DNA from: Promethearchaeota archaeon
GTDB lineage: Archaea > Asgardarchaeota > Lokiarchaeia > Sigyniarchaeales > SOKP01
Reading direction: 5' to 3'
NCBI GenBank assembly: GCA_048938025.1
Contig: JBHLMP010000010.1
Span: 1-64,000 of the forward strand
Length of the DNA stretch: 64,000 bases
Under the pieces are notes generated by a model. That model made no database searches and was not told the DNA's origin. It saw nothing but the letters and a program-made list of their open reading frames with translations. Both the position numbers and the translations under genes were made by a program. The number at the start of each line of letters is the position of its first letter. The stretch's first letter is position 1. Below are positions 1 through 64,000 of this stretch, piece after piece.

Positions 1-969
1 CAGGCTGGTTATAATGCTAATTGGGCTCAACTTTCAGCTCTTGCAGGTTATATTAAGGATTACCTATGGGATGTTGTTGTCAAATATCAATATTCCCCTC
101 TCACGATAGAACTATATGCGGAATTAGTATTTTATGCTCAATGGGCTAATGGAACCGTTGTTGAAGATGGAATTGATTTGAGTCTTTTCAAGTCTGGAGT
201 ACCACCGGGTACCACTGGATTGGAAGTGGGTATTCCGATACCAACTAATCTTACAGTGTCTACTTGTATGAATCTCTGGGATGATTCAAATCCCTTATCA
301 TTTGTTAATGATTTAGGAATAATGGCATGGCTTAATGCCTCATATCAAACTATGATAGAAATGTCTTTCGGTATTAGTACTCCTCAATATCTTCTGGTTC
401 TTGGTTGGTTAGGCAACTTTATTATAACCCTTACACCAGTATTAATTGAAGCTGAAACAGGATATACAATACCAATACTTACATTATTTGCTTTCTATGA
501 ACAATGGGCAAATGGTACTATCTTTGGTGAATCTATTTTACCAGAGGGATTTTTAAGCAAGAGGGATCCTCCTATTTATGGACCACCCTATTTTGAAGTA
601 GGGTTAACAGAAGGTGCAACAGGTTTAACACTTACACAAACTATGGCACTCTGGAATGAGGCAAGTGATTATTCACTTGTTACTGTTAGTGGAATAAATA
701 AATGGTATAGCGCAACACCCTTTAATAGTACTGCTTATGTAGCTTTAAAATTATATAATGGTGTACTATCCGATGGTCAAATGGAACAAATTCTTGATTG
801 GCTACCAAAGTTTAGAGATGTTATTGTTAATAAATTGGCGAAAGATGATAAGAATTTACCAATGGAACCATATGATCTTGGTAATGTTATACTTTTTGGT
901 TTAGGAATCGGTGGTGGAGCACTAGCAGCTTTAGGTGTAGTATTTTTAATATTATCTAGAAGATTTTAA
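1..969 (+). CDS. 5'-truncated membrane-anchored surface (glyco)protein with ~121-aa internal repeats
   Basis: Frame is open from base 1 (QAGYNANWAQ...), so the TTG at 178 is not the true start. FYxQWANGT...EVG...LW...GI..W occurs twice; C-terminal TM helix followed by SRRF; several N-x-S/T sequons. Confidence 0.8.
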   Translation, partial: QAGYNANWAQLSALAGYIKDYLWDVVVKYQYSPLTIELYAELVFYAQWANGTVVEDGIDLSLFKSGVPPGTTGLEVGIPIPTNLTVSTCMNLWDDSNPLSFVNDLGIMAWLNASYQTMIEMSFGISTPQYLLVLGWLGNFIITLTPVLIEAETGYTIPILTLFAFYEQWANGTIFGESILPEGFLSKRDPPIYGPPYFEVGLTEGATGLTLTQTMALWNEASDYSLVTVSGINKWYSATPFNSTAYVALKLYNGVLSDGQMEQILDWLPKFRDVIVNKLAKDDKNLPMEPYDLGNVILFGLGIGGGALAALGVVFLILSRRF

Positions 970-1134
970 AGCAGGTAAAATGTTTAATCCTAATTAAAAA
1001 CTTTTTTTATTCTATACTATTTGTTGAATCTAATTCTATCTTATTATTAAGAGAGATATATCTATTATGAATAGTTAAATAAGCTATAAGATATTTATTA
1101 AAAATTCCTTTTAGTTGTAGAACTTCCAATTAAA

Positions 1135-2193
1135 TTAGCTTCCAATTTCTTTTTTATAATATTCCAGCCAATAGTTAAACATATCTTCCAGAGTTTTCTC
1201 CAAAGATATTGTTATCTCCCAGCCTAATTCCTCTTTTATTTTTGAATTATCTCCAAGAATAACATCTTCATCAATTTTTCTTAATTTATCTGGGGCATTT
1301 TCAACTACTTCAATTTTCTTACTTGAAAGACTTAATACCTTATCTAAAATCTCACGAATCTGTGTTCTCCTATTTGAACAAACATTATATGTTTCTCCTG
1401 GTTTTCCTTTTGTAGCAGCTAACCATATTGCCTTTATTGAATCTTTTATATCTGTAAAGTCCCGATAGGAACTTAGATTTCCTACTTCAATTATAGGCTC
1501 TATTAATCCTAATTCAATTTTAGCTACCTTACTTACAAAATCAGCACAGGCATCACCTACCTTTCTAGGGCCTGTTTGATTAAAGAATCTTAAGTTAATT
1601 ATTTCTATTCCAAAATTTAAATAATATTGTCGAGCAAGGAGTTCGGTGGCTATTTTACTAATTCCGTAAGGATGAATTGCTAATAACGGATCAGTTTCTT
1701 TTAAAGGGCGATTTAATTTAGTTGTTGTACCATATTCAGCACTAGTACACGCAACTATAATTCTAGTCTTAATTTTAAATTTTTTAATCGGCTCAAATAT
1801 ATTTAAGGTTCCAATAACATTGATTTTTATGGTATTTACAGGATTTTCCCATGAGGGTATGACTAAAGGCTGTGCTGCAAAGTGAAAAATATATGTTGGT
1901 TTAACATTTTTAATTATTTTTTCTAATAAAATTGCGTTTTTTACATCACATTCTACAATTTTTAATTTTTCAGTATTAGTTGGAATTTGAATATATTCTC
2001 CAAAAATTTTCAGTTTTTCTTTCCTTGAGAAAAATATCTTTCCATTAGTATAATGAGCTAAATTTCTATAAGTTTGATCAGGTTTATCTAAGGCATAAAT
2101 TTCAAAATCTTTTTGTATACAAAAATCTATTAAATTAGATCCTAAAAAACCATTTGCTCCAGTTACGATTATTTTATCCATAGTAAATATCAA
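1135..2193 (-). CDS. GDP-mannose dehydratase-family extended SDR (NDP-sugar dehydratase/4-keto reductase)
   Basis: GANGFLG Rossmann motif, HFAAQ..V..SW, PYGISK (YxxxK), RFFNQTGP, GNL...RDF. Confidence 0.85.
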   Translation of the reverse strand: MIFTMDKIIVTGANGFLGSNLIDFCIQKDFEIYALDKPDQTYRNLAHYTNGKIFFSRKEKLKIFGEYIQIPTNTEKLKIVECDVKNAILLEKIIKNVKPTYIFHFAAQPLVIPSWENPVNTIKINVIGTLNIFEPIKKFKIKTRIIVACTSAEYGTTTKLNRPLKETDPLLAIHPYGISKIATELLARQYYLNFGIEIINLRFFNQTGPRKVGDACADFVSKVAKIELGLIEPIIEVGNLSSYRDFTDIKDSIKAIWLAATKGKPGETYNVCSNRRTQIREILDKVLSLSSKKIEVVENAPDKLRKIDEDVILGDNSKIKEELGWEITISLEKTLEDMFNYWLEYYKKEIGS

Positions 2194-2408
2194 TAATATT
2201 TTGCTGTTATTTTTATTTTAGCAAACTCTTTTCTTTTAAAATAGATCATGAACGTATATTCATATCTAAATTTAAATTAAAATTAAAGAATTGCTTTAAA
2301 TTTTAAAAAACAGCCAAAAAATTTAAAGGATTTTTTAATAAACAATTAATTAAAACATTATTAATTGTAGATTTTATCTAAGAATTCAAATTAAAATGCT
2401 ATAACATC

Positions 2409-3422
2409 ATGATTATTCGTTCTAAAGCACCATTTCGAGTGAGTTTCGGTGGTGGAGGTACTGATATGCCTCCGTATTGTACAGAACATGGAGGTTGCGT
2501 TATCAGTACTACTATCGACCACCATATATATGTCTCTATAGAGCCTAGAGATGATGATAAAGTTCAAGTTTTTTCATTTAATTCTAATAAAGAAATATTA
2601 TTTGAGATTGGTGATAAAGATTATACTGAAGATTTTGAGTTATTTAAAGGAGTTGTCAATGTTTTAAACATTAATGATGGGTTTAATATTACAACTTATT
2701 CAGACTTACCAGCAGGATCGGGTATGGGGAGCTCATCTTCACTATGTGTGGCACTTATAGGAGCATTTAATGAATTTTATAATTTAAAATTAAATAAACA
2801 CAAAATAGCATCAAAAGCTTGTAATATAGAACGTGTTGAATTAAAACAAAAAGGAGGATACCAAGATCAGTTTGCTGCTGCTTATGGTGGGTTCAATTTC
2901 ATTGAATTTTCTAATGGTATAAAAGTATCACCAATAAAAACAACAGAAGAAATGATAAATGAGTTACAATATAGATTAATCCTTTGCTATGTTGGAGGAT
3001 CACATTTCTCATCTAATATCCAAGATGAAGTTTTAAAAGGCTATAAATTTGAAAAAAAGTCTTTTATGGAAGCCATGCAAGATCTAAAAGATGTTGCTTA
3101 TTCAATGAGAAAGATTATTGAATCCAAAGATATAAGCCAATTAAATAAATTTGGTGAATTTTTACATAAAGGTTGGATAGCAAAGAAAAGCTTAAGTACA
3201 AAAATTTCAAATAAAAATATCGAAGATTTTTACTTGACTTCGAGAAAATATGGTGTTTTAGGGGGTAAATTGCTTGGCGCGGGAGGTGGAGGTCATTTAT
3301 TGCTATTTTCTAATCCTGAAAAAAAATATAATGTAATTAAAGAATTAGAAAAAATTGGGGGAAAAATAGTTAATTTTCATTTTAATCCAAAAGGATTAGA
3401 GGTTTGGAAATTAAAAGAGTAA
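2409..3422 (+). CDS. hddA: D-glycero-alpha-D-manno-heptose-7-phosphate kinase (GHMP family)
   Basis: APFRVSFGGGGTD, P.GSGMGSSSS GHMP loop, GGYQDQFAAAYGG, GKLLGAGGGG; adjacent to gmhA. Confidence 0.88.
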   Translation: MIIRSKAPFRVSFGGGGTDMPPYCTEHGGCVISTTIDHHIYVSIEPRDDDKVQVFSFNSNKEILFEIGDKDYTEDFELFKGVVNVLNINDGFNITTYSDLPAGSGMGSSSSLCVALIGAFNEFYNLKLNKHKIASKACNIERVELKQKGGYQDQFAAAYGGFNFIEFSNGIKVSPIKTTEEMINELQYRLILCYVGGSHFSSNIQDEVLKGYKFEKKSFMEAMQDLKDVAYSMRKIIESKDISQLNKFGEFLHKGWIAKKSLSTKISNKNIEDFYLTSRKYGVLGGKLLGAGGGGHLLLFSNPEKKYNVIKELEKIGGKIVNFHFNPKGLEVWKLKE

Positions 3423-3469
3423 TTAAAATTTATGTAATATAATAAAGGGATTAACAAAAACTGATTAAT

Positions 3470-4036
3470 ATGGAAAATGAGATTATTTCAATATTGAATG
3501 AAAGCATTAAAGTGAAGGAAGGAATTAAAGAATTAACACCTCTTATTAGAAAAATTTCTGAAGAAATTATAGAAGCATATAGAAATAAGAAAAAAGTTGT
3601 TCTTTTTGGTAACGGTGGAAGTGCAGCAGATGCTCAACATATAGCAGCAGAATTTGTGGGAAAATTTTATAAAGATCGTGCTTCACTTCCGTCTTTAGCT
3701 TTTCATACTAATACATCTGTGATTACTGCAACAGCAAACGATTATGGTTATGATTTAATTTTTGAGAGACAAGTATCTTCATTTGTGGAAGAGGGTGATA
3801 TTGCTATTGGATTAAGTACTTCAGGAAATTCTCCAAATGTAATAAAAGGTTTAGCAAAAGCAAAAGAAAAAGGTGCTGTTACTATTGGATTTACTGGACA
3901 AAAAGAAAATAAAATCGAACAAATTGTAGATTATTGTCTTAAAATTCCTTCCATGGACACTCCTCGAATCCAAGAAGGACATATTACTGTAGGACATATA
4001 ATTTGTTACTTAGTCGAAAAAGAACTATTTGGATAA
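3470..4036 (+). CDS. gmhA: Phosphoheptose (sedoheptulose-7-P) isomerase
   Basis: FGNGGSAADAQHIAAE, NDYGY, STSGNS, TPRIQEGH motifs. Confidence 0.95.
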   Translation: MENEIISILNESIKVKEGIKELTPLIRKISEEIIEAYRNKKKVVLFGNGGSAADAQHIAAEFVGKFYKDRASLPSLAFHTNTSVITATANDYGYDLIFERQVSSFVEEGDIAIGLSTSGNSPNVIKGLAKAKEKGAVTIGFTGQKENKIEQIVDYCLKIPSMDTPRIQEGHITVGHIICYLVEKELFG

Positions 4037-4047
4037 ATAAATTAGAT

Positions 4048-4683
4048 ATGAAAGAAGTTGCTGTTTCAATTCATGCAAAAGATAATTTTGATCCTTTAAT
4101 TTTAAATGGATTGAAGGGTATCGATTATATCCATGTAGATGTAATGGATGGTAAATTTGTTAAGAATACTAATACCAATTTAGATGCTTTTAAAGTATTA
4201 AGCGAAAATTACAAAACACCAATAATAGCACACTTGATGGTTATCGATACAATTGACTATATTAATAAAATCATCGATTATATTGATTATTTTCTTTTTC
4301 ATTTTGAAAATGATGAAGATAAATTAGCAATCATCAAAGAAGTAAAAGCAAAGAATAAAAAAGTAGGAATTGCAATAAACCCTAATACAAAAATATCAGA
4401 AATAGTACCATATCTAGATAAAATAGATATTGTGCTAGTAATGTCTGTATTTCCAGGATGGTCTGGTCAGAAATTTATAGAAAAGACCATTAAAAAGATA
4501 AATACTTTAGCGAAATATAAGAACAAATTTGATTTTAAAATTGATGTCGATGGTGGAATAAACCTTGAAAATGCAAAGAAGTTAAAAAATACAGATATTT
4601 TAAGTAGTGCTAGCACAATTTTAAAGTCAAAAGATCCAAATACAATAATCCATGCTTTAAAGAATTCAGATGAGTATGACTAA
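4048..4683 (+). CDS. rpe: Ribulose-phosphate 3-epimerase
   Basis: HVDVMDG, HLMV, MSV.PG.SGQKF, VDGGIN; ATG at 4048 preferred over the overlapping TTG at 4003. Confidence 0.9.
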   Translation: MKEVAVSIHAKDNFDPLILNGLKGIDYIHVDVMDGKFVKNTNTNLDAFKVLSENYKTPIIAHLMVIDTIDYINKIIDYIDYFLFHFENDEDKLAIIKEVKAKNKKVGIAINPNTKISEIVPYLDKIDIVLVMSVFPGWSGQKFIEKTIKKINTLAKYKNKFDFKIDVDGGINLENAKKLKNTDILSSASTILKSKDPNTIIHALKNSDEYD

Positions 4684-5218
4684 TAAGAAACGTGCGATTT
4701 TTTTAGATCGTGATGGTGTTATAAACAAGGAAGTAAATCATTTATCAAATCCAGCTCAATTTGAATTTATTCCAGGTTCTATAGAAGCCCTTAAAATTTT
4801 AAAACAAAAGGGATTTCTTTTAATAGTGATAACAAATCAAGCAGGAATAGCTCGTGGCCTTTTTTCGGAAGAGACTCTTAATCAAATCCATAATAAAATG
4901 AGAAGAATTCTAAATCAAAATGGTATTATTTTAGATAACATTTTTTATTGCCCACATCATCCAGATTATACAGGTGAATGTGATTGTAGAAAACCTAAAC
5001 CAGGTTTAATACTAAAAGCCCAAAGAGAATATAATATAGATTTGCAAACCTCATATATGGTCGGAGATACTCTTACTGATATTGAAACAGGTATAGCTGC
5101 AAATTGTAAGACTGTTTTAGTATTAACAGGGTATGGTTTGGAAGAACGTAATAAAATGATCTCCACTAAACCAGATTATGTTTTTGAAAATTTGTTAGAA
5201 TTTGCTAAAAATTTTTAA
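4670..5218 (+). CDS. gmhB: D,D-heptose 1,7-bisphosphate phosphatase (HAD IIIA)
   Basis: FLDRDGVIN, TNQAGIARG, CPHHP...CDCRKP zinc site, MVGD. Confidence 0.92.
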   Translation: MSMTNKKRAIFLDRDGVINKEVNHLSNPAQFEFIPGSIEALKILKQKGFLLIVITNQAGIARGLFSEETLNQIHNKMRRILNQNGIILDNIFYCPHHPDYTGECDCRKPKPGLILKAQREYNIDLQTSYMVGDTLTDIETGIAANCKTVLVLTGYGLEERNKMISTKPDYVFENLLEFAKNF

Positions 5219-5269
5219 TTAAATTCATTATTATAATCTATTAAAAAAAAGTAAATTCTTGTAATAATT

Positions 5270-5926
5270 ATGAAATTCTTTATAGATACAGCAAATTTAG
5301 AACAGATTAAAGAAATGCAAGATTTAGGCATAATTGATGGGGTAACAACAAACCCAACGTTACTTTCAAAAGAAGGTGCAGAACCTATAGAACAATTGAA
5401 AAAAATTTGTGAAATTGTTGATGGGCCAGTCAGTGCAGAAGTTATAGGTTTAAAAACAGAGGAAATGGTTAAAGAGGCACGTGAATTAGCTAAAATTGCT
5501 CCAAATATTGTAATTAAAATTCCTATGACAAAGGAGGGAATAAAAGCGGTTAAAATTTTGGAATCTGAAGGAATCAAAACTAATGTTACTCTAGTATTTT
5601 CTCAGAATCAAATTTTAATAGCTGCCAAGGCAGGAGCTTCCTATATTAGTCCTTTTATTGGAAGATTGATGGACAACGGACAGGATGAGATTGATATGTT
5701 ATGGGAATCAATGCAAATTATTAATGCTTATGAATTTACATCTGAAATAATAGTAGCGTCTGTAAGAAATGCAAGACATGTAATAGAAGCAGCGAAAATG
5801 GGAGCTCATATAGCAACAATTCCATTTGCTGTCTTAGAAAAGATGTTTATCCATCCAAATACTGAAAAAGGATTAAAAGCCTTCCTTGATGATTGGGAGA
5901 AATTAAAAAATCAATTAAAAAGTTAA
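5270..5926 (+). CDS. tal: Transaldolase (short FSA-like family)
   Basis: [22 protein letters not shown] (Schiff-base Lys), [15 protein letters not shown]. Confidence 0.92.
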
Positions 5927-5935
5927 AAATGTAAT

Positions 5936-6934
5936 ATGACTCTTATTGATAACATAAAAGAATGGAAGCAAAAAAAGATCTTAATAATTGGAGAAGCTTT
6001 AGTAGATAAATATATTACGGGTTTTGCTGATCGAATTTCTCCTGATGCTCCAGTTCCAAATATAAAGATAGAAAATAGCTCAACTTATATAGGGGGAATT
6101 GGATTAGTCTTACAATATATAAAATCTTTAGGTGGCATTCCTGAAGTTTGTACCGTAATCGGCAATGATTTTGAAGGAGATTTCTTTTTAAAACAAATTA
6201 AAGAGTTAAACATAGATTCATCTGGTATCCTAATGGATGATAGTATAAATACCCCTCAAATCACTCGTGTAAAAGCAATGAACCAACATCTTTTACGTTT
6301 GGAGACAGATTATAATATACAGATCTCTGCGTCAATAATAGAAAAATTCTTTAAGATTGTTGAAACGAGATCTAAGGATATAAAGGCAATCTTGATTTTA
6401 GATTATGGCACGGGAGATTTATTTAGTGATCTTTTTATTCAAAATTTATTGGGGAAATTAAAAAAGAATTATAAGGAGATTCCCATTATTGTGCGTCCTA
6501 ATACCTCAAATTATTATCTTTATGAAAATGTGGATCTAATAAAGATAAACCTACAAAAAGCACTACAAAATTTTTCAATTGATTGTTGTAATGAAACAAG
6601 TGTTTCTATAGTTGGAAAGAGAATTTTAAATTTATCTAAATGTAAATCTGTTTTATTAAATTATTTAGAAACTGAATCTTACCTTTTTTCTCAAGATTAT
6701 GAAAAAGTAGAGAAAATATTTCCTATTTTAAAACAACCTGCTAGAAGCTTTGTAGCAGTCGGAAGTGTAATAATGGCTGCTTTAGGATTATCTTTTGCAT
6801 CAGGTATTTCTATAGGTGATGCTGCAAAAATAGCTCTTTATGCCGCTGCCCTTACAGCTTCTTTACCTCCCGTAGAATTTTATAATGCTGATAAACTAAA
6901 AAACTACATTTTACCTTTTTTAAAAGATAAATAA
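5936..6934 (+). CDS. RfaE/HldE domain-I-like (PfkB-fold) heptose kinase homolog with degenerate active site
   Basis: RISPDAPVP, QHLLRLE and DYG.G match the HldE kinase domain; the DVTGAGD motif reads SFVAVGS. Confidence 0.8.
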   Translation: MTLIDNIKEWKQKKILIIGEALVDKYITGFADRISPDAPVPNIKIENSSTYIGGIGLVLQYIKSLGGIPEVCTVIGNDFEGDFFLKQIKELNIDSSGILMDDSINTPQITRVKAMNQHLLRLETDYNIQISASIIEKFFKIVETRSKDIKAILILDYGTGDLFSDLFIQNLLGKLKKNYKEIPIIVRPNTSNYYLYENVDLIKINLQKALQNFSIDCCNETSVSIVGKRILNLSKCKSVLLNYLETESYLFSQDYEKVEKIFPILKQPARSFVAVGSVIMAALGLSFASGISIGDAAKIALYAAALTASLPPVEFYNADKLKNYILPFLKDK

Positions 6935-6955
6935 ATTTATTATTTGGGTATAAGA

Positions 6956-7801
6956 ATGGAGTTATCTAAAACAGATGAAAAAAAGCTTTTAATCGATATT
7001 CTAGCAATTAAGAAAGATATTTTAAAGATGATATATCAGGCTCAATCAGGTCATCCAGGTGGTTCACTTTCTTGTGCTAATATAATTTATCTTCTTTATA
7101 ATAACATTATGAGAGTTAATCGAGAAAATCCTCAATGGAACGAAAGAGATATTTTCATTTTAAGTAAAGGGCATGCGGCACCTGCTTTGTACGCTGTTTT
7201 ATCTAAAATTGGTTTTATAAAAAGAGATGAATTGTTTACTTTAAGAGATTTTGGCTCAAACTTGCAAGGGCATCCTGTAAAGAATCCAACATTTGGAATT
7301 GAGGTTTCAACAGGCTCACTAGGTATGGGATTATCTATTGGTGTTGGTTGTGCTTTAGCTGCGAAACTAGATAATAAACCCAAAAATATTTATGTATTAT
7401 TAGGAGACGGTGAATTAGATGAAGGAGCTATTTGGGAAGCGGCCTTAGCAGGGAGCCATTATAAGTTAGATAATTTAATTGCTATTGTCGATCGAAATGG
7501 AATACAAATAGATGGTTCTACCGAAGAAATAATGGGTTTAGAACCATTAGCTGATAAATGGAAAGCCTTTGGATGGGAAGTTATTGATATTAATGGTTCA
7601 AATCTAAATGAAATGATAAAAGGTTTTAATAGAGCTAAACAATTTATAGGTAAGCCTAAAGTAATTATCTCTTATTTAATAAAGGGTGCAGATATTTCTT
7701 TCATGCAACATACTCGAAGATACCATGGACGTGCACCAAATAAAACAGAATATGAAAAAGCTCTAAAAGAACTTGAAGAAATTGAAAGAAGTATAGTTTG
7801 A
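6956..7801 (+). CDS. Transketolase, N-terminal (TPP-binding) subunit
   Basis: SGHPGGSLS, LSKGHAAP, LQGHP, STGSLGMG, GDGELDEG. Confidence 0.93.
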   Translation: MELSKTDEKKLLIDILAIKKDILKMIYQAQSGHPGGSLSCANIIYLLYNNIMRVNRENPQWNERDIFILSKGHAAPALYAVLSKIGFIKRDELFTLRDFGSNLQGHPVKNPTFGIEVSTGSLGMGLSIGVGCALAAKLDNKPKNIYVLLGDGELDEGAIWEAALAGSHYKLDNLIAIVDRNGIQIDGSTEEIMGLEPLADKWKAFGWEVIDINGSNLNEMIKGFNRAKQFIGKPKVIISYLIKGADISFMQHTRRYHGRAPNKTEYEKALKELEEIERSIV

Positions 7802-7814
7802 GGTTTATCATCAG

Positions 7815-8747
7815 ATGCCAGAAACAGATCTTAGAGATACTTTTGGAAATTTTTTAGTTGATATGGGAAAGGTAAACAATAATATTGTAGTTCTAGATGC
7901 TGATCTCTCTTCCTCTACTAGGACTTTTAAATTTGCTAAAGAATTTCCAGATAGATTTTTTAATATGGGCGTCGCTGAACAGAACATGGTTGGTACAGCT
8001 TTAGGACTTGCAATTTCCGGTAAAATTCCAGTAGTTAGTGGTTTCACTATATTTACAACTGGGAGAGCATGGGAATTTATAAGATTTGCTTGTCATGATA
8101 ATTTAAATATTAAGATTATAACTACCCATGGAGGAATTGTAGGTAAAGATGGAAGTACTCATAATGCACTAGAAGATTTAAGCTTAATGTCAATTCTTCC
8201 AAATTTGACAGTATTGATACCTTCAGATAATTTTGAACTTATCAAAATATTAGAATATACATTTAATAAAGATGAGCCTATTTATATCAGATTACCAAGA
8301 GGTGCTTTTCCTACAATTCATGATGAGAATTATCAATTTTCAATAGGTAAACCTGATATCTTAAAAGAAGGTGATGATATTTGTTTAATTGGAACTGGTT
8401 ATGGTAGTATATTAGCTTTAGAATCTGCTTTAGAAATCCAAAAAGCACTAAAAATTTCTATAAAAGTAATTAATCTTCCAAGTATTAAGCCAATTAAAAA
8501 AAATAAATTGATTAATGAAATAAAAAGCACAAAGGGGGTTGTTGTTATAGAAGAACACAATATATATTGTGGTGTAGGTAGTATATTAGCAAGAATTATA
8601 TCTGAAAATAATCCTCTTCCTATGAAATTTATTGGTGTAGATAATTCATTTGGGGAATCAGGGAAAAGAGAACTTTTATTAGATACTTATTCTTTAAATG
8701 TGAAAAATATTAAAGAAAAAATAATAGAATTAATAAAAGTAAATTAA
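7815..8747 (+). CDS. Transketolase, C-terminal subunit
   Basis: LDADLSSST, GVAEQNMVG, DG.TH..LED, YIRLPR, EEH...GVGS. Confidence 0.92.
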   Translation: MPETDLRDTFGNFLVDMGKVNNNIVVLDADLSSSTRTFKFAKEFPDRFFNMGVAEQNMVGTALGLAISGKIPVVSGFTIFTTGRAWEFIRFACHDNLNIKIITTHGGIVGKDGSTHNALEDLSLMSILPNLTVLIPSDNFELIKILEYTFNKDEPIYIRLPRGAFPTIHDENYQFSIGKPDILKEGDDICLIGTGYGSILALESALEIQKALKISIKVINLPSIKPIKKNKLINEIKSTKGVVVIEEHNIYCGVGSILARIISENNPLPMKFIGVDNSFGESGKRELLLDTYSLNVKNIKEKIIELIKVN

Positions 8748-8761
8748 AAAGAGATTCGATC

Positions 8762-9307
8762 TTAATTTGGTAAATATCCCATTTTATCTAAAGCTTTTAA
8801 AATAAATTGCTTACTTTCCTCGACTGTTTGTTTATCTGTTTCAACCACTATATCAGCTGTATCAGGTTCTTCGAAAGGATGGTCAATACCAGTGAAATCT
8901 TCTATCTCTCCTGCTCTTGCTTTTGAATACATTCCTTTTATATCTCTTTTTTCACATTCCTCAAGAGAGCATTTTACATAGACGAGAATATACTCTCCAA
9001 TTTCCTTTCGAGAATATGCTCTAATTTTATTGTATGGTGATACGAATGACGCGAGTACAGCAACCCCATTACGGGTCAATAATTTAGCAACAAATGTAAC
9101 TCTCTCTATATTCATATTCCTATCTTCTTCTGTAAATCCTAAATCTCTTGTTAAACTCTTTCTAACTATATCACCATCAAGGCGTTCTACTTTCATTCCT
9201 TTTTTTCTTAATTCATCTGCTACAGTATTAGCAAGAACTGTTTTTCCGGAACATGGGAGTCCGGTAAACCATAATGTAAACCCTTTATGTTCCATTTCTT
9301 CTCTCAT
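8762..9307 (-). CDS. cysC: Adenylyl-sulfate (APS) kinase
   Basis: WFTGLPCSGKT P-loop, LDGDIVR, LGF...DR..NI.R, RD.KG.Y..AR, FTGID.PFE.P. Confidence 0.95.
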   Translation of the reverse strand: MREEMEHKGFTLWFTGLPCSGKTVLANTVADELRKKGMKVERLDGDIVRKSLTRDLGFTEEDRNMNIERVTFVAKLLTRNGVAVLASFVSPYNKIRAYSRKEIGEYILVYVKCSLEECEKRDIKGMYSKARAGEIEDFTGIDHPFEEPDTADIVVETDKQTVEESKQFILKALDKMGYLPN

Positions 9308-9310
9308 CCT

Positions 9311-10699
9311 TTAAAAATTTATTATATTGCCTTCCATATCAAAGGGTACTTCTATTCCTAAAATATTAAGAGAAGTGGGAGCTATATCAAGAATATTTTT
9401 TACTCCTAAATTCTTACCAATTTTCTTCTTTGGATCATAAATAATATATACACCATACCAATCATGAACAGCATCATCAGGACCTATGTCATTTTCATCT
9501 AAATAGATTGAATCGTACCCTACTGTTCCAGCAGATCTCCAATTCAAATCATCGAAATACACCATTAAATCAGGAGCATCTCCCCGTATAATTTCAAATA
9601 ATTCTTCGGGTTTGTAAACCTTCGTATTCATAGAATTTCCATTGACATCTTTGATATTTTTTAACATGATTGCAATCTTATCACGCATTTTTTCGTACTC
9701 TGCTTTTTTAATAATACCATTCGGTTCTCTCCCTTCTAAATTTAAAAATATTCGGGCATAGTATCCTCCCCAACCCCAAGCATATGTATTATTCCAATCT
9801 ATATCTGCATCCTCGATTCTTGTTTTTTGTTTTGGCTTTGTCTTAAATTTCAATAAGCCTAAATCTTCAAGTGCCATATTTATGCAAATTAAACCTTTCA
9901 TTGCTTTTGCGCCATGATCAGATACGATCATAATAACTGTATCGTTATCTAATAAGTCTAAAATTTCTCCAACTTTTTTATCTAAATAATTATAATATTT
10001 TCTAATTTCCCCTTCGAATTTGTTGTTAGGCTTATATTTTTGATGTCCTTTATCATAATATTTCCAAAATGCATGATGAACTCTGTCTAAACCAATTATT
10101 ACAAATTTAAAATAATCCCAATCCTTATTTTGTATCAAATATTTTACAGTTTTAAAGTGAATTTCTGTCATATTATAAATTTCATCTAATAAATCCTCTT
10201 TATTATCCACTCTGAATTTAACATCAAAAATGTATTCTCCTATTTTATTTATAATCTCTTCCTTGAGCTCAGGTGGATAAGTAAATTCTGTGGTATTATC
10301 AGGAGTAATAATACTGGAAACAAGGTATCCATTAATTTTTTGAACAGGATATGTTGGTGGCAATCCTAAAACACATGACTTTAATCCTTTATCTCCAATT
10401 ATATCCCAAACTTTTGGTTCTTTTACATTATGAGAGGTTGCTATCCAATAATCATTATATAAATTTTCTTTTCGGTGTATAAAACCGTATAATCCTAAAG
10501 TACCTGCTTTTTTTCCTGTTGACATTACCATCCAGGCTGGTATTGTAATTGGAGGATCGCTAGACCTAAGTTTCCCGTAGACTCCTGAATCCATTAAATT
10601 TTTTATATTGGGGCAATCATCTTTAAAATCTTCAAAGAGAGTTCTTGGAGTTGCACAGTCCAAACCAATAACGATTAATTTTTTCTTATTTATGGTCAT
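9311..10699 (-). CDS. Alkaline-phosphatase-superfamily (NPP/phosphodiesterase-like) metalloenzyme
   Basis: IGLD, PPITIPAW (Thr nucleophile position), DRVHH, VSDHG, DDAVH, DIAPT.L; no CxPxR sulfatase motif. Confidence 0.85.
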   Translation of the reverse strand: MTINKKKLIVIGLDCATPRTLFEDFKDDCPNIKNLMDSGVYGKLRSSDPPITIPAWMVMSTGKKAGTLGLYGFIHRKENLYNDYWIATSHNVKEPKVWDIIGDKGLKSCVLGLPPTYPVQKINGYLVSSIITPDNTTEFTYPPELKEEIINKIGEYIFDVKFRVDNKEDLLDEIYNMTEIHFKTVKYLIQNKDWDYFKFVIIGLDRVHHAFWKYYDKGHQKYKPNNKFEGEIRKYYNYLDKKVGEILDLLDNDTVIMIVSDHGAKAMKGLICINMALEDLGLLKFKTKPKQKTRIEDADIDWNNTYAWGWGGYYARIFLNLEGREPNGIIKKAEYEKMRDKIAIMLKNIKDVNGNSMNTKVYKPEELFEIIRGDAPDLMVYFDDLNWRSAGTVGYDSIYLDENDIGPDDAVHDWYGVYIIYDPKKKIGKNLGVKNILDIAPTSLNILGIEVPFDMEGNIINF

Positions 10700-10762
10700 A
10701 ATTAGAAATTTTAAGTATGTTTTAAGGAAATTCTAATTTTCTAAAATTACATTGTAAATTAA

Positions 10763-11911
10763 TTAAACTATAAATGGATTTTTATATCTTAGTATTACTT
10801 CAGCAACTTCTGGACGCATAACCCCAGTGCTAGGTGGTCTTCCAGCCTGTAATGCCGCTCTAATCTCTCTTCCTGCAAAATATTTTTGCATATCAGGAGG
10901 ATGCGGGCAGATCTTATCATTAATAATAGCATCACACTTAATACATTTTGAAAAAGATCTAAATTTAATTGGTTCAATACCCAAATCTGGAAACTCATCA
11001 AAGATTTTATGAGCATCATAAGGACCATAATAATCGCCAACTCCAGCATGATCTCGTCCGATAATAATATGGTCACATCCAAAATTTTTTCTTGCTATAG
11101 CATGGAAAATGGCTTCTTTAGGTCCAGCATATCTCATTTCTGTTTCAAATGTACTTAACACAACTCTATCTTTAGGATAATATTCTCTTATAAGCGCTTT
11201 ATATGCCTCAATTATTACTTCATCTAAGAAATCACCTACTTTCTTCTTTCCAATCACAGGATTTATAAAAAGACCATCAACATAAGTCAATCCTGCTTTC
11301 TGAATGTATTCATGGCCTAAATGAGGAGGATTTCTAGTTTGAAATGCTACAACTCTATCCCAACCCTTTTCCTTGAATAAAACTCTCGTTTCAAGAGGTT
11401 TTAAATCTAAATATGAAAAAACTGGTTTAGGTTCATTAATTAAGAAAATCTCTCCCCCAATGAGTTTTTCTTTATAATTGAAAACACTATTTACTCCAGG
11501 ATGGTTCTGATCCAATGTAGCATATGTCTTTTCTGCATATTCCTTCTTCTCGTAATCAAAGATGGTCTCTATATTCATCAGTGCTATTGGAATTCCACCA
11601 TCATCTGTAAGAATTAATTTATCATCAGCTTTTATATTTTTGATTTCCTTTTCTGAGACGTCCAGAGTAATTGGAAATGGCCAGGCAATATCATTCTCTA
11701 AATACATAGTATCTAATACATAATGATAATCATTTTCATTCATAAATCCCTCTAAGGGACTGAAAGCTCCAAAACAGATGTTCTTAATCACTGTAATTGT
11801 CTCTGGTCTGACTTCTATTTTCTCGAATTCGTTAATTTCTCCTTTTATCCTTTCTTTTTCGATTTTTGGCAAGATTTTATTTATTAAAGTTCCACCATGC
11901 GGCTCTATCAT
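10763..11911 (-). CDS. sat: Sulfate adenylyltransferase (ATP sulfurylase)
   Basis: PHGG.L, FSPLEGFM, AFQTRNPPHLGHE, MRYAGPKEA.FHA..RKNFGC.H.I.GRDHAGVG, MRPEV. Confidence 0.96.
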   Translation of the reverse strand: MIEPHGGTLINKILPKIEKERIKGEINEFEKIEVRPETITVIKNICFGAFSPLEGFMNENDYHYVLDTMYLENDIAWPFPITLDVSEKEIKNIKADDKLILTDDGGIPIALMNIETIFDYEKKEYAEKTYATLDQNHPGVNSVFNYKEKLIGGEIFLINEPKPVFSYLDLKPLETRVLFKEKGWDRVVAFQTRNPPHLGHEYIQKAGLTYVDGLFINPVIGKKKVGDFLDEVIIEAYKALIREYYPKDRVVLSTFETEMRYAGPKEAIFHAIARKNFGCDHIIIGRDHAGVGDYYGPYDAHKIFDEFPDLGIEPIKFRSFSKCIKCDAIINDKICPHPPDMQKYFAGREIRAALQAGRPPSTGVMRPEVAEVILRYKNPFIV

Positions 11912-11961
11912 TTTATATTGCCACCTCTTTTAAATTTTAATAATTTTAAAATCTTATATAA

Positions 11962-12201
11962 TTAATCTATGTATCCCAAATCTCTTAATCGCTGTTTTAC
12001 TTTTTCTTCTTCTTCTTTCGTGAATGCCTGTTTTGATCGTTCTTCAGATTCAATTGATGATAAAACTTGTCTAAGTACGTAAGTTACATAACTTGAAACC
12101 GAAGAAAAACCAGTTCCTTTCATCCGTTCCTTAATTTTCTCGGCAAGAGGTTTAGGTATTGAAACCGTTGTGTATTCTACTTTATATTCCTCTTCAGACA
12201 T
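11962..12201 (-). CDS. Small ribbon-helix-helix (CopG-like) protein with acidic C-terminal LRDLGY tail
   Basis: TTVSIPKPLAEKIKE...GFSSVSSYVTYVLR fits an RHH pattern; ends EEEEKVKQRLRDLGYID; first gene of the sat operon. Confidence 0.82.
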   Translation of the reverse strand: MSEEEYKVEYTTVSIPKPLAEKIKERMKGTGFSSVSSYVTYVLRQVLSSIESEERSKQAFTKEEEEKVKQRLRDLGYID

Positions 12202-12346
12202 TTTCTTATCAATTTTAATTAATTTTAATTATATATAATTAGATCACATTAAAAAGCATTACTTTTTAATGAAGTTATAAAAATGTGGAAAAAAATCTCT
12301 TACCTTATACTAAAATAAGAAAACCTTTAAAACTTGAATATACAAA

Positions 12347-13447
12347 TTATTTAGTTAAACATCGTTCCATAATTATTTTAGTTATTCTTTTAGCCGTTTG
12401 GCCATCCCATTTTTCAATTGTTTGCCCATTTTTGTAATTATTAGAGAAAATTTCATAAACGTATTTTTTAATTTTCTTAAAATCTTTATTAACAATAGTA
12501 TTAGTTCCTTTTTCCACAGTTATAGGTCTTTCGGTTTTTTCCCTTATAGTCAAGACGGGAATGTTAAGATATGATGCTTCTTCTTGTATTCCTCCTGAAT
12601 CTGTTAAAATAAACCTAGAATTTAACATTAAATTTAAAAAATCCAAAAATCCAACTGGCTCATTAGTAATAATATTTGCTTTATTGATACTTGAAATTAA
12701 ATCAAACTTCTTCAAATTCATTTTAGTTCTAGGATGCACAGGAAAGAATATTTTAATTTTTTTTTGAATAAAACTTAGGATTTCCACAATTTTTTCTAAA
12801 TCATCTTTATGATCTACATTGGAAGGTCTATGACAAGTGACTAAAGCATATTTTTTCTTTTCTAATTTGTATTTTTTAAGAACATCAATATTATTTGATC
12901 TTTCCAAATTCATTAGTAAATTATCTATCATGATATTTCCTACAAAAAATATTTTCTCAGGAGAAATTCCTTCTTTTCTCAAATTAATCTCTCCGCTTTT
13001 TTCAGTTGTAAATAAATAATCTGAAATTTGGTCAGTTAAAATTCTATTAATTTCTTCAGGCATTTTAAAATCAAAACTCCTTAATCCAGCCTCAACATGG
13101 GCAACTTTAATGAAGATTTTTTTAGCAACCAATGCACATGCAATAGTGGAGTTAACATCACCTACAACAATAACTAATTGTGGTTTCTCTTCAAGAAGAA
13201 CTTTTTCAAACTCAATCATTATTTTTGCAGTTTGGACAGCATGAGATGCTGAACCGACATTTAGATAAATATCGGGTTCTGGAATTCCTAAATTATCGAA
13301 AAATATTTTTGACATATTATAGTCATAATGTTGTCCAGTATGGATTAATTTATATTCAATATTATTAATTTCAAATTGCTTTATCAAAGGAGCAATCTTC
13401 ATAAAATTTGGCCTGGCTCCTGCAATAAGAAAAACTAGATTAGACAT
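12347..13447 (-). CDS. wecB: UDP-N-acetylglucosamine 2-epimerase (non-hydrolysing)
   Basis: GARPNFMK, HTGQHYD, HVEAGLRS, PEEINR, TDSGGIQEE, TERP. Confidence 0.94.
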   Translation of the reverse strand: MSNLVFLIAGARPNFMKIAPLIKQFEINNIEYKLIHTGQHYDYNMSKIFFDNLGIPEPDIYLNVGSASHAVQTAKIMIEFEKVLLEEKPQLVIVVGDVNSTIACALVAKKIFIKVAHVEAGLRSFDFKMPEEINRILTDQISDYLFTTEKSGEINLRKEGISPEKIFFVGNIMIDNLLMNLERSNNIDVLKKYKLEKKKYALVTCHRPSNVDHKDDLEKIVEILSFIQKKIKIFFPVHPRTKMNLKKFDLISSINKANIITNEPVGFLDFLNLMLNSRFILTDSGGIQEEASYLNIPVLTIREKTERPITVEKGTNTIVNKDFKKIKKYVYEIFSNNYKNGQTIEKWDGQTAKRITKIIMERCLTK

Positions 13448-13568
13448 TTGCTTTTGATAAATTAAAATATATTGATTCTAATTATTAAAAAATTTAAGAT
13501 TAATTAAAATTTAATCAAAAAAATCCATTTAATTTTAAATCGAATATTAATTTTAAATCAATAGAATT

Positions 13569-15557
13569 ATGATTTCTAAATTATTTAGGAAAGTACATAG
13601 ATTAATAAATAAATATGTTTTTCTTAAATACTATGACAAGAAAAGAGAGATCATAAGAAATTCTTACTTTTTTGATAGAATATTCAAAAAAATGTTTGGA
13701 TCTTTAAGATATGTACAAATTCGTGAATCATTTTTTAATAATCAACTATTTGCATATTCTAATAAAAACGAGAAAGAGAAAATTATTGAATACCTTAATT
13801 ATAATTGTAATGAAGAAATAAGTAATTATCTTCATTATGCTGATAAAATAATTAATAGAGAATTTAATATTTTTGAAATAACATATAAATTTCAAGAAAA
13901 AATCAATTGGCACTATAGCTTTTTTAATGACTTCTCATGGCAATTGCAAAAATCAGAAAACATAGATATACGCCCCCAAAATCAAGAAGTTGATGTAAAA
14001 TATGTTTGGGAATTTAATCGACATCAATTTCTCACTTATCTAGGATTTGCTTATTATTATACAAAAGATGAAAAATATGCAAAAGAATTTAGAAATTTAA
14101 TACTAGATTGGATTAAAAATAATCCTACTCTATATGGTATAAATTGGTATTCTGGATTGGAAATTTCAATTCGTTTGATCTCATGGATTTTTACCTTATA
14201 TTTTTTTGAGAGTTCTAAAGAAATTAATAATGATTTATTTTTTAAAGAAATATTTAAATCAATATTTCAACATGTATATTATTTAAAATATTTTTATACA
14301 CGCCGTGGACTTAATCATACAATTGGAGAATTATTTGGATTATATTTATTCTCTAAAGTATTCAGAAGTTTGAAACCAACCCAAAAATGGGAAAAAAAAT
14401 ACTTAAGAAAATTTAAAAAACAAATAATTTTGCAAACTAGACCTGATGGTACAAATATTGAGCAATCAGTTAATTATCATAGATTTGTTTTGGAATTTTT
14501 CTCTCTTTTTTATATTTTAGATCCTAACTCCTTAAAAAGAGAAGAACGAGATCTCATTGGAAAAATGTATGATTATTTATTATATATAATTAGACCAAAT
14601 GGGACTTTTCCTTTAATAGGTGATTTTGATGATGGAAAAGTTTTATTACTGACGACATATAAAGAGAGTTCATTTATTGATTTGATCAATCTGGGATCTA
14701 TTATTTTTCAAAGAGAGGATTTAAATTTCATTTCAAAAAGAATATTTCCTTCCTCAATTTTATTGCTTGGCCCAAAAGGATACGAAATTCATAATAAACT
14801 TAATAAAATAATACCTAATAATACGTATAAATATTTTAAAAATTCTGGATATATAGTAATACGAAATAATTGGTCTGAGGAATCTAATTATTTATTTGTT
14901 GATTTTGGGGTTTTTGGAGCTAAATCTTCTGGTCATACGCATAGTAGTATTACAAATTTTATCTATTCTTATAAAGGAAAAGATATAATCAATGATTCAG
15001 GAACTTATTCTTATAATAAGTCATGGAAAGAACGTAATTTATTTCGTAGTAGCAAAGCTCATAATATTTTAGTTGTAAATAATCAAAATCAAGCGAAAAT
15101 TAAATCATGGTTTTCATGGGAAGATAAGCCAAAACTTGATAGATCAATCACCATCAATCAAGGGATAGATTTGACTTGTAGACATAATGGATATAAAAGA
15201 TTTTTCGTTGAAAGGAAAATATTGACAACTCAAACTCTAATTCCATTAATTTTGAAAGATAAAGTAATCCCTTTAAAAAATTTGGATAAAAGTAGAATGT
15301 ATAGAATTAATCTGTATCTACATTTTGATAAAAATGCAGAAATTAAACTCGAAAATAATATTATTACAATAAATAAAGAATTAGAGATTGAAGTTTTATC
15401 AGAAGACATTTCAAAAGTAACTTTAGAAAAATTTTATTATTCACCTAATTATGGAATTAAAGAAGAATGTTGGATTTTAAATGTTCATTTAGATAAAAAA
15501 TTTAATAATAATAAATTGACTGAAATCACCACATTAATTCATCGAATAAATAATTAG
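13569..15557 (+). CDS. Heparinase II/III-family protein
   Basis: DVKYVWEFNRHQ, W...NP...GINW...LE, EQS.NYH, P.IGD.D.G, GH.H, DSGTYSY, FRSS.AHN. Confidence 0.88.
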   Translation: MISKLFRKVHRLINKYVFLKYYDKKREIIRNSYFFDRIFKKMFGSLRYVQIRESFFNNQLFAYSNKNEKEKIIEYLNYNCNEEISNYLHYADKIINREFNIFEITYKFQEKINWHYSFFNDFSWQLQKSENIDIRPQNQEVDVKYVWEFNRHQFLTYLGFAYYYTKDEKYAKEFRNLILDWIKNNPTLYGINWYSGLEISIRLISWIFTLYFFESSKEINNDLFFKEIFKSIFQHVYYLKYFYTRRGLNHTIGELFGLYLFSKVFRSLKPTQKWEKKYLRKFKKQIILQTRPDGTNIEQSVNYHRFVLEFFSLFYILDPNSLKREERDLIGKMYDYLLYIIRPNGTFPLIGDFDDGKVLLLTTYKESSFIDLINLGSIIFQREDLNFISKRIFPSSILLLGPKGYEIHNKLNKIIPNNTYKYFKNSGYIVIRNNWSEESNYLFVDFGVFGAKSSGHTHSSITNFIYSYKGKDIINDSGTYSYNKSWKERNLFRSSKAHNILVVNNQNQAKIKSWFSWEDKPKLDRSITINQGIDLTCRHNGYKRFFVERKILTTQTLIPLILKDKVIPLKNLDKSRMYRINLYLHFDKNAEIKLENNIITINKELEIEVLSEDISKVTLEKFYYSPNYGIKEECWILNVHLDKKFNNNKLTEITTLIHRINN

Positions 15558-15678
15558 AGAGCATAATAGGAAGTCTACAATTTGCTTTGAAAGATTCTAA
15601 TACTTAGAGGAATACGATCAAAAAATTAATATCAAAAAAATATTTTAAATAACTGAAAAATCATTATATTTTTCTTAA

Positions 15679-17889
15679 ATGATTCTCATGAAAAAAATAT
15701 TTGTTACTCCGAAAGGTCAGATCATTCTTAAAGAAGTTGAGAAACCGATAATGAAGACAAAAGGTTCTCTTGTTAAAACAAGTTATGCCTTGATCAGTTC
15801 TGGTACTGAATTGTTTATAATTAATTCAGTAAAATTTCAAAATTTATCCATATTGAAAAAATTAATTAAATCAAAAGAATTAAGAAAGAAAGCTTTAGAA
15901 ATAATTAAAAGTACATCATTTAAAAAAACCTATTACTTTTTTAAAGAATATTCAGGTAGAATAAATTCTAAAAAAAACTTTTCTAGCCCTTCTTCACATT
16001 TAATACCAATGGGTTATAGCTGTTCAGGAATAGTTCAAGAATCTAATGTAGAAGATTTTAATAAATTTGATAGAGTAGCATGTGCAGGTTCTAATCATGC
16101 CGAAGAAATCTTATCACCTAAAAATTTGACATGTAAAATACCAGATAATGTTAGTTTTGAAGAAGCTGCTTTTGTTACACTTGGATCAATTGCTCTACAT
16201 GGGATTCATAGAGCTAATATGTGTCCTGGTGAAAATGTCGGTATAATTGGAGTTGGATTAATAGGATTATTAACTTTACAACTAGCAAAAATCAGTGGAG
16301 CTCGTGTTTTTGCTTTTGACTTAATAAATGAAAGACTAAATATAGCAAAAGGATTAGGAGCAGATTATATTTTCAATCCGATTTATTTTAATCCAAAAGA
16401 AAAAGTTAATGAAAAAACTGGGGGAAAGGGACTTGATTCGATAATCATTTGCGCTCATTCAAAATCTCCTAAGCCTTTAGAAGATGCTATAGAATTAATT
16501 AGAAAAAATGGAAAGATTGTTTTACTGGGTTCTTTCCCAATTCAGATTGATCGTGCTAAACTTTATTATAAAGAAGCAGATTTATTAATATCTCGTTCAT
16601 ATGGACCTGGTCGTTATGATCCATACTATGAATTTGAAGGATATGATTACCCTAAAAAATTGGTGCCTTGGACTGAGAAAAGAAATATGAAATTATTTTT
16701 AAAATTAATATCAGAGAAAAAACTTAATGTTAAATCACTGATTTCAGATATTATCCCTGCTGCTGATGCAAAGATCGCATATGAAAAATTAGAAAATAAT
16801 CCAATTAATAATATAGCTATTCTTCTAAAATTTTCACAAGAAGAAAATCAATTAGACTTAATTCCAAGGGAAATGCATTCTGATAAAATTCAAAAAAAGT
16901 TAGTAATTGGATTAATTGGTTGTGGAACATTTGCTCAAACAACACATCTTCCTTTACTTATATCTAATCCAAAATGTAAAATTAGGGCAATATGTACCAA
17001 ATCAAAAACTACAGTAGAATTCTGCAATAAAAAATATAGACCAGAATACGTAACTACGAATTATAATAAGTTATTGAAAGATCCTGAGATTGATACAATT
17101 TTTATATATACTCGGCATGAAACTCATGCAAAAATTTCAATTGAGGCATTAAAATCTAACAAGAACGTTTATGTTGAAAAACCAATGGGTATTACTCTTA
17201 AAGAATGTTATGATGTTTATAATGTTGTTAAAACCTCTCAAAAGCAATACACAATTGGATTTAATCGTCGTTATAGTCCTTATATAAAAATCGCAAAAGA
17301 CCTTCTTAAAAATAGAAATAATCCAATAATAATAAACTATAGAATTGCGAATACATTTCTTTCAGGAGCGCATTGGACATTCGACCCAGGAGTAGGAGGA
17401 GGTCCCATTATCGGTGAATTTTGCCATTTTATTGACTTAATATTATACTTAATGAACTCTGAACCAATTGAATTAACAGCTCGAGGGGGCTCATTAAGTC
17501 ATAAAGATTTAGAAGTATATGATAATTGTATTGTAATAATTAAATTTAAAAACAATTCTATAGCAAATCTTATCTATACTGACTTAAATGGTCCAAATAT
17601 GTCAAAAGAAAGAATTGAAATATTTTGTGGAGATTCTTCTATCATTATTGATGACTTTATTGAATTAAAAACATCTGGGTTTGATTTTGGTAATATGATT
17701 TTAACCCAAGAAGACAAAGGTCATGATAACGAAATTGAAGCAGTTATTAATTCTAATTTGGGCAAAGAAGAACTTTTATTAGATATTGACGATGCTATAA
17801 AAGCAATGAATTTAACGTTTAAAACCATTGATTCGATAAGATTAAATAAGTCAATAAAAATAAATAGTGCTTTTGATGAAAAAAACTGA
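15679..17889 (+). CDS. Bi-domain oxidoreductase (MDR/Zn-ADH-like + Gfo/Idh/MocA)
   Basis: ISSGTE, PMGYS..G, GVGLIG, SRSYGPGRYD; second domain GCGTFA, VYVEKP, GFNRRY, GE.CHFID. Confidence 0.88.
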   Translation: MILMKKIFVTPKGQIILKEVEKPIMKTKGSLVKTSYALISSGTELFIINSVKFQNLSILKKLIKSKELRKKALEIIKSTSFKKTYYFFKEYSGRINSKKNFSSPSSHLIPMGYSCSGIVQESNVEDFNKFDRVACAGSNHAEEILSPKNLTCKIPDNVSFEEAAFVTLGSIALHGIHRANMCPGENVGIIGVGLIGLLTLQLAKISGARVFAFDLINERLNIAKGLGADYIFNPIYFNPKEKVNEKTGGKGLDSIIICAHSKSPKPLEDAIELIRKNGKIVLLGSFPIQIDRAKLYYKEADLLISRSYGPGRYDPYYEFEGYDYPKKLVPWTEKRNMKLFLKLISEKKLNVKSLISDIIPAADAKIAYEKLENNPINNIAILLKFSQEENQLDLIPREMHSDKIQKKLVIGLIGCGTFAQTTHLPLLISNPKCKIRAICTKSKTTVEFCNKKYRPEYVTTNYNKLLKDPEIDTIFIYTRHETHAKISIEALKSNKNVYVEKPMGITLKECYDVYNVVKTSQKQYTIGFNRRYSPYIKIAKDLLKNRNNPIIINYRIANTFLSGAHWTFDPGVGGGPIIGEFCHFIDLILYLMNSEPIELTARGGSLSHKDLEVYDNCIVIIKFKNNSIANLIYTDLNGPNMSKERIEIFCGDSSIIIDDFIELKTSGFDFGNMILTQEDKGHDNEIEAVINSNLGKEELLLDIDDAIKAMNLTFKTIDSIRLNKSIKINSAFDEKN

Positions 17890-17893
17890 AAAT

Positions 17894-18763
17894 ATGCTAT
17901 TTCAAAAAGATTTAGAACTGATTGATACTGTTCAAATTAAATGCAAAAATGCAATTTATTCAACTTATGATGACGATCCAATATTTAATGTTAGGAATTT
18001 TGAAATTATTAATCCGATTTTTTGTTGCGGAATAATTTCTTCCATTAATTCCAAAGTCTATAATTATAAAATTGATGATTCAGTTCTATTTATATCCTTT
18101 AATCAAGATTTGATCATTAAATTATCCTCTAATCTAATTCTTAAATTTTCTGAAAATAATAACTATAAGTTAATCTCAATTATCCCTTATGCTTCTTATG
18201 CTATGAAAATTTTAAGAGTAGTTGATCCAAAAATAGGGCAAAATATTGTGTTAATTGGATTAAACTTTTTTTCAATTCTTTTGAAAGAGTTATTTAGACT
18301 CTCTGGAACAAATGTTTTTATTATTGATGTAGAGGAATACTCCAATAAATACCATAAAGTAGAAGAAAATGATCTTATAATAAATGGATTAGATTCTGCT
18401 TTGAAAAAAATGATTAAATTCCAAATTGATTCTTTAATTATGATATCAGAATTTGATGAAAAAATTCAGAATCTATTATTGAATTTGAATATAAAAAGAA
18501 AATATGAATTGAGTCAAATATCGATATATGATAAAGGATTTGAAGATCTAAATTATATTAAAGGAATAAGATATCCTCATGATTACGTAAGATGGGATTT
18601 TAAGCAAAATCTTAAATATTTTATATTTTTAATCGAAAACAATTTGATAAATTTAGATTTTTTTGATATTCGACTTATTGAAGTTAGTTCTTTGGATGAA
18701 ATGAAAAATTTCATAAAAAAAATTACAGAATCTAATCTTTATTTATTTAATATTGAAAAGTGA
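17894..18763 (+). CDS. Degenerate MDR-like paralog of the N-terminal domain of the upstream oxidoreductase
   Basis: GQNIVLIGL...LFRLSGTNVF..D and GIRYPHDYVRWDFKQNLKYF..LI align with GENVGIIGV...LAKISGARVF..D and GYDYPKKLVPWTEKRNMKLF..LI. Confidence 0.65.
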   Translation: MLFQKDLELIDTVQIKCKNAIYSTYDDDPIFNVRNFEIINPIFCCGIISSINSKVYNYKIDDSVLFISFNQDLIIKLSSNLILKFSENNNYKLISIIPYASYAMKILRVVDPKIGQNIVLIGLNFFSILLKELFRLSGTNVFIIDVEEYSNKYHKVEENDLIINGLDSALKKMIKFQIDSLIMISEFDEKIQNLLLNLNIKRKYELSQISIYDKGFEDLNYIKGIRYPHDYVRWDFKQNLKYFIFLIENNLINLDFFDIRLIEVSSLDEMKNFIKKITESNLYLFNIEK

Positions 18764-18865
18764 TAGAGAATTTTACTAACATTTTTAATGATTTAATAAT
18801 TTGATTTTTAATTATCATTTAAAAGTATTTTTATATTTATTTAATAAAAAATTTTAAGGATTTTA

Positions 18866-20134
18866 ATGAAAATTTTAATAATTTCGAGGGGTTTTCCTCC
18901 TAATATCGGAGGAATTAGTTTTTCATTAAAATCATTTTATGATACTTTCAAAAAAAATCATCATAAAATGACATTATATATATTTCCTTATGATTTTAAT
19001 ACAAAGTATGATTATCCAAGCAATATTTTAAATGTATTTGATAATAAAAAATATAGAATAAGAAATTTAATACAGCTATGTTTAGATACTTTTTATTTTT
19101 TTAAAGTCATTTTGTTATTATCCTGTTCTTATAAATCGAAATTTAAGATTTTTTTGTATTATTTAAAACGTATTAAGCTCTTGATTAATATGATGAATTC
19201 TTATGAGATTTTAAAACATTATGATAAGAAATACAATTATGATTTGATTTTAGCATATGAATCTGGATTATCTGCACACATAGGTTACTTAATTAAGAAA
19301 AAAAGAGATAAAAAATTAATTTTAATTTCTCATGGAAATGATATTTTAAATAAGAAATTGAAAGTTCTAACAAAATTAGTACTTCAGGAAGCTGATAAAA
19401 TAATTGTTAGGTCAAATTTCATGAAAAACTTCGTTTCTTCTCAATATTCTCTTGAGGCATCTAAAATATTTATTTGTCCAGATGGAGTTATATTAAAAGA
19501 ATCTGATGTTCAAGAAACTAAATCTGAATTAAGAATTGAATTAAAAATAGATCAGAGAGAATTCATTATTCTAAGTGTTGGTCTTCTTAATCTAGTAAGG
19601 AAAGGTTACGATTTAATATTGAAAAGTCTTAAATCTTTACGTGATAACTATAGTTTAGATATCAATAATATTAAATATATTCTAATTGGAAGAGATAACC
19701 TTAAAGTAAGAACTTGGTTAAAATCCTTGGCAAAAAAATATGATTTAGAATCAAATTTTGAAATTCTAGTTAATTTATCAAATGATTTAAGAAATAAATA
19801 TTATAAAGCTTCAGATATATTTGTAATGCCTTCAAGAGATTTAAAAAGAGAAGGTAGTGTTGAAGGTTTTGGAAATGTATTTATTGAAGCAGGGTATTTT
19901 TCTCTTCCTTCTGTAGGATCTAATACTGGAGGAATCCCAGATGCTATTGAAAGTGAAAAATCTGGATTTATAGTTAACAATTTTGATGAACTTGTAGAAA
20001 AAATAAAATTATTATATGAAAACAAATCCTTAAGACTGAAAATGGGGCAATTTGCTCATGTTAGAGTACTTAAAACTTTTTTATGGGATAAAATTTATAA
20101 ACTTTATATGAAAACTTTCAAAAGTATTATTTAA
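18866..20134 (+). CDS. Glycosyltransferase family 4
   Basis: FPP.IGGI N-terminus; DIFVMPS...EGFGNVFIEA (EX7E); GGIPDAI. Confidence 0.92.
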   Translation: MKILIISRGFPPNIGGISFSLKSFYDTFKKNHHKMTLYIFPYDFNTKYDYPSNILNVFDNKKYRIRNLIQLCLDTFYFFKVILLLSCSYKSKFKIFLYYLKRIKLLINMMNSYEILKHYDKKYNYDLILAYESGLSAHIGYLIKKKRDKKLILISHGNDILNKKLKVLTKLVLQEADKIIVRSNFMKNFVSSQYSLEASKIFICPDGVILKESDVQETKSELRIELKIDQREFIILSVGLLNLVRKGYDLILKSLKSLRDNYSLDINNIKYILIGRDNLKVRTWLKSLAKKYDLESNFEILVNLSNDLRNKYYKASDIFVMPSRDLKREGSVEGFGNVFIEAGYFSLPSVGSNTGGIPDAIESEKSGFIVNNFDELVEKIKLLYENKSLRLKMGQFAHVRVLKTFLWDKIYKLYMKTFKSII

Positions 20135-20224
20135 TTTTGAATTACTTTTTTCAATCTTTTTCATGGAGTCTTAAATTTAAATTTACTTTTTTTAATTTAG
20201 GATTGATATTATTTTTATCTTCTC

Positions 20225-21253
20225 TTATATAATTTCTTTCCAATATTGCTGATGACTGTTAAAATCATCAGATAATAATTTTAACATATCTTTTGAGTTA
20301 AACGAATCCATTAATTTTATCAAACTTATTTCGTCGTAATTATATGACTTAATGGTTGAAAATATATTTTCTTTTTCAGCAAAAGACTCCCATATTTTCG
20401 CCATTTTTTGTTTATTTTTGTGGCATATTAAGTTAGCAAATCCCCCCATACTTATAATAGGAATTGCACCATGAGATCTTCCTCCGATATATTGTTTACA
20501 TCTAGAATATAGAGTTTTATATGCATTATAATCACTATTGAAAAATATCGGTTTGTTAAAGATCCTCTTAGCTATAACATATTCATATGGTTCATGAACA
20601 GAAATAATTGAGATTTCTTCTTTTAATGTATTATATAATTCTTTATAATATTTTAAATAAGGTTTATCAAGTAAAGGAGTAAATATTAAATCAATGTCTT
20701 TTTCTAAATCTTTATAATAATTTGCGTGGAATGCTGGTTCAAAAAACAATTCTGCCTTTATCCCACATTTATTCAAAAATACTTGAGCTTCAGTATCTCT
20801 AACTGTTGCTCCGTATATTAAATTTAATCTCATGGCTTTCTTTAAAATAGATATGGCATAATTAGGTTGTTTTTGACCTACACCAACTAAATATATTGGG
20901 ATTTTATATTTAATGCAAAGTTTATAAATTATAGATATTGAAAACCAAGCAGGAGTTCCAGCGACAATCAATCCGTCAGCATTTTTAACTAACTCTACGT
21001 TTGATGGAAAATTATTTTGTAAGTCCCATAATGGCAAACATCCTTGTTGTCTTTCAGAATGCATTCGAGACTTATTCAAAAAATTATTTATTAAGCTATA
21101 AATTTGTAAAGGTATATATTTATTAGCACGAACCTCACTATAATTTAACCAAATAATGGATTCAGACTCTTTTATTCCTAGTAGATTATATACTCCTTCT
21201 CTTATCAAATCATCCCCTAAATTCCATCCATAAGTTGTACTCATTAAATACAT
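20225..21253 (-). CDS. Polysaccharide pyruvyl-transferase-family protein
   Basis: YGWNLGDDLI, YLVGVG, TVRD, R.HG.I motifs. Confidence 0.72.
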   Translation of the reverse strand: MYLMSTTYGWNLGDDLIREGVYNLLGIKESESIIWLNYSEVRANKYIPLQIYSLINNFLNKSRMHSERQQGCLPLWDLQNNFPSNVELVKNADGLIVAGTPAWFSISIIYKLCIKYKIPIYLVGVGQKQPNYAISILKKAMRLNLIYGATVRDTEAQVFLNKCGIKAELFFEPAFHANYYKDLEKDIDLIFTPLLDKPYLKYYKELYNTLKEEISIISVHEPYEYVIAKRIFNKPIFFNSDYNAYKTLYSRCKQYIGGRSHGAIPIISMGGFANLICHKNKQKMAKIWESFAEKENIFSTIKSYNYDEISLIKLMDSFNSKDMLKLLSDDFNSHQQYWKEII

Positions 21254-21286
21254 ACATAAATCCCTTATATTTTTTTAATTTTAATA

Positions 21287-22933
21287 TTAACTTAAATATC
21301 TCTTGAACAGATTTAGACCTTTTTTTACAATCAAAAAAACTTTTTTATCTTTTTCAAACATAGCTTCTAAATATTCAATATCTTTTTTCGAAAATACTTT
21401 GAAAATTACATTCAAAATTAAAAAAACTAAAATGTAAAGAGAAACTGCGATTAATTTTAAATTTTTTAATATGCTTAGATTTAAACCTTGAAAAATAATT
21501 GCATTAAGGTTATCTAAAAAAATATAATTCAAAATAATTATAAATGCTAAAGAAATAAAAAAAGATAAATATTGCTTTAAGATTCTCTTAATATCAATTC
21601 TAATATTAAAAATCTTGAAACATAATATAATTCTTATTAAAAAATTTAATATACTATTTATTAATAATCCAATAATAGCCCCTAATATCCCAAAATAAAT
21701 AAGCCCTATAAAAAATAAAGGAGCTTTAATTATATATACGATTAATAATAGCTTTGGTAAAAACTTAACCTTGTTAGATGCATATATAAGAGATTCAAAT
21801 TGTGCCCCTAGGACAGTAAAAATTGATGAAATTAATAAAGCTTGAAGTATAATTAAAAAAATTAAATAACTCTCTCCATAAACAAAAGATAAGAAAAAAT
21901 CACCTAAAAAGTAAAAAATTCCAGTGAATAATGAGAAAAAGAACATTGTATAATGGAAAGTAAGCATAAAGAGTTTGTTAATGCTTTCCAAATTCACATT
22001 TGAATATAATCTTGAAAAAGAAATTGTTAAGGGACCTGTAAATGAGGTAACTGAAAATCTAGGTACAGAAATATAATTATAAGATATTTTATATCCTGTT
22101 ACCCAACGAGGAGTTTCAAAAATACCAATTGATTGAACACTTAATTCATTCCAAAACTCATTTATAACTGATCCTAATGTTATATATCCTCCATAACTTA
22201 AGCTTTGTGATAGAGATTCTTTAATTGTTAATTTTTCTTCTCTCGGATTCTTCATTTTAAAATAGTAAATCATAATTAAGAAACAATTTCCTATGAATGG
22301 AATCAAAAATGAAAACAAATCTATGAACGCTATTGTTTCAATACTTACAAATTTAATATTAAATATAAGATAAATTAGACTCCCTATATTAAAGGAATAT
22401 CTCAACACTAACAAGAAGAATAAAAGTCTAAACCTATCGAATGCTTGATTAATTGAATTGAGAGTAGGATTTAAAGCGTTAACTAAAATAAGTGGAGAAA
22501 AAATAAATAACAAATTTGTATGTTCTTTTAAATTAATTTCTAAAAAGGTTGAAAAAAAGTAGAAGAATATTATGCTTATTATAAAAATAGGGAGTAAAAA
22601 GAGCACTTTTAGAATAATAGCATTTTTAATTATTGATTTAATCTTACTTTTTTCTTTTTGTACTCTATATCTTGATATATAATATATTAATGAGTGATTT
22701 AATCCTGGAGGTAAAAAAGAGATAATAATTCCGATAATTGTTATATATGACAGAGATAATATTAAATAACCCCATAAGTCTTGAGAAATTAATCTAGCTA
22801 ACATAAATGAAGTAACTAATGAAAAAATGTAAGAGCCATAATTATTTAAATAGGAATAAAAAGTATTTTTAAAAAGAATTTTATGTTCTTGAGTAACTGC
22901 AGGTTTTTTACTGTTGTTCACAATATTATCCAT
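21287..22933 (-). CDS. Oligosaccharide flippase (Wzx/MOP family)
   Basis: About 12-14 hydrophobic segments; N-terminal KNT.YS...LARL....G; GI.GA.IG near the C-terminus; glycan locus context. Confidence 0.85.
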   Translation of the reverse strand: MDNIVNNSKKPAVTQEHKILFKNTFYSYLNNYGSYIFSLVTSFMLARLISQDLWGYLILSLSYITIIGIIISFLPPGLNHSLIYYISRYRVQKEKSKIKSIIKNAIILKVLFLLPIFIISIIFFYFFSTFLEINLKEHTNLLFIFSPLILVNALNPTLNSINQAFDRFRLLFFLLVLRYSFNIGSLIYLIFNIKFVSIETIAFIDLFSFLIPFIGNCFLIMIYYFKMKNPREEKLTIKESLSQSLSYGGYITLGSVINEFWNELSVQSIGIFETPRWVTGYKISYNYISVPRFSVTSFTGPLTISFSRLYSNVNLESINKLFMLTFHYTMFFFSLFTGIFYFLGDFFLSFVYGESYLIFLIILQALLISSIFTVLGAQFESLIYASNKVKFLPKLLLIVYIIKAPLFFIGLIYFGILGAIIGLLINSILNFLIRIILCFKIFNIRIDIKRILKQYLSFFISLAFIIILNYIFLDNLNAIIFQGLNLSILKNLKLIAVSLYILVFLILNVIFKVFSKKDIEYLEAMFEKDKKVFLIVKKGLNLFKRYLS

Positions 22934-23203
22934 TTTTTTATAAGTTTAAAAAATTTAACCATTCACGCAATAAACAATTGCTCAAATCTCCAATATTATA
23001 TAGAATCTATATTAAGTTAATTTTTAATTTTTGTTTTTAGTTTTGTCTTATTTGTAATATTTTGAAATAAATTTAGTAAAAACTTTATATAAGAAGAATT
23101 AACTGGAAAATTGCCAAATTTTCAATTAGTTTTAAGTAATTTGAATTTTTAATATCATGCAAATAATGAAATATTTTATTTACTATCATTTTTCAAAAAC
23201 AAA

Positions 23204-24454
23204 ATGACTTTAAAATTTCTTTTTATTGTTGATTCCTTCCCTCCATTAAATAATCAGAGTAGTCTTCGAGCATTAGAAATATCAAAACGATTATCTAAAG
23301 AAAGTAAGCGTCCATTAATTTTAACAAGGAGAGTACAAAAAAGGCAGCCTAAAGATTATTCATTACTTAAACTGATTCCTAAAGAAATAGAAATTTATAA
23401 AACTCCAATAATAGAATTAAAGAAAAGATACAGCTTAAAGACACTTTTTTTTAAAATTATGGCTAAAATTCTAAATATATATTATTTTATTCATTGGATT
23501 CCATTTGGTTATTTCACTGGTAAGAAACTTTTAAAGATAAAAAAAGATATCAAGTTTATCTATTCAACTGGTCCAATTTTTTACTCTCATATTATAGCTT
23601 ATCTTTTAAAAAAGAAATTTAATATTCCTTTAATAATAGAATATAGAGATCCATGGAATTTTAGTCCATATGGTACCAGTAGTAAAATAAATTTTTTAAA
23701 TAATCTAATTTATTCAAAAATAGAAAAAAGAACAATCAATTCAGCAGATATAATAATAACCGTTAGTGATCCTTTAATATTATTTTTGAAGAGAGTATTT
23801 CCTCACATTAAAGATAAACCCATATATTCGATACCCAACGGTTTAAATTTAAAACCAATATCTAAACCAATTAAAAGTAATAAAGAGAAAATAATATTTA
23901 CTTTCATTGGTCAATTATACGGAAAAAGAAATATATTTCCATTATTAATAATCCTATCAATATTAAAAAACAATGACTTCTTCAAAGAAAGAAAGTTTTT
24001 ATTAAAAATATATGGTAATTATGACAAGAATCTAATTAAGAAGAAGTTAAAAGAGTTTCAAATCCAAGATTATGTATTTCTTGGTGAATTTCTCACTCGA
24101 GAAAGGATATTTGAAGAAATAAATAAATGTAATTTAGCTTTGCATATTGGTGAAAATTTAAATTACCCAACAATTGGTTTTAAAGTATGGGATTATTTGA
24201 GCGCTCGAAAAAAAATATTGTATTTGGGGCGTGAAGATTCTTACACTGCAAATTTTATAAAAAAAAATAATTTTGGATGTACAATACCAATAAATAACAT
24301 GCAAAAAGGTATTGAAATTTTTAAAAATTTGGTAATAGAAATTGAAAAAAATAAGTTTGATACCATAATTGATGAAAAATTTTTAAAAAAATTTTCTTGG
24401 GATAATAAAGCCAAAAAATTTATGGAGATAATCAAAAATAATAATCTTATTTAA
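23204..24454 (+). CDS. Glycosyltransferase family 4-like
   Basis: FPP, STGP...H, IEYRDPW, IPNG, F.G.LYG.R, K.WDYL. Confidence 0.85.
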   Translation: MTLKFLFIVDSFPPLNNQSSLRALEISKRLSKESKRPLILTRRVQKRQPKDYSLLKLIPKEIEIYKTPIIELKKRYSLKTLFFKIMAKILNIYYFIHWIPFGYFTGKKLLKIKKDIKFIYSTGPIFYSHIIAYLLKKKFNIPLIIEYRDPWNFSPYGTSSKINFLNNLIYSKIEKRTINSADIIITVSDPLILFLKRVFPHIKDKPIYSIPNGLNLKPISKPIKSNKEKIIFTFIGQLYGKRNIFPLLIILSILKNNDFFKERKFLLKIYGNYDKNLIKKKLKEFQIQDYVFLGEFLTRERIFEEINKCNLALHIGENLNYPTIGFKVWDYLSARKKILYLGREDSYTANFIKKNNFGCTIPINNMQKGIEIFKNLVIEIEKNKFDTIIDEKFLKKFSWDNKAKKFMEIIKNNNLI

Positions 24455-24657
24455 TTTAATAACTTCATTTCTATAATTTTTCAAAAGTTTATTCTAATCA
24501 TATGAAATGTAAGTATATTTTTAAAAATATTTTTCAAAATTGCAGTAGATTTAATAATTATAATATTTAACTATTTCCAAAATAATAGAAAATATATAGA
24601 TTATTAAATTTATTAAAAAATATAATCTCATATTATTTCATAACCTTTTTGATTTAA

Positions 24658-25908
24658 ATGAATATTTTCGATTCAATATTCAATGTTGTAAACGAAATAT
24701 TGATATTTCTTAATAAAAAAGAATTTTTAATCATTTTAATGTTATCAATTATAAGCTATCATATTATTTTGTTTCTAATTAGGGACTTAAAATATTTAAA
24801 ATCTGTAAAAACCAATCCAGACCCAGATTCAATTAATATTGACGATTTAAAAGAGATTCCATTAATAAATATTATAATTCCCGCTTGGAATGAAGGAGAT
24901 GAATTTGAAAAGTGTCTCTTTTCAGTTACTAGCCTAGCTTATCCCAAAATAAAAGTCATTGTAAATGCAGGTGGGAATGAAAAGACAATTAAAATAGCAG
25001 ATTCATTTAAAAAATACAATCATTTTGTAATTTTACGTCAGAAAGAAGTAAAAAGTAAAATTGGTAAAATTACTAATTTGGGAAAATTAAAGGCGATAAA
25101 TAAATCATTAAAACATGTAACTGAAGGTGTTGTATTTTTCCTTGATGCGGATAGTTATATTACAGATGAGATAGTTTTAAGATTACTATTTCCTATAGTG
25201 AATTACAATGAGAAAGTATGTGTTGGAGCAGGAACAAGACCATTAATTTCTTTAGAAAATAATGATTTGGTAAGGTATCTACAAATTGTAAAAGAAGGAT
25301 TTTTTAGGAAGATTTTTACAAGAGATAATAAGAATTTGATTGGAGGTTCTAATACTTGTATATCATATGAAGTAATTAAATCAATTGGAAGATTTACTGA
25401 AGAAGGAATCATTGCAGAGGACATTTCTGCTGGACGGGATATTATTTCAAAAGGTTATAAAATTTATTCATTAACAAGTTATCAAAGCAGAATTTATACA
25501 GATTTTCCTAAATCAATCAGGGAGCTGATAGAACAAAGAAAGAGATATATTCAAAACAGTTATATATATGCCAAAATAAAAAAGAGTAAAATTAAGTCTA
25601 TTAAACTTATTGCATTAACATTAGTCTCAATATATTTTATAATTTCTCCATTATTTTTATTTGTTAATTATGGATTATTTTTTATTGGTGTATTCATAAT
25701 TCTCTTCTTTTACCTTAGAATTATAAGAAGATACATTTTTTTTAAATTAATTATAGACAAACAATATTATAAAAAATTCCATAAATTGCTTTTTATAAAA
25801 ATTTTTTATTATATTGTTATTGAACTCATTATTAATGTTATTACATGTTTTAGTTTAATAACTATAAGAAAGAATTTAAAGGAATATTTAAAGACTAATA
25901 ATGAATAA
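24658..25908 (+). CDS. Membrane-bound glycosyltransferase family 2
   Basis: IIIPAWNE, GK..AIN, FLDAD, AED, QRKRY (QxxRW-like); N- and C-terminal TM segments. Confidence 0.88.
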   Translation: MNIFDSIFNVVNEILIFLNKKEFLIILMLSIISYHIILFLIRDLKYLKSVKTNPDPDSINIDDLKEIPLINIIIPAWNEGDEFEKCLFSVTSLAYPKIKVIVNAGGNEKTIKIADSFKKYNHFVILRQKEVKSKIGKITNLGKLKAINKSLKHVTEGVVFFLDADSYITDEIVLRLLFPIVNYNEKVCVGAGTRPLISLENNDLVRYLQIVKEGFFRKIFTRDNKNLIGGSNTCISYEVIKSIGRFTEEGIIAEDISAGRDIISKGYKIYSLTSYQSRIYTDFPKSIRELIEQRKRYIQNSYIYAKIKKSKIKSIKLIALTLVSIYFIISPLFLFVNYGLFFIGVFIILFFYLRIIRRYIFFKLIIDKQYYKKFHKLLFIKIFYYIVIELIINVITCFSLITIRKNLKEYLKTNNE

Positions 25909-26172
25909 ATTTTGAGTAGGGAATAATTTAAAACTATTTTAGAAATCTTTTCCGAGAGATAATCTATAATCATTTTATTTCTTGCGTGGTTAAAGAGACT
26001 AAGATATAAAGTATAAATTAGCAGAATTGCAGATATAAATGTTATACAACATTTCGTATGAGAAACTGATTTGATTATGAATCATATCAATTATTTTATA
26101 AAAATTATTAAAAATTTCTCATCAATTAATCCTAATTTAAATGAAAAGATCTTAAACATATATTTTAAATGT

Positions 26173-27234
26173 TTAATTATTCTCTACAATATATTTTGCA
26201 AGTTTATAATATTTCTCAGAAGATTTCTTCCAAGAATATTTTTTTGCTAATTCTATTCCTTTTTTTATAATTTGGTTTTTTAAAGAATCATCATTACTAC
26301 ATTCTAAAATCAAGTTAGCTAAAGTTTTATAATCTTTTGGAGGGAAATACAGAGGGAAATTTTGATATATTTCTCTAAAGACAGGAATATCAGAACATAT
26401 AACTGGTATACCACATGCAGCCGCTTCTAACCCTGGTAATCCAAAACCCTCATAAAGAGAAGGAAAAACAAAAAAATCACATAAATTGTATATTTCTATT
26501 AATCTCTTGTCGCTTATATTTGTAAGATAAATTACATCATTTTCTAATCCTAAATTCTTTATTAAATTTGGATAACTAGGAGTTCCCACTCTAATTAACT
26601 TAATTTTTTTTTCCTTTTTTTTAAGTATATACAATGCCTTTAATAAGGTTAAAAAATCTTTTCTCCCTATTTCAGTTCCAACATGTAAAAGTTTCCTATA
26701 TTCAGGATATAGGGGTGTTAAATCAGTAATTTTATTTTGAGGAATTGGCTTAAATATTTCACGATTTATTCCACATTTTATAACTGTTATTTTCTCTTCA
26801 GGCACACCTAGGAATTTAATTAATTCATTTTTAGTAAAATCTGAAATTGTCATTATATAATTACATCTTTTCAAACCTGATATTAAATACTTCTGGATAA
26901 TCCATGGTTTTCTTTTTCCAATAAATATATAGATATCAGCACAGGTTATAATTGTTCTATTTCTATTTAAAAAATATCCCAGATCGCCAAGATGTTGAAA
27001 ACTTATATTAAAAACCACATCATCCTTTATTCTTTTTGAATTAAAATAACTAGAAAGTGGATAAAGAATATATCTTTTTGATAAATAATCTAAAGGATTT
27101 TTAGGAGGATTATAATATTCATAAGTAAAATTTAAATCTTTTTTATCTTTCAGAGGTTTACTTAATTCAATATGTACTCTTAAAATACCGTTGATATAAT
27201 TTAATTTTTGACCAATGAAAGTTTTAATATCCAA
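26173..27234 (-). CDS. Glycosyltransferase family 4 (mannosyl/rhamnosyltransferase-like)
   Basis: ISDFTK, FVFPSLYEGFGLPGLEAAACG.PVI.SDIP; TTG start. Confidence 0.9.
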   Translation of the reverse strand: MDIKTFIGQKLNYINGILRVHIELSKPLKDKKDLNFTYEYYNPPKNPLDYLSKRYILYPLSSYFNSKRIKDDVVFNISFQHLGDLGYFLNRNRTIITCADIYIFIGKRKPWIIQKYLISGLKRCNYIMTISDFTKNELIKFLGVPEEKITVIKCGINREIFKPIPQNKITDLTPLYPEYRKLLHVGTEIGRKDFLTLLKALYILKKKEKKIKLIRVGTPSYPNLIKNLGLENDVIYLTNISDKRLIEIYNLCDFFVFPSLYEGFGLPGLEAAACGIPVICSDIPVFREIYQNFPLYFPPKDYKTLANLILECSNDDSLKNQIIKKGIELAKKYSWKKSSEKYYKLAKYIVENN

Positions 27235-27356
27235 ATTTTCAAACCAATGAATTATATATAATGAAATTATCCTTTAATATTAGATTTTATTAAAAAGTGT
27301 GTAAGAAATTAATAATTAACTTAAAAATTAATAATTAATTCAAAGTTAAATATATC

Positions 27357-28508
27357 ATGGAAGATCTTATACCTATTAAAAATGTTATAAAAGAAAATCC
27401 TAGAGTAAAAGAGCTTGAAAGTCAAGGTTTTATAATTAAGCCTGAAAACATCAAGGAATATCTAGATAATTTCAAAAATAGAGTATCTACTTTGCCTAAT
27501 GAAAATTTTTGGAGAGAAAAGCGTGTACTAATAACTGGAATTAGTGGATTTGCTGGTAGTTATTTAGCAGAACAATTATTAGATCTAGGCTGTGAGGTTC
27601 ATGGCACAATTCGTAGACATGCAGTTCCGATGCATGAAAATATAGAGCACTTAAGAGGTAAAATTTATCTTCATGAAGCAGATATAACTAGTGCGGAGAG
27701 AATACTTGAGGTTTTTGAAAAAATCCAACCTAACGCTGTTTTTCACCTTGCAGCAGAATCTTTTGTTCCAACATCCTTCAGGGAACCTGCAAGGGTATCT
27801 CATAATAATATAATTGGAACTATAAAAATTTTTGAGGCAGCAAGGAGATTCGATACTGAATTAGAAAGTATTCAAGTTGCTTGTAGTAGTGAACAATATG
27901 GATTAGTAGATCCGAATGAAGTTCCTGTTACTGAAGATTTAAAAAAAAATCCTTTTCGTCCCAGAAGTGTATATGGAATAACTAAATGTGCAACTGAACA
28001 GATAGCATGGCTATACCATAGTGCGTATGGAGTACCAAGCATTATCACGCGTGGTTTTAATCATGAAGGACCTAGACGTGGTATACAATTCTTAACAAGT
28101 GTAGTTCATAGGCAAATTGTAGAAAATTTAAATAATTTGAGAAACAATATAGTTATTGGCAATCCCAATTCAATTCGAGATTATACTCATGTTAAAGATA
28201 CTGTTAATGCTTACATTATAGTAAGTGAGAATAAGAAATTTGGTGAGCCATTTAATGTATGCTCAGGGAAAGGCATTACTATGGGCAATTATGCTAAAAT
28301 AGCAAAAAAAGTCTTTAATGTTACGGCAGAGATCTTTATTGATCCAAAAAGAATGCGACCAAGTGAAGTGCCTTTATTAATAGGTAAAAATGATAAAATA
28401 GTAAAGGAAACCGGATGGCGACCTACAAGATCTATTATTGATATAATAAAAGAAGGTGTTCAATACTTTCAAAAACACCCAGAACAATTAGGAATTGAGG
28501 CTCATTAA
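27357..28508 (+). CDS. gmd: GDP-mannose 4,6-dehydratase-family enzyme
   Basis: GISGFAGSYLAE.LL, HLAAESFV..SF, SSE.YG, PRSVYG.TK, FNHEGPRRG, RPSEV..L.G. Confidence 0.85.
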   Translation: MEDLIPIKNVIKENPRVKELESQGFIIKPENIKEYLDNFKNRVSTLPNENFWREKRVLITGISGFAGSYLAEQLLDLGCEVHGTIRRHAVPMHENIEHLRGKIYLHEADITSAERILEVFEKIQPNAVFHLAAESFVPTSFREPARVSHNNIIGTIKIFEAARRFDTELESIQVACSSEQYGLVDPNEVPVTEDLKKNPFRPRSVYGITKCATEQIAWLYHSAYGVPSIITRGFNHEGPRRGIQFLTSVVHRQIVENLNNLRNNIVIGNPNSIRDYTHVKDTVNAYIIVSENKKFGEPFNVCSGKGITMGNYAKIAKKVFNVTAEIFIDPKRMRPSEVPLLIGKNDKIVKETGWRPTRSIIDIIKEGVQYFQKHPEQLGIEAH

Positions 28509-28565
28509 ATCTCTTATTCAAATGATATTTTGAATTCTCATTAATCTTTTCTAATTAGCATTAAT

Positions 28566-29600
28566 TTACCATGCTATCAAATATGTTTCAAAATAAGGAT
28601 TATTTGGATTTAATTTTCTGAAAATATATTTGTAATTAATTTTTAATTCATCAATATATTGAATAATTTCAAAAAATTCTTCCCCATTATGATAAATAGC
28701 AATTAATAAAATAGGCTTAAATTTTTTAATCGTTCTATAGGCACCCTTAAGAGTCTTTAAACCAAATCCTTCCACATCTAAATGTATTAATCCAACATTT
28801 AAATTTTCATCGAAAACTAGTTTGTCAATAGTTGTAATATTGATTTCTTCACCGTCTGTATCTGAAATATAAGAACATGAACCTTGAAAAATTACTTTTA
28901 AAGATACATCTTTTTCTCCTAATCCTTTTCTTATTGGAATAATTTTATTTAGATTATTCTTTTCTATTGTCTCTAACATTTGATTGTAATTTATTAATTC
29001 TGGCTCAAAGGCATATATTTTATGAGGATTATAGAATTTTTCAAAAACTAAAGCAGAATCTCCTATATATGCTCCACCGTCGATAAAATCTTTATTTTCT
29101 ATATTTTTAACAATCGGATTAGGAATAAATATTAACCCACATTTATAATAAAAAACAGATAAATCGAATTTATTTATTGGCAAATAAAAAGAATTTCTGT
29201 AATGTTTCATGATACTTTGTGTTTTACGTTTAACTAAAATTTCTTGATATGTAAATAGTTTCTTCTTTATTAATATCTGATTAGTAGAAATATAATACAT
29301 TCTTTTCAATACTTGATTAATAATTTCTATACTTTTTTTATCTAAATGCTTAAAATATTTATCAACATCAATATTATTCTTATTAATATAAACAGATACA
29401 TTTTTAGCAAATAGCCCAAGAAAATAAAATTTATTGTAAAAAATGAATCTATATGAGAAGTAAAAGAGATGTGGGTTATAATAAACAATAAATGGATTAA
29501 TTTTTGATCTAAAAAATTTTTCATAAATTCTAAACAGAAAAATCTGATACATTTTCCTATAAAACTTATATACCCTTTTTAATAAAAATGGAAAAGACAA
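28566..29600 (-). CDS. FkbM-family SAM methyltransferase
   Basis: FIDGGAYIGDS, YAFEP, TIDK, LDVEG, LKGA..TI...KP.L.IAIYH. Confidence 0.88.
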   Translation of the reverse strand: MSFPFLLKRVYKFYRKMYQIFLFRIYEKFFRSKINPFIVYYNPHLFYFSYRFIFYNKFYFLGLFAKNVSVYINKNNIDVDKYFKHLDKKSIEIINQVLKRMYYISTNQILIKKKLFTYQEILVKRKTQSIMKHYRNSFYLPINKFDLSVFYYKCGLIFIPNPIVKNIENKDFIDGGAYIGDSALVFEKFYNPHKIYAFEPELINYNQMLETIEKNNLNKIIPIRKGLGEKDVSLKVIFQGSCSYISDTDGEEINITTIDKLVFDENLNVGLIHLDVEGFGLKTLKGAYRTIKKFKPILLIAIYHNGEEFFEIIQYIDELKINYKYIFRKLNPNNPYFETYLIAW

Positions 29601-29698
29601 CCTTTTTCAAATAATAACTTTTAGTAGAAATAATGTATGATAATACTAATTAAAATATAAAATTAAATATTTCCTTTTTACCATATATTTCTGTATAG

Positions 29699-29806
29699 GT
29701 TAAAGAAACTGGATGGAGACCTTTAAGATCTATTATTGATATAATAAAAGAAGGCGTTCATTACTCTCAAGAACACCCAGAACAATTAGGGATTGAAGCA
29801 CACTAA
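29699..29806 (+). pseudogene. Diverged duplicate of the last 36 codons of gmd (direct repeat of 28401..28508)
   Basis: Translates VKETGWRPLRSIIDIIKEGVHYSQEHPEQLGIEAH* versus VKETGWRPTRSIIDIIKEGVQYFQKHPEQLGIEAH*; 14 mismatches in 108 nt by manual alignment. Confidence 0.93.
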
Positions 29807-29922
29807 ATAATATAAGTTTTATATGAGTTGAAATGAAATATTTTAAAGAAAATTAAAATATCCTCAATTATCTTCTTTTAGTAGTAAAACTTTTCTTAAG
29901 TAAATTTTTTAGATATAATAAT

Positions 29923-30327
29923 ATGAAAGAAAAGAAGAAAATTGTTCTAACATATGGGACTTATGACTTATTACATAGAGGACACATACTACTACTAAAA
30001 AGAGCAAAAGATTTAGGTGATTATCTTATAGTGGGTTTATCAACAGATGAATTTAATGAAATGAAAAATAAAAAAGCAGTTTTTCCTTACGAAGAGAGAA
30101 AATTAATTCTTGAATCCATAAAATATGTAGATCAGGTAATTCCTGAAAAAACTTGGGAACAAAAAGTAGACGACGTTAAAAAATATAAGGTTGATATATT
30201 CGTTATAGGAGATGATTGGGAAGGGAAATTCGACTTTCTTAAAGAATATTGTGAAGTTATTTATTTAGAAAGAACAAAAGAAATTTCAAGTACAAAGATC
30301 GAAAAAATTATTAGGGAAAATTGGTAA
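29923..30327 (+). CDS. tagD: Glycerol-3-phosphate cytidylyltransferase
   Basis: TYGTYDLLHRGH, GLSTDEFN..K.K, IPE..WEQK, GDDWEGKFDFL, RT..ISST. Confidence 0.92.
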   Translation: MKEKKKIVLTYGTYDLLHRGHILLLKRAKDLGDYLIVGLSTDEFNEMKNKKAVFPYEERKLILESIKYVDQVIPEKTWEQKVDDVKKYKVDIFVIGDDWEGKFDFLKEYCEVIYLERTKEISSTKIEKIIRENW

Positions 30328-30384
30328 AATCTTTACTTTCATACCTTTAGATTAAAAAAATTTACAATCTTAAATGTCTCTTCG

Positions 30385-31626
30385 TTATTTTTGATTAAAT
30401 TTTATATTTAGAAAATTTAGTATTCTTTCTATTGATTTTCCATCAATAAATTTATTAAATCTATTCCTCATTTCTAATCTTTTTTCTTTAAATTCATTAT
30501 CAATTTTGTCTAAATTTCTAATTCCATTTAATAAATCCTCAGCATTGTAAAAAATTGGACCAGGTGCAATATCTTCTAAATTATAATAAAAACCCCATGT
30601 TTTAGAGTAATTGTCAAGATCATAAGCATATAAAAGAATAGGTCTATCTAACAATAAAAAATCAAAAATTACTGAAGAATAATCTGTAATAAGAATGTCT
30701 GTAAATAATAGCAATTCTTGAATATCCGCATCTTTATCGACTAATTTAATATTATGAAAATCTTCTAAATTAATTTCTTTCACAAATTTGTGAGCTTTTA
30801 TAAGAAAAAGGGCATTTATTTCTTCAAGTAAATTTTTTAATTTCTTTAAATCTAAAGAAGTAAAAACAAAATTTAATTTTAAATCTGCTCTCCAAGTAGG
30901 ACAATATAGAATAATTTTTTCAATATTGCTGGGAATTTGATATTTTTTCATTAAATTTGCAATAAATATTTTATTCTGGTTAAATAAGATATCATTCTTT
31001 GGATAACCTAAATCAAGTATCTTTTTAGGCAATATTTTAAATGATTTAACCAATATTTCATGTTCTTTTTCATTTCCAGTAGCAGTTAATAAATAGTCAA
31101 TAAATTGATCAAATCTCAACTCTAATCGAAAAATATCCGCCCATTTGCTATAAATATATGAATTTTCTAAACCTTCATTTATTTTTTTAATAGGAGTTCC
31201 ATGCCAAGTTAAAAAAATAGTTGTTTTTGGAGAAAATTTTACTGGTAGAATATCTTCTGCTCCGTGTGCAATAAAAATATATTTAGCTTTTCGTAAAAAT
31301 TTAATTGTCATAAAATTAAAAAATGAAACTACATAAAATCCCTTTTTTCTAATCACTCTTGATACTTCTCTTAATTTTGCAATCCAAACTAATTTATAAT
31401 CCGAATTTTTATTCAAGTACTCAAACAAATATTTAGGATTGTCTAAAAAAGCAGCTCCATAATAAGCTCCCATAATAATTAATTTTTCATCAACTCTATC
31501 CTTCCATAATTTGGAAATGTTTTTTATTAAAAATGGATAAATGATCTGTTTAAAAAAATCGTATAGCTTATATTTCTTAATAAAAGATATTCTTTGAATT
31601 AAATTAAAAATAAAATTACTTATCAT
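30385..31626 (-). CDS. CDP-glycerol glycerophosphotransferase (TagF/TagB family)
   Basis: DNPKYL, TWHGTPIKKI, GYPKND, LYCPTWR, K.H, LITDYSSV.FDF. Confidence 0.9.
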   Translation of the reverse strand: MISNFIFNLIQRISFIKKYKLYDFFKQIIYPFLIKNISKLWKDRVDEKLIIMGAYYGAAFLDNPKYLFEYLNKNSDYKLVWIAKLREVSRVIRKKGFYVVSFFNFMTIKFLRKAKYIFIAHGAEDILPVKFSPKTTIFLTWHGTPIKKINEGLENSYIYSKWADIFRLELRFDQFIDYLLTATGNEKEHEILVKSFKILPKKILDLGYPKNDILFNQNKIFIANLMKKYQIPSNIEKIILYCPTWRADLKLNFVFTSLDLKKLKNLLEEINALFLIKAHKFVKEINLEDFHNIKLVDKDADIQELLLFTDILITDYSSVIFDFLLLDRPILLYAYDLDNYSKTWGFYYNLEDIAPGPIFYNAEDLLNGIRNLDKIDNEFKEKRLEMRNRFNKFIDGKSIERILNFLNIKFNQK

Positions 31627-31747
31627 AGATCAATTACTATTATCTTGAAATTAATTAGAAAAAATTATAACTAAAATAAAATTATTACTCTATTTTTCTT
31701 ATCTCTCTTTAATTTATTTAGAAATAAATAAAATGAAAAAAATATAA

Positions 31748-32476
31748 TTATAAATTTAGTTCTTTTTTCTGTATATCAATTAGTTGCATAATACCTTTCT
31801 GTCCTAACTCTAATACTTCATTTAATTTATCTTTGTTAAAAGTAGCTCTTTCTGCAGTACCTTGAATTTCTATAAATTCTAAATCTTCATTTAATACTAA
31901 GTTAAAATCAACATCTACCTTAGAATCTTCACTATAATTAAGATCTAGTATAACTTGATCATTTTTAATGCCTAATGAAATTGCTGCTGTAACTTTATAG
32001 TCCGGAAATTCATGAATTATCTGTTCATTATACAGGTAATTTAATGCATCAAAAACAGCTATAAAAGCCCCAGTTATTGATGCACATCTCGTACCTCCAT
32101 CTGCTTGTATAACATCACAGTCAATATTGATTGTACGTTCTCCTAATTTTTCATAATTAAAAGCAGCACGCATACTCCGACCAATTAACCTTTGTATTTC
32201 GTGTGTTCTTCCTTTTATCCTCTGTCTATCTCTTTCTCTTGAATTTCGTACTTGTGTTGCTCTTGGTAGCATATTATATTCTGCTGTTATCCATCCTGTT
32301 CCAGTATCAGCTAAAAATCGTGGAACATAATCCACAACTGAAGCTGTAATAATTATTTTCGTTGCACCTTGAGTAATCAAAACAGACCCTTCTGGGTACT
32401 TAAGATAATTCCGTTCTATTGTTGTTTTTCTTATCTCGTCAAATTTTCGTCCGTCAAACCTTACTTTTCCAAGCAT
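31748..32476 (-). CDS. rph: Ribonuclease PH (bacterial-type)
   Basis: R.DGR, GWITAEYNMLPRAT..R..RE, GRTHEIQRLIGRS.RA, DCDVIQADGGTRCASITG, DL.Y.EDS, IEIQGTAE. Confidence 0.92.
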   Translation of the reverse strand: MLGKVRFDGRKFDEIRKTTIERNYLKYPEGSVLITQGATKIIITASVVDYVPRFLADTGTGWITAEYNMLPRATQVRNSRERDRQRIKGRTHEIQRLIGRSMRAAFNYEKLGERTINIDCDVIQADGGTRCASITGAFIAVFDALNYLYNEQIIHEFPDYKVTAAISLGIKNDQVILDLNYSEDSKVDVDFNLVLNEDLEFIEIQGTAERATFNKDKLNEVLELGQKGIMQLIDIQKKELNL

Positions 32477-32632
32477 ATGAACCGAACCAGATTTTTCTCA
32501 AAAGAATTTTCTGTTAAATCTAAATAGTGTAAATTATTTTTTATACATTATTTAAAATAAGTATTATTAATATATTTTAGGAATGTGAAAATAACATAGT
32601 ATAAAGCATATAAAAATTTTTAAAATACGCTT

Positions 32633-33733
32633 TTAAGTCATAGGATATGATCCTAAAATTTTATGCCATATCACATTCATACTCATTTTTTCTAAAACCT
32701 TCTTTATCTTAGGATTATCCTTATCCCCCTCAAAATCCATAATAAAAATATATTCCCAACGCCCTCTTCTACGAGGACGGGACTCAATTTTAAGTAAATT
32801 AATTTCAGCATCAGCAAACAGTTTTAATACTCTGTATAAAGCTCCCGGAATATGTCTGGTAACAAATAATATTGAAGTCTTAATTTTACCTTCTTTTTCA
32901 ATATTCTCTTTCTTCGAAATTATGAGGAATCTGGTGGAATTTAATAGATTATTATCGATTTTTGAGTGTAAGATTTTCAAACCATATACCTCACTTGCAA
33001 ATTTAGTACCAATCGCAGCATAAGACTCACTATTTAATTCTTTAACTCTACGAACAGCCTCTGCTGTAGAGTTAACATCTATTAAATCTGCTGTCGGCAT
33101 ATTAGCTTTAATCCAATTTTTTGTTTGAGCAAAAGCTTGAGGATGAGATAAAATAGTTCTTATCCTTGATAAATTAGATATATCTAATGAAATTAAATTT
33201 TGAGTAATCTGAAGCTCAATTTCTCCATATATAACAAGATCTTTTTCGATTAATAAATCAAGCGTTTCTCTAACTGTACCTTGAAGGCTATTTTCAATAG
33301 GAATAACCCCAAATTCTATATTTTCTTTTTCAATATTTACAAAAATCTCTAAAATAGTATTATAGGGAAGAAATTCGGTACCTGCTTTGGGAAAAAATTC
33401 AAGAGCTGCTTGGTGTGTAAAGGTTCCGTTAGGGCCTAGATATCCAACTTTTGGAATAATGCCTTGAATTGATTTACTAGCACTAAAAATTTCCTTCCAT
33501 ATTGCCTCAATACTTTCTGGTTTTAATAGTTTTGATTGAGATTTTATCCTTTCAATTATCTCTCTTTCTCTTTGGGGTTGATAAACATCAAGATTTAATA
33601 ATTTCTTGATCTTCCCTATCTTTGAAACAGTAATACCTCTTTTATTTAACAGTTCAATTATTTCGTTATCAATCTCATCAATTATTTTCCTATATTCCCC
33701 TAATTTTTGGGTATTTTTTACATTAGGTTCCAT
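32633..33733 (-). CDS. pheA: Chorismate mutase / prephenate dehydratase
   Basis: N-terminal AroQ domain (R..IDEID..I..LL..R); YLGP.GTF, PIENS..G, SHPQA, TRF, IESRP ACT domain. Confidence 0.94.
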   Translation of the reverse strand: MEPNVKNTQKLGEYRKIIDEIDNEIIELLNKRGITVSKIGKIKKLLNLDVYQPQREREIIERIKSQSKLLKPESIEAIWKEIFSASKSIQGIIPKVGYLGPNGTFTHQAALEFFPKAGTEFLPYNTILEIFVNIEKENIEFGVIPIENSLQGTVRETLDLLIEKDLVIYGEIELQITQNLISLDISNLSRIRTILSHPQAFAQTKNWIKANMPTADLIDVNSTAEAVRRVKELNSESYAAIGTKFASEVYGLKILHSKIDNNLLNSTRFLIISKKENIEKEGKIKTSILFVTRHIPGALYRVLKLFADAEINLLKIESRPRRRGRWEYIFIMDFEGDKDNPKIKKVLEKMSMNVIWHKILGSYPMT

Positions 33734-33759
33734 AATAATTAATATAATTATTTAAGAAT

Positions 33760-35436
33760 TTATAAAAAATTCTGTAGATTTAATTCGAAAGCAGCAACAG
33801 GAAACTCCAATTTAAAGTTGAGTAAAACTTCAGGATGAATTTCGCCTATCTCACCTACTTTACTACCTTTTAAATAAATCTCTCCATAACGTCCGTCTAT
33901 ATAGCTAAGATTCTTACTCGGTTTTATTTCAAAATCGTCTTCATATCCAAGTGAGATCATTATAAAGTCTAAAGTAGATCTAATCTCTGTGAAATCAGCA
34001 TCTTCATGATAGGAAGCAGCAGAAAGATGAACCTCCCTTATAGCACCCGTTTCCTCATCCAAGGCTAATAATATTACATCACCTACTTCAAAAATCCTTA
34101 TTGGTTTTTCTTCAGATCTGTTTAAAAGTAATGTATCCAATAGTTGAGGTAATAATTTTGTCCTAGTGGTATTGTATTCTTTTGAAACCGGGTTAGCAAT
34201 TTCAACTATCTTAGTTTTATCATAATTTTGTTTCATAAGATCAAATTGTTTTTCAGAACTTGTAAGGATAAAATTAAGTATTTCTAAATATCCTGCGCCT
34301 ATCATAATTCTTCTTATTTTACTTGAAAAGTCTTGGATTGGATGATATGCTCCAACACCACCTTCCCTAATAGTAAGTGGTAAATTATAATATCCATAAC
34401 CGATTGCGCATTCTTCAGTAAAATCTATTGGATGCATAATATCACCTCGGTATGCAGGAACCCAGATATCCAAGTAGCCATTCTTTTTAGATTTCTTAGC
34501 ATCCATTCTAATCTTTTGAAAGCATTTTATCATTTCTGTCAATGATAATTTTAAGCCAATAACATCATTTAGGTAAACGGCTTTTACTTCCCATTTTTTA
34601 GGGTTTAGATTAGGAGTAATAATTTCTTTTCCTCCTTGATAATTTACCGTTACGCTTTCTATTTTTGCTCCCATATCTGATAATGTTGTTGATAAAATAT
34701 TCAATGCTAAATTCACTGCTTTAAAGTCAGTACCAGTTAAATCCAAAAACAAATTTTGTGTATCATCTGTAACAGTTGTAAGTACACCATTTATAATAGG
34801 GGGAAATGAAAGCACTTCATCGTTACTATCAAAAATTATGGGATAAACGTCTTTCCCCTCTAAAATATGGGCATATTCAATACCTTTATCATGCAGTAGT
34901 AAAATCTCTTCCAAATTCATGGGATATCCATCTCCATGTAAAGGTATAAAACTAACTGAATCAGGTTTTACTGCGGTATACCTATAAGGAGGCACTATTT
35001 TATCTAAATCATGAACTCCAATAGCAACCTTTCTTCTATCTCTTCCTACAGCCCAATGTAAATGCTCTTGAATATTCATTAAAGTAGCAACCTCATCCTC
35101 ATCTAAATCTATATCTCGAATAACTCCACAGACTATATATGGTCTAACTTCTTTTACACTAGGATCTACATGGAGTGTAATTTCTCCTGGCACAACTTCA
35201 TATGAAGGAATTCCTAATTCAAGTTCATAATATCCTTTAAGTGCTCTGGCAATTCCCTCCGGACTTGAAAAATCAGGTCTATTTGGATTGTATTCTACCT
35301 TAACTTTTTGTTCTTCTACATTAGTATCTTCTAAATCTAATCCTATCCATTGTAAATCGTATTCTAATTCTTTTAAGTCTAATTTCTTTCCAACTAACCT
35401 TTCTAATCTTTCAATTTTTAATTCAATTGTAGGCAT
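33760..35436 (-). CDS. pheT: Phenylalanyl-tRNA synthetase beta subunit (archaeal type)
   Basis: MPTI, PNRPD, QE.LH...GRDRRKVAIG.HD, SFPPIING, P.YR.DI.H..D..E; GAGGTG RBS upstream. Confidence 0.95.
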   Translation of the reverse strand: MPTIELKIERLERLVGKKLDLKELEYDLQWIGLDLEDTNVEEQKVKVEYNPNRPDFSSPEGIARALKGYYELELGIPSYEVVPGEITLHVDPSVKEVRPYIVCGVIRDIDLDEDEVATLMNIQEHLHWAVGRDRRKVAIGVHDLDKIVPPYRYTAVKPDSVSFIPLHGDGYPMNLEEILLLHDKGIEYAHILEGKDVYPIIFDSNDEVLSFPPIINGVLTTVTDDTQNLFLDLTGTDFKAVNLALNILSTTLSDMGAKIESVTVNYQGGKEIITPNLNPKKWEVKAVYLNDVIGLKLSLTEMIKCFQKIRMDAKKSKKNGYLDIWVPAYRGDIMHPIDFTEECAIGYGYYNLPLTIREGGVGAYHPIQDFSSKIRRIMIGAGYLEILNFILTSSEKQFDLMKQNYDKTKIVEIANPVSKEYNTTRTKLLPQLLDTLLLNRSEEKPIRIFEVGDVILLALDEETGAIREVHLSAASYHEDADFTEIRSTLDFIMISLGYEDDFEIKPSKNLSYIDGRYGEIYLKGSKVGEIGEIHPEVLLNFKLEFPVAAFELNLQNFL

Positions 35437-35445
35437 TTTATCACC

Positions 35446-36987
35446 TCATTTAAGATATGATTGCTCTCTCAACCATTTAATTGGATTAATATAAAAATCT
35501 CTAATATCTGTTCGGTCATAATATAGCATTGCAATTCTTTCAAGACCTTGACCCCAGGCTAATACACGTGTAGGTTCTTTAATCCCCCATGGATAGGTAA
35601 CTTCTGGTCGAAAAATTCCTGACCCTCCCATTTCTAACCATTCATCTAATTTATCATAATACACTGAAACTTCCATACTAGGTTCCGTATAAGGAAAGAA
35701 TCCCGGTCTAGTAACTATCTTCTTAAAACCCATTTTTCTATAGAATTCTGATAATAATCCAATTAAATCACATAGAGTAACATTATCATCAATTACAATT
35801 CCTTCTACTTGAGTAAATTCTGCTAAATGAGATTTATCAAGTTTTTCATTTCGAAATACTCTATCCACACAGAATACTTTTACTGGAACCTTTTCGTTGT
35901 TTCTATAAAATTGGGCTAATCTTCTCATAGTTGTGGCAGTAGTATGGGGCCTTAATACCGTTTTCTTTGCGATATTTTCATCCCATTTGTACCCCCATCC
36001 AATAGATCCACTATCACCACCATTTTCATGAGTTTTTTTCACAGCTATAACTCTATCCTTTTCTGGCAACTTAGCTACTTTTGGATTATTTAAATAAAAT
36101 GTATCTTGTAATTCTCTCGCAGGGTGATCTTGTGGTTGAAATAAAGCATCGAAATTGTAAAAAGCACTTTCTATAATTGGACCTCTTATCTCTATAAAAC
36201 CCATTGATAAGAATATTTCTCGTATTTCATTAATTAAATTTACTAATGGATGTATTTTTCCTGCTTTTAATAATGGACCTGATTTAGTAACATCAAAAGG
36301 TTTCAAATTATATTTTTTCCAAGTTCCAGAACTTAGCATCTCTGAAGTGATTTTGCTAATTTGTTTTAATTCTTTTATTTTAGATATTGCTACATCTTTA
36401 CCTTTTTTAGTTAAATAAATAATTCTTTGAGTTTTACGGGTCTTATTCATCAATTTCCTTTTGTTTAAAATATTAGATTGTGTTAATTCCTCTTTCGATA
36501 AGGTGGAATAATCGATTATCTCATTACTCTTGAATTTCTTTAAAAATTTTTCTAAGTCTGTTTCAGGAAATTCTTCAGCTATAAGAAAAATTTTATTTTC
36601 CCCAGTAGCTTTACTTTGAACGACCCATTTATTTTTTTTTAAGTTTGAGATGCCAACATAAAAAAGATTTTCATCTAATTTGGCTTGTCCTCTCAAATCA
36701 TCTAAGTTAATTTCTTTAATCTTATTTTTTAATAATATTTGAAGTAATTGACGTTCTGGTAATCCTTTTTCTAAATAAGTTAAACCTTCTTGACTTAAAG
36801 AAACTTGATATATTTCTTCTTCTCTAAATCCTCCCAAGTTATTATCAATTAAATCATTTACAGCAGACATGAGTACAATATAATCAACATTAAGTTCATC
36901 TGCTAATCTTGATGCCTCTATTTCAATCTCTTTTTCTTGAAGAATTTTCAAAATATCAATAACTTGTTTTTTCAACTCAATAGTCAT
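35446..36987 (-). CDS. pheS: Phenylalanyl-tRNA synthetase alpha subunit (archaeal/eukaryotic type)
   Basis: NFDALFQPQDHPARELQDTF, HTT, RVFRNE..D.SHL.EF.QVEG, FPYTEPS, GSGIFRPE. Confidence 0.96.
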   Translation of the reverse strand: MTIELKKQVIDILKILQEKEIEIEASRLADELNVDYIVLMSAVNDLIDNNLGGFREEEIYQVSLSQEGLTYLEKGLPERQLLQILLKNKIKEINLDDLRGQAKLDENLFYVGISNLKKNKWVVQSKATGENKIFLIAEEFPETDLEKFLKKFKSNEIIDYSTLSKEELTQSNILNKRKLMNKTRKTQRIIYLTKKGKDVAISKIKELKQISKITSEMLSSGTWKKYNLKPFDVTKSGPLLKAGKIHPLVNLINEIREIFLSMGFIEIRGPIIESAFYNFDALFQPQDHPARELQDTFYLNNPKVAKLPEKDRVIAVKKTHENGGDSGSIGWGYKWDENIAKKTVLRPHTTATTMRRLAQFYRNNEKVPVKVFCVDRVFRNEKLDKSHLAEFTQVEGIVIDDNVTLCDLIGLLSEFYRKMGFKKIVTRPGFFPYTEPSMEVSVYYDKLDEWLEMGGSGIFRPEVTYPWGIKEPTRVLAWGQGLERIAMLYYDRTDIRDFYINPIKWLREQSYLK

Positions 36988-37164
36988 GGTTCTAAATTAA
37001 ATGAATTATATTTTCCGTTATATATATTTTAAATATTTAATTTATTTAAATCTTTCGTGGAAAAACTCGCTGTAAATCGCTCTATCATGAATTAGAGTAA
37101 TAATATACAATAAAAAGAAGTACATAACACTATTTTTTAATAAGAATCTAAAATTAATTCCGCA

Positions 37165-37206
37165 GCCAAGGAAATAACATCAAATCTATTTAATTATTAC
37201 CTTGGC
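37165..37206. repeat. Inverted repeat / hairpin (13-bp arms, 1 mismatch, 16-nt loop)
   Basis: gccaaggaaataa ... ttattaccttggc in the long intergenic gap upstream of pheS. Confidence 0.6.
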
Positions 37207-37471
37207 AGAATAAAAAGGTCAAAGGAAAATGAATCTTGATTGAGTTTTTGCTTTATACTAATATTGAGAATATAAGAACTCATATTTTACTCTACTCAAA
37301 TATTCATTTATTTGTAGTTGAACATATTAATTCTAACTAAAAAATTTTTTTACTCTTTATATTTATGAATTTTCTTTACTTGAATTTGAAAATTATATCT
37401 AAATATACAAATACTAAGAATACACTGAAATAAAACCTACTATGAAATATATTTAAATATTTAACTAGTAT

Positions 37472-37771
37472 TTGAGTTTTGATAAGAATTTTGGTCCTGA
37501 TTGGACAGGGTTTTCATTAGATGGACAGACTAATAAGACAATATATGGAAATACGACTATTCCACTTCCAGATGATGGATTACATACCATTCAACTGTTT
37601 GCTAATAATTCAAAGGGATTAATATATCAATCTGATGTAAGATATTTTATAGTAGATATAAAGCCCTCTGAACCTTCTGAACCAATAATTCATAGCTATA
37701 ATTTATGGATTCTAGTTGGAATCATAAGTATCACTTCAATAATAATAATTTCTAACAGAACTAAGAAATAA
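37472..37771 (+). pseudogene. C-terminal remnant of a surface protein (Ig-like fragment plus Loki-CTERM-like anchor)
   Basis: SLDGQTNKTI.GNTT....DG.HTIQ.FAN beta-rich segment, Pro-rich linker, then SYNL + TM + basic tail; no signal peptide, in-frame stops just upstream. Confidence 0.6.
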
Positions 37772-37786
37772 AATTTGCTTTTTTTT

Positions 37787-38233
37787 TTATCTTTTAAGAA
37801 TTTTTTCGCGAATTGATGTAGAACTAATTTTTTTGTTGTTTTTATCCTTTATAATAGGAATAACAATGATAATTAATGGTTTAAATCCCTTATTCTCTCT
37901 AATTTCATTGATTTTTACTCCTACATTATAGGTTTCTTGGCTGACTATTAGTCCATCGTATTCAGGCTCATTAATAGGGGGGCCATATATATCATTTAAT
38001 TCGATAATTTGAACTCTATTAATATCTGCTATTGTTCTAATGAATTCTTTCAAATTGTTTTTTCTTGTTTCATAAGTTTCAAGTGCAGAAACAGCCCTTT
38101 TATTTTTTAGTAATTTTTCAGTAGTCAACCCGATCACTATATTATCTGCAATTGATAAAGCTGTTTTTATTAAAGATTTATGTCCCTCATGAAGATGATC
38201 AAAGGTTCCTCCCATACCGACTTTATTTAAAAT
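37787..38233 (-). CDS. coaD: Phosphopantetheine adenylyltransferase (archaeal/eukaryotic type)
   Basis: GGTFDHLHEGHK, IGLT, D.YGP, IVS.ET, IN..R...G..PL, KISST.IR; start extended to an ATT at 38233 (first ATG is 38215). Confidence 0.88.
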   Translation of the reverse strand: MLNKVGMGGTFDHLHEGHKSLIKTALSIADNIVIGLTTEKLLKNKRAVSALETYETRKNNLKEFIRTIADINRVQIIELNDIYGPPINEPEYDGLIVSQETYNVGVKINEIRENKGFKPLIIIVIPIIKDKNNKKISSTSIREKILKR

Positions 38234-38261
38234 CTGAAAAACACCTTACTAAATTTTAAGG

Positions 38262-38675
38262 TTATTTTTTAATAGTTGCTTCTTTACTCGGTTCAGTAGG
38301 CTTTTTTAATCTTACGGAATAAATTTGCTTTATTTCCATTAAATTATCGCATTTATCGCATTTATCTTTCTTTTTAAATACAAAATCTCCTTTAACATAA
38401 TTTCTAACTTTAGTAAGTCCACATAAGTTACAAATTAAAATAGTTAATGTTTGTCTTAATGGTTCTGCGGGGCCTTTCTGCATTTGTATTAATGTAGATC
38501 CTAAACATATTAACATAAAACCAATTGACCATCTTGAAAATTGATCCAACCCAAAGTCAAGATAGATAAATAATGCACCTGCTACAATTAATAAAACTAA
38601 TAGAATATTTTTAAGAACGCTTTTAAGGGTAACTCCTTTTTTTAATATTTCCTCATCGTCTTCTTCTTCAATCAT
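38262..38675 (-). CDS. Small 2-TM membrane protein with C-terminal zinc ribbon
   Basis: Two hydrophobic helices, then CNLC...R....GDFVFK....CDKC. Confidence 0.75.
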   Translation of the reverse strand: MIEEEDDEEILKKGVTLKSVLKNILLVLLIVAGALFIYLDFGLDQFSRWSIGFMLICLGSTLIQMQKGPAEPLRQTLTILICNLCGLTKVRNYVKGDFVFKKKDKCDKCDNLMEIKQIYSVRLKKPTEPSKEATIKK

Positions 38676-38794
38676 AGAAAAAAAGTAACATCTAATTTTC
38701 TATTGTTTATAATAGAAAAGAATAAATAAATTTTATTATTATAAAAACATAATAGATTAAAGAATTCTATATTAAATTAAAATTTAGGGAAATA

Positions 38795-39940
38795 ATGTTC
38801 ATGATATATCAATGGGGTACCAGTCAAGGCGCAGATCCTATTTCTATTATCATAAATTTGCTATTCTTTTTATTGATATTTGTCAGTATTTTCTATGGAC
38901 AAAAGATACAAAGTTGGAAGGCATCGAAAGAAATTCAAGTAGGTCTAGATAAACTTAAGAAATGGAACGATGAGTGTAAAGAAATTTTGCTTACTAATTT
39001 TAAGGAATTTGCTGATAAAAAACAAACACAAAAAGATCTCATGTTTAAACTTGAAGATTTCATTACATTTGTTACAATACCACCAGTATCTCTTGATCCT
39101 TATGGGATTATACCAAAATTTGATCATGTTGTTGATGTAAGAGATAATCGATTTAAAGAAGAAGTAGAGATATTAGCTCCTAATGCTGATACTGTTCAGA
39201 GAGCAAATCTGGAAAACTTGTTAGAGGCTGTAATGGCGGTAGATTTTATTTATCGCTTAGTACGACATTACCTTATTTTAGGAAAAAAATCAAAATCAAT
39301 GATTTTATTAATGCAAATTTCAATGCAAATGGGTATAATTTTAGCATTAGCAAAATCATACTATTCAGCTGCTAAAGCATTTTCAGAGGGGAGCCCTATA
39401 GGAGATGGTCTTGGTCCTCTTGTTGTGGCTAGTTTTTTAAGAGAAGTTTCCCAAGAAGATATAGCTGTTCAGGAGACTTTTAAAGATACTATTGTTCAGG
39501 AGATAAATTTTGAAGATAGAATAGTTTATGTTGTTCGAGCAAAAGGACCAGGAGGTACAGTTGGAAAACCAGGAAAAGCAATTAGACAATTAGTTGAAGA
39601 ATACGGAGATTCTATATCTAGAATAATTATGATTGATGCAGGATTAAAGCTCACGGGAGATAAAACAGGATCTTTAGCAGTTGGAGTAGGAGCTGCTATT
39701 GGTGGTATTGGAATCGAAAAACATTATATTGAAGAATCTACTACGGGAAAAGATATTCCAATAGATGCTCTGATTTGTAAACAGTCATTAGAAGACGCTA
39801 TTACTACGATGAAACGCCCGATTACTCAATCAGTACCAAAAATCGTAGAAAAAATAAAAATGGCTATACGTAAAAGAACTGAAAAAGGTACCAAAGTTAT
39901 AGTTGCTGGGATTGGAAATACTATAGGAATTGGAATTTAA
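38795..39940 (+). CDS. DUF1512-family protein
   Basis: N-terminal TM, P..LDP.GI..K, PIGDGLGPLV, A.GPGG.VGKPG, IDA.LK..G, G.GNTIGI. Confidence 0.8.
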   Translation: MFMIYQWGTSQGADPISIIINLLFFLLIFVSIFYGQKIQSWKASKEIQVGLDKLKKWNDECKEILLTNFKEFADKKQTQKDLMFKLEDFITFVTIPPVSLDPYGIIPKFDHVVDVRDNRFKEEVEILAPNADTVQRANLENLLEAVMAVDFIYRLVRHYLILGKKSKSMILLMQISMQMGIILALAKSYYSAAKAFSEGSPIGDGLGPLVVASFLREVSQEDIAVQETFKDTIVQEINFEDRIVYVVRAKGPGGTVGKPGKAIRQLVEEYGDSISRIIMIDAGLKLTGDKTGSLAVGVGAAIGGIGIEKHYIEESTTGKDIPIDALICKQSLEDAITTMKRPITQSVPKIVEKIKMAIRKRTEKGTKVIVAGIGNTIGIGI

Positions 39941-40189
39941 TTTAACTTCTACTCTTTTACAAAATAATTCTCTTTTTTTCCAAAATCTTTTTTACATTTC
40001 TCTGTAAGGGAAACAAATTCTTTCGAATTTGAAATTTTAAACGGGTTCATATTTCGATTAAAAACCTGCAAATTATTTGTTCTAATAAAGAAGAAACTTA
40101 TTTTGAAAAAAAGAAATAGTTTTATAATTAAAGGAATAAAATTAATTAATTACTTTAAATCATAAAATAAAAATTAAAAAAATTTACTT

Positions 40190-40195
40190 GAGGTG
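40190..40195 (+). promoter_or_regulatory. Shine-Dalgarno-like RBS (GAGGTG) upstream of AOR
   Basis: The same GAGGTG/AGGTG motif precedes pheT, sat and Fe-ADH. Confidence 0.6.
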
Positions 40196-40203
40196 TAAAT
40201 ATC

Positions 40204-42072
40204 ATTTACGGTTATATGGGTAAAATTTTAAGAGTCGATTTAACGAATGGAAAAATAAGCGAAGAGTTTCCTGACGAAGAAACACTAAAATTATATCTAG
40301 GAGGGGCAGGATTAGCTACGAAATATCTAATAGAAGAAGTATCAAAAGGCGTTGATCCATTAGGACCTGAAAATAAATTAATTTTCATGACAGGGCCATT
40401 AACAGGAACACCATCACCTAGTACGGGAAGATATGCTGTTGTTACAAAATCACCTCTCACAGGTATATGGGGGGAAGCTAATTCTGCTGGTTTTTGGGGA
40501 CGTGATCTAAAAAGATCTGGCTTTGATGGAGTTATATTCGAAGGAATCTCTCCAAAGCCGGTTTATTTAGTTATAGAAGATGGAAAAGCAGAGTTGAAAG
40601 ATGCAACCCATCTTTGGGGTAAAAATACATCTGAAACAACGAAAATCATAAAAGAAGAATTGGGAGAAAAATTTAATGTTTCTTGTATTGGTATTTCAGG
40701 AGAAAATCTCGTAAAATACGCTGCGATAATGAATGATTGTGATAAACCTAATTGGGGACGTGCAGCAGGTAGATGTGGAGTAGGAGCAGTAATGGGATCT
40801 AAAAACGTAAAAGCTCTTGCTGCTAAAGGAAATGCTAGGATTGAGGTAGCCAATCCGGATGAATACAAAGAAGAAGCTAAACAAAGATATGATTGGGTAA
40901 ATCAAAGTCTATTGAAGATGACACTTGAAGTATTTGGAACCGCTACTATGGTAGATTTAGTTGGAGTTAAAGGTGGTTTACCGACAAAAAATTGGCAGAC
41001 CGGAGTTTTTCCTAATATGGAAAAGATAAATGGAACAGCAATTAATGAAACCATTCTTACTGGTAGGAAACCTTGCTTTGCTTGTCCAATTGCTTGTGGA
41101 CGTCTTGTTGAAATTAAGGAAGGAAAGTATAAAAGCGAAGGAGAAGGACCTGAATATGAGTCAATAGGATCTTTTGGGACTATGTGTGGTGTTGATAATT
41201 TGGAGGCTATTACATTAGCTCATTTTCTATGCAATGAATTTGGACTTGATACAATCTCTGCTGGAAATACAATAGGTTTTGCTATGGAGTGTTATGAAAA
41301 AGGAATATTGACAAAAGAACAAACTGATGGAATGGAATTAAAATTTGGTGATGCAGATATAATAATTGATCTTATACCTAAAATTAGTAGAAGGGAGGGA
41401 ATTGGTGATTTAATGGCTGAAGGAACAAGAATAATGGCAGAAAAACTAGGTAAAGACTCAATTAAATTTGCAATGCAAGTCAAAGGTTTAGAACTTCCTG
41501 CATATGATAGTAGAGCCGCTAAAATCACAGGATTAGCATATTCTACAGCAAATCGGGGTGGTGACCATATTACTGCTTGGATTGAAGGCCCAGCATTTTT
41601 ATCAATGCCTTTTATGCTTGTAGATGATGCTGATGTAGGTGATCCACTTCAGGAAATTCCAGAAAAAACTTTTATCCTAAAGGATTTGGAAGATGGTTTT
41701 AGTGTATTTGATGCAATTGGTGGTTGTAAATTTATGGGTATCGTTCTAAGTGCTGAAGATTGGGCATCCTTGATATCTAAATTATTAGGATATCCATTTA
41801 CAGCATCAGATTTTCGAAAAACTGGCGAAAGACTTTTTAATCTCGCAAGAGTCTATAATGTTAGAGAAGGGATAACTCGAAAAGATGATACACTTCCAAC
41901 TCGATTATTAGAAGAACCTCTTCCTGAAGGACCAGCTCAAGGACAAACAGTAAATTTAGACCCGCTTTTAGACGCTTACTATGAATTTCGCGGTTGGGAT
42001 AAAAATGGTATCCCTACTAAGGAGAAACTTAAAGAACTTCAATTAGATTGGGCTATCAATTATATTTATTAA
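40204..42072 (+). CDS. aor: Aldehyde:ferredoxin oxidoreductase (tungsten AOR family)
   Basis: GKILRVDLT, KSPLTG, RAAGR.G.GAVMGSKN.KA, C..CPI.C, GPEYE, GLDTIS, RGGDH; likely ATT start giving MYGYMGK (first ATG at 40216). Confidence 0.93.
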   Translation: MYGYMGKILRVDLTNGKISEEFPDEETLKLYLGGAGLATKYLIEEVSKGVDPLGPENKLIFMTGPLTGTPSPSTGRYAVVTKSPLTGIWGEANSAGFWGRDLKRSGFDGVIFEGISPKPVYLVIEDGKAELKDATHLWGKNTSETTKIIKEELGEKFNVSCIGISGENLVKYAAIMNDCDKPNWGRAAGRCGVGAVMGSKNVKALAAKGNARIEVANPDEYKEEAKQRYDWVNQSLLKMTLEVFGTATMVDLVGVKGGLPTKNWQTGVFPNMEKINGTAINETILTGRKPCFACPIACGRLVEIKEGKYKSEGEGPEYESIGSFGTMCGVDNLEAITLAHFLCNEFGLDTISAGNTIGFAMECYEKGILTKEQTDGMELKFGDADIIIDLIPKISRREGIGDLMAEGTRIMAEKLGKDSIKFAMQVKGLELPAYDSRAAKITGLAYSTANRGGDHITAWIEGPAFLSMPFMLVDDADVGDPLQEIPEKTFILKDLEDGFSVFDAIGGCKFMGIVLSAEDWASLISKLLGYPFTASDFRKTGERLFNLARVYNVREGITRKDDTLPTRLLEEPLPEGPAQGQTVNLDPLLDAYYEFRGWDKNGIPTKEKLKELQLDWAINYIY

Positions 42073-42096
42073 TCTTTTTTCTCAATTATAAAATAA

Positions 42097-43821
42097 ATGG
42101 TGAATAAGTTGAGTGATAAGAAGGATTTAAGATATGAAGACAAACCATGGCAAAGTCAATATAAAGTAGGTCCGTTTAACCTGAAAAAGACAATGGAACC
42201 ATACCCTAAAATTAATATATACCAATTTCTAGAAGATGCTACTTCTAAATATCCTGATAATGTTGCTTGCATATATGTCGATGAAGAAATGACATATAGT
42301 GAACTTAAACTGAAAGTTGACAGGTTTGCCAATGCATTATTAGATCTAGGAATAAAAAAAGGTGATTTAATTGCAACAGTCCTCCCTTCTTGTCCAGAAT
42401 TTATAATTGCAGATTTTGCTGCAATGAAAGTAGGAGCTGTTCATGTTCCACTAAGCATACTGCATAAAGCTCCTGATCTAATTCATGAATTACAATTAAG
42501 TGGAGCTGAGACTGTGATATGTTCTTACCGACGTCTTGAAAGATTAAATGCAATTAAGGATCAAACTAAGGTAAAAACAATAATATATACCCCAACTAAA
42601 TTATTCCCTGATTATAAATCACCAGAGATGGAACATCCATCAGAAGCGGGTTATTATTTATTAGATGATTTAATAACAAAATATGAACCACTTAAAGAAA
42701 CTGTTGAGATCAATCCATTGGATGATTTAGCACTTTTACCCTTCACAGGCGGTACAACTGGATTACCAAAAGGAACAATGCTAACACATTACAACATTAC
42801 TTCCTCTATTAGGCAATCAGTTCATTGGATGATGCATAATATGAAGGTGGGAATTGAAGGGAAAGCAGCAGCGTGTATATGTGTACCAGTTTTTCATGCA
42901 TATGGTCATTGGGGAGTATATACTTCAATATCTTGGGGATTAAAAATGTTTTTGATGGATCCAAGAGATATTAATAAAATTGCTGAGACTATTAAAAATC
43001 ATCGGCCTTTCATAGTTTTAGCGGTTCCTACGCATTATAATTATTTAACAAAATTAGATCTTCCAAAAACAGCTATCTTTTATGCATCTGGAGCAGCAGC
43101 TCTAGCTCCTGAACTCGCTGAAGAATTTGAGCACAAAGTCGGTTTTTTTATTAGTGAAGGATATGGAGCAACTGAGACTTCTACTATAAGCTGTATTAAT
43201 CTTTCAGCTTTATCTAAGGTAACAGGATTTATGCCTGAATTAAAAAGAGGTATTGGAGTTCCTGTACCCGATACAGATGTAAAAATTGTAGATCCTGATA
43301 CCGGAGAAGAAGTACCCTTTGGAGAACGTGGAGAAATTTGGATAAAAGGTCCTCAGGTAATGAAAGGATATTGGCCTACACCAGGGAAAGGATTAACTGA
43401 AGATGGATGGCTTAGAATGGGTGATATTGCAGAAATCGATGATGATTTTTATTTCCATATTGTAGATAGGATAAAAGATATGATAAATGTCTCTGGCAAT
43501 AAAGTTTATTCGAGAGTCATTGATGATCTTCTCTATGAACATCCAGCTGTTAATCAAGTAGGTGTTATTGGGGTTCCAGATCCTGAAAGACCTGGGAGTG
43601 AGCGCGTAAAAGCATTTATACAATTAAAACGTGAATATAAAGGAAAAGTTACGGAAGAGGAAATTATTCAGTATGCTAGAGAAAACTTAAAGCCTTATGC
43701 TGTTCCAAAATACGTTGAATTTAGAAAAGAATTACCAATAACAATGGCTATGAAGATCTTTAAGAGGAAACTAAGAGACGAGGAACTTGCTAAGATGAAG
43801 GAAAGAGGAGAAATCAAATAA
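42097..43821 (+). CDS. Long-chain fatty-acid--CoA ligase (ANL family)
   Basis: FTGGTTGLPKG, EGYGATE, GEI.IKGPQVMKGYW, GD, IVDRIKDMI..SG. Confidence 0.9.
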   Translation: MVNKLSDKKDLRYEDKPWQSQYKVGPFNLKKTMEPYPKINIYQFLEDATSKYPDNVACIYVDEEMTYSELKLKVDRFANALLDLGIKKGDLIATVLPSCPEFIIADFAAMKVGAVHVPLSILHKAPDLIHELQLSGAETVICSYRRLERLNAIKDQTKVKTIIYTPTKLFPDYKSPEMEHPSEAGYYLLDDLITKYEPLKETVEINPLDDLALLPFTGGTTGLPKGTMLTHYNITSSIRQSVHWMMHNMKVGIEGKAAACICVPVFHAYGHWGVYTSISWGLKMFLMDPRDINKIAETIKNHRPFIVLAVPTHYNYLTKLDLPKTAIFYASGAAALAPELAEEFEHKVGFFISEGYGATETSTISCINLSALSKVTGFMPELKRGIGVPVPDTDVKIVDPDTGEEVPFGERGEIWIKGPQVMKGYWPTPGKGLTEDGWLRMGDIAEIDDDFYFHIVDRIKDMINVSGNKVYSRVIDDLLYEHPAVNQVGVIGVPDPERPGSERVKAFIQLKREYKGKVTEEEIIQYARENLKPYAVPKYVEFRKELPITMAMKIFKRKLRDEELAKMKERGEIK

Positions 43822-43931
43822 TAATTAAAATTTATTTTTAAAAGAAAAATGAAATATTTATTGAATTCTAAATTTTATAAAATATATATAAGCAAAAAGC
43901 GAATTAAATAACAAGTAAAAGAGTGATAAAA

Positions 43932-44354
43932 ATGAAATTTGGAACCCCAGAGTGGGCAGAAGCATTTATGAAGGCTATTAATGATAATCCTAATTATAGA
44001 GAGGCAGCTGGACCGGAAGGATTTCCACCAGACGGATGGGAAGGAGATTTCCTTTTTATAATCGAACCTTCTGGTAATTTAGATCATGAAATAAGGATAT
44101 TTGTAGGCTTGTATCATGGTGAATGTACAGGATGTAGAGTCCTAAAAGAAGGAGAAGAATTAGAGACAGAATATGTTTATGCTGGTCCTTATGACGCATG
44201 GGTTCAGGTTTTAAAGAAAGAATTAGATCCCATCCGTGGTCTGTTAGCTGGTAAGTTTAAGCTAAAAGGTGACATGTCAAAAATTTTAAAGGCAACAAGG
44301 TCAGCCCAAGAACTTGTAATTAGCTCTACAATGTTTGATACTGAATTATATTAA
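43932..44354 (+). CDS. SCP2 sterol/lipid-binding domain protein
   Basis: F.T.EW.......N....Y..A...WEGD, LDP...L..GK.KLKGDM. Confidence 0.85.
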   Translation: MKFGTPEWAEAFMKAINDNPNYREAAGPEGFPPDGWEGDFLFIIEPSGNLDHEIRIFVGLYHGECTGCRVLKEGEELETEYVYAGPYDAWVQVLKKELDPIRGLLAGKFKLKGDMSKILKATRSAQELVISSTMFDTELY

Positions 44355-44421
44355 ATTTAAGAAATCTTTTTTACTTTTTTTTTCTTTATTTTTTGTATAT
44401 CAAACAATTGTAATATTTAAG

Positions 44422-45225
44422 ATGTCTAATCACAATAATAACTTATCTAAATTAACAGAAAAACTAGTTTATTTTTTTGATTTAGATGGTACTATCTATT
44501 TAGGGGATAGATTATTCGAAGGTGTACTTGATCTTGTTGAAATATTAAAAAAAAGGAAAAAAAAGTTTTATTTCCTCTCAAATAATTCAAGTAAATCTAC
44601 CACTGATTATCTAAAAAAATTAAATAATTTTAATCTTGATGTTTCCCGCGAAAATATCATTTTATCACAACATCCTACAATCGATTATTTAAAAAAAAAT
44701 AATTACAAGAAGATTTTTTTAATGGGAACTCAATCTCTCAAAGAAGAATTTAGCCAAGAGGGATTTGATTTAACTGAAGAAGATCCAGAAATTCTGGTAC
44801 TTGCATTTGATCAAGAGTTAACTTATGATCGTTTAGTTAAAGCATCATACTTACTTCAGAAAGAAGATTTTCCTTATATTGCCACACACCTGGATAATAG
44901 ATGTCCAACCGAAGAAGGTTATGTTCCAGATGCTGGTGGTATCGCCGCTCTTTTATATAAAGCAACAGAAAGATCACCTAAAGTTTTCGGAAAACCAAAT
45001 AAAGAAATGTTATTGTTTAAGTTAGAGCAATTAGGAATTTCTCCTAAGGATGCAGTTATGTTTGGAGATAGGTTATATACAGATATAATAATGGGAATAA
45101 AAGCTGGTATTACCACTTGTTGTGTTTTATCTGGTGAAATGACAATGGATATGATAAACAAAAGTGAATTTAAACCAGATTACATAATTAATGGAATCTG
45201 GGAGCTTTTAAATGAATTCAAATAA
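44422..45225 (+). CDS. HAD-IIA (NagD-like) phosphatase
   Basis: FDLDGTIY, SNNSS, GKP, GDRLYTDI, VLSG; ATG at 44422 preferred. Confidence 0.9.
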   Translation: MSNHNNNLSKLTEKLVYFFDLDGTIYLGDRLFEGVLDLVEILKKRKKKFYFLSNNSSKSTTDYLKKLNNFNLDVSRENIILSQHPTIDYLKKNNYKKIFLMGTQSLKEEFSQEGFDLTEEDPEILVLAFDQELTYDRLVKASYLLQKEDFPYIATHLDNRCPTEEGYVPDAGGIAALLYKATERSPKVFGKPNKEMLLFKLEQLGISPKDAVMFGDRLYTDIIMGIKAGITTCCVLSGEMTMDMINKSEFKPDYIINGIWELLNEFK

Positions 45226-45385
45226 GTTTTAATCCTATTATACAATACTTTTCGAAAATTTTAATTCTTAATTGAAACTAAAATAATTAACTAAAAATTG
45301 AAGTTATTTGCGTAAAATATAAAAGCTAATTGGTTTGTTTTAATGATAACTAAAACTGATGAGTAAAGTATTTTGGTAATCAGCC

Positions 45386-48076
45386 ATGACAATCAGCGAA
45401 AATAAAAAATTTGTCTATAATTTTAATGAAGGAAATAAGGATTTAAAAGATTTGCTTGGTGGAAAAGGAGCTAATTTAGCAGAAATGACAAAATTAGGTC
45501 TAAGTATTCCACCTGGTTTTACAATTACAACAGAAGCTTGTTTACTTTATTTTAATAATCCTAAAAAAGTAATGGACGAATTAAAGCCTGATATAATTGA
45601 ACATTTAAAAACTTTAGAAAAAAATACCGAAAAAAAATTCGGAGATGTTAAAAATCCCCTTCTTGTCTCAGTTCGCTCTGGAGCGCCCCAAAGCATGCCT
45701 GGTATGATGGACACGGTCTTAAACTTAGGATTAAATGACCAGAGTGTACAAGGTTTGGGTGAGCAAACAGATAACATCCGTTTTGCTTATGATTCTTATA
45801 GGAGATTCATTCAAATGTTTGGTGATGTGGTCATGGGTATTGGTGATGAGAAGTTTGAAAGGATTTTGAATAAATATAAAAGATTAATTTCCCGTGATGC
45901 TCAAGATACTGATCTAAGTGTAAATGATTTACAAAAAGTAATAGCTGATTATAAAGCATTATATAAAAAAGAAATTGGCTCACCATTTCCTCAAGATCCC
46001 CTTACCCAACTTTTCCTTGCCATAGAAGCAGTATTTAAATCATGGAATAATAGAAGAGCGATAACATACCGAAGAATAAATAATATTCCAGATTTTGGAA
46101 CAGCAGTTAATATTCAAGCCATGGTATTTGGTAATAAAGGATGGAAATCAGGGACAGGTGTTGCCTTTACAAGAGATCCATCAACTGGAGAGAATAAAAA
46201 ATTTGGTGAGTATTTAACAAATGCTCAAGGTGAGGATGTTGTTGCTGGAATTCGTACACCAAAGAAGCTAGATGAAATGAAGAAAGAATTTCCTAAAATA
46301 TATAAAGAATTAATTGATACAATGGAAAAGTTGGAAAAACATTATAGAGATATGCAAGATATTGAATTTACAATTGAAGATGGAAGGTTAAATTTATTAC
46401 AAACTCGAAATGGAAAACGAACTCCTTCTGCTGCTGTAAAAATCGCTGTAGATATGGTTAAAGAAGGTGTGCTTTCAAAGGAAGAAGCAATTATGAGTGT
46501 AGATCCAAAGAAAGTATCAAAATTATTATTTAAAAGCATTGATGAAAATTCCATTGTACACGTTCTAGCACATGGTATTAACGCATCTCCAGGAGCAGTT
46601 TCTGGAATAGCTATTTTTGACCCTGATACAGCTGAAAAATTAGCAAATGAAGGAGAAAATGAAATAATTCTCGTTCGACCACAAACAAAACCAGATGATA
46701 TACATGGTTTATATGCTTCTAGTGGAGTACTAACCCAATTTGGTGGAAAGACATCACATGCCGCTGTGGTTGCAAGAGGTATGGGTAAACCTGCAGTTGT
46801 TGGTGCACAAGATGTTGAAATCGATGAAGAAAATAAAGAATTTAGAGTTGGTGATATGGTAGTTAGCGAAGGTGATTGGATTACCATTGACGGAACATTA
46901 GGACGGGTGATTGAAGGAAAAGTTCCTTTAGTAGAACCAGTAATAAAAGGGGAATTTTTAGAATTATTAGAAATGTGTGATACTATAAAACGATTGGGTG
47001 TCCGTGCAAATGCAGATACTCCTACTGATGCACAAAAAGCTATAGAATTTGGTGCTGAGGGAATAGGGCTTTGTCGAACAGAACATATGTTTATGGACGC
47101 TTCTCGCTTGCCCATTGTGCAGAATATGATAATGGCAAGAACCATAGAAGAACGTCAAGATGCCTTGAATAAAATTTTGCCTATGCAAAAAGGTGATTTC
47201 TTAGAGATTTTTAAAATTATGGAAGGAAAACCGGTTACAATAAGACTTTTAGATCCACCTTTGCATGAGTTTTTACCTGAATTATCTACTATGCTTTTAG
47301 AAATTCAAGAGTATAAAATGACTAATGCTTTATCAAAATCTTTATTAAATGTTACACCCCTCGATGAAGAAATTGCTAAAAAAAATAAGGTTATTAGCCT
47401 AATTAGATCACTTTCCGAGGAGAATCCCATGATGGGTCTAAGAGGATGCAGATTAGGAATTGTATGGCCAGAAATAAATGAAATGCAAGTAAAAGCGATA
47501 TTTCAAGCCGCTTGTGAACTTAAACTACAGGGAATTAATGTAATACCAGAAGTTATGATTCCATTAATAGGAATGCTTTCAGAATTGCAATTAGTTAAAT
47601 CCCAATTACTACAAACTGCTGAAGAAACAATTAAAGATTATGGTGTAGAATTAGAATATAAATTTGGTACAATGATTGAAATACCACGAGCAGCTTTAAC
47701 TGCTGATGAAATTGCCATTGAAGCAGAATTTTTTTCTTTTGGGACAAATGACTTAACACAAATGACCTATGGTTTCTCCCGAGATGATGCCGAAGGAAAA
47801 TTCCTCCCGATTTATCTAAACAAAGAGATATTAGAGAATAATCCTTTTGAAATTTTAGATCGAGACGGTGTGGGTAAATTGATGAAGATGGCAATTGAAC
47901 TTGGCAAAAAGACAAGACCAGATTTGAAAACAGGTATTTGTGGAGAACATGGGGGAGAACCAAATAGTATTCATTTTGCTCATTCGATTGGGCTTGATTA
48001 TGTCTCTTGTTCTCCATTTAGAATCCCTGTTGCTAGAATTGCTGCTGCTCAAGCGAAAATAGAGCAAAAGAAATAA
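45386..48076 (+). CDS. ppdK: Pyruvate, phosphate dikinase
   Basis: GGKGANLAEM, SVRSGA..SMPGMMDT, TSHAAVVARG (catalytic His), GLCRTEHMF, SFGTNDLTQ, GICGEHGG. Confidence 0.97.
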   Translation: MTISENKKFVYNFNEGNKDLKDLLGGKGANLAEMTKLGLSIPPGFTITTEACLLYFNNPKKVMDELKPDIIEHLKTLEKNTEKKFGDVKNPLLVSVRSGAPQSMPGMMDTVLNLGLNDQSVQGLGEQTDNIRFAYDSYRRFIQMFGDVVMGIGDEKFERILNKYKRLISRDAQDTDLSVNDLQKVIADYKALYKKEIGSPFPQDPLTQLFLAIEAVFKSWNNRRAITYRRINNIPDFGTAVNIQAMVFGNKGWKSGTGVAFTRDPSTGENKKFGEYLTNAQGEDVVAGIRTPKKLDEMKKEFPKIYKELIDTMEKLEKHYRDMQDIEFTIEDGRLNLLQTRNGKRTPSAAVKIAVDMVKEGVLSKEEAIMSVDPKKVSKLLFKSIDENSIVHVLAHGINASPGAVSGIAIFDPDTAEKLANEGENEIILVRPQTKPDDIHGLYASSGVLTQFGGKTSHAAVVARGMGKPAVVGAQDVEIDEENKEFRVGDMVVSEGDWITIDGTLGRVIEGKVPLVEPVIKGEFLELLEMCDTIKRLGVRANADTPTDAQKAIEFGAEGIGLCRTEHMFMDASRLPIVQNMIMARTIEERQDALNKILPMQKGDFLEIFKIMEGKPVTIRLLDPPLHEFLPELSTMLLEIQEYKMTNALSKSLLNVTPLDEEIAKKNKVISLIRSLSEENPMMGLRGCRLGIVWPEINEMQVKAIFQAACELKLQGINVIPEVMIPLIGMLSELQLVKSQLLQTAEETIKDYGVELEYKFGTMIEIPRAALTADEIAIEAEFFSFGTNDLTQMTYGFSRDDAEGKFLPIYLNKEILENNPFEILDRDGVGKLMKMAIELGKKTRPDLKTGICGEHGGEPNSIHFAHSIGLDYVSCSPFRIPVARIAAAQAKIEQKK

Positions 48077-48220
48077 TTTAGTTCTAATTTAAAATTATTA
48101 ATTTATAAATCTTATTGATTAATTTCAATTTAATTAAGCTCCATTTTAATTTCCATGATCCATAAAAGTTATATCAAGATGATTATTTAATAATTTATAA
48201 AATATTCAGTAGCTAAGAAA

Positions 48221-49327
48221 ATGACATTAACTTTAGAGGAGAAGATTGCTTTACTTAGAGAAGTAGGAGAAGAAATCATCGAAGAAGATGAATTACGTGA
48301 GATGATTCAATGGAAATTAGATCATAACCAAGAAATTTATGCATATGATGGTTTTGAACCTTCTGGAGATATGCACATTGCTCAAGGGCTTTTACGTGCT
48401 ATTAATGTAAATAAAATAACTAAAGCAGGGGTAAGGTTTAAATTTTTAGTAGCAGATTGGCATGCAGCCGCCAATCACAAATTTGGTGGAAATTTAGAGG
48501 TTATTAAGAGAGTAGGAGATTTTTTTAGTGAGGTATGGAAAATTTGTAAGATGGACTTAAGTAAAGTAGAATTTATATATGCTTCAGATATTGTAAAGGA
48601 TCCTGCCTATTGGGAATTATTATTAAAAATTTCTATTAATAGTTCTTTAAATCGAGTAAAAAGATGTACACAAATTATGGGTAGAGAAGATACTGACACA
48701 TTAACAGCCTCCCAAATCTTATACCCTTTAATGCAAACAGCAGATATTTTTTATTTACCTGCGGATATTTGTCAGCTAGGATTAGATCAGAGAAAAGTAA
48801 ATATGTTAGCAAGAGAGGTAGCCAAAAAGCTAAATAAACCAAAACCAATTTCAGTTAGCCATCACATGTTAATGGGTTTAGGAAAACCACCTGATACAAA
48901 CTTAACAGGAATAGATAGAGCTGTAAAACTCAAGATGTCAAAATCTGACCCTGACTCGGCTATATTAATGCTAGATACTCCAAAGGATATAAAAAGGAAA
49001 ATAAATAAGGCATATTGTCCTCCAAAAGAAATAGTCGAAAATCCAGTTTTGGAATATTGTAAGTATATAATATTTGAACTTATAGAATCTTTTAAAGTTG
49101 AAAGACCTCAGAACTATGGAGGAAATGTAGAATATAGTTCTTATGTAGAAATGGAGAAGGATTACGTTGACGGTAAGCTAAAACCTCCCGATTTGAAACT
49201 GGCTGTTATAAAGTATTTGAATCAATTACTCCAGCCGGTAAGAGAACACTTTGAGAAAGACAAAAAAGCCAGAGAATTATATACCTTTGTTAAAAAAGAA
49301 TACAAAAAAGAAATATCTAAAAAATAA
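48221..49327 (+). CDS. tyrS: Tyrosyl-tRNA synthetase (archaeal/eukaryotic type)
   Basis: YDGFEPSG.MHIAQG, ADWHA, YP.MQ.AD, QLG.DQRK, KMSKS, AYCP. Confidence 0.95.
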   Translation: MTLTLEEKIALLREVGEEIIEEDELREMIQWKLDHNQEIYAYDGFEPSGDMHIAQGLLRAINVNKITKAGVRFKFLVADWHAAANHKFGGNLEVIKRVGDFFSEVWKICKMDLSKVEFIYASDIVKDPAYWELLLKISINSSLNRVKRCTQIMGREDTDTLTASQILYPLMQTADIFYLPADICQLGLDQRKVNMLAREVAKKLNKPKPISVSHHMLMGLGKPPDTNLTGIDRAVKLKMSKSDPDSAILMLDTPKDIKRKINKAYCPPKEIVENPVLEYCKYIIFELIESFKVERPQNYGGNVEYSSYVEMEKDYVDGKLKPPDLKLAVIKYLNQLLQPVREHFEKDKKARELYTFVKKEYKKEISKK

Positions 49328-49328
49328 T

Positions 49329-49955
49329 ATGACTAAAATTTTAGCTATTGGAGATTCTCATATTCCTCGTAGAGCTAGAAATATTCCAGATAAAATTTAT
49401 AACATTTTACATCAACTGATTGAAAAAGAAAGATTTGATTACACTTTCTTTACTGGAGATATTATAAAAGCTGATGATTTTATAAATTTTTTAAATCTCA
49501 ATACAAAAAAAGATTTATTCATTGTCATCGGAAACATGGACTATTATGGTGGAAATAGAGATGCACCGATGTATCAAAAATTAAACTTTTTATTTTCAGA
49601 TAACAATAAAATAACTATAGGTTTAACTCATGGTCATCAAATCTCTCCAAGAGGTGATCATAAGCAATTAGAATTTCTTGCTATTGAAAAAAATTACAAT
49701 ATTCTAATATCAGGGCACACTCACAAGGAGGAAATTTTTCTTACAAAGAAAGGTATTTTATTATTAAATCCTGGGAGTGTTACTGGTGCTTGGTCATTTA
49801 TAGCGAGCAGTAATCCCTCTTTTATAACTCTAAATTTAAATGAAAGAACACGAGAAATTGATGTCAATGTATTTCAATTGGATATTAAATCTTCCAAACT
49901 AAACAATTTACATTCACATTTTATTTTTGAAAATAATCGGATTAAGTATAAATAA
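49329..49955 (+). CDS. Vps29/YfcE-family metallophosphoesterase
   Basis: GDSHIP.R, TGD, GNMD, IGL.HGHQ..P.GD, ILISGHTH, NPGS.TGA; ATG just after the tyrS stop. Confidence 0.88.
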   Translation: MTKILAIGDSHIPRRARNIPDKIYNILHQLIEKERFDYTFFTGDIIKADDFINFLNLNTKKDLFIVIGNMDYYGGNRDAPMYQKLNFLFSDNNKITIGLTHGHQISPRGDHKQLEFLAIEKNYNILISGHTHKEEIFLTKKGILLLNPGSVTGAWSFIASSNPSFITLNLNERTREIDVNVFQLDIKSSKLNNLHSHFIFENNRIKYK

Positions 49956-50012
49956 TTAGGAAAACATCATATTGATTTTAAAAAAAAAATAAAAAGAAGT
50001 TATTTTAAAATC

Positions 50013-50420
50013 CTAATCCAAAACAAGTAATTTGGATAGCTTTAATAAAATTCCAAGATTACGTTTTCTATTTGAACCTTTAGAAAATCTTAATTTTTTG
50101 TATCCAAATCTATTTTTTTTAAACATCATATGAAATGTTGAATTTTCTCCATTAGAAAAAAACATTAAATCTTCTGGAGCTGACATGAGCTCTAAGTCAT
50201 ATTCGTCTAATCTACCTCTATTCAAGCTAAAATGTCCATCATTTGCAATTAAATTTACCCAAAAATAAAAATCTTCTTCAATTTGTAATCCTAAGTTTAT
50301 TTTTGCCTTAAAATTATTAAGGAGTTTTACATTCTTAGGATTATTTCGTTTATCTTTTATAATACTCTCAATTACTTGTTGAAATGTTATAAATAAATTT
50401 TCTTTTTCAGATTCTTCCAT
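50013..50420 (-). CDS. Hypothetical protein, possibly SCP2-like fold
   Basis: 135-aa ORF with AGGAGG RBS; beta-rich pattern with G....DL.L...PEDL..F..G. Confidence 0.55.
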   Translation of the reverse strand: MEESEKENLFITFQQVIESIIKDKRNNPKNVKLLNNFKAKINLGLQIEEDFYFWVNLIANDGHFSLNRGRLDEYDLELMSAPEDLMFFSNGENSTFHMMFKKNRFGYKKLRFSKGSNRKRNLGILLKLSKLLVLD

Positions 50421-50587
50421 ATAAAATCCTCCTAATTAAATGGTTTTTTAAATAATTATATAAACTAAATATAAGTGTTAAATAATTAATTAAGTTTAAT
50501 AAAATTCTATTTATTAAAATTAAAATTATATATTTTAAAATAGGTATAAAATAAAAAAAATAAAAAAATTAAAGGTGAAAATTGTAA

Positions 50588-51787
50588 ATGTGGCACTTTT
50601 ATTGTCCTAATATAATATATGGTGAAAATGCATTAGATTTCATAGAAAAAGTGAAGGGAGAAAAATGCTTCATTGTTGTAGATAAGGTTATTGAAGAATT
50701 GGGTTATCTAAAAATATTAACAGATAAACTTGACGAAATCGGGAAGAAATATGAAATATTCAAAGATGTTGTTCCAGATCCACATGAAGAAGATGTAATG
50801 AAAGGTAAAGAAAAATGTATTGAATATGATCCTGATTTGATAATTGCTATTGGTGGGGGGTCTGTAATGGATTCTGCAAAGGCAATTTGGGCTATGTATG
50901 AATATCCAGATTATACATTCGATAATATCCAAGTTTTTAACGATCAATTGTATGATTTTGCAAATAAAGCAAAAATGATCGCTATTCCTACTACTTCAGG
51001 AACAGGAGCTGAAGCAACTTGGGCAATAGTTATATCTAGATTTCAAGATGGAGTTTGGAGAAAAGCAGGAACTAACCATCCTTCATTAATTCCAACCTAT
51101 GCCATAGTTGATCCCATCTTTGCGAAGGAAATGCCTCAAAAATTAACTGTGAATACAGCATTCGATGCATTGGCTCAAGCAATCGAAGGATATTCATCTA
51201 GTTGGAGAAATGAATTTAGCAATGCTTTAGGATTAAAGACTATAGAGCTGATTTTTAAATATTTACCTGTTGTTTTCAAGGATGGAAATAATATGGAATC
51301 AAGAGATTTTTTACATCAAGCAGCATCCATGTCAGGAATAGCTTATGGTAATAGTCAAGTTCATTTAGCTCATACTATGGGGCATAGTTTGGGTTCTGTA
51401 TTTCATACTCATCATGGACAAGCGGTTGGACTCTTCCTCCCATATATTATTCAATTTTGTTTGAATGCATCTGGAGAAACTAATGATGCTATTAAATTCT
51501 GTTCAGATATAGCAAAAAAGTTAGGATGGGCTAAATGGGAAGATGATGAAAAGAAAGCTGCTTTTATCGTTATTGATAAGATAAAAGAACTTCAAAAAGA
51601 AGTAGATTTTATATCTAATCTAAAAGATTTAGGAATTGATAAAGAAGATTTTGATAAAAATCTAGACAAGTTAATCAGATTATGTTTTCAAGACGTGTGT
51701 GGTGTAATGGCCCCCAGAACCCCTAATAAGGAAGAATACATAAAACTTTTTACTTATGCTTATGAAGGAAAAGATATTGACTTCTAA
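50588..51787 (+). CDS. Iron-containing alcohol dehydrogenase
   Basis: GGGSVMD.AK, IPTTSGTGAE.T, DAL..AIE, H.MGH, HG. Confidence 0.92.
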   Translation: MWHFYCPNIIYGENALDFIEKVKGEKCFIVVDKVIEELGYLKILTDKLDEIGKKYEIFKDVVPDPHEEDVMKGKEKCIEYDPDLIIAIGGGSVMDSAKAIWAMYEYPDYTFDNIQVFNDQLYDFANKAKMIAIPTTSGTGAEATWAIVISRFQDGVWRKAGTNHPSLIPTYAIVDPIFAKEMPQKLTVNTAFDALAQAIEGYSSSWRNEFSNALGLKTIELIFKYLPVVFKDGNNMESRDFLHQAASMSGIAYGNSQVHLAHTMGHSLGSVFHTHHGQAVGLFLPYIIQFCLNASGETNDAIKFCSDIAKKLGWAKWEDDEKKAAFIVIDKIKELQKEVDFISNLKDLGIDKEDFDKNLDKLIRLCFQDVCGVMAPRTPNKEEYIKLFTYAYEGKDIDF

Positions 51788-51959
51788 AATCAACTTTTTT
51801 CAAAAATTTTTTTTCATACTTCTATCTTTTTAATTTGTTTTTTGTATAATTTCAATATTTATCTAAAGTGTTAAACATAAATATAACGAGTTTATATTAT
51901 TTTTTTAAAGCTTTCTTTGTATAGTTTCCTTAAAATTTTTTACTCAATGGAATATAATT

Positions 51960-53696
51960 ATGACAATTTCAGATAAAGAAAAAGAAGTATTAGAATCGTT
52001 AGAAAAACTAATAGATAAACCAATTCCAGAAATATCAGAATTAGAACGTTATTCCTTTGGATATTATGTAGAAAAGGAACATATAAAAGGTTTAAGTCTT
52101 TTTTCTTGTGGGCTATCTATAATTCCGAAAGAAATTGAGTTGCTTGCATCGCTTAAAGAAATTCATTTAAGGGGAAATAATTTAGTTAATCTACCCGAAG
52201 AATTATGTTCTCTTACTTCTCTCGAGATATTAGATTTAAGTGAAAATCGATTAACAGAACTGCCATCATCAATCATTTCACTTTCTTCACTTAAAGAATT
52301 ACATTTAGAATCTAACCATTTAGTTAATCTACCTGAAAATATTGGTGAACTACACAATCTTAAACTCTTGGATCTTAGCGAGAATAAGTTAATTTATATA
52401 CCTGATTCTCTAGGATCATTATCAAATTTAATAACTTTAGATTTAAGTGGTAATGAAATAGATAAACTTCCAGAATCAATAGGTTCTCTTGCTTCTTTAG
52501 AAATCCTTTATCTAGGCTACAATGAATTAAGTACGCTTCCAGAGTCATTTAGCTCGCTTAATTCACTAAAGCGATTAAATTTAAGAAATAATAGATTGAA
52601 TAAGCTTCCCGAGACTATAGGCAATTTATCTTCCTTATCATCTCTTTTTTTAAGAGGAAATTGTTTAGAAAGTTTACCGAAGTCCATAGGGTTATTAAAC
52701 AAACTAATATATTTAGGAATAGCATCAAATAAATTAATATCACTTCCTGATCCTGAATTTGGTTTACTTTCTTCATTAGAAAATTTGAATTTGTCATCTA
52801 ACAATTTAATTTTACTTCCAAATTCAATAGGGAATCTTAAAAATTTACTTAGACTTGAAATTTCAGATAATAAGCTAAAATCTCTCCCAGAATCAATTGG
52901 AGGGTTGTCTTTACTCAAGATATTAAGATGCGATAGAAATAATTTAACGGAACTCCCAGAATCAATTGGAAATTTAACTTCATTAGAATCTTTAAAAATT
53001 GATATCAATAATTTAAATGAACTTCCTTCATCAATTGGGCAATTAAAGTATTTAAAAGAACTGGATTTGTATGATAATAAATTGGAGAGATTGCCAGAAT
53101 ATATAGGTTCTTTATCATCACTTGAGATTCTTGATCTGAGCAAGAATGAGCTAAAAAGTCTTCCCCCATCAATTAGCTCCCTAAGTAGTCTATTAGAGTT
53201 GGATTTATCAACCAATAAATTAGAAAATCTTACTTCTTCAATAGGATCATTATCACAACTAAAAAATCTAATTTTAGGATTCAATCGGTTAAAAGAAATT
53301 CCTAAATCTATTGGATTCCTCACCTCCTTAGAGGTTCTAGATTTAGGGAAGAATCATCTAATATCAATTCCAGAATCAATTGGATCATTGACTTCACTTA
53401 AACATTTATATTTATATTATAATGAGTTAGAGACTATGCCAGATTCCATTGGGTCATTACAGTCTTTAAAATACCTCTATCTAGGTAATAACAATTTAAC
53501 TGCTCTTCCAGAATCCATAGGGTTCTTGAAAAATTTGAAATATTTATTTGTGAGAGCGAATAATTTAACTACATTACCAAATTCATTGGATTCCTTAATA
53601 TCACTTAAACATTTAAACATAGAAAAAAATAGCTTAAAAGGATATTTAGATTTGTTAGATAAATTAGAATTACGTGGTATTAAGATTTTTAAATGA
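51960..53696 (+). CDS. Leucine-rich repeat protein (~22-23 tandem 23-aa LRRs)
   Basis: Repeated LxxLxLxxNxLxxLPxSIGxLxx with short N- and C-caps; no signal peptide or TM. Confidence 0.95.
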   Translation: MTISDKEKEVLESLEKLIDKPIPEISELERYSFGYYVEKEHIKGLSLFSCGLSIIPKEIELLASLKEIHLRGNNLVNLPEELCSLTSLEILDLSENRLTELPSSIISLSSLKELHLESNHLVNLPENIGELHNLKLLDLSENKLIYIPDSLGSLSNLITLDLSGNEIDKLPESIGSLASLEILYLGYNELSTLPESFSSLNSLKRLNLRNNRLNKLPETIGNLSSLSSLFLRGNCLESLPKSIGLLNKLIYLGIASNKLISLPDPEFGLLSSLENLNLSSNNLILLPNSIGNLKNLLRLEISDNKLKSLPESIGGLSLLKILRCDRNNLTELPESIGNLTSLESLKIDINNLNELPSSIGQLKYLKELDLYDNKLERLPEYIGSLSSLEILDLSKNELKSLPPSISSLSSLLELDLSTNKLENLTSSIGSLSQLKNLILGFNRLKEIPKSIGFLTSLEVLDLGKNHLISIPESIGSLTSLKHLYLYYNELETMPDSIGSLQSLKYLYLGNNNLTALPESIGFLKNLKYLFVRANNLTTLPNSLDSLISLKHLNIEKNSLKGYLDLLDKLELRGIKIFK

Positions 53697-53854
53697 TCTA
53701 AATCGTAAAAACAAGAACTAATTTTCTAAAAAATTGTTTATAATCTTAAAAGGTAAAATAGCTATCTTATCGATTTCTACTCTTTTAACCATTTTATTTA
53801 TTTAGAACTCTAAAAATCATATAATTTAAATATTAACTGAATTTAGTTAAAAGT

Positions 53855-55876
53855 ATGGATATTTCAAAAGCCATGAAAATTAAATTGCCTAAGGAGCTCC
53901 CATCATATCCCAAATTCGTCGAAGGAATAAGACGTGCACCCTCAAGAGCTTATGCACTTAATCAAACCCAAACAAAACTAGCTTTAAAGAATGCTCTTAG
54001 ATATGTCCATCCATCCTTACACGAAAAGATTGCTCCAGAATTTCTGGAAGAATTAATTACACGAGGAAGAATATATGGTTACAGATTCAGACCAGAAGGA
54101 AATATAAAAGCAAAACCTATAGATGAATATAGGGGTAAAATCCTTGAAGGGAAAGCTTTACAAGTTATGATCGATAATAATCTCGATTTTGATGTGGCTC
54201 TCTACCCTTATGAGTTAGTTACTTATGGGGAAAGTGGGCAAGTTTTCCAAAATTGGATGCAATATCGTCTTATAAAAATGTATCTTGAGCAAATTACTGA
54301 TAAACAGACTTTAGTTATTTCATCTGGACATCCAGTTGGACTCTTTCCAACTTCACCATTGGCTCCCAGGGTAATTTCCACTAATGGATTAATGGTTGGT
54401 TTATTTGACAATCCAAATGATTTTGCTATAGCAGCTGCTCTGGGTGTAGCAAATTATGGCCAAATGACGGCAGGAGGATGGATGTATATTGGTCCACAAG
54501 GAATAGTCCATGGTACATATATTACATTATTGAACGCTGGAAGATTATATCTTAATATTCCTCAAGATAAAGATTTAAAAGGTATTTTATATGTAACATC
54601 TGGTCTTGGGGGTATGAGCGGTGCCCAAGCTAAAGCAATAGAAATTGCTGGGGGGATAGGTGTCATTGCTGAAGTTGATGAATCCCGGATTAAAACAAGG
54701 TATGAGCAAGGATGGGTTTCAAAGATTTCTGATAATTTAGATGAAATTTTTGCTTGGGTTGAGGATGCTAGAAAATCTGGTAAAGCACTGTCTATTGCAT
54801 ATAATGGGAATATTGTAAATTTATGGAAATATATAGTAGACAATAATATTCAAGTAGAGCTTGCTTCAGATCAAACATCTTGCCATGCTGTCTATGAGGG
54901 AGGTTATACACCATATCAAATCAGCTTTAAAGAAGGAAGGACCCTGATTAAATCAAATATTGATAGATTTAAGCAATTAGTTAATGATTCTTTACGGGAA
55001 CAGTTTAAACTAATAAAAACTATGACAGAAAGAGGTACTCGTTTTTGGGATTATGGTAATTCTTTTATGAAAGCTGTGTTTGATGCTGGTGTAAAAGAAA
55101 TTGCTAAAAATGTAGATGATACTTCTGAAGGATTCATTTTTCCATCTTATGTCGAAGATATTATGGGTCCTATATGCTTCGATTTTGGATATGGTCCTTT
55201 TCGATGGGTATGCCTTTCAGGAAAAGAGGAAGATTTAGATAAAACTGATCAAACTGCAATGAGTAGTATAAATCCTGAATTGCGAGCTCAAGATAGAGAT
55301 AATTACTCTTGGATTCGAGATGCTAAAAGAAATCAACTTGTTGTTGGAACAAAAGCAAGAATATTATATGCTGATGCTAAAGAGCGAATTAGTATTGCTC
55401 TAAAATTTAATAATTTAGTAAAGAAAGGAGAAATTGGACCAATAATGCTAGGTAGAGATCATCATGATGTTTCAGGAACTGACTCACCTTTTAGAGAAAC
55501 TTCCAATATTAAAGATGGCAGTAATATAATGGCAGAAATGGCAGTTCATTGTTTTGCAGGTAATGCAATTAGAGGTATGACATATGTTGTACTCTCGAAT
55601 GGTGGAGGTGTTGGAATTGGGAAATGTTTCAATGGTGGTTTTGGTCTAGTGTTAGATGGTTCTGAAAGAGTAGACAATATCATTAAAAATGCTATAGAAT
55701 GGGATGTAATAGGGGGAATAGCTCGCCGAAGTTGGGCTAGGAATTCAAATGCTTTTGAAACAGCTTATAATTGGAATATTGAAAATGAAGAAAAAGGGCA
55801 TATAACATTGCCATTTATAGCAGAAGATAAGTTATTGGATAATATTATAGATAATTATTTGAAAAAGAGTAAATAA
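53855..55876 (+). CDS. hutU: Urocanate hydratase (long form)
   Basis: IDNNLD..VA..P.ELVTYG, YGQMTAG.WMYIGPQGIV.GT, GLGGMSGAQ, DQTSCH, GRDHHD.SG. Confidence 0.95.
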   Translation: MDISKAMKIKLPKELPSYPKFVEGIRRAPSRAYALNQTQTKLALKNALRYVHPSLHEKIAPEFLEELITRGRIYGYRFRPEGNIKAKPIDEYRGKILEGKALQVMIDNNLDFDVALYPYELVTYGESGQVFQNWMQYRLIKMYLEQITDKQTLVISSGHPVGLFPTSPLAPRVISTNGLMVGLFDNPNDFAIAAALGVANYGQMTAGGWMYIGPQGIVHGTYITLLNAGRLYLNIPQDKDLKGILYVTSGLGGMSGAQAKAIEIAGGIGVIAEVDESRIKTRYEQGWVSKISDNLDEIFAWVEDARKSGKALSIAYNGNIVNLWKYIVDNNIQVELASDQTSCHAVYEGGYTPYQISFKEGRTLIKSNIDRFKQLVNDSLREQFKLIKTMTERGTRFWDYGNSFMKAVFDAGVKEIAKNVDDTSEGFIFPSYVEDIMGPICFDFGYGPFRWVCLSGKEEDLDKTDQTAMSSINPELRAQDRDNYSWIRDAKRNQLVVGTKARILYADAKERISIALKFNNLVKKGEIGPIMLGRDHHDVSGTDSPFRETSNIKDGSNIMAEMAVHCFAGNAIRGMTYVVLSNGGGVGIGKCFNGGFGLVLDGSERVDNIIKNAIEWDVIGGIARRSWARNSNAFETAYNWNIENEEKGHITLPFIAEDKLLDNIIDNYLKKSK

Positions 55877-55902
55877 TACAAAATCTTGAGGATTGATTCA
55901 AT

Positions 55903-57429
55903 ATGAGTAATAATTTTAGATATGGTTTAGATAAATTAACAGTTGATATAGCCTTAGCTTTAGCTAAAGATAAAATAAAAGGTATAGTTGTAGATGATAT
56001 AAAAACTAAAGTTATAAAAAACTTTAATGCTGTACAATCTATTTCAAGAGGAGATAAGTTAGTTTATAGTGTAAATACTGGAATTGGTTCATTGTGTACT
56101 ACTAAAATTTCAGCCGAAGAAACCGAAAAATTGCAAGTGAATCTTCTCAAAAGTCATAGTGTAGGCGTAGGTTCACCAATTGATCAAGAAATAGCCAAAT
56201 TAATGCTTATTCTTAAAGTTCATGCTTTATGTAAAGGATATTCTGGAGTATCAATAGACGTAATTGAAAGAATTTGTTGGCATATTGAAAATAATTATAT
56301 ACCCCTTGTACCTGAACAAGGCTCAGTAGGAGCCTCAGGAGATCTTGCACCCTTAGCACATTCATTTTTACCATTAATTGGTTTAGGATATGTTTCCAAA
56401 GATGGTGAGAAGTATACTCCTATGAATGAAATTTTAATACAAAATAATATGAAACCTCTTAAACTAAATGCAAAAGAAGGTATAGCTTTAATCAATGGTA
56501 CTCAATTCATAACGGCTCATGCAATCAAGGCTTCTAAAAAATTTCTTAATTGTTTAGAACATGCCGATATTATTGGCGCTCTAACTTTGGAAGCTTATTT
56601 AGGTTCACCTCAACCATTTGATGAAAGATTAATTAATTTAAGACCTCATCAAGGAGCTTTAATTGTGGCTGATAGATTCAGAAAATTTTTAAAAAATTCT
56701 GAAATGGTAGAATCCCATAAAGATTGTAAACGTGTTCAAGACCCGTATTCAATTCGGTGCATACCTCAAGTCCATGGTGCTTCTAGAGATGCATTATCTC
56801 ATCTTAATGAAAAATTGTTATGTGAATTAAATTCTGTTACCGATAATCCTATAATTTTTAATGAAAATGATACTGTTAGTGGAGGAAATTTTCATGGTCA
56901 ACCACTGGCTTTACCTTTAGATTATATAAGCTTAGCTGCTTCTGAGCTAGGAAATATTTCTGATCGCAGGATATATCTCCTATTAGAAGGAAACTGGGGT
57001 TTACCAGCATATCTTATTGAAAATTCTGGATTAAATTCAGGTTTTATGCTTACTCAATATTGTTCAGCGGCTCTTGTAAGTGAAAATAAATCATTATGTT
57101 TCCCTGCTAGTGCTGATAGTATACCTACATCTATGGGTCAAGAAGATCACGTAAGTATGGGCCCTATTAGTGCAAGAAAAGCCCTTCAAATAATTGAAAA
57201 TCTTGAAAAAATCCTTTCTATTGAATTGTTATGTGCTGCTCAAGCTTTTGATTTTAGAAGACCTTTAAAATCGAGTCGAGTATTAGAGGCTTGTCATAAA
57301 TTTATACGTTTAAAAATACACCATTTAACTGAAGATATGGTTTTATCTGAATTTATTGAATCAGCCCATGAAATAATTAAAAGTAAGGAATTATTAGAAA
57401 TCATCCAAAACCAGATAGAGGGGAATTGA
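55903..57429 (+). CDS. hutH: Histidine ammonia-lyase
   Basis: GSVGASGDLAPL (ASG MIO motif), KEG.ALINGT, VQDPYS.RC.PQVHG, GGNFHG, QEDHVSMG. Confidence 0.96.
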   Translation: MSNNFRYGLDKLTVDIALALAKDKIKGIVVDDIKTKVIKNFNAVQSISRGDKLVYSVNTGIGSLCTTKISAEETEKLQVNLLKSHSVGVGSPIDQEIAKLMLILKVHALCKGYSGVSIDVIERICWHIENNYIPLVPEQGSVGASGDLAPLAHSFLPLIGLGYVSKDGEKYTPMNEILIQNNMKPLKLNAKEGIALINGTQFITAHAIKASKKFLNCLEHADIIGALTLEAYLGSPQPFDERLINLRPHQGALIVADRFRKFLKNSEMVESHKDCKRVQDPYSIRCIPQVHGASRDALSHLNEKLLCELNSVTDNPIIFNENDTVSGGNFHGQPLALPLDYISLAASELGNISDRRIYLLLEGNWGLPAYLIENSGLNSGFMLTQYCSAALVSENKSLCFPASADSIPTSMGQEDHVSMGPISARKALQIIENLEKILSIELLCAAQAFDFRRPLKSSRVLEACHKFIRLKIHHLTEDMVLSEFIESAHEIIKSKELLEIIQNQIEGN

Positions 57430-57430
57430 T

Positions 57431-58738
57431 TTGTTTGTATCATCAACTTATAAAAAAAAATTAATTAAACAAGAAGATAATCCCGATCTGGTGATATTTA
57501 ATGCTAATGAATTAGTTACTATGAATACTAAATTTGGTGCTCCAAGAATAGGCAAAGGTATGTCTAAGTTATCAATCATTGATAATGGGGCAATAGGAAT
57601 AAAAGATGATAGAATTATATATGTGGGAACTACTGACGAATTAATGTCGAAGTTTTCTTTCAATGAAATAAAAACTAAGATTGATGCTACAAATAAGATG
57701 GTTATACCCGGTTTTGTAGATCCTCATACCCATATAATTTTTGATGGCTCAAGAGAAAATGAATTCCAAATGAAGCTTGAAGGAAAATCTTATCTTGAAA
57801 TACTCCAAGCTGGAGGCGGCATATTAAAAACAGTTCGCGAAACTAGAAAAGCTTCTTTAGAAAAACTAGTAGAAAATGGTAAAAAAATTTTAGATAGGAT
57901 GATGAGGTATGGTACAACGACAGTTGAAGCTAAATCTGGTTATGGTCTGAGTACTGAAAGTGAATTAAAAATATTAAAAGCACTCCACATATTAAATAAG
58001 GAACATCCCTTAGATATTGTATCAACATTTTTAGGTGCTCATGCAATCCCTTTAGAATATAAAGATAACCCTGACGATTATGTAGAGTTAATTATTTCAG
58101 ATATGATACCTAAAATTGTTAAACAGGGTCTTGCTGAATTTTGTGATGTATTTTGTGAAAAAGGAATCTTTTCACTTGAACAATCAAGAAAAATTTTAAA
58201 AACGGCATTGAGATATGGCTTAAAACCTCAAATTCATATTGATGAAATTGTTGATACTAATGGTGCTTTACTTGCTGCAGAATTAAAAGCGATCCAAACA
58301 GGTCATTTATTAAAATCAAATGATAATGGATTAAAAGCAATGGCAGAAGCGGGAGTTATTGCTACACTTTTACCAGGAACTCCTTTTTGCTTAATGCTAA
58401 AAGAATATGCCCCTGCAAGGAAAATGATAGAATTTGAGATTCCTATCGCACTTGCTACTGATCTAAATCCAAATTGCTGGACGGAATCAATGCAAATGAT
58501 CATTACCTTAGCGTGTTATAACATGAAGCTATCACCAGCAGAGGCACTGACTGCTGCTACAATCAATAGTGCATGTGCGATTGATAGGCAAGATCAAATA
58601 GGAAGTCTTGAAGTTGGAAAAAAAGCAGATATAGTAATTTTTGATATACCAAATTATAATTTTTTACCCTATCAATTCGGGGTAAATTTAGTATCTAAAG
58701 TCATTAAAAATGGTAAAATTTTAATTAATAATGATTAA
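57431..58738 (+). CDS. hutI: Imidazolonepropionase
   Basis: PGFVDPHTH, GGGI..TV..TR, EAKSGYGL, FLGAH, DVFCE, ATD.NP. Confidence 0.95.
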   Translation: MFVSSTYKKKLIKQEDNPDLVIFNANELVTMNTKFGAPRIGKGMSKLSIIDNGAIGIKDDRIIYVGTTDELMSKFSFNEIKTKIDATNKMVIPGFVDPHTHIIFDGSRENEFQMKLEGKSYLEILQAGGGILKTVRETRKASLEKLVENGKKILDRMMRYGTTTVEAKSGYGLSTESELKILKALHILNKEHPLDIVSTFLGAHAIPLEYKDNPDDYVELIISDMIPKIVKQGLAEFCDVFCEKGIFSLEQSRKILKTALRYGLKPQIHIDEIVDTNGALLAAELKAIQTGHLLKSNDNGLKAMAEAGVIATLLPGTPFCLMLKEYAPARKMIEFEIPIALATDLNPNCWTESMQMIITLACYNMKLSPAEALTAATINSACAIDRQDQIGSLEVGKKADIVIFDIPNYNFLPYQFGVNLVSKVIKNGKILINND

Positions 58739-58745
58739 CCAAATT

Positions 58746-59663
58746 TTAGAAATCAAAATAATACTCTAATAGATTCTTCTCTTCTAATTTTTCTGGTTTT
58801 TCCAATTGTAAGTAATATTCTAAAGAATTTAGCACAGCATCTAACGGTAATACGCCAATTAATTCAGATCCAATAACAGGAACACCATAACGGATAGCTT
58901 CGATCCTTACAAGTTCCATTTGTCTATAAAGTGGTGTTTTTCTATAATTGATATTACTAATTCCGACTTGTACATAATCTCGTTCTGCTAATTCAGTACC
59001 CATTGCTTTAATATTAACTAGTCCTCCTGAGCGTAGGTGAATTGCTTTTGCTATTTTTTTAGCAATTTTAATATCATTAGTCCCAAGGTTAATATTAAAG
59101 CTAATTAATGGAAATCTAGCACCTGTTATTGTTGCTCCAGCTGTTGGATGTAATTCAGATGGCCCAAAATCAGGCTTACGATTTGGATCTGTTTTAATTG
59201 CCTCTTTTAATCCTTCATATTCACCAACTCGAATATTATCGATGTTTTTTCTTTCCATTTTACGAGCTGATTCTTCATAAAGATATACTGGAATACCTTC
59301 TTTTGCAATAGCTTGACCAAATTTTATTGACAGCTCAATACACTCTTCAATAGACACATTTTGAGCAGGTACAAATGGCACTACATCTATGGCTCCAATT
59401 CGAGGATGCTGCCCTTTATGTGCATTCATATCAATTAGCGTAATAGCTTTTTTAGCAGCAGCAATATTCGCTTCTAAAACAGCTTCAGGTGTTCCAACAA
59501 AGGTAATTACAGCTCTATTGTAATCAGAATCATATTGAATATCGACAATTCGAGTGTTCTGTGTATTTTTAATCTCAGAAACAATTTGTTCAATTTTTTC
59601 TCCCGCCGTTCCTTCACTAAAATTAGGAACAGACTCTACAATTTTCTTTTTTCTACTTTCCAT
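58746..59663 (-). CDS. ftcD: Glutamate formimidoyltransferase (FT domain of FTCD)
   Basis: ESVPNFSEG, D.DYNR.V.T, H.G.HPR.GA.DV.PF.P, PVYLYE, PDFGP...HPTAGA...GAR. Confidence 0.93.
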   Translation of the reverse strand: MESRKKKIVESVPNFSEGTAGEKIEQIVSEIKNTQNTRIVDIQYDSDYNRAVITFVGTPEAVLEANIAAAKKAITLIDMNAHKGQHPRIGAIDVVPFVPAQNVSIEECIELSIKFGQAIAKEGIPVYLYEESARKMERKNIDNIRVGEYEGLKEAIKTDPNRKPDFGPSELHPTAGATITGARFPLISFNINLGTNDIKIAKKIAKAIHLRSGGLVNIKAMGTELAERDYVQVGISNINYRKTPLYRQMELVRIEAIRYGVPVIGSELIGVLPLDAVLNSLEYYLQLEKPEKLEEKNLLEYYFDF

Positions 59664-59754
59664 ATAAATAACCATATTAACAATGTTCTAAATTGAATAA
59701 TAAATATGTAAAGATAATAATAAACTTATGAATATGTTAACTTAAATTTTATAA

Positions 59755-61017
59755 CTATAATGAATATTTCTTTTTCTTATAGGTTTTATCGGTAAAAACA
59801 TAGATTTTATCTTTCCCTTTACTAATAATATTGTCATGCAATTTTAATTCAATTGTAATTTCTTTATTTTTTGTCCCTCTTGGGGATCTGTTGACTAATT
59901 TTCCTTGATATTTTATTTCATCAGCACGTTGATGAATGTATGTATCTGTGTTTTTCCCCATTATAATTAAATCATCACCATTAGAGAGATAACCATTATA
60001 TAAAGATATGGTAGCATAACCTGTATTTTGATTATAATCTTCAATTTGTCCTACCTCAATATATCTAAAATGCGATAAGTTCGCTGGAGATTTGTATTGA
60101 TGATCTTCTTCAGTTACCCTTTTAAAATAGAATCCTGGAGTAAATCCTCTATTATAGACTTTCTTTAATTCAGTAACCCATCTACCCACTTTCTTTTTTG
60201 TAAAGGTACCATTATAGTATGCTTCAATAGCTTCCCGATAAATTTTAGTAACAATTTCTACATAATGTGGATGTCTCATTCGACCCTCAATTTTAAAAGC
60301 ATCAATATTTGCTTCAATTAATTTAGGAATGTAAGCAATTGTACATAAATCTCTTGAATTCATAAATCTAACTCCATCATAAATATATTCATTTCCTGAT
60401 TCTTCCCTCACCCACCATCTCCTCCTACATGGTTGTTCACAATTACCTCGATTAGCGGATTTTTCTTCGGTTCCACAAATATCCTGAGAGAAGTAACATC
60501 TACCACTTACTGAAGCACACATTGCTCCATGAATAAATGTTTCGACTTTAGTGTATTCTAGATTTCTTTTTATTTCCTTAATCTTCTCTAAGGATAATTC
60601 TCTAGCTAAAATTATACGTTCAGCACCTAACTTTTCATAGAATCTAGCTGATAAAGAGTTAGATACATTACATTGAGTCGAGATATGAAATGGCATTTTA
60701 AATTCTTTTGCAATTTGTATTGCTGCTAAATCATGAACTATTACTGCGTTCACACCTACCTCCTTACTATTTTCGATAATTTTACGTAAATATTCGATTT
60801 CATTGTCGTAAACTAATATATTTGTCGCTAGATATGTTTTAATATCATTATTTTGGCTAAAATCAACGATTTTATATAGATCTTCTAATGCAAAATTCTC
60901 AGATCTCGTTCGCATGTTAAACTTTTCAATTCCAAAATAAACTGAATCTGCGAATTGTGATGCTGCCTTTATTGCTTTAAAATTTTTAGCAGGTGCGAGT
61001 AATTCTACTTTTTTCAT
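59755..61017 (-). CDS. Peptidase U32-family Fe-S protein (probable RNA hydroxylase, TrhP/RlhA-like)
   Basis: ELLAPA, HISTQ, ILARELS, E.FIHGAMC.S.SGRC, NRG.C.QPCR, KIEGR. Confidence 0.88.
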   Translation of the reverse strand: MKKVELLAPAKNFKAIKAASQFADSVYFGIEKFNMRTRSENFALEDLYKIVDFSQNNDIKTYLATNILVYDNEIEYLRKIIENSKEVGVNAVIVHDLAAIQIAKEFKMPFHISTQCNVSNSLSARFYEKLGAERIILARELSLEKIKEIKRNLEYTKVETFIHGAMCASVSGRCYFSQDICGTEEKSANRGNCEQPCRRRWWVREESGNEYIYDGVRFMNSRDLCTIAYIPKLIEANIDAFKIEGRMRHPHYVEIVTKIYREAIEAYYNGTFTKKKVGRWVTELKKVYNRGFTPGFYFKRVTEEDHQYKSPANLSHFRYIEVGQIEDYNQNTGYATISLYNGYLSNGDDLIIMGKNTDTYIHQRADEIKYQGKLVNRSPRGTKNKEITIELKLHDNIISKGKDKIYVFTDKTYKKKKYSL

Positions 61018-61149
61018 CTTTCTGTAAATATAAGGTATTTTCATTTTTATTTTATGACTAAATTTGTAAAAATAATATCAAATTTTTTAAAAAAATAAAT
61101 TGATTTATAAAAAACTTTAAGAAAAAGCGTTTATTTTGAATTTTAAATT

Positions 61150-62196
61150 ATGGATAATGAAGAACCTAAAAAAACGATATCTTGGTTAAAGAAAAGAAAA
61201 AGACTTCTTATAGGTTTAGCTACCTTAGTTTTAATGGTAGTTCTAGTTTTTATTGTAGATTTTCCACTTTTTATTTCCAAAATAATAATAATAGGTTTTT
61301 GGGGATTAACTCTATTCATTATTACATATACAATAGCCTTTCTTTTAAGAACTTATAAATTAAAACTTATATTTGAAGGTCTTAATCAACCAATTAAATT
61401 TAGCACTTCATATTTCTCAATTGGAGCAGGATTTTTAATTAATGAGCTAACTCCGGGAAAAGTAGGTGATATAGTAAAAATTTTCATAATTAGGGACCAA
61501 GAAGATGTAAAATTAAGCGAATCAGTAGCTGGAATTGCTATTGAGAGAGTGTTAGATTTAATTTTTCTTTTCTTTATCAGTTGTTTTGCTTTATTTTACT
61601 TGTATTTAAACAATCTTGGAGAAGTTAATGATCTAATTATATTAGGACAGAATATTCAATTTTATCTTATTTTAGGAGCGATATTGATTGCATTAATTCT
61701 AACTTTCTTTTTACTATTATTATATAAAACAGAATTAATATTAAGCATCATTAAAAGAATTTCAAATAAATTATATCTTTATTTAGAGAAATTCTTAAAT
61801 AATTTCAAAGAAGGAATTAAAAGATTCACAGATCAAAAAATTAAATTAATATATATTACGCTCTTAAGTTTTCCAATGTGGATTATTGACGCATTGGTAG
61901 TTGTAATATTTTTTTATCTTTTAGATTATACCTTTAATATTTTTTTATTAATCTTAGCTACAATGCTTTTATTTTTCAGTAAAACATTTCCAATAACACC
62001 TGGAGGATGGGGAATATCCGAAAATATAGGAGCACTTTTTCTTTTTATATTTTATCCATTAATTCCCTTTACAGAAATTTTGTCAATATTTATTATTGAT
62101 CATTTATTTAGAAGTGTTTATCTCTTTCTCTATGGAGGATACTCGGTTTTTCATTATAATATAAATTTGAAAAAATCAAAAGAATTAATTCTATGA
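61150..62196 (+). CDS. UPF0104/LPG-synthase TM (flippase-like) membrane protein
   Basis: N..TPGKVGD..K, ERVLD, PITPGG.G..E; multiple TM helices. Confidence 0.85.
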   Translation: MDNEEPKKTISWLKKRKRLLIGLATLVLMVVLVFIVDFPLFISKIIIIGFWGLTLFIITYTIAFLLRTYKLKLIFEGLNQPIKFSTSYFSIGAGFLINELTPGKVGDIVKIFIIRDQEDVKLSESVAGIAIERVLDLIFLFFISCFALFYLYLNNLGEVNDLIILGQNIQFYLILGAILIALILTFFLLLLYKTELILSIIKRISNKLYLYLEKFLNNFKEGIKRFTDQKIKLIYITLLSFPMWIIDALVVVIFFYLLDYTFNIFLLILATMLLFFSKTFPITPGGWGISENIGALFLFIFYPLIPFTEILSIFIIDHLFRSVYLFLYGGYSVFHYNINLKKSKELIL

Positions 62197-62230
62197 ATAA
62201 TTTTTTATTACTAAAAAGAATCGATTAATC

Positions 62231-63022
62231 TTGAAACTCAGTATAATCATACCCTGCTATAATGAAGAAAAAACAATTAAGGATTTATTAAAAAACATTT
62301 TTGAGATTCAATTTCCGATTGACAGAGAAATTATTGTTATTGATGATGGATCCTTAAGAAATCTGAAAGAAATTATTAAAGAAGAAATAATCTCGAGAAA
62401 AATAAAATTCATTAGATTACCTCAAAATCAAGGAAAAGGAATAGCAATTAGGGTAGGATTAAAATATGCATCTGGTGATATTTTTATAATTCAAGATGCT
62501 GATTTTGAATACTTCCCATCTGATATACCAAAATTATTAAATCCAATATTAAAAAATGAAACTAATGTAGTTTATGGGACGCGATTTGCTACTAGACCTA
62601 AATTTATGTCAAAAACTCATTACCTAGCTAATAAATTTTTAACTAAAATTACTAACTTTCTCTATTGTAGTAATTTAACAGATATGGAAACAGGATATAA
62701 ACTATTTACTAAAAAAGTCTTAAATAAAATCACCTTATATACTCGAGAATTTGAATTCGAACCTGAAATTACTGCTAAAATACTTTTAAGTGGATTTAAA
62801 ATCTATGAATTGCCAATACAATATAGATATCGTCATTTTGGCCTAACTAAAATAAATTGGCTTGATGGATTAGAAGGTGTTTTGATTCTTCTTCAAAATA
62901 GGTATTTTCATAATTCAAGGTTATATCAATTCATATATGAAATCTTTAAATATCACATGAAAAAGATAATTCTTAAATTAACTAAGTGGATAGCAAAAGT
63001 TATACATTTACGAAGGGTTTAA
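62231..63022 (+). CDS. GT2 polyprenol-phosphate glycosyltransferase (DPM1-like)
   Basis: IIIPCYNE, IDDGS, NQGKG.A, IQDAD.EY.P, VYG.RF, TDMETGYK, FEPEITAK. Confidence 0.92.
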   Translation: MKLSIIIPCYNEEKTIKDLLKNIFEIQFPIDREIIVIDDGSLRNLKEIIKEEIISRKIKFIRLPQNQGKGIAIRVGLKYASGDIFIIQDADFEYFPSDIPKLLNPILKNETNVVYGTRFATRPKFMSKTHYLANKFLTKITNFLYCSNLTDMETGYKLFTKKVLNKITLYTREFEFEPEITAKILLSGFKIYELPIQYRYRHFGLTKINWLDGLEGVLILLQNRYFHNSRLYQFIYEIFKYHMKKIILKLTKWIAKVIHLRRV

Positions 63023-63046
63023 ATCCAAAAAAATTTGTTTAAATAC

Positions 63047-63658
63047 TTATTTTTTAGCACATATCCATAAATTTAAAAAAAATTCGAAATAACCCTTTTG
63101 AATATTATTTTGTTTGAAATTCGCTTTAAGTAACACTTGATTTAGCTCTGATAAAGTAAAAACTTTCTTATGTTCTTTAATTTCCTCAGGACTTACAAAA
63201 TGTAACTTTGCCATTAATTTTAATGGATAATCACTCCACTTTGCTGGAGTTGTAATAATTAAGATCCCATTCTTTTTTAAAATCGAATAACATTCTTTTA
63301 TAATTTTATAAGCTTGATTATACTCTAAATGCTCTATTACAGCTAACAATGAAATCACATCAAAATAATCATTTTTGAATGGTAATTTTCCATCCAGATG
63401 AATATTTTGTTTAATTAAAGAAATATTTAGATGTTTGAGTTTAGTGTCTATTATTGCTTGATCAATACCATATTTTTCATAAAAATTAGAGTTTATTAAC
63501 AGTAATGGATAAGATCCGCATCCAATATCAAGAATTGAACCATTCTTTCCATATTTTTCAATTAATTTTTGCGCTATCTTCATTCTTCTTAAAGATAAGA
63601 AATTTTCTAATAATCCAAATCCTCTAGTTATTCCTGCTGACACCATTGATAAATTCAA
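63047..63658 (-). CDS. Class I SAM-dependent methyltransferase (type 11-like)
   Basis: ILDIGCG, LPF....FD, AVIEHL, LK..G..IITTP. Confidence 0.88.
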   Translation of the reverse strand: MNLSMVSAGITRGFGLLENFLSLRRMKIAQKLIEKYGKNGSILDIGCGSYPLLLINSNFYEKYGIDQAIIDTKLKHLNISLIKQNIHLDGKLPFKNDYFDVISLLAVIEHLEYNQAYKIIKECYSILKKNGILIITTPAKWSDYPLKLMAKLHFVSPEEIKEHKKVFTLSELNQVLLKANFKQNNIQKGYFEFFLNLWICAKK

Positions 63659-64000
63659 TTAAATTTTAAATTGTTTTATTTTAAATTTAATAAATTTTAT
63701 TTTATTTTTACTACATATCTCTCTAATTTATTATTTAAAATAAAAATTTTATAATAATTCAATATGCCTCATTTAGAATCAATAATTCAAAATAATTGAT
63801 TTAGTACCCTAAATCTGCGTACAAATGAATATAATCCATTTTGGGGGAGTAACATTTAAAAATCAGCAAAATAATTTTTTTCTTAATGTAAATTTTCGAA
63901 AAATATCACTCTTAAAAAATCCAGAGATGAGAAAAAGTATTGGTTCGAATTATTAGAAATTTTAAGGAAAAATTAATGGTTCTTTTAATAATAGCAATTA

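Follow-up and report, generated by a model that had tools for sequence, protein, structure and literature searches.

RHH antitoxins such as ParD, TacA, KacA, B. subtilis MazE, RelB and FitA place an N-terminal RHH domain on their own operator and a C-terminal tail into a partner encoded downstream, the small antitoxin gene coming first and the genes being adjacent or overlapping. C-terminal peptides also act on metabolic enzymes: the C-terminal tails of TnrA and GlnR work with glutamine synthetase and CymR with CysK, and the tail of CysE lies inside the CysK active site. As these cases are generally described, metabolite occupancy of the enzyme controls the complex, and CysE-CysK and CymR-CysK belong to sulfur metabolism, as does the locus described here. 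Finally, what follows an RHH core at the C terminus may determine how the protein oligomerizes or may sense a signal, as the tetramerization helix of Mnt and the sensor domain of NikR do.

A supply of PAPS is required for all sulfated glycans, lipids and metabolites, and we know of no account of how that supply is controlled in archaea. The “sulfate assimilation” cluster of Pyrococcus yayanosii (PYCH_17520-17560) and Thermococcus onnurineus (TON_1704-1707) consists of a putative copG gene and genes for ATP sulfurylase, a type I phosphodiesterase/nucleotide pyrophosphatase and APS kinase (Jin et al. 2021, PMC8268124; Moon et al. 2015, PMC4463584). The passages of these papers that deal with the cluster present copG only as a putative regulator and the AlkP-type gene as encoding a PPi-degrading enzyme, and they mention neither a tail nor any contact between the copG product and the AlkP-type enzyme (PMC8268124, PMC4463584). 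The archaeal operon analyzed here has the same four-gene set (RHH, Sat, PF01663, CysC), the link being Pfam family and operon position, but the published cluster has a DHH pAp phosphatase gene, whereas our operon has none between Sat and AlkP. The primary paper for the Thermococcales pyrophosphatase assay is said to be that of Lee et al. 2009 (J Bacteriol).

Our literature searches found PMC8268124 alone for copG together with APS kinase, no published account of tail docking or of an LGY C-terminal ending of sulfatases, and only unrelated papers for RHH proteins with sulfate adenylyltransferase in archaea or for Asgard sulfotransferases with PAPS. An operon of this kind, “copG” gene included, has been published before (PMC8268124); our results add a predicted docking of the tail, which suggests a link between gene control and enzyme state. 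We give roughly even chances to the reading that the RHH protein regulates its own PAPS operon and has the build of an RHH antitoxin, its tail docking into the partner enzyme. Should the tail indeed enter that enzyme's active site, we would have a new example of a transcription factor coupled directly to what a pathway enzyme is doing catalytically. The LGY ending that AlkP/sulfatase-type enzymes widely share, and that annotations pass over, would gain a function open to testing, and Asgard and other archaea would be seen to have turned an antitoxin-like architecture to the control of metabolism. Because all of the proteins involved are small and soluble, the idea lends itself to direct bench tests.

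The sulfate-activation operon and its first gene product

The window is a 64,000-nucleotide stretch of contig JBHLMP010000010.1 from a Promethearchaeota archaeon. Its minus strand carries, in the order RHH, Sat, AlkP-type, CysC, a sulfate-activation operon headed by the RHH-LGY gene (11962..12201, stop codon 11962-11964), an ORF of 79 aa present in one copy in the source genome. Sat, the ATP sulfurylase (10763..11911, 382 aa), matches PF01747 (E 2.9e-83) with PUA_2 and scores 478.8 bits against NCBIfam NF003166, over the cutoff; it lies between the RHH gene and the gene for a tail-less AlkP-superfamily enzyme of NPP type (9311..10699, 462 aa; PF01663 Phosphodiest, E 4.9e-43). CysC, the APS kinase (8762..9307, 181 aa), matches PF01583 (E 1.7e-58). 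A Pfam search found no ordinary sulfotransferase in this operon. Among contigs of RNA run X20, near-identical fragments were found for Sat only; over the RHH gene lay nothing more than a 41-base piece that differed at 6 positions and was loose at both ends.

By sequence, the assignment of the first gene product to the RHH family is weak. Pfam RHH_1 matched it with E 0.043 and 14.2 bits, under the 20.5 cutoff, and E<=0.01 was reached by only 9 of 94 family members; an NCBIfam search gave no match, and a PDB sequence search gave one weak match, to a designed protein. A profile of the family did match the RHH domain of NikR (E 0.04). The predicted fold supports the assignment, having one strand at the N terminus and two helices after it. 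In the AF2 model, which has a pLDDT of 83 overall and about 92 across residues 9-58, these residues (12028..12177, minus strand) form the putative DNA-binding core (a strand, helix 17-27 and helix 35-58), as judged from the model, VIA-align and the profile match. Nearly all VIA-align rows were RHH proteins, with Z from 4.2 to 6.0, values of about 6 or less being in the range that the tool calls common. NikR gave the lowest rmsd among the best matches (Z 5.6, 0.8 A over 46 residues), PutA52 gave Z 4.9 and 1.2 A over 44 residues, and Arc, omega, ParG and RHH antitoxins were matched as well. A Foldseek search with the same model returned no row at E<=0.001, its weak rows being RHH-like.

The top VIA-align rows, at a modest Z of 5.5 to 6.0, were KacA, B. 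subtilis MazE, ParD and TacA, all of them RHH antitoxins that bind their toxins through C-terminal tails. The likeness extends to gene order and to the presence of a C-terminal tail (residues 59-79; 11965..12027, minus strand), which comprises a short linker, an acidic helix (62-75) and an LGYID end and which includes the Tyr77 codon (11971-11973, minus strand). It has limits: structural Z is modest and identity is 7-19%, we saw no signs of mobility or addiction, and the partner here is an NPP-type metalloenzyme in a conserved biosynthetic operon that belongs to no known toxin family by Pfam and PADLOC, the latter giving no match for either the RHH-LGY protein or the AlkP-type enzyme.

A repeat array upstream of the RHH-LGY gene

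A candidate operator, TAATTA-N4-TAATTA-N4-TAATTA (12216..12241, no strand assigned), ends 14 bp upstream of the ATG, and the triple repeat occurs only once in the 3.52-Mb genome. The TAATTA-N4-TAATTA doublet was found in 42 of 65 RHH upstream regions versus 7 of 565 control upstream regions, and with one mismatch allowed in 59 of 65 versus 31 of 565. Within the window, AATTA-N5-AATTA had 11 matches against 4.9 expected. When we searched for a regulon, the other 10 doublets of the genome were found to adjoin unrelated ORFs, with no second AlkP or sulfate gene among them. Just upstream of the repeats we read from the sequence a putative TATA-like element, TTTTTAAT (12248..12255, minus strand), and many related loci likewise have a T-rich box ahead of their repeats. 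As we envisage it, an N-terminal RHH dimer would bind the three TAATTA sites, which lie at a 10-bp spacing and would overlap the promoter, and would repress the operon.

Three evenly spaced sites call for cooperative binding by several dimers, and the tail might instead be a self-association helix that joins RHH dimers into a higher oligomer for this purpose, much as Mnt uses its C-terminal helix. The AlkP contact described below would then be a modeling artifact and the LGY motif a common helix cap. LxxLGY also closes the last helix of APS kinases, and the RHH-LGY protein has a weak Pfam match to PG_binding (E 0.038), resembling the first helix of such domains, so that the motif can be a plain structural cap. 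Against this, the tail helix in the AF2 monomer model has middling confidence and is not packed against the RHH core. Together with the distribution and docking results given below, this leads us to regard self-association as unlikely to be the function of the tail. Unlike the C-terminal elements of Mnt and NikR, the RHH-LGY tail amounts to a single short helix closing in an invariant LGY, a peptide that unrelated enzymes also have at their end and whose predicted binding partner is an enzyme, not another copy of the tail.

Conservation and distribution of the LGY tail

The first-pass annotation had described an RHH protein of 79 aa with an LxxLGY tail that the neighboring AlkP enzyme lacks. 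Both parts of this description are confirmed. The protein ends in EEEEKVKQRLRDLGYID in the ORF list (the same end is also given as AFTKEEEEKVKQRLRDLGYID), the predicted fold is that of an RHH protein, and the tail is conserved in 133 aligned sequences, namely, the query and those 132 of 150 listed representatives whose length is between 60 and 100 aa; conserved there are L72 (123 sequences), L75 (115), G76 (126) and Y77 (124), and Phe stands in for Y77 in only 2. In alignment A1, L72, G76 and Y77 are nearly invariant, an invariance that is partly made by selection because its 93 representatives were required to be full-length and to have the tail at their end; the 133-sequence set was not selected in this way. 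The tail family comprises 927 representatives at 50% identity, and 839 of 845 candidates were RHH-LGY homologs, the best 120 of them with 90-100% identity. The AlkP-type protein, in turn, ends in VPFDMEGNIINF, stopping at DMEGNIINF with no tail.

In the source genome, the pattern L..[LMIV]GY.{0,6} ends 6 of 7,070 ORFs of at least 50 aa, and two of the six are the RHH and CysC genes of this operon. Judged on these sequences, the LGY tail is not a product of chance. The ending of CysC, ALDKMGYLPN, had been noted earlier as similar to the tail. The similarity (LDKMGYLPN) stands, but the solved APS kinases 7yq0 (...LMELGYL) and 8a8h (...AQKLGYL) align at their own C termini to CysC residues 172-179, and for the window we rejected the idea that CysC shares a tag with the RHH protein: APS kinases natively finish in this helix, the ancestral end of their fold, which makes it no evidence for such a tag.

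That sulfatase and AlkP enzymes often end in this tail had been a premise of the first-pass annotation, and it proved correct: among 120 homologs of a tailed “sulfatase” that adjoins a related operon (L021), 97 carry this ending, and it is also present on five AlkP-type paralogs in other Asgard genomes. The RHH profile matches the tails of such sulfatases (23 matches, E 2.7e-7 to 9.5e-4); a word-based search for longer tail-bearing proteins with query residues 40-79 gave only 2 matches and was uninformative. LGY-type endings further occur on CysD (L071, L079), a PAPS-reductase-type protein (L073) and a sulfotransferase (L006), which means that the receptor may not be AlkP alone. Carried to its conclusion, this would make the LGY helix a general pathway tag that docks the regulator, CysD, sulfotransferases and sulfatase-like enzymes, such as that of L021, on a scaffold or on each other in a metabolon, with AlkP as one of several receptors or none. 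The enrichment for sulfate proteins is partly built in, however, because the loci were gathered via the RHH gene or a tailed enzyme, and in the source genome the tag would have only the RHH protein and CysC as carriers, the latter with its ancestral ending. We give little credence to a general tag of this kind.

The gene neighborhoods point to a relationship between the regulator and AlkP. The RHH-LGY gene is the first gene of sulfate-activation or AlkP operons, with an AlkP-type gene downstream in 63 of 74 informative loci, and the tail is absent from all 55 full-length AlkP neighbors of RHH. RHH lies right beside AlkP, the two genes overlapping by as much as 8 nt or standing up to 62 nt apart, in Woese-, Aenigm- and Bathyarchaeota, in Methanosarcinales and in two other Asgard lineages, where neither Sat nor CysC accompanies the pair. 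Conversely, a free RHH-LGY gene was absent near tailed sulfatases in all 80 metagenome loci, although a missing neighbor is weak evidence because many metagenome loci are short, and none of the five tailed AlkP paralogs (four Asgard regions) had an RHH gene nearby. This comparison is asymmetric, one set of loci having been gathered via RHH and the other via tailed sulfatases, and the AlkP-centered sample is small (20 regions chosen from the match list). A self-association helix would not account for a tail found on none of the 55 AlkP neighbors versus 97 of 120 members of the related clade without RHH neighbors.

What does favor self-association, and speaks against docking into AlkP, is that 11 of the 74 informative loci keep the tail intact although their operon lacks a full-size AlkP. 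Two of these 11 encode a short PF01663 protein of 243-244 aa, and the five genomes with AlkP-less RHH operons that we searched have distant tail-less AlkP paralogs elsewhere (28-38% identity). A count over 301 Asgard genomes gave 86 with RHH and AlkP together, 7 with RHH only, 20 with AlkP only and 188 with neither; although related genomes are not independent, the counts argue against the independent distribution of RHH-LGY and AlkP genes that would have spoken against the earlier annotation.

Predicted docking of the tail in the AlkP-type enzyme

The AlkP-type enzyme keeps D14, T52, D216, H219, D261, H262, D408 and H412, corresponding to the ligands of two metals and the Thr nucleophile, and all eight catalytic residues are invariant or nearly so in alignment A2. 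It had no match in the PDB by sequence at E<=0.01. Its AF2 model (pLDDT 94) matched ENPP1 in a Foldseek search (4gtw; E 1.8e-18, TM 0.60), along with ENPP3 and Xac NPP.

We modeled this enzyme together with RHH residues 50-79, using alignment A2 for AlkP and alignment A1 for RHH. Three runs gave ipSAE values of 0.81, 0.85 and 0.82 (median 0.82), whereas the best of three controls, among them one with AlkP exchanged for an unrelated 452-residue protein, reached 0.02. The mark applied to this score was reached by 116 of 157 solved complexes versus 2 of 215 mismatched pairs; because we used our own alignments, these counts are no more than a rough guide here. The runs share at least 92% of contacts, with a partner pLDDT of at least 71, and the score is not explained by memory because neither protein has an informative PDB sequence relative. 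The tail is predicted to dock in the active site: the model places it in the AlkP catalytic cleft, where Tyr77 lies against the nucleophile Thr52 and L72 contacts AlkP residues 73, 74 and 86. Altogether, RHH residues 59-60, 64-65, 67-69 and 71-79 would touch AlkP residues 51-52, 72-74, 86-90, 130-137, 159-163, 310-312, 390-392 and 403-408. A tail whose sole partner was another RHH dimer would not be expected to separate AlkP from the unrelated protein in this way.

The proposal that AlkP, having no tail of its own, receives one in trans is thus supported in silico, and the tyrosine, conserved as described above, enters the active site of the model in that Tyr77 touches Thr52. Conservation of the groove was less telling. 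Over 33 predicted interface positions, identity followed overall identity in every AlkP group (0.26 for distant RHH-adjacent members, 0.22 for tailed members and 0.26 for tail-less members without RHH), and it did not discriminate among them.

If the docking pose is correct, the regulator could work as follows. The RHH dimer would bind the operator. The LGY helix tethered to it would enter the cleft in which the tail-less NPP-type AlkP carries out catalysis, with Tyr77 beside Thr52, and would block or gate the enzyme, making control reciprocal. Substrate in the AlkP active site would compete with the tail and in this way set the amount of regulator that is free for the operator. That substrate may be PPi, as for the published Thermococcales homologs, or possibly a nucleotide-sulfate. 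The principle would be that of TnrA/GlnR, CymR and CysE, whose folds, motifs and enzymes are all unrelated to those of RHH-LGY and AlkP.

The first-pass annotation had offered two functions for the tail, a Tyr-O-sulfate shuttle and an interaction tag linking a DNA-binding regulator to the pathway, and the tag fits the evidence better; overall, the annotation is partly supported. In its fullest form, the carrier idea makes Tyr77 a substrate on which AlkP writes a sulfate, phosphate or nucleotidyl group via a covalent Thr52 intermediate, with PAPS, APS or ATP as the donor, or from which it erases such a group, the modified tail then reporting PAPS supply to the operator or passing the group on. 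Aryl phosphate and aryl sulfate esters are classic substrates of the AlkP superfamily, and this operon makes PAPS without an ordinary sulfotransferase. The modeled Tyr77 ring, next to Thr52 and the metal site, is in a pose suited to a leaving group or acceptor, and the rarity of Phe at this position is expected if the hydroxyl matters, but a plug that needs a hydrogen bond equally predicts a conserved Tyr. Likewise, what would align the protein with DltX-type carriers, which use a C-terminal Tyr, is solely this conservation and the predicted place of Tyr77 at the active site. RHH-AlkP pairs also exist without nearby Sat or CysC, ordinary sulfotransferases are present in some related operons (L068, L078), and the passages on the Thermococcales counterpart name it a pyrophosphatase (PMC4463584, PMC8268124). 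We consider a carrier role quite unlikely.

A broader version of the plug reading, in which docking controls the regulator, is one we put forward tentatively and with some doubt. The LGY peptide may be a portable pseudo-substrate plug for AlkP-superfamily clefts, carried in cis by hundreds of misnamed “sulfatases” and NPP-type enzymes and moved onto an RHH factor in sulfate-activation operons, so that active-site occupancy by PPi, APS or PAPS would be read as free regulator. In its boldest form, the tyrosine would be reversibly sulfated or phosphorylated by that same enzyme, gauging PAPS supply. The catalytic string DTDHDHDH is found in distant RHH-associated AlkP members as well.

The RHH protein and its operon

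The activated sulfate (PAPS) operon runs on the minus strand in the order RHH, Sat, AlkP, CysC. As the first-pass annotation described, its first gene (11962-12201) is a 79-aa ORF that ends in an LGY-type tail (AFTKEEEEKVKQRLRDLGYID), and the AlkP-superfamily gene (9311-10699), which Pfam assigns to type I phosphodiesterase/nucleotide pyrophosphatase (PF01663, E 4.9e-43), lacks such a tail (...VPFDMEGNIINF). Between them lies the gene for the ATP sulfurylase Sat (10763-11911), and the gene for the APS kinase CysC (8762-9307) comes last, both identified by Pfam and NCBIfam. By gene content and position, the RHH gene corresponds to the "copG" already described in a PAPS operon: the Pyrococcus yayanosii cluster, in the accessible parts of Jin et al. 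2021 (PMC8268124), comprises a putative copG transcription factor, ATP sulfurylase, DHH pAp phosphatase, type I phosphodiesterase/nucleotide pyrophosphatase ("speculated" there to degrade PPi) and APS kinase, and the corresponding parts of Moon et al. 2015 (PMC4463584) give the genes as TON_1704-1707, call TON_1705 a pyrophosphatase and cite Lee et al. 2009. Our literature searches, including the accessible parts of these two papers, found no mention of the tail or of an RHH-AlkP contact.

The 79-aa protein reached no Pfam threshold (RHH_1, E 0.043), and its model has a strand-helix-helix core (pLDDT 83 overall, about 92 over the core). Structure comparison with VIA-align returned almost only RHH proteins (NikR, PutA52, Arc, omega and ParG; for NikR, Z 5.6 and rmsd 0.8 Å over 46 residues), and because all Z values were 6.0 or less, a range that the tool calls common, the modeled RHH fold is a reasonable but not a strong assignment. 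The gene is single copy in its own 3.52-Mb genome. Among 845 candidates, 839 were homologs, the best 120 of them 90-100% identical, annotated at source as CopG regulators from Promethearchaeota and further Asgard lineages; an exhaustive search (E<=0.001) yielded 927 representatives at 50% identity. RHH-LGY is present in two or three copies in several genomes, at times in tandem (L079:5815-6448; also G009, G012, G067, G144, G216 and G222), and in a few representatives of ~200 aa the RHH-LGY unit is preceded by a further RHH-like domain (DUF7557 or RHH_10).

We aligned the query with 132 of 150 listed representatives (60-100 aa; n = 133) and found L72 in 123 sequences, L75 in 115, G76 in 126 and Y77, the tyrosine on which the first-pass annotation had built, in 124, with Phe in its place in 2. 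In most sequences, the Tyr lies 1-2 residues before the C-terminus; most exceptions have a conserved RHH core followed by unrelated sequence. An LGY-type C-terminal motif occurs in only 6 of the genome's 7,070 ORFs of 50 aa or more, two of them the RHH and CysC genes of this operon. The CysC ending that had been likened to the tail is indeed present (...ALDKMGYLPN), but we rejected it as a borrowed tag: it aligns with the extreme C-termini of the solved APS kinases 7yq0 (...LMELGYL) and 8a8h (...AQKLGYL) and forms the final structural helix of that enzyme's fold.

Upstream of the RHH gene, a candidate operator, TAATTA-N4-TAATTA-N4-TAATTA (12216-12241), ends 14 bp before the ATG. This triple repeat occurs once in the whole genome (29% G+C), which has 12 copies of the TAATTA-N4-TAATTA doublet, two at this site. 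The doublet was found in 42 of 65 ortholog upstream regions versus 7 of 565 regions preceding other ORFs of those loci and 7 of 161 A+T-matched controls (59/65 versus 31/565 with one mismatch allowed), and it is recognizable upstream of Methanosarcinales and Woesearchaeota RHH genes as well. Since a T-rich, TATA-like box (12248-12255) lies just upstream of the repeats, the TAATTA sites would cover the expected transcript start, an arrangement that suggests autorepression of the operon by the RHH protein.

A sugar-polymer cluster directly upstream of the operon (12347-20134) encodes a UDP-GlcNAc 2-epimerase, a heparinase II/III-like protein, a 736-aa ADH-GFO/IDH/MocA fusion, a GT4 glycosyltransferase and an ORF (17867-18763) without a Pfam match. 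It fits the use of PAPS for a sulfated glycan; no sulfotransferase was found among the scanned genes. Convergent to CysC are genes for a PfkB kinase and a transketolase split into N and C halves (5936-8747), an arrangement kept beside the operon in many Asgard loci.

Pairing of RHH and AlkP genes

We scanned one genome per species and obtained 78 loci, 77 of them with the RHH ORF, of which 3 were too short to judge. By profile, an AlkP-type gene lay downstream of RHH in 63 of the 74 informative loci and in none of the other 11, of which two (L071 and L079) have a 243-244-aa PF01663 protein after CysD-CysN and two (L068 and L078) have Sat, a sulfotransferase and CysC. Asgard genomes almost always show the order RHH-Sat-AlkP-CysC. 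RHH adjoins AlkP without Sat or CysC (8-nt overlap to 62-nt gap) in Woesearchaeota, Aenigmatarchaeota, Bathyarchaeota, Methanosarcinales and one Aminicenantes bin, often followed by a nucleotidyltransferase-like protein and a PHP phosphoesterase; bare pairs also occur in two further Asgard lineages (L173 and L174). Among 301 Asgard genomes, AlkP was present in 106 and RHH in 93 (both, 86; RHH only, 7; AlkP only, 20; neither, 188); since related genomes are not independent, the p-value of this pattern carries no weight here. Given this pairing in loci and genomes, RHH-LGY genes are not distributed independently of AlkP, in line with the first-pass proposal.

The pair is followed in Woese- and Bathyarchaeota and Methanosarcinales by an uncharacterized protein starting MHFYE, present once or twice (L067:4989-6782, L076:7595-9767 and L075:1947-2885). 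Its sole Pfam match is a weak one to NTP_transf_2 (E 4.6e-4); a PHP phosphoesterase follows it in L067 and L076, and it is fused to AlkP in L067 and L072 (838-851 aa). It may be an unrecognized nucleotide-sulfate module.

Predicted docking of the tail in AlkP

AlkP was modeled together with RHH residues 50-79 from alignments of 32 orthologs and 94 sequences, respectively. Three runs gave ipSAE scores of 0.81, 0.85 and 0.82 (median 0.82) versus 0.02 for the best of three controls, with at least 92% of contacts in common and a partner pLDDT of at least 71; the docking mark, which solved complexes attained in 116 of 157 cases and mismatched pairs in 2 of 215, is roughly applicable to our self-made alignments. 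In the predicted pose, the tail helix (residues 64-75) runs along AlkP residues 72-74, 86-90, 130-137 and 159-163, and the LGYID end sits at residues 51-52, 310-312, 390-392 and 403-408. Y77 would thereby enter the active site, contacting T52, the NPP-type nucleophile, which accompanies the conserved metal ligands D14, D216, H219, D261, H262, D408 and H412. The AlkP model (pLDDT 94) is structurally closest to ENPP1, ENPP3 and Xac NPP (E down to 1.8e-18, TM about 0.6); because no PDB entry is related to AlkP in sequence at E<=0.01, the result is unlikely merely to reproduce a solved complex. The docking is a prediction, silent on affinity and on events in cells. Counting against this pose, the predicted groove shows no extra conservation in enzymes that are tailed or lie beside RHH, compared with other paralogs.

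Most likely, the RHH protein is more than a plain regulator and acts in the manner of an RHH antitoxin recruited for metabolism, whose head would sit on the operator while its tail plugged the active site of the partner AlkP. That Y77 instead carries sulfate as a Tyr-O-sulfate, the other reading first proposed, is less likely. Where an operon has no full-size AlkP, the RHH tail is still unchanged, which counts against the docking reading; all five such genomes searched have distant AlkP paralogs elsewhere (28-38% identity), tail-less where complete.

The tail on enzymes

None of 55 full-length AlkP genes adjoining RHH carries the LGY tail. Most end within a few residues of a P-x-D-x-E-G motif; two are fused to another domain, and a third has a K-rich end of a different kind. 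The first-pass premise that sulfatase/AlkP-type enzymes often carry the tail held. A 420-aa Sulfatase-family protein beside a related operon (L021) ends EEQEKVLDRLQALGYID, and 97 of its best 120 homologs (down to 37% identity; archaea and bacteria) have the C-terminal motif by pattern, five more having it before a short extension. The nucleophile position in this clade is Thr rather than Cys or Ser. No free-standing RHH-LGY gene was found in the 80 metagenome loci surrounding its members, and all 23 matches to the RHH family profile (E 2.7e-7 to 9.5e-4; 3,878 ORFs) were enzyme tails. In a hand-picked set of 20 Asgard regions with AlkP paralogs, the tail is present on five AlkP-type ORFs, spread over 4 regions, with no RHH gene in the fetched stretch, and RHH genes in 4 others each adjoin a tail-less AlkP. 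Tail-on-enzyme and tail-on-RHH thus look complementary in these small, differently ascertained samples. In a closed 4.9-Mb Asgard genome (G264, listed as 96% complete), a 573-aa AlkP-type enzyme (G264:C1:4505640-4507172; locus L172) has its own LGY tail and no RHH-LGY gene was found at E<=1e-6, a single case that fits cis/trans complementarity.

LGY-type endings also occur on CysD (L071 and L079), a PAPS-reductase-type protein (L073) and a sulfotransferase (L006); the tail may therefore have receptors other than AlkP, a further point against the docking reading. Both CysD proteins have ...QKLR(A/S)LGYM near the C-terminus, followed by a few more residues; behind RHH, the CysD gene in L079 (region 6464-8587) is split by an intein with a LAGLIDADG domain (Pfam Intein_splicing and LAGLIDADG_3), and that in L071 (region 6250-8042) is followed by a separate LAGLIDADG ORF. 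A second, K-rich ending, ...K(L/I)K..(G)K(I/F), recurs on AlkP/sulfatase paralogs without the LGY tail (L171:8704-12280, L176:3936-5549, L077:4450-5973 and L070:4318-5781; also P0345, P0348, P0352, P0355 and others) and may be another form of that device.
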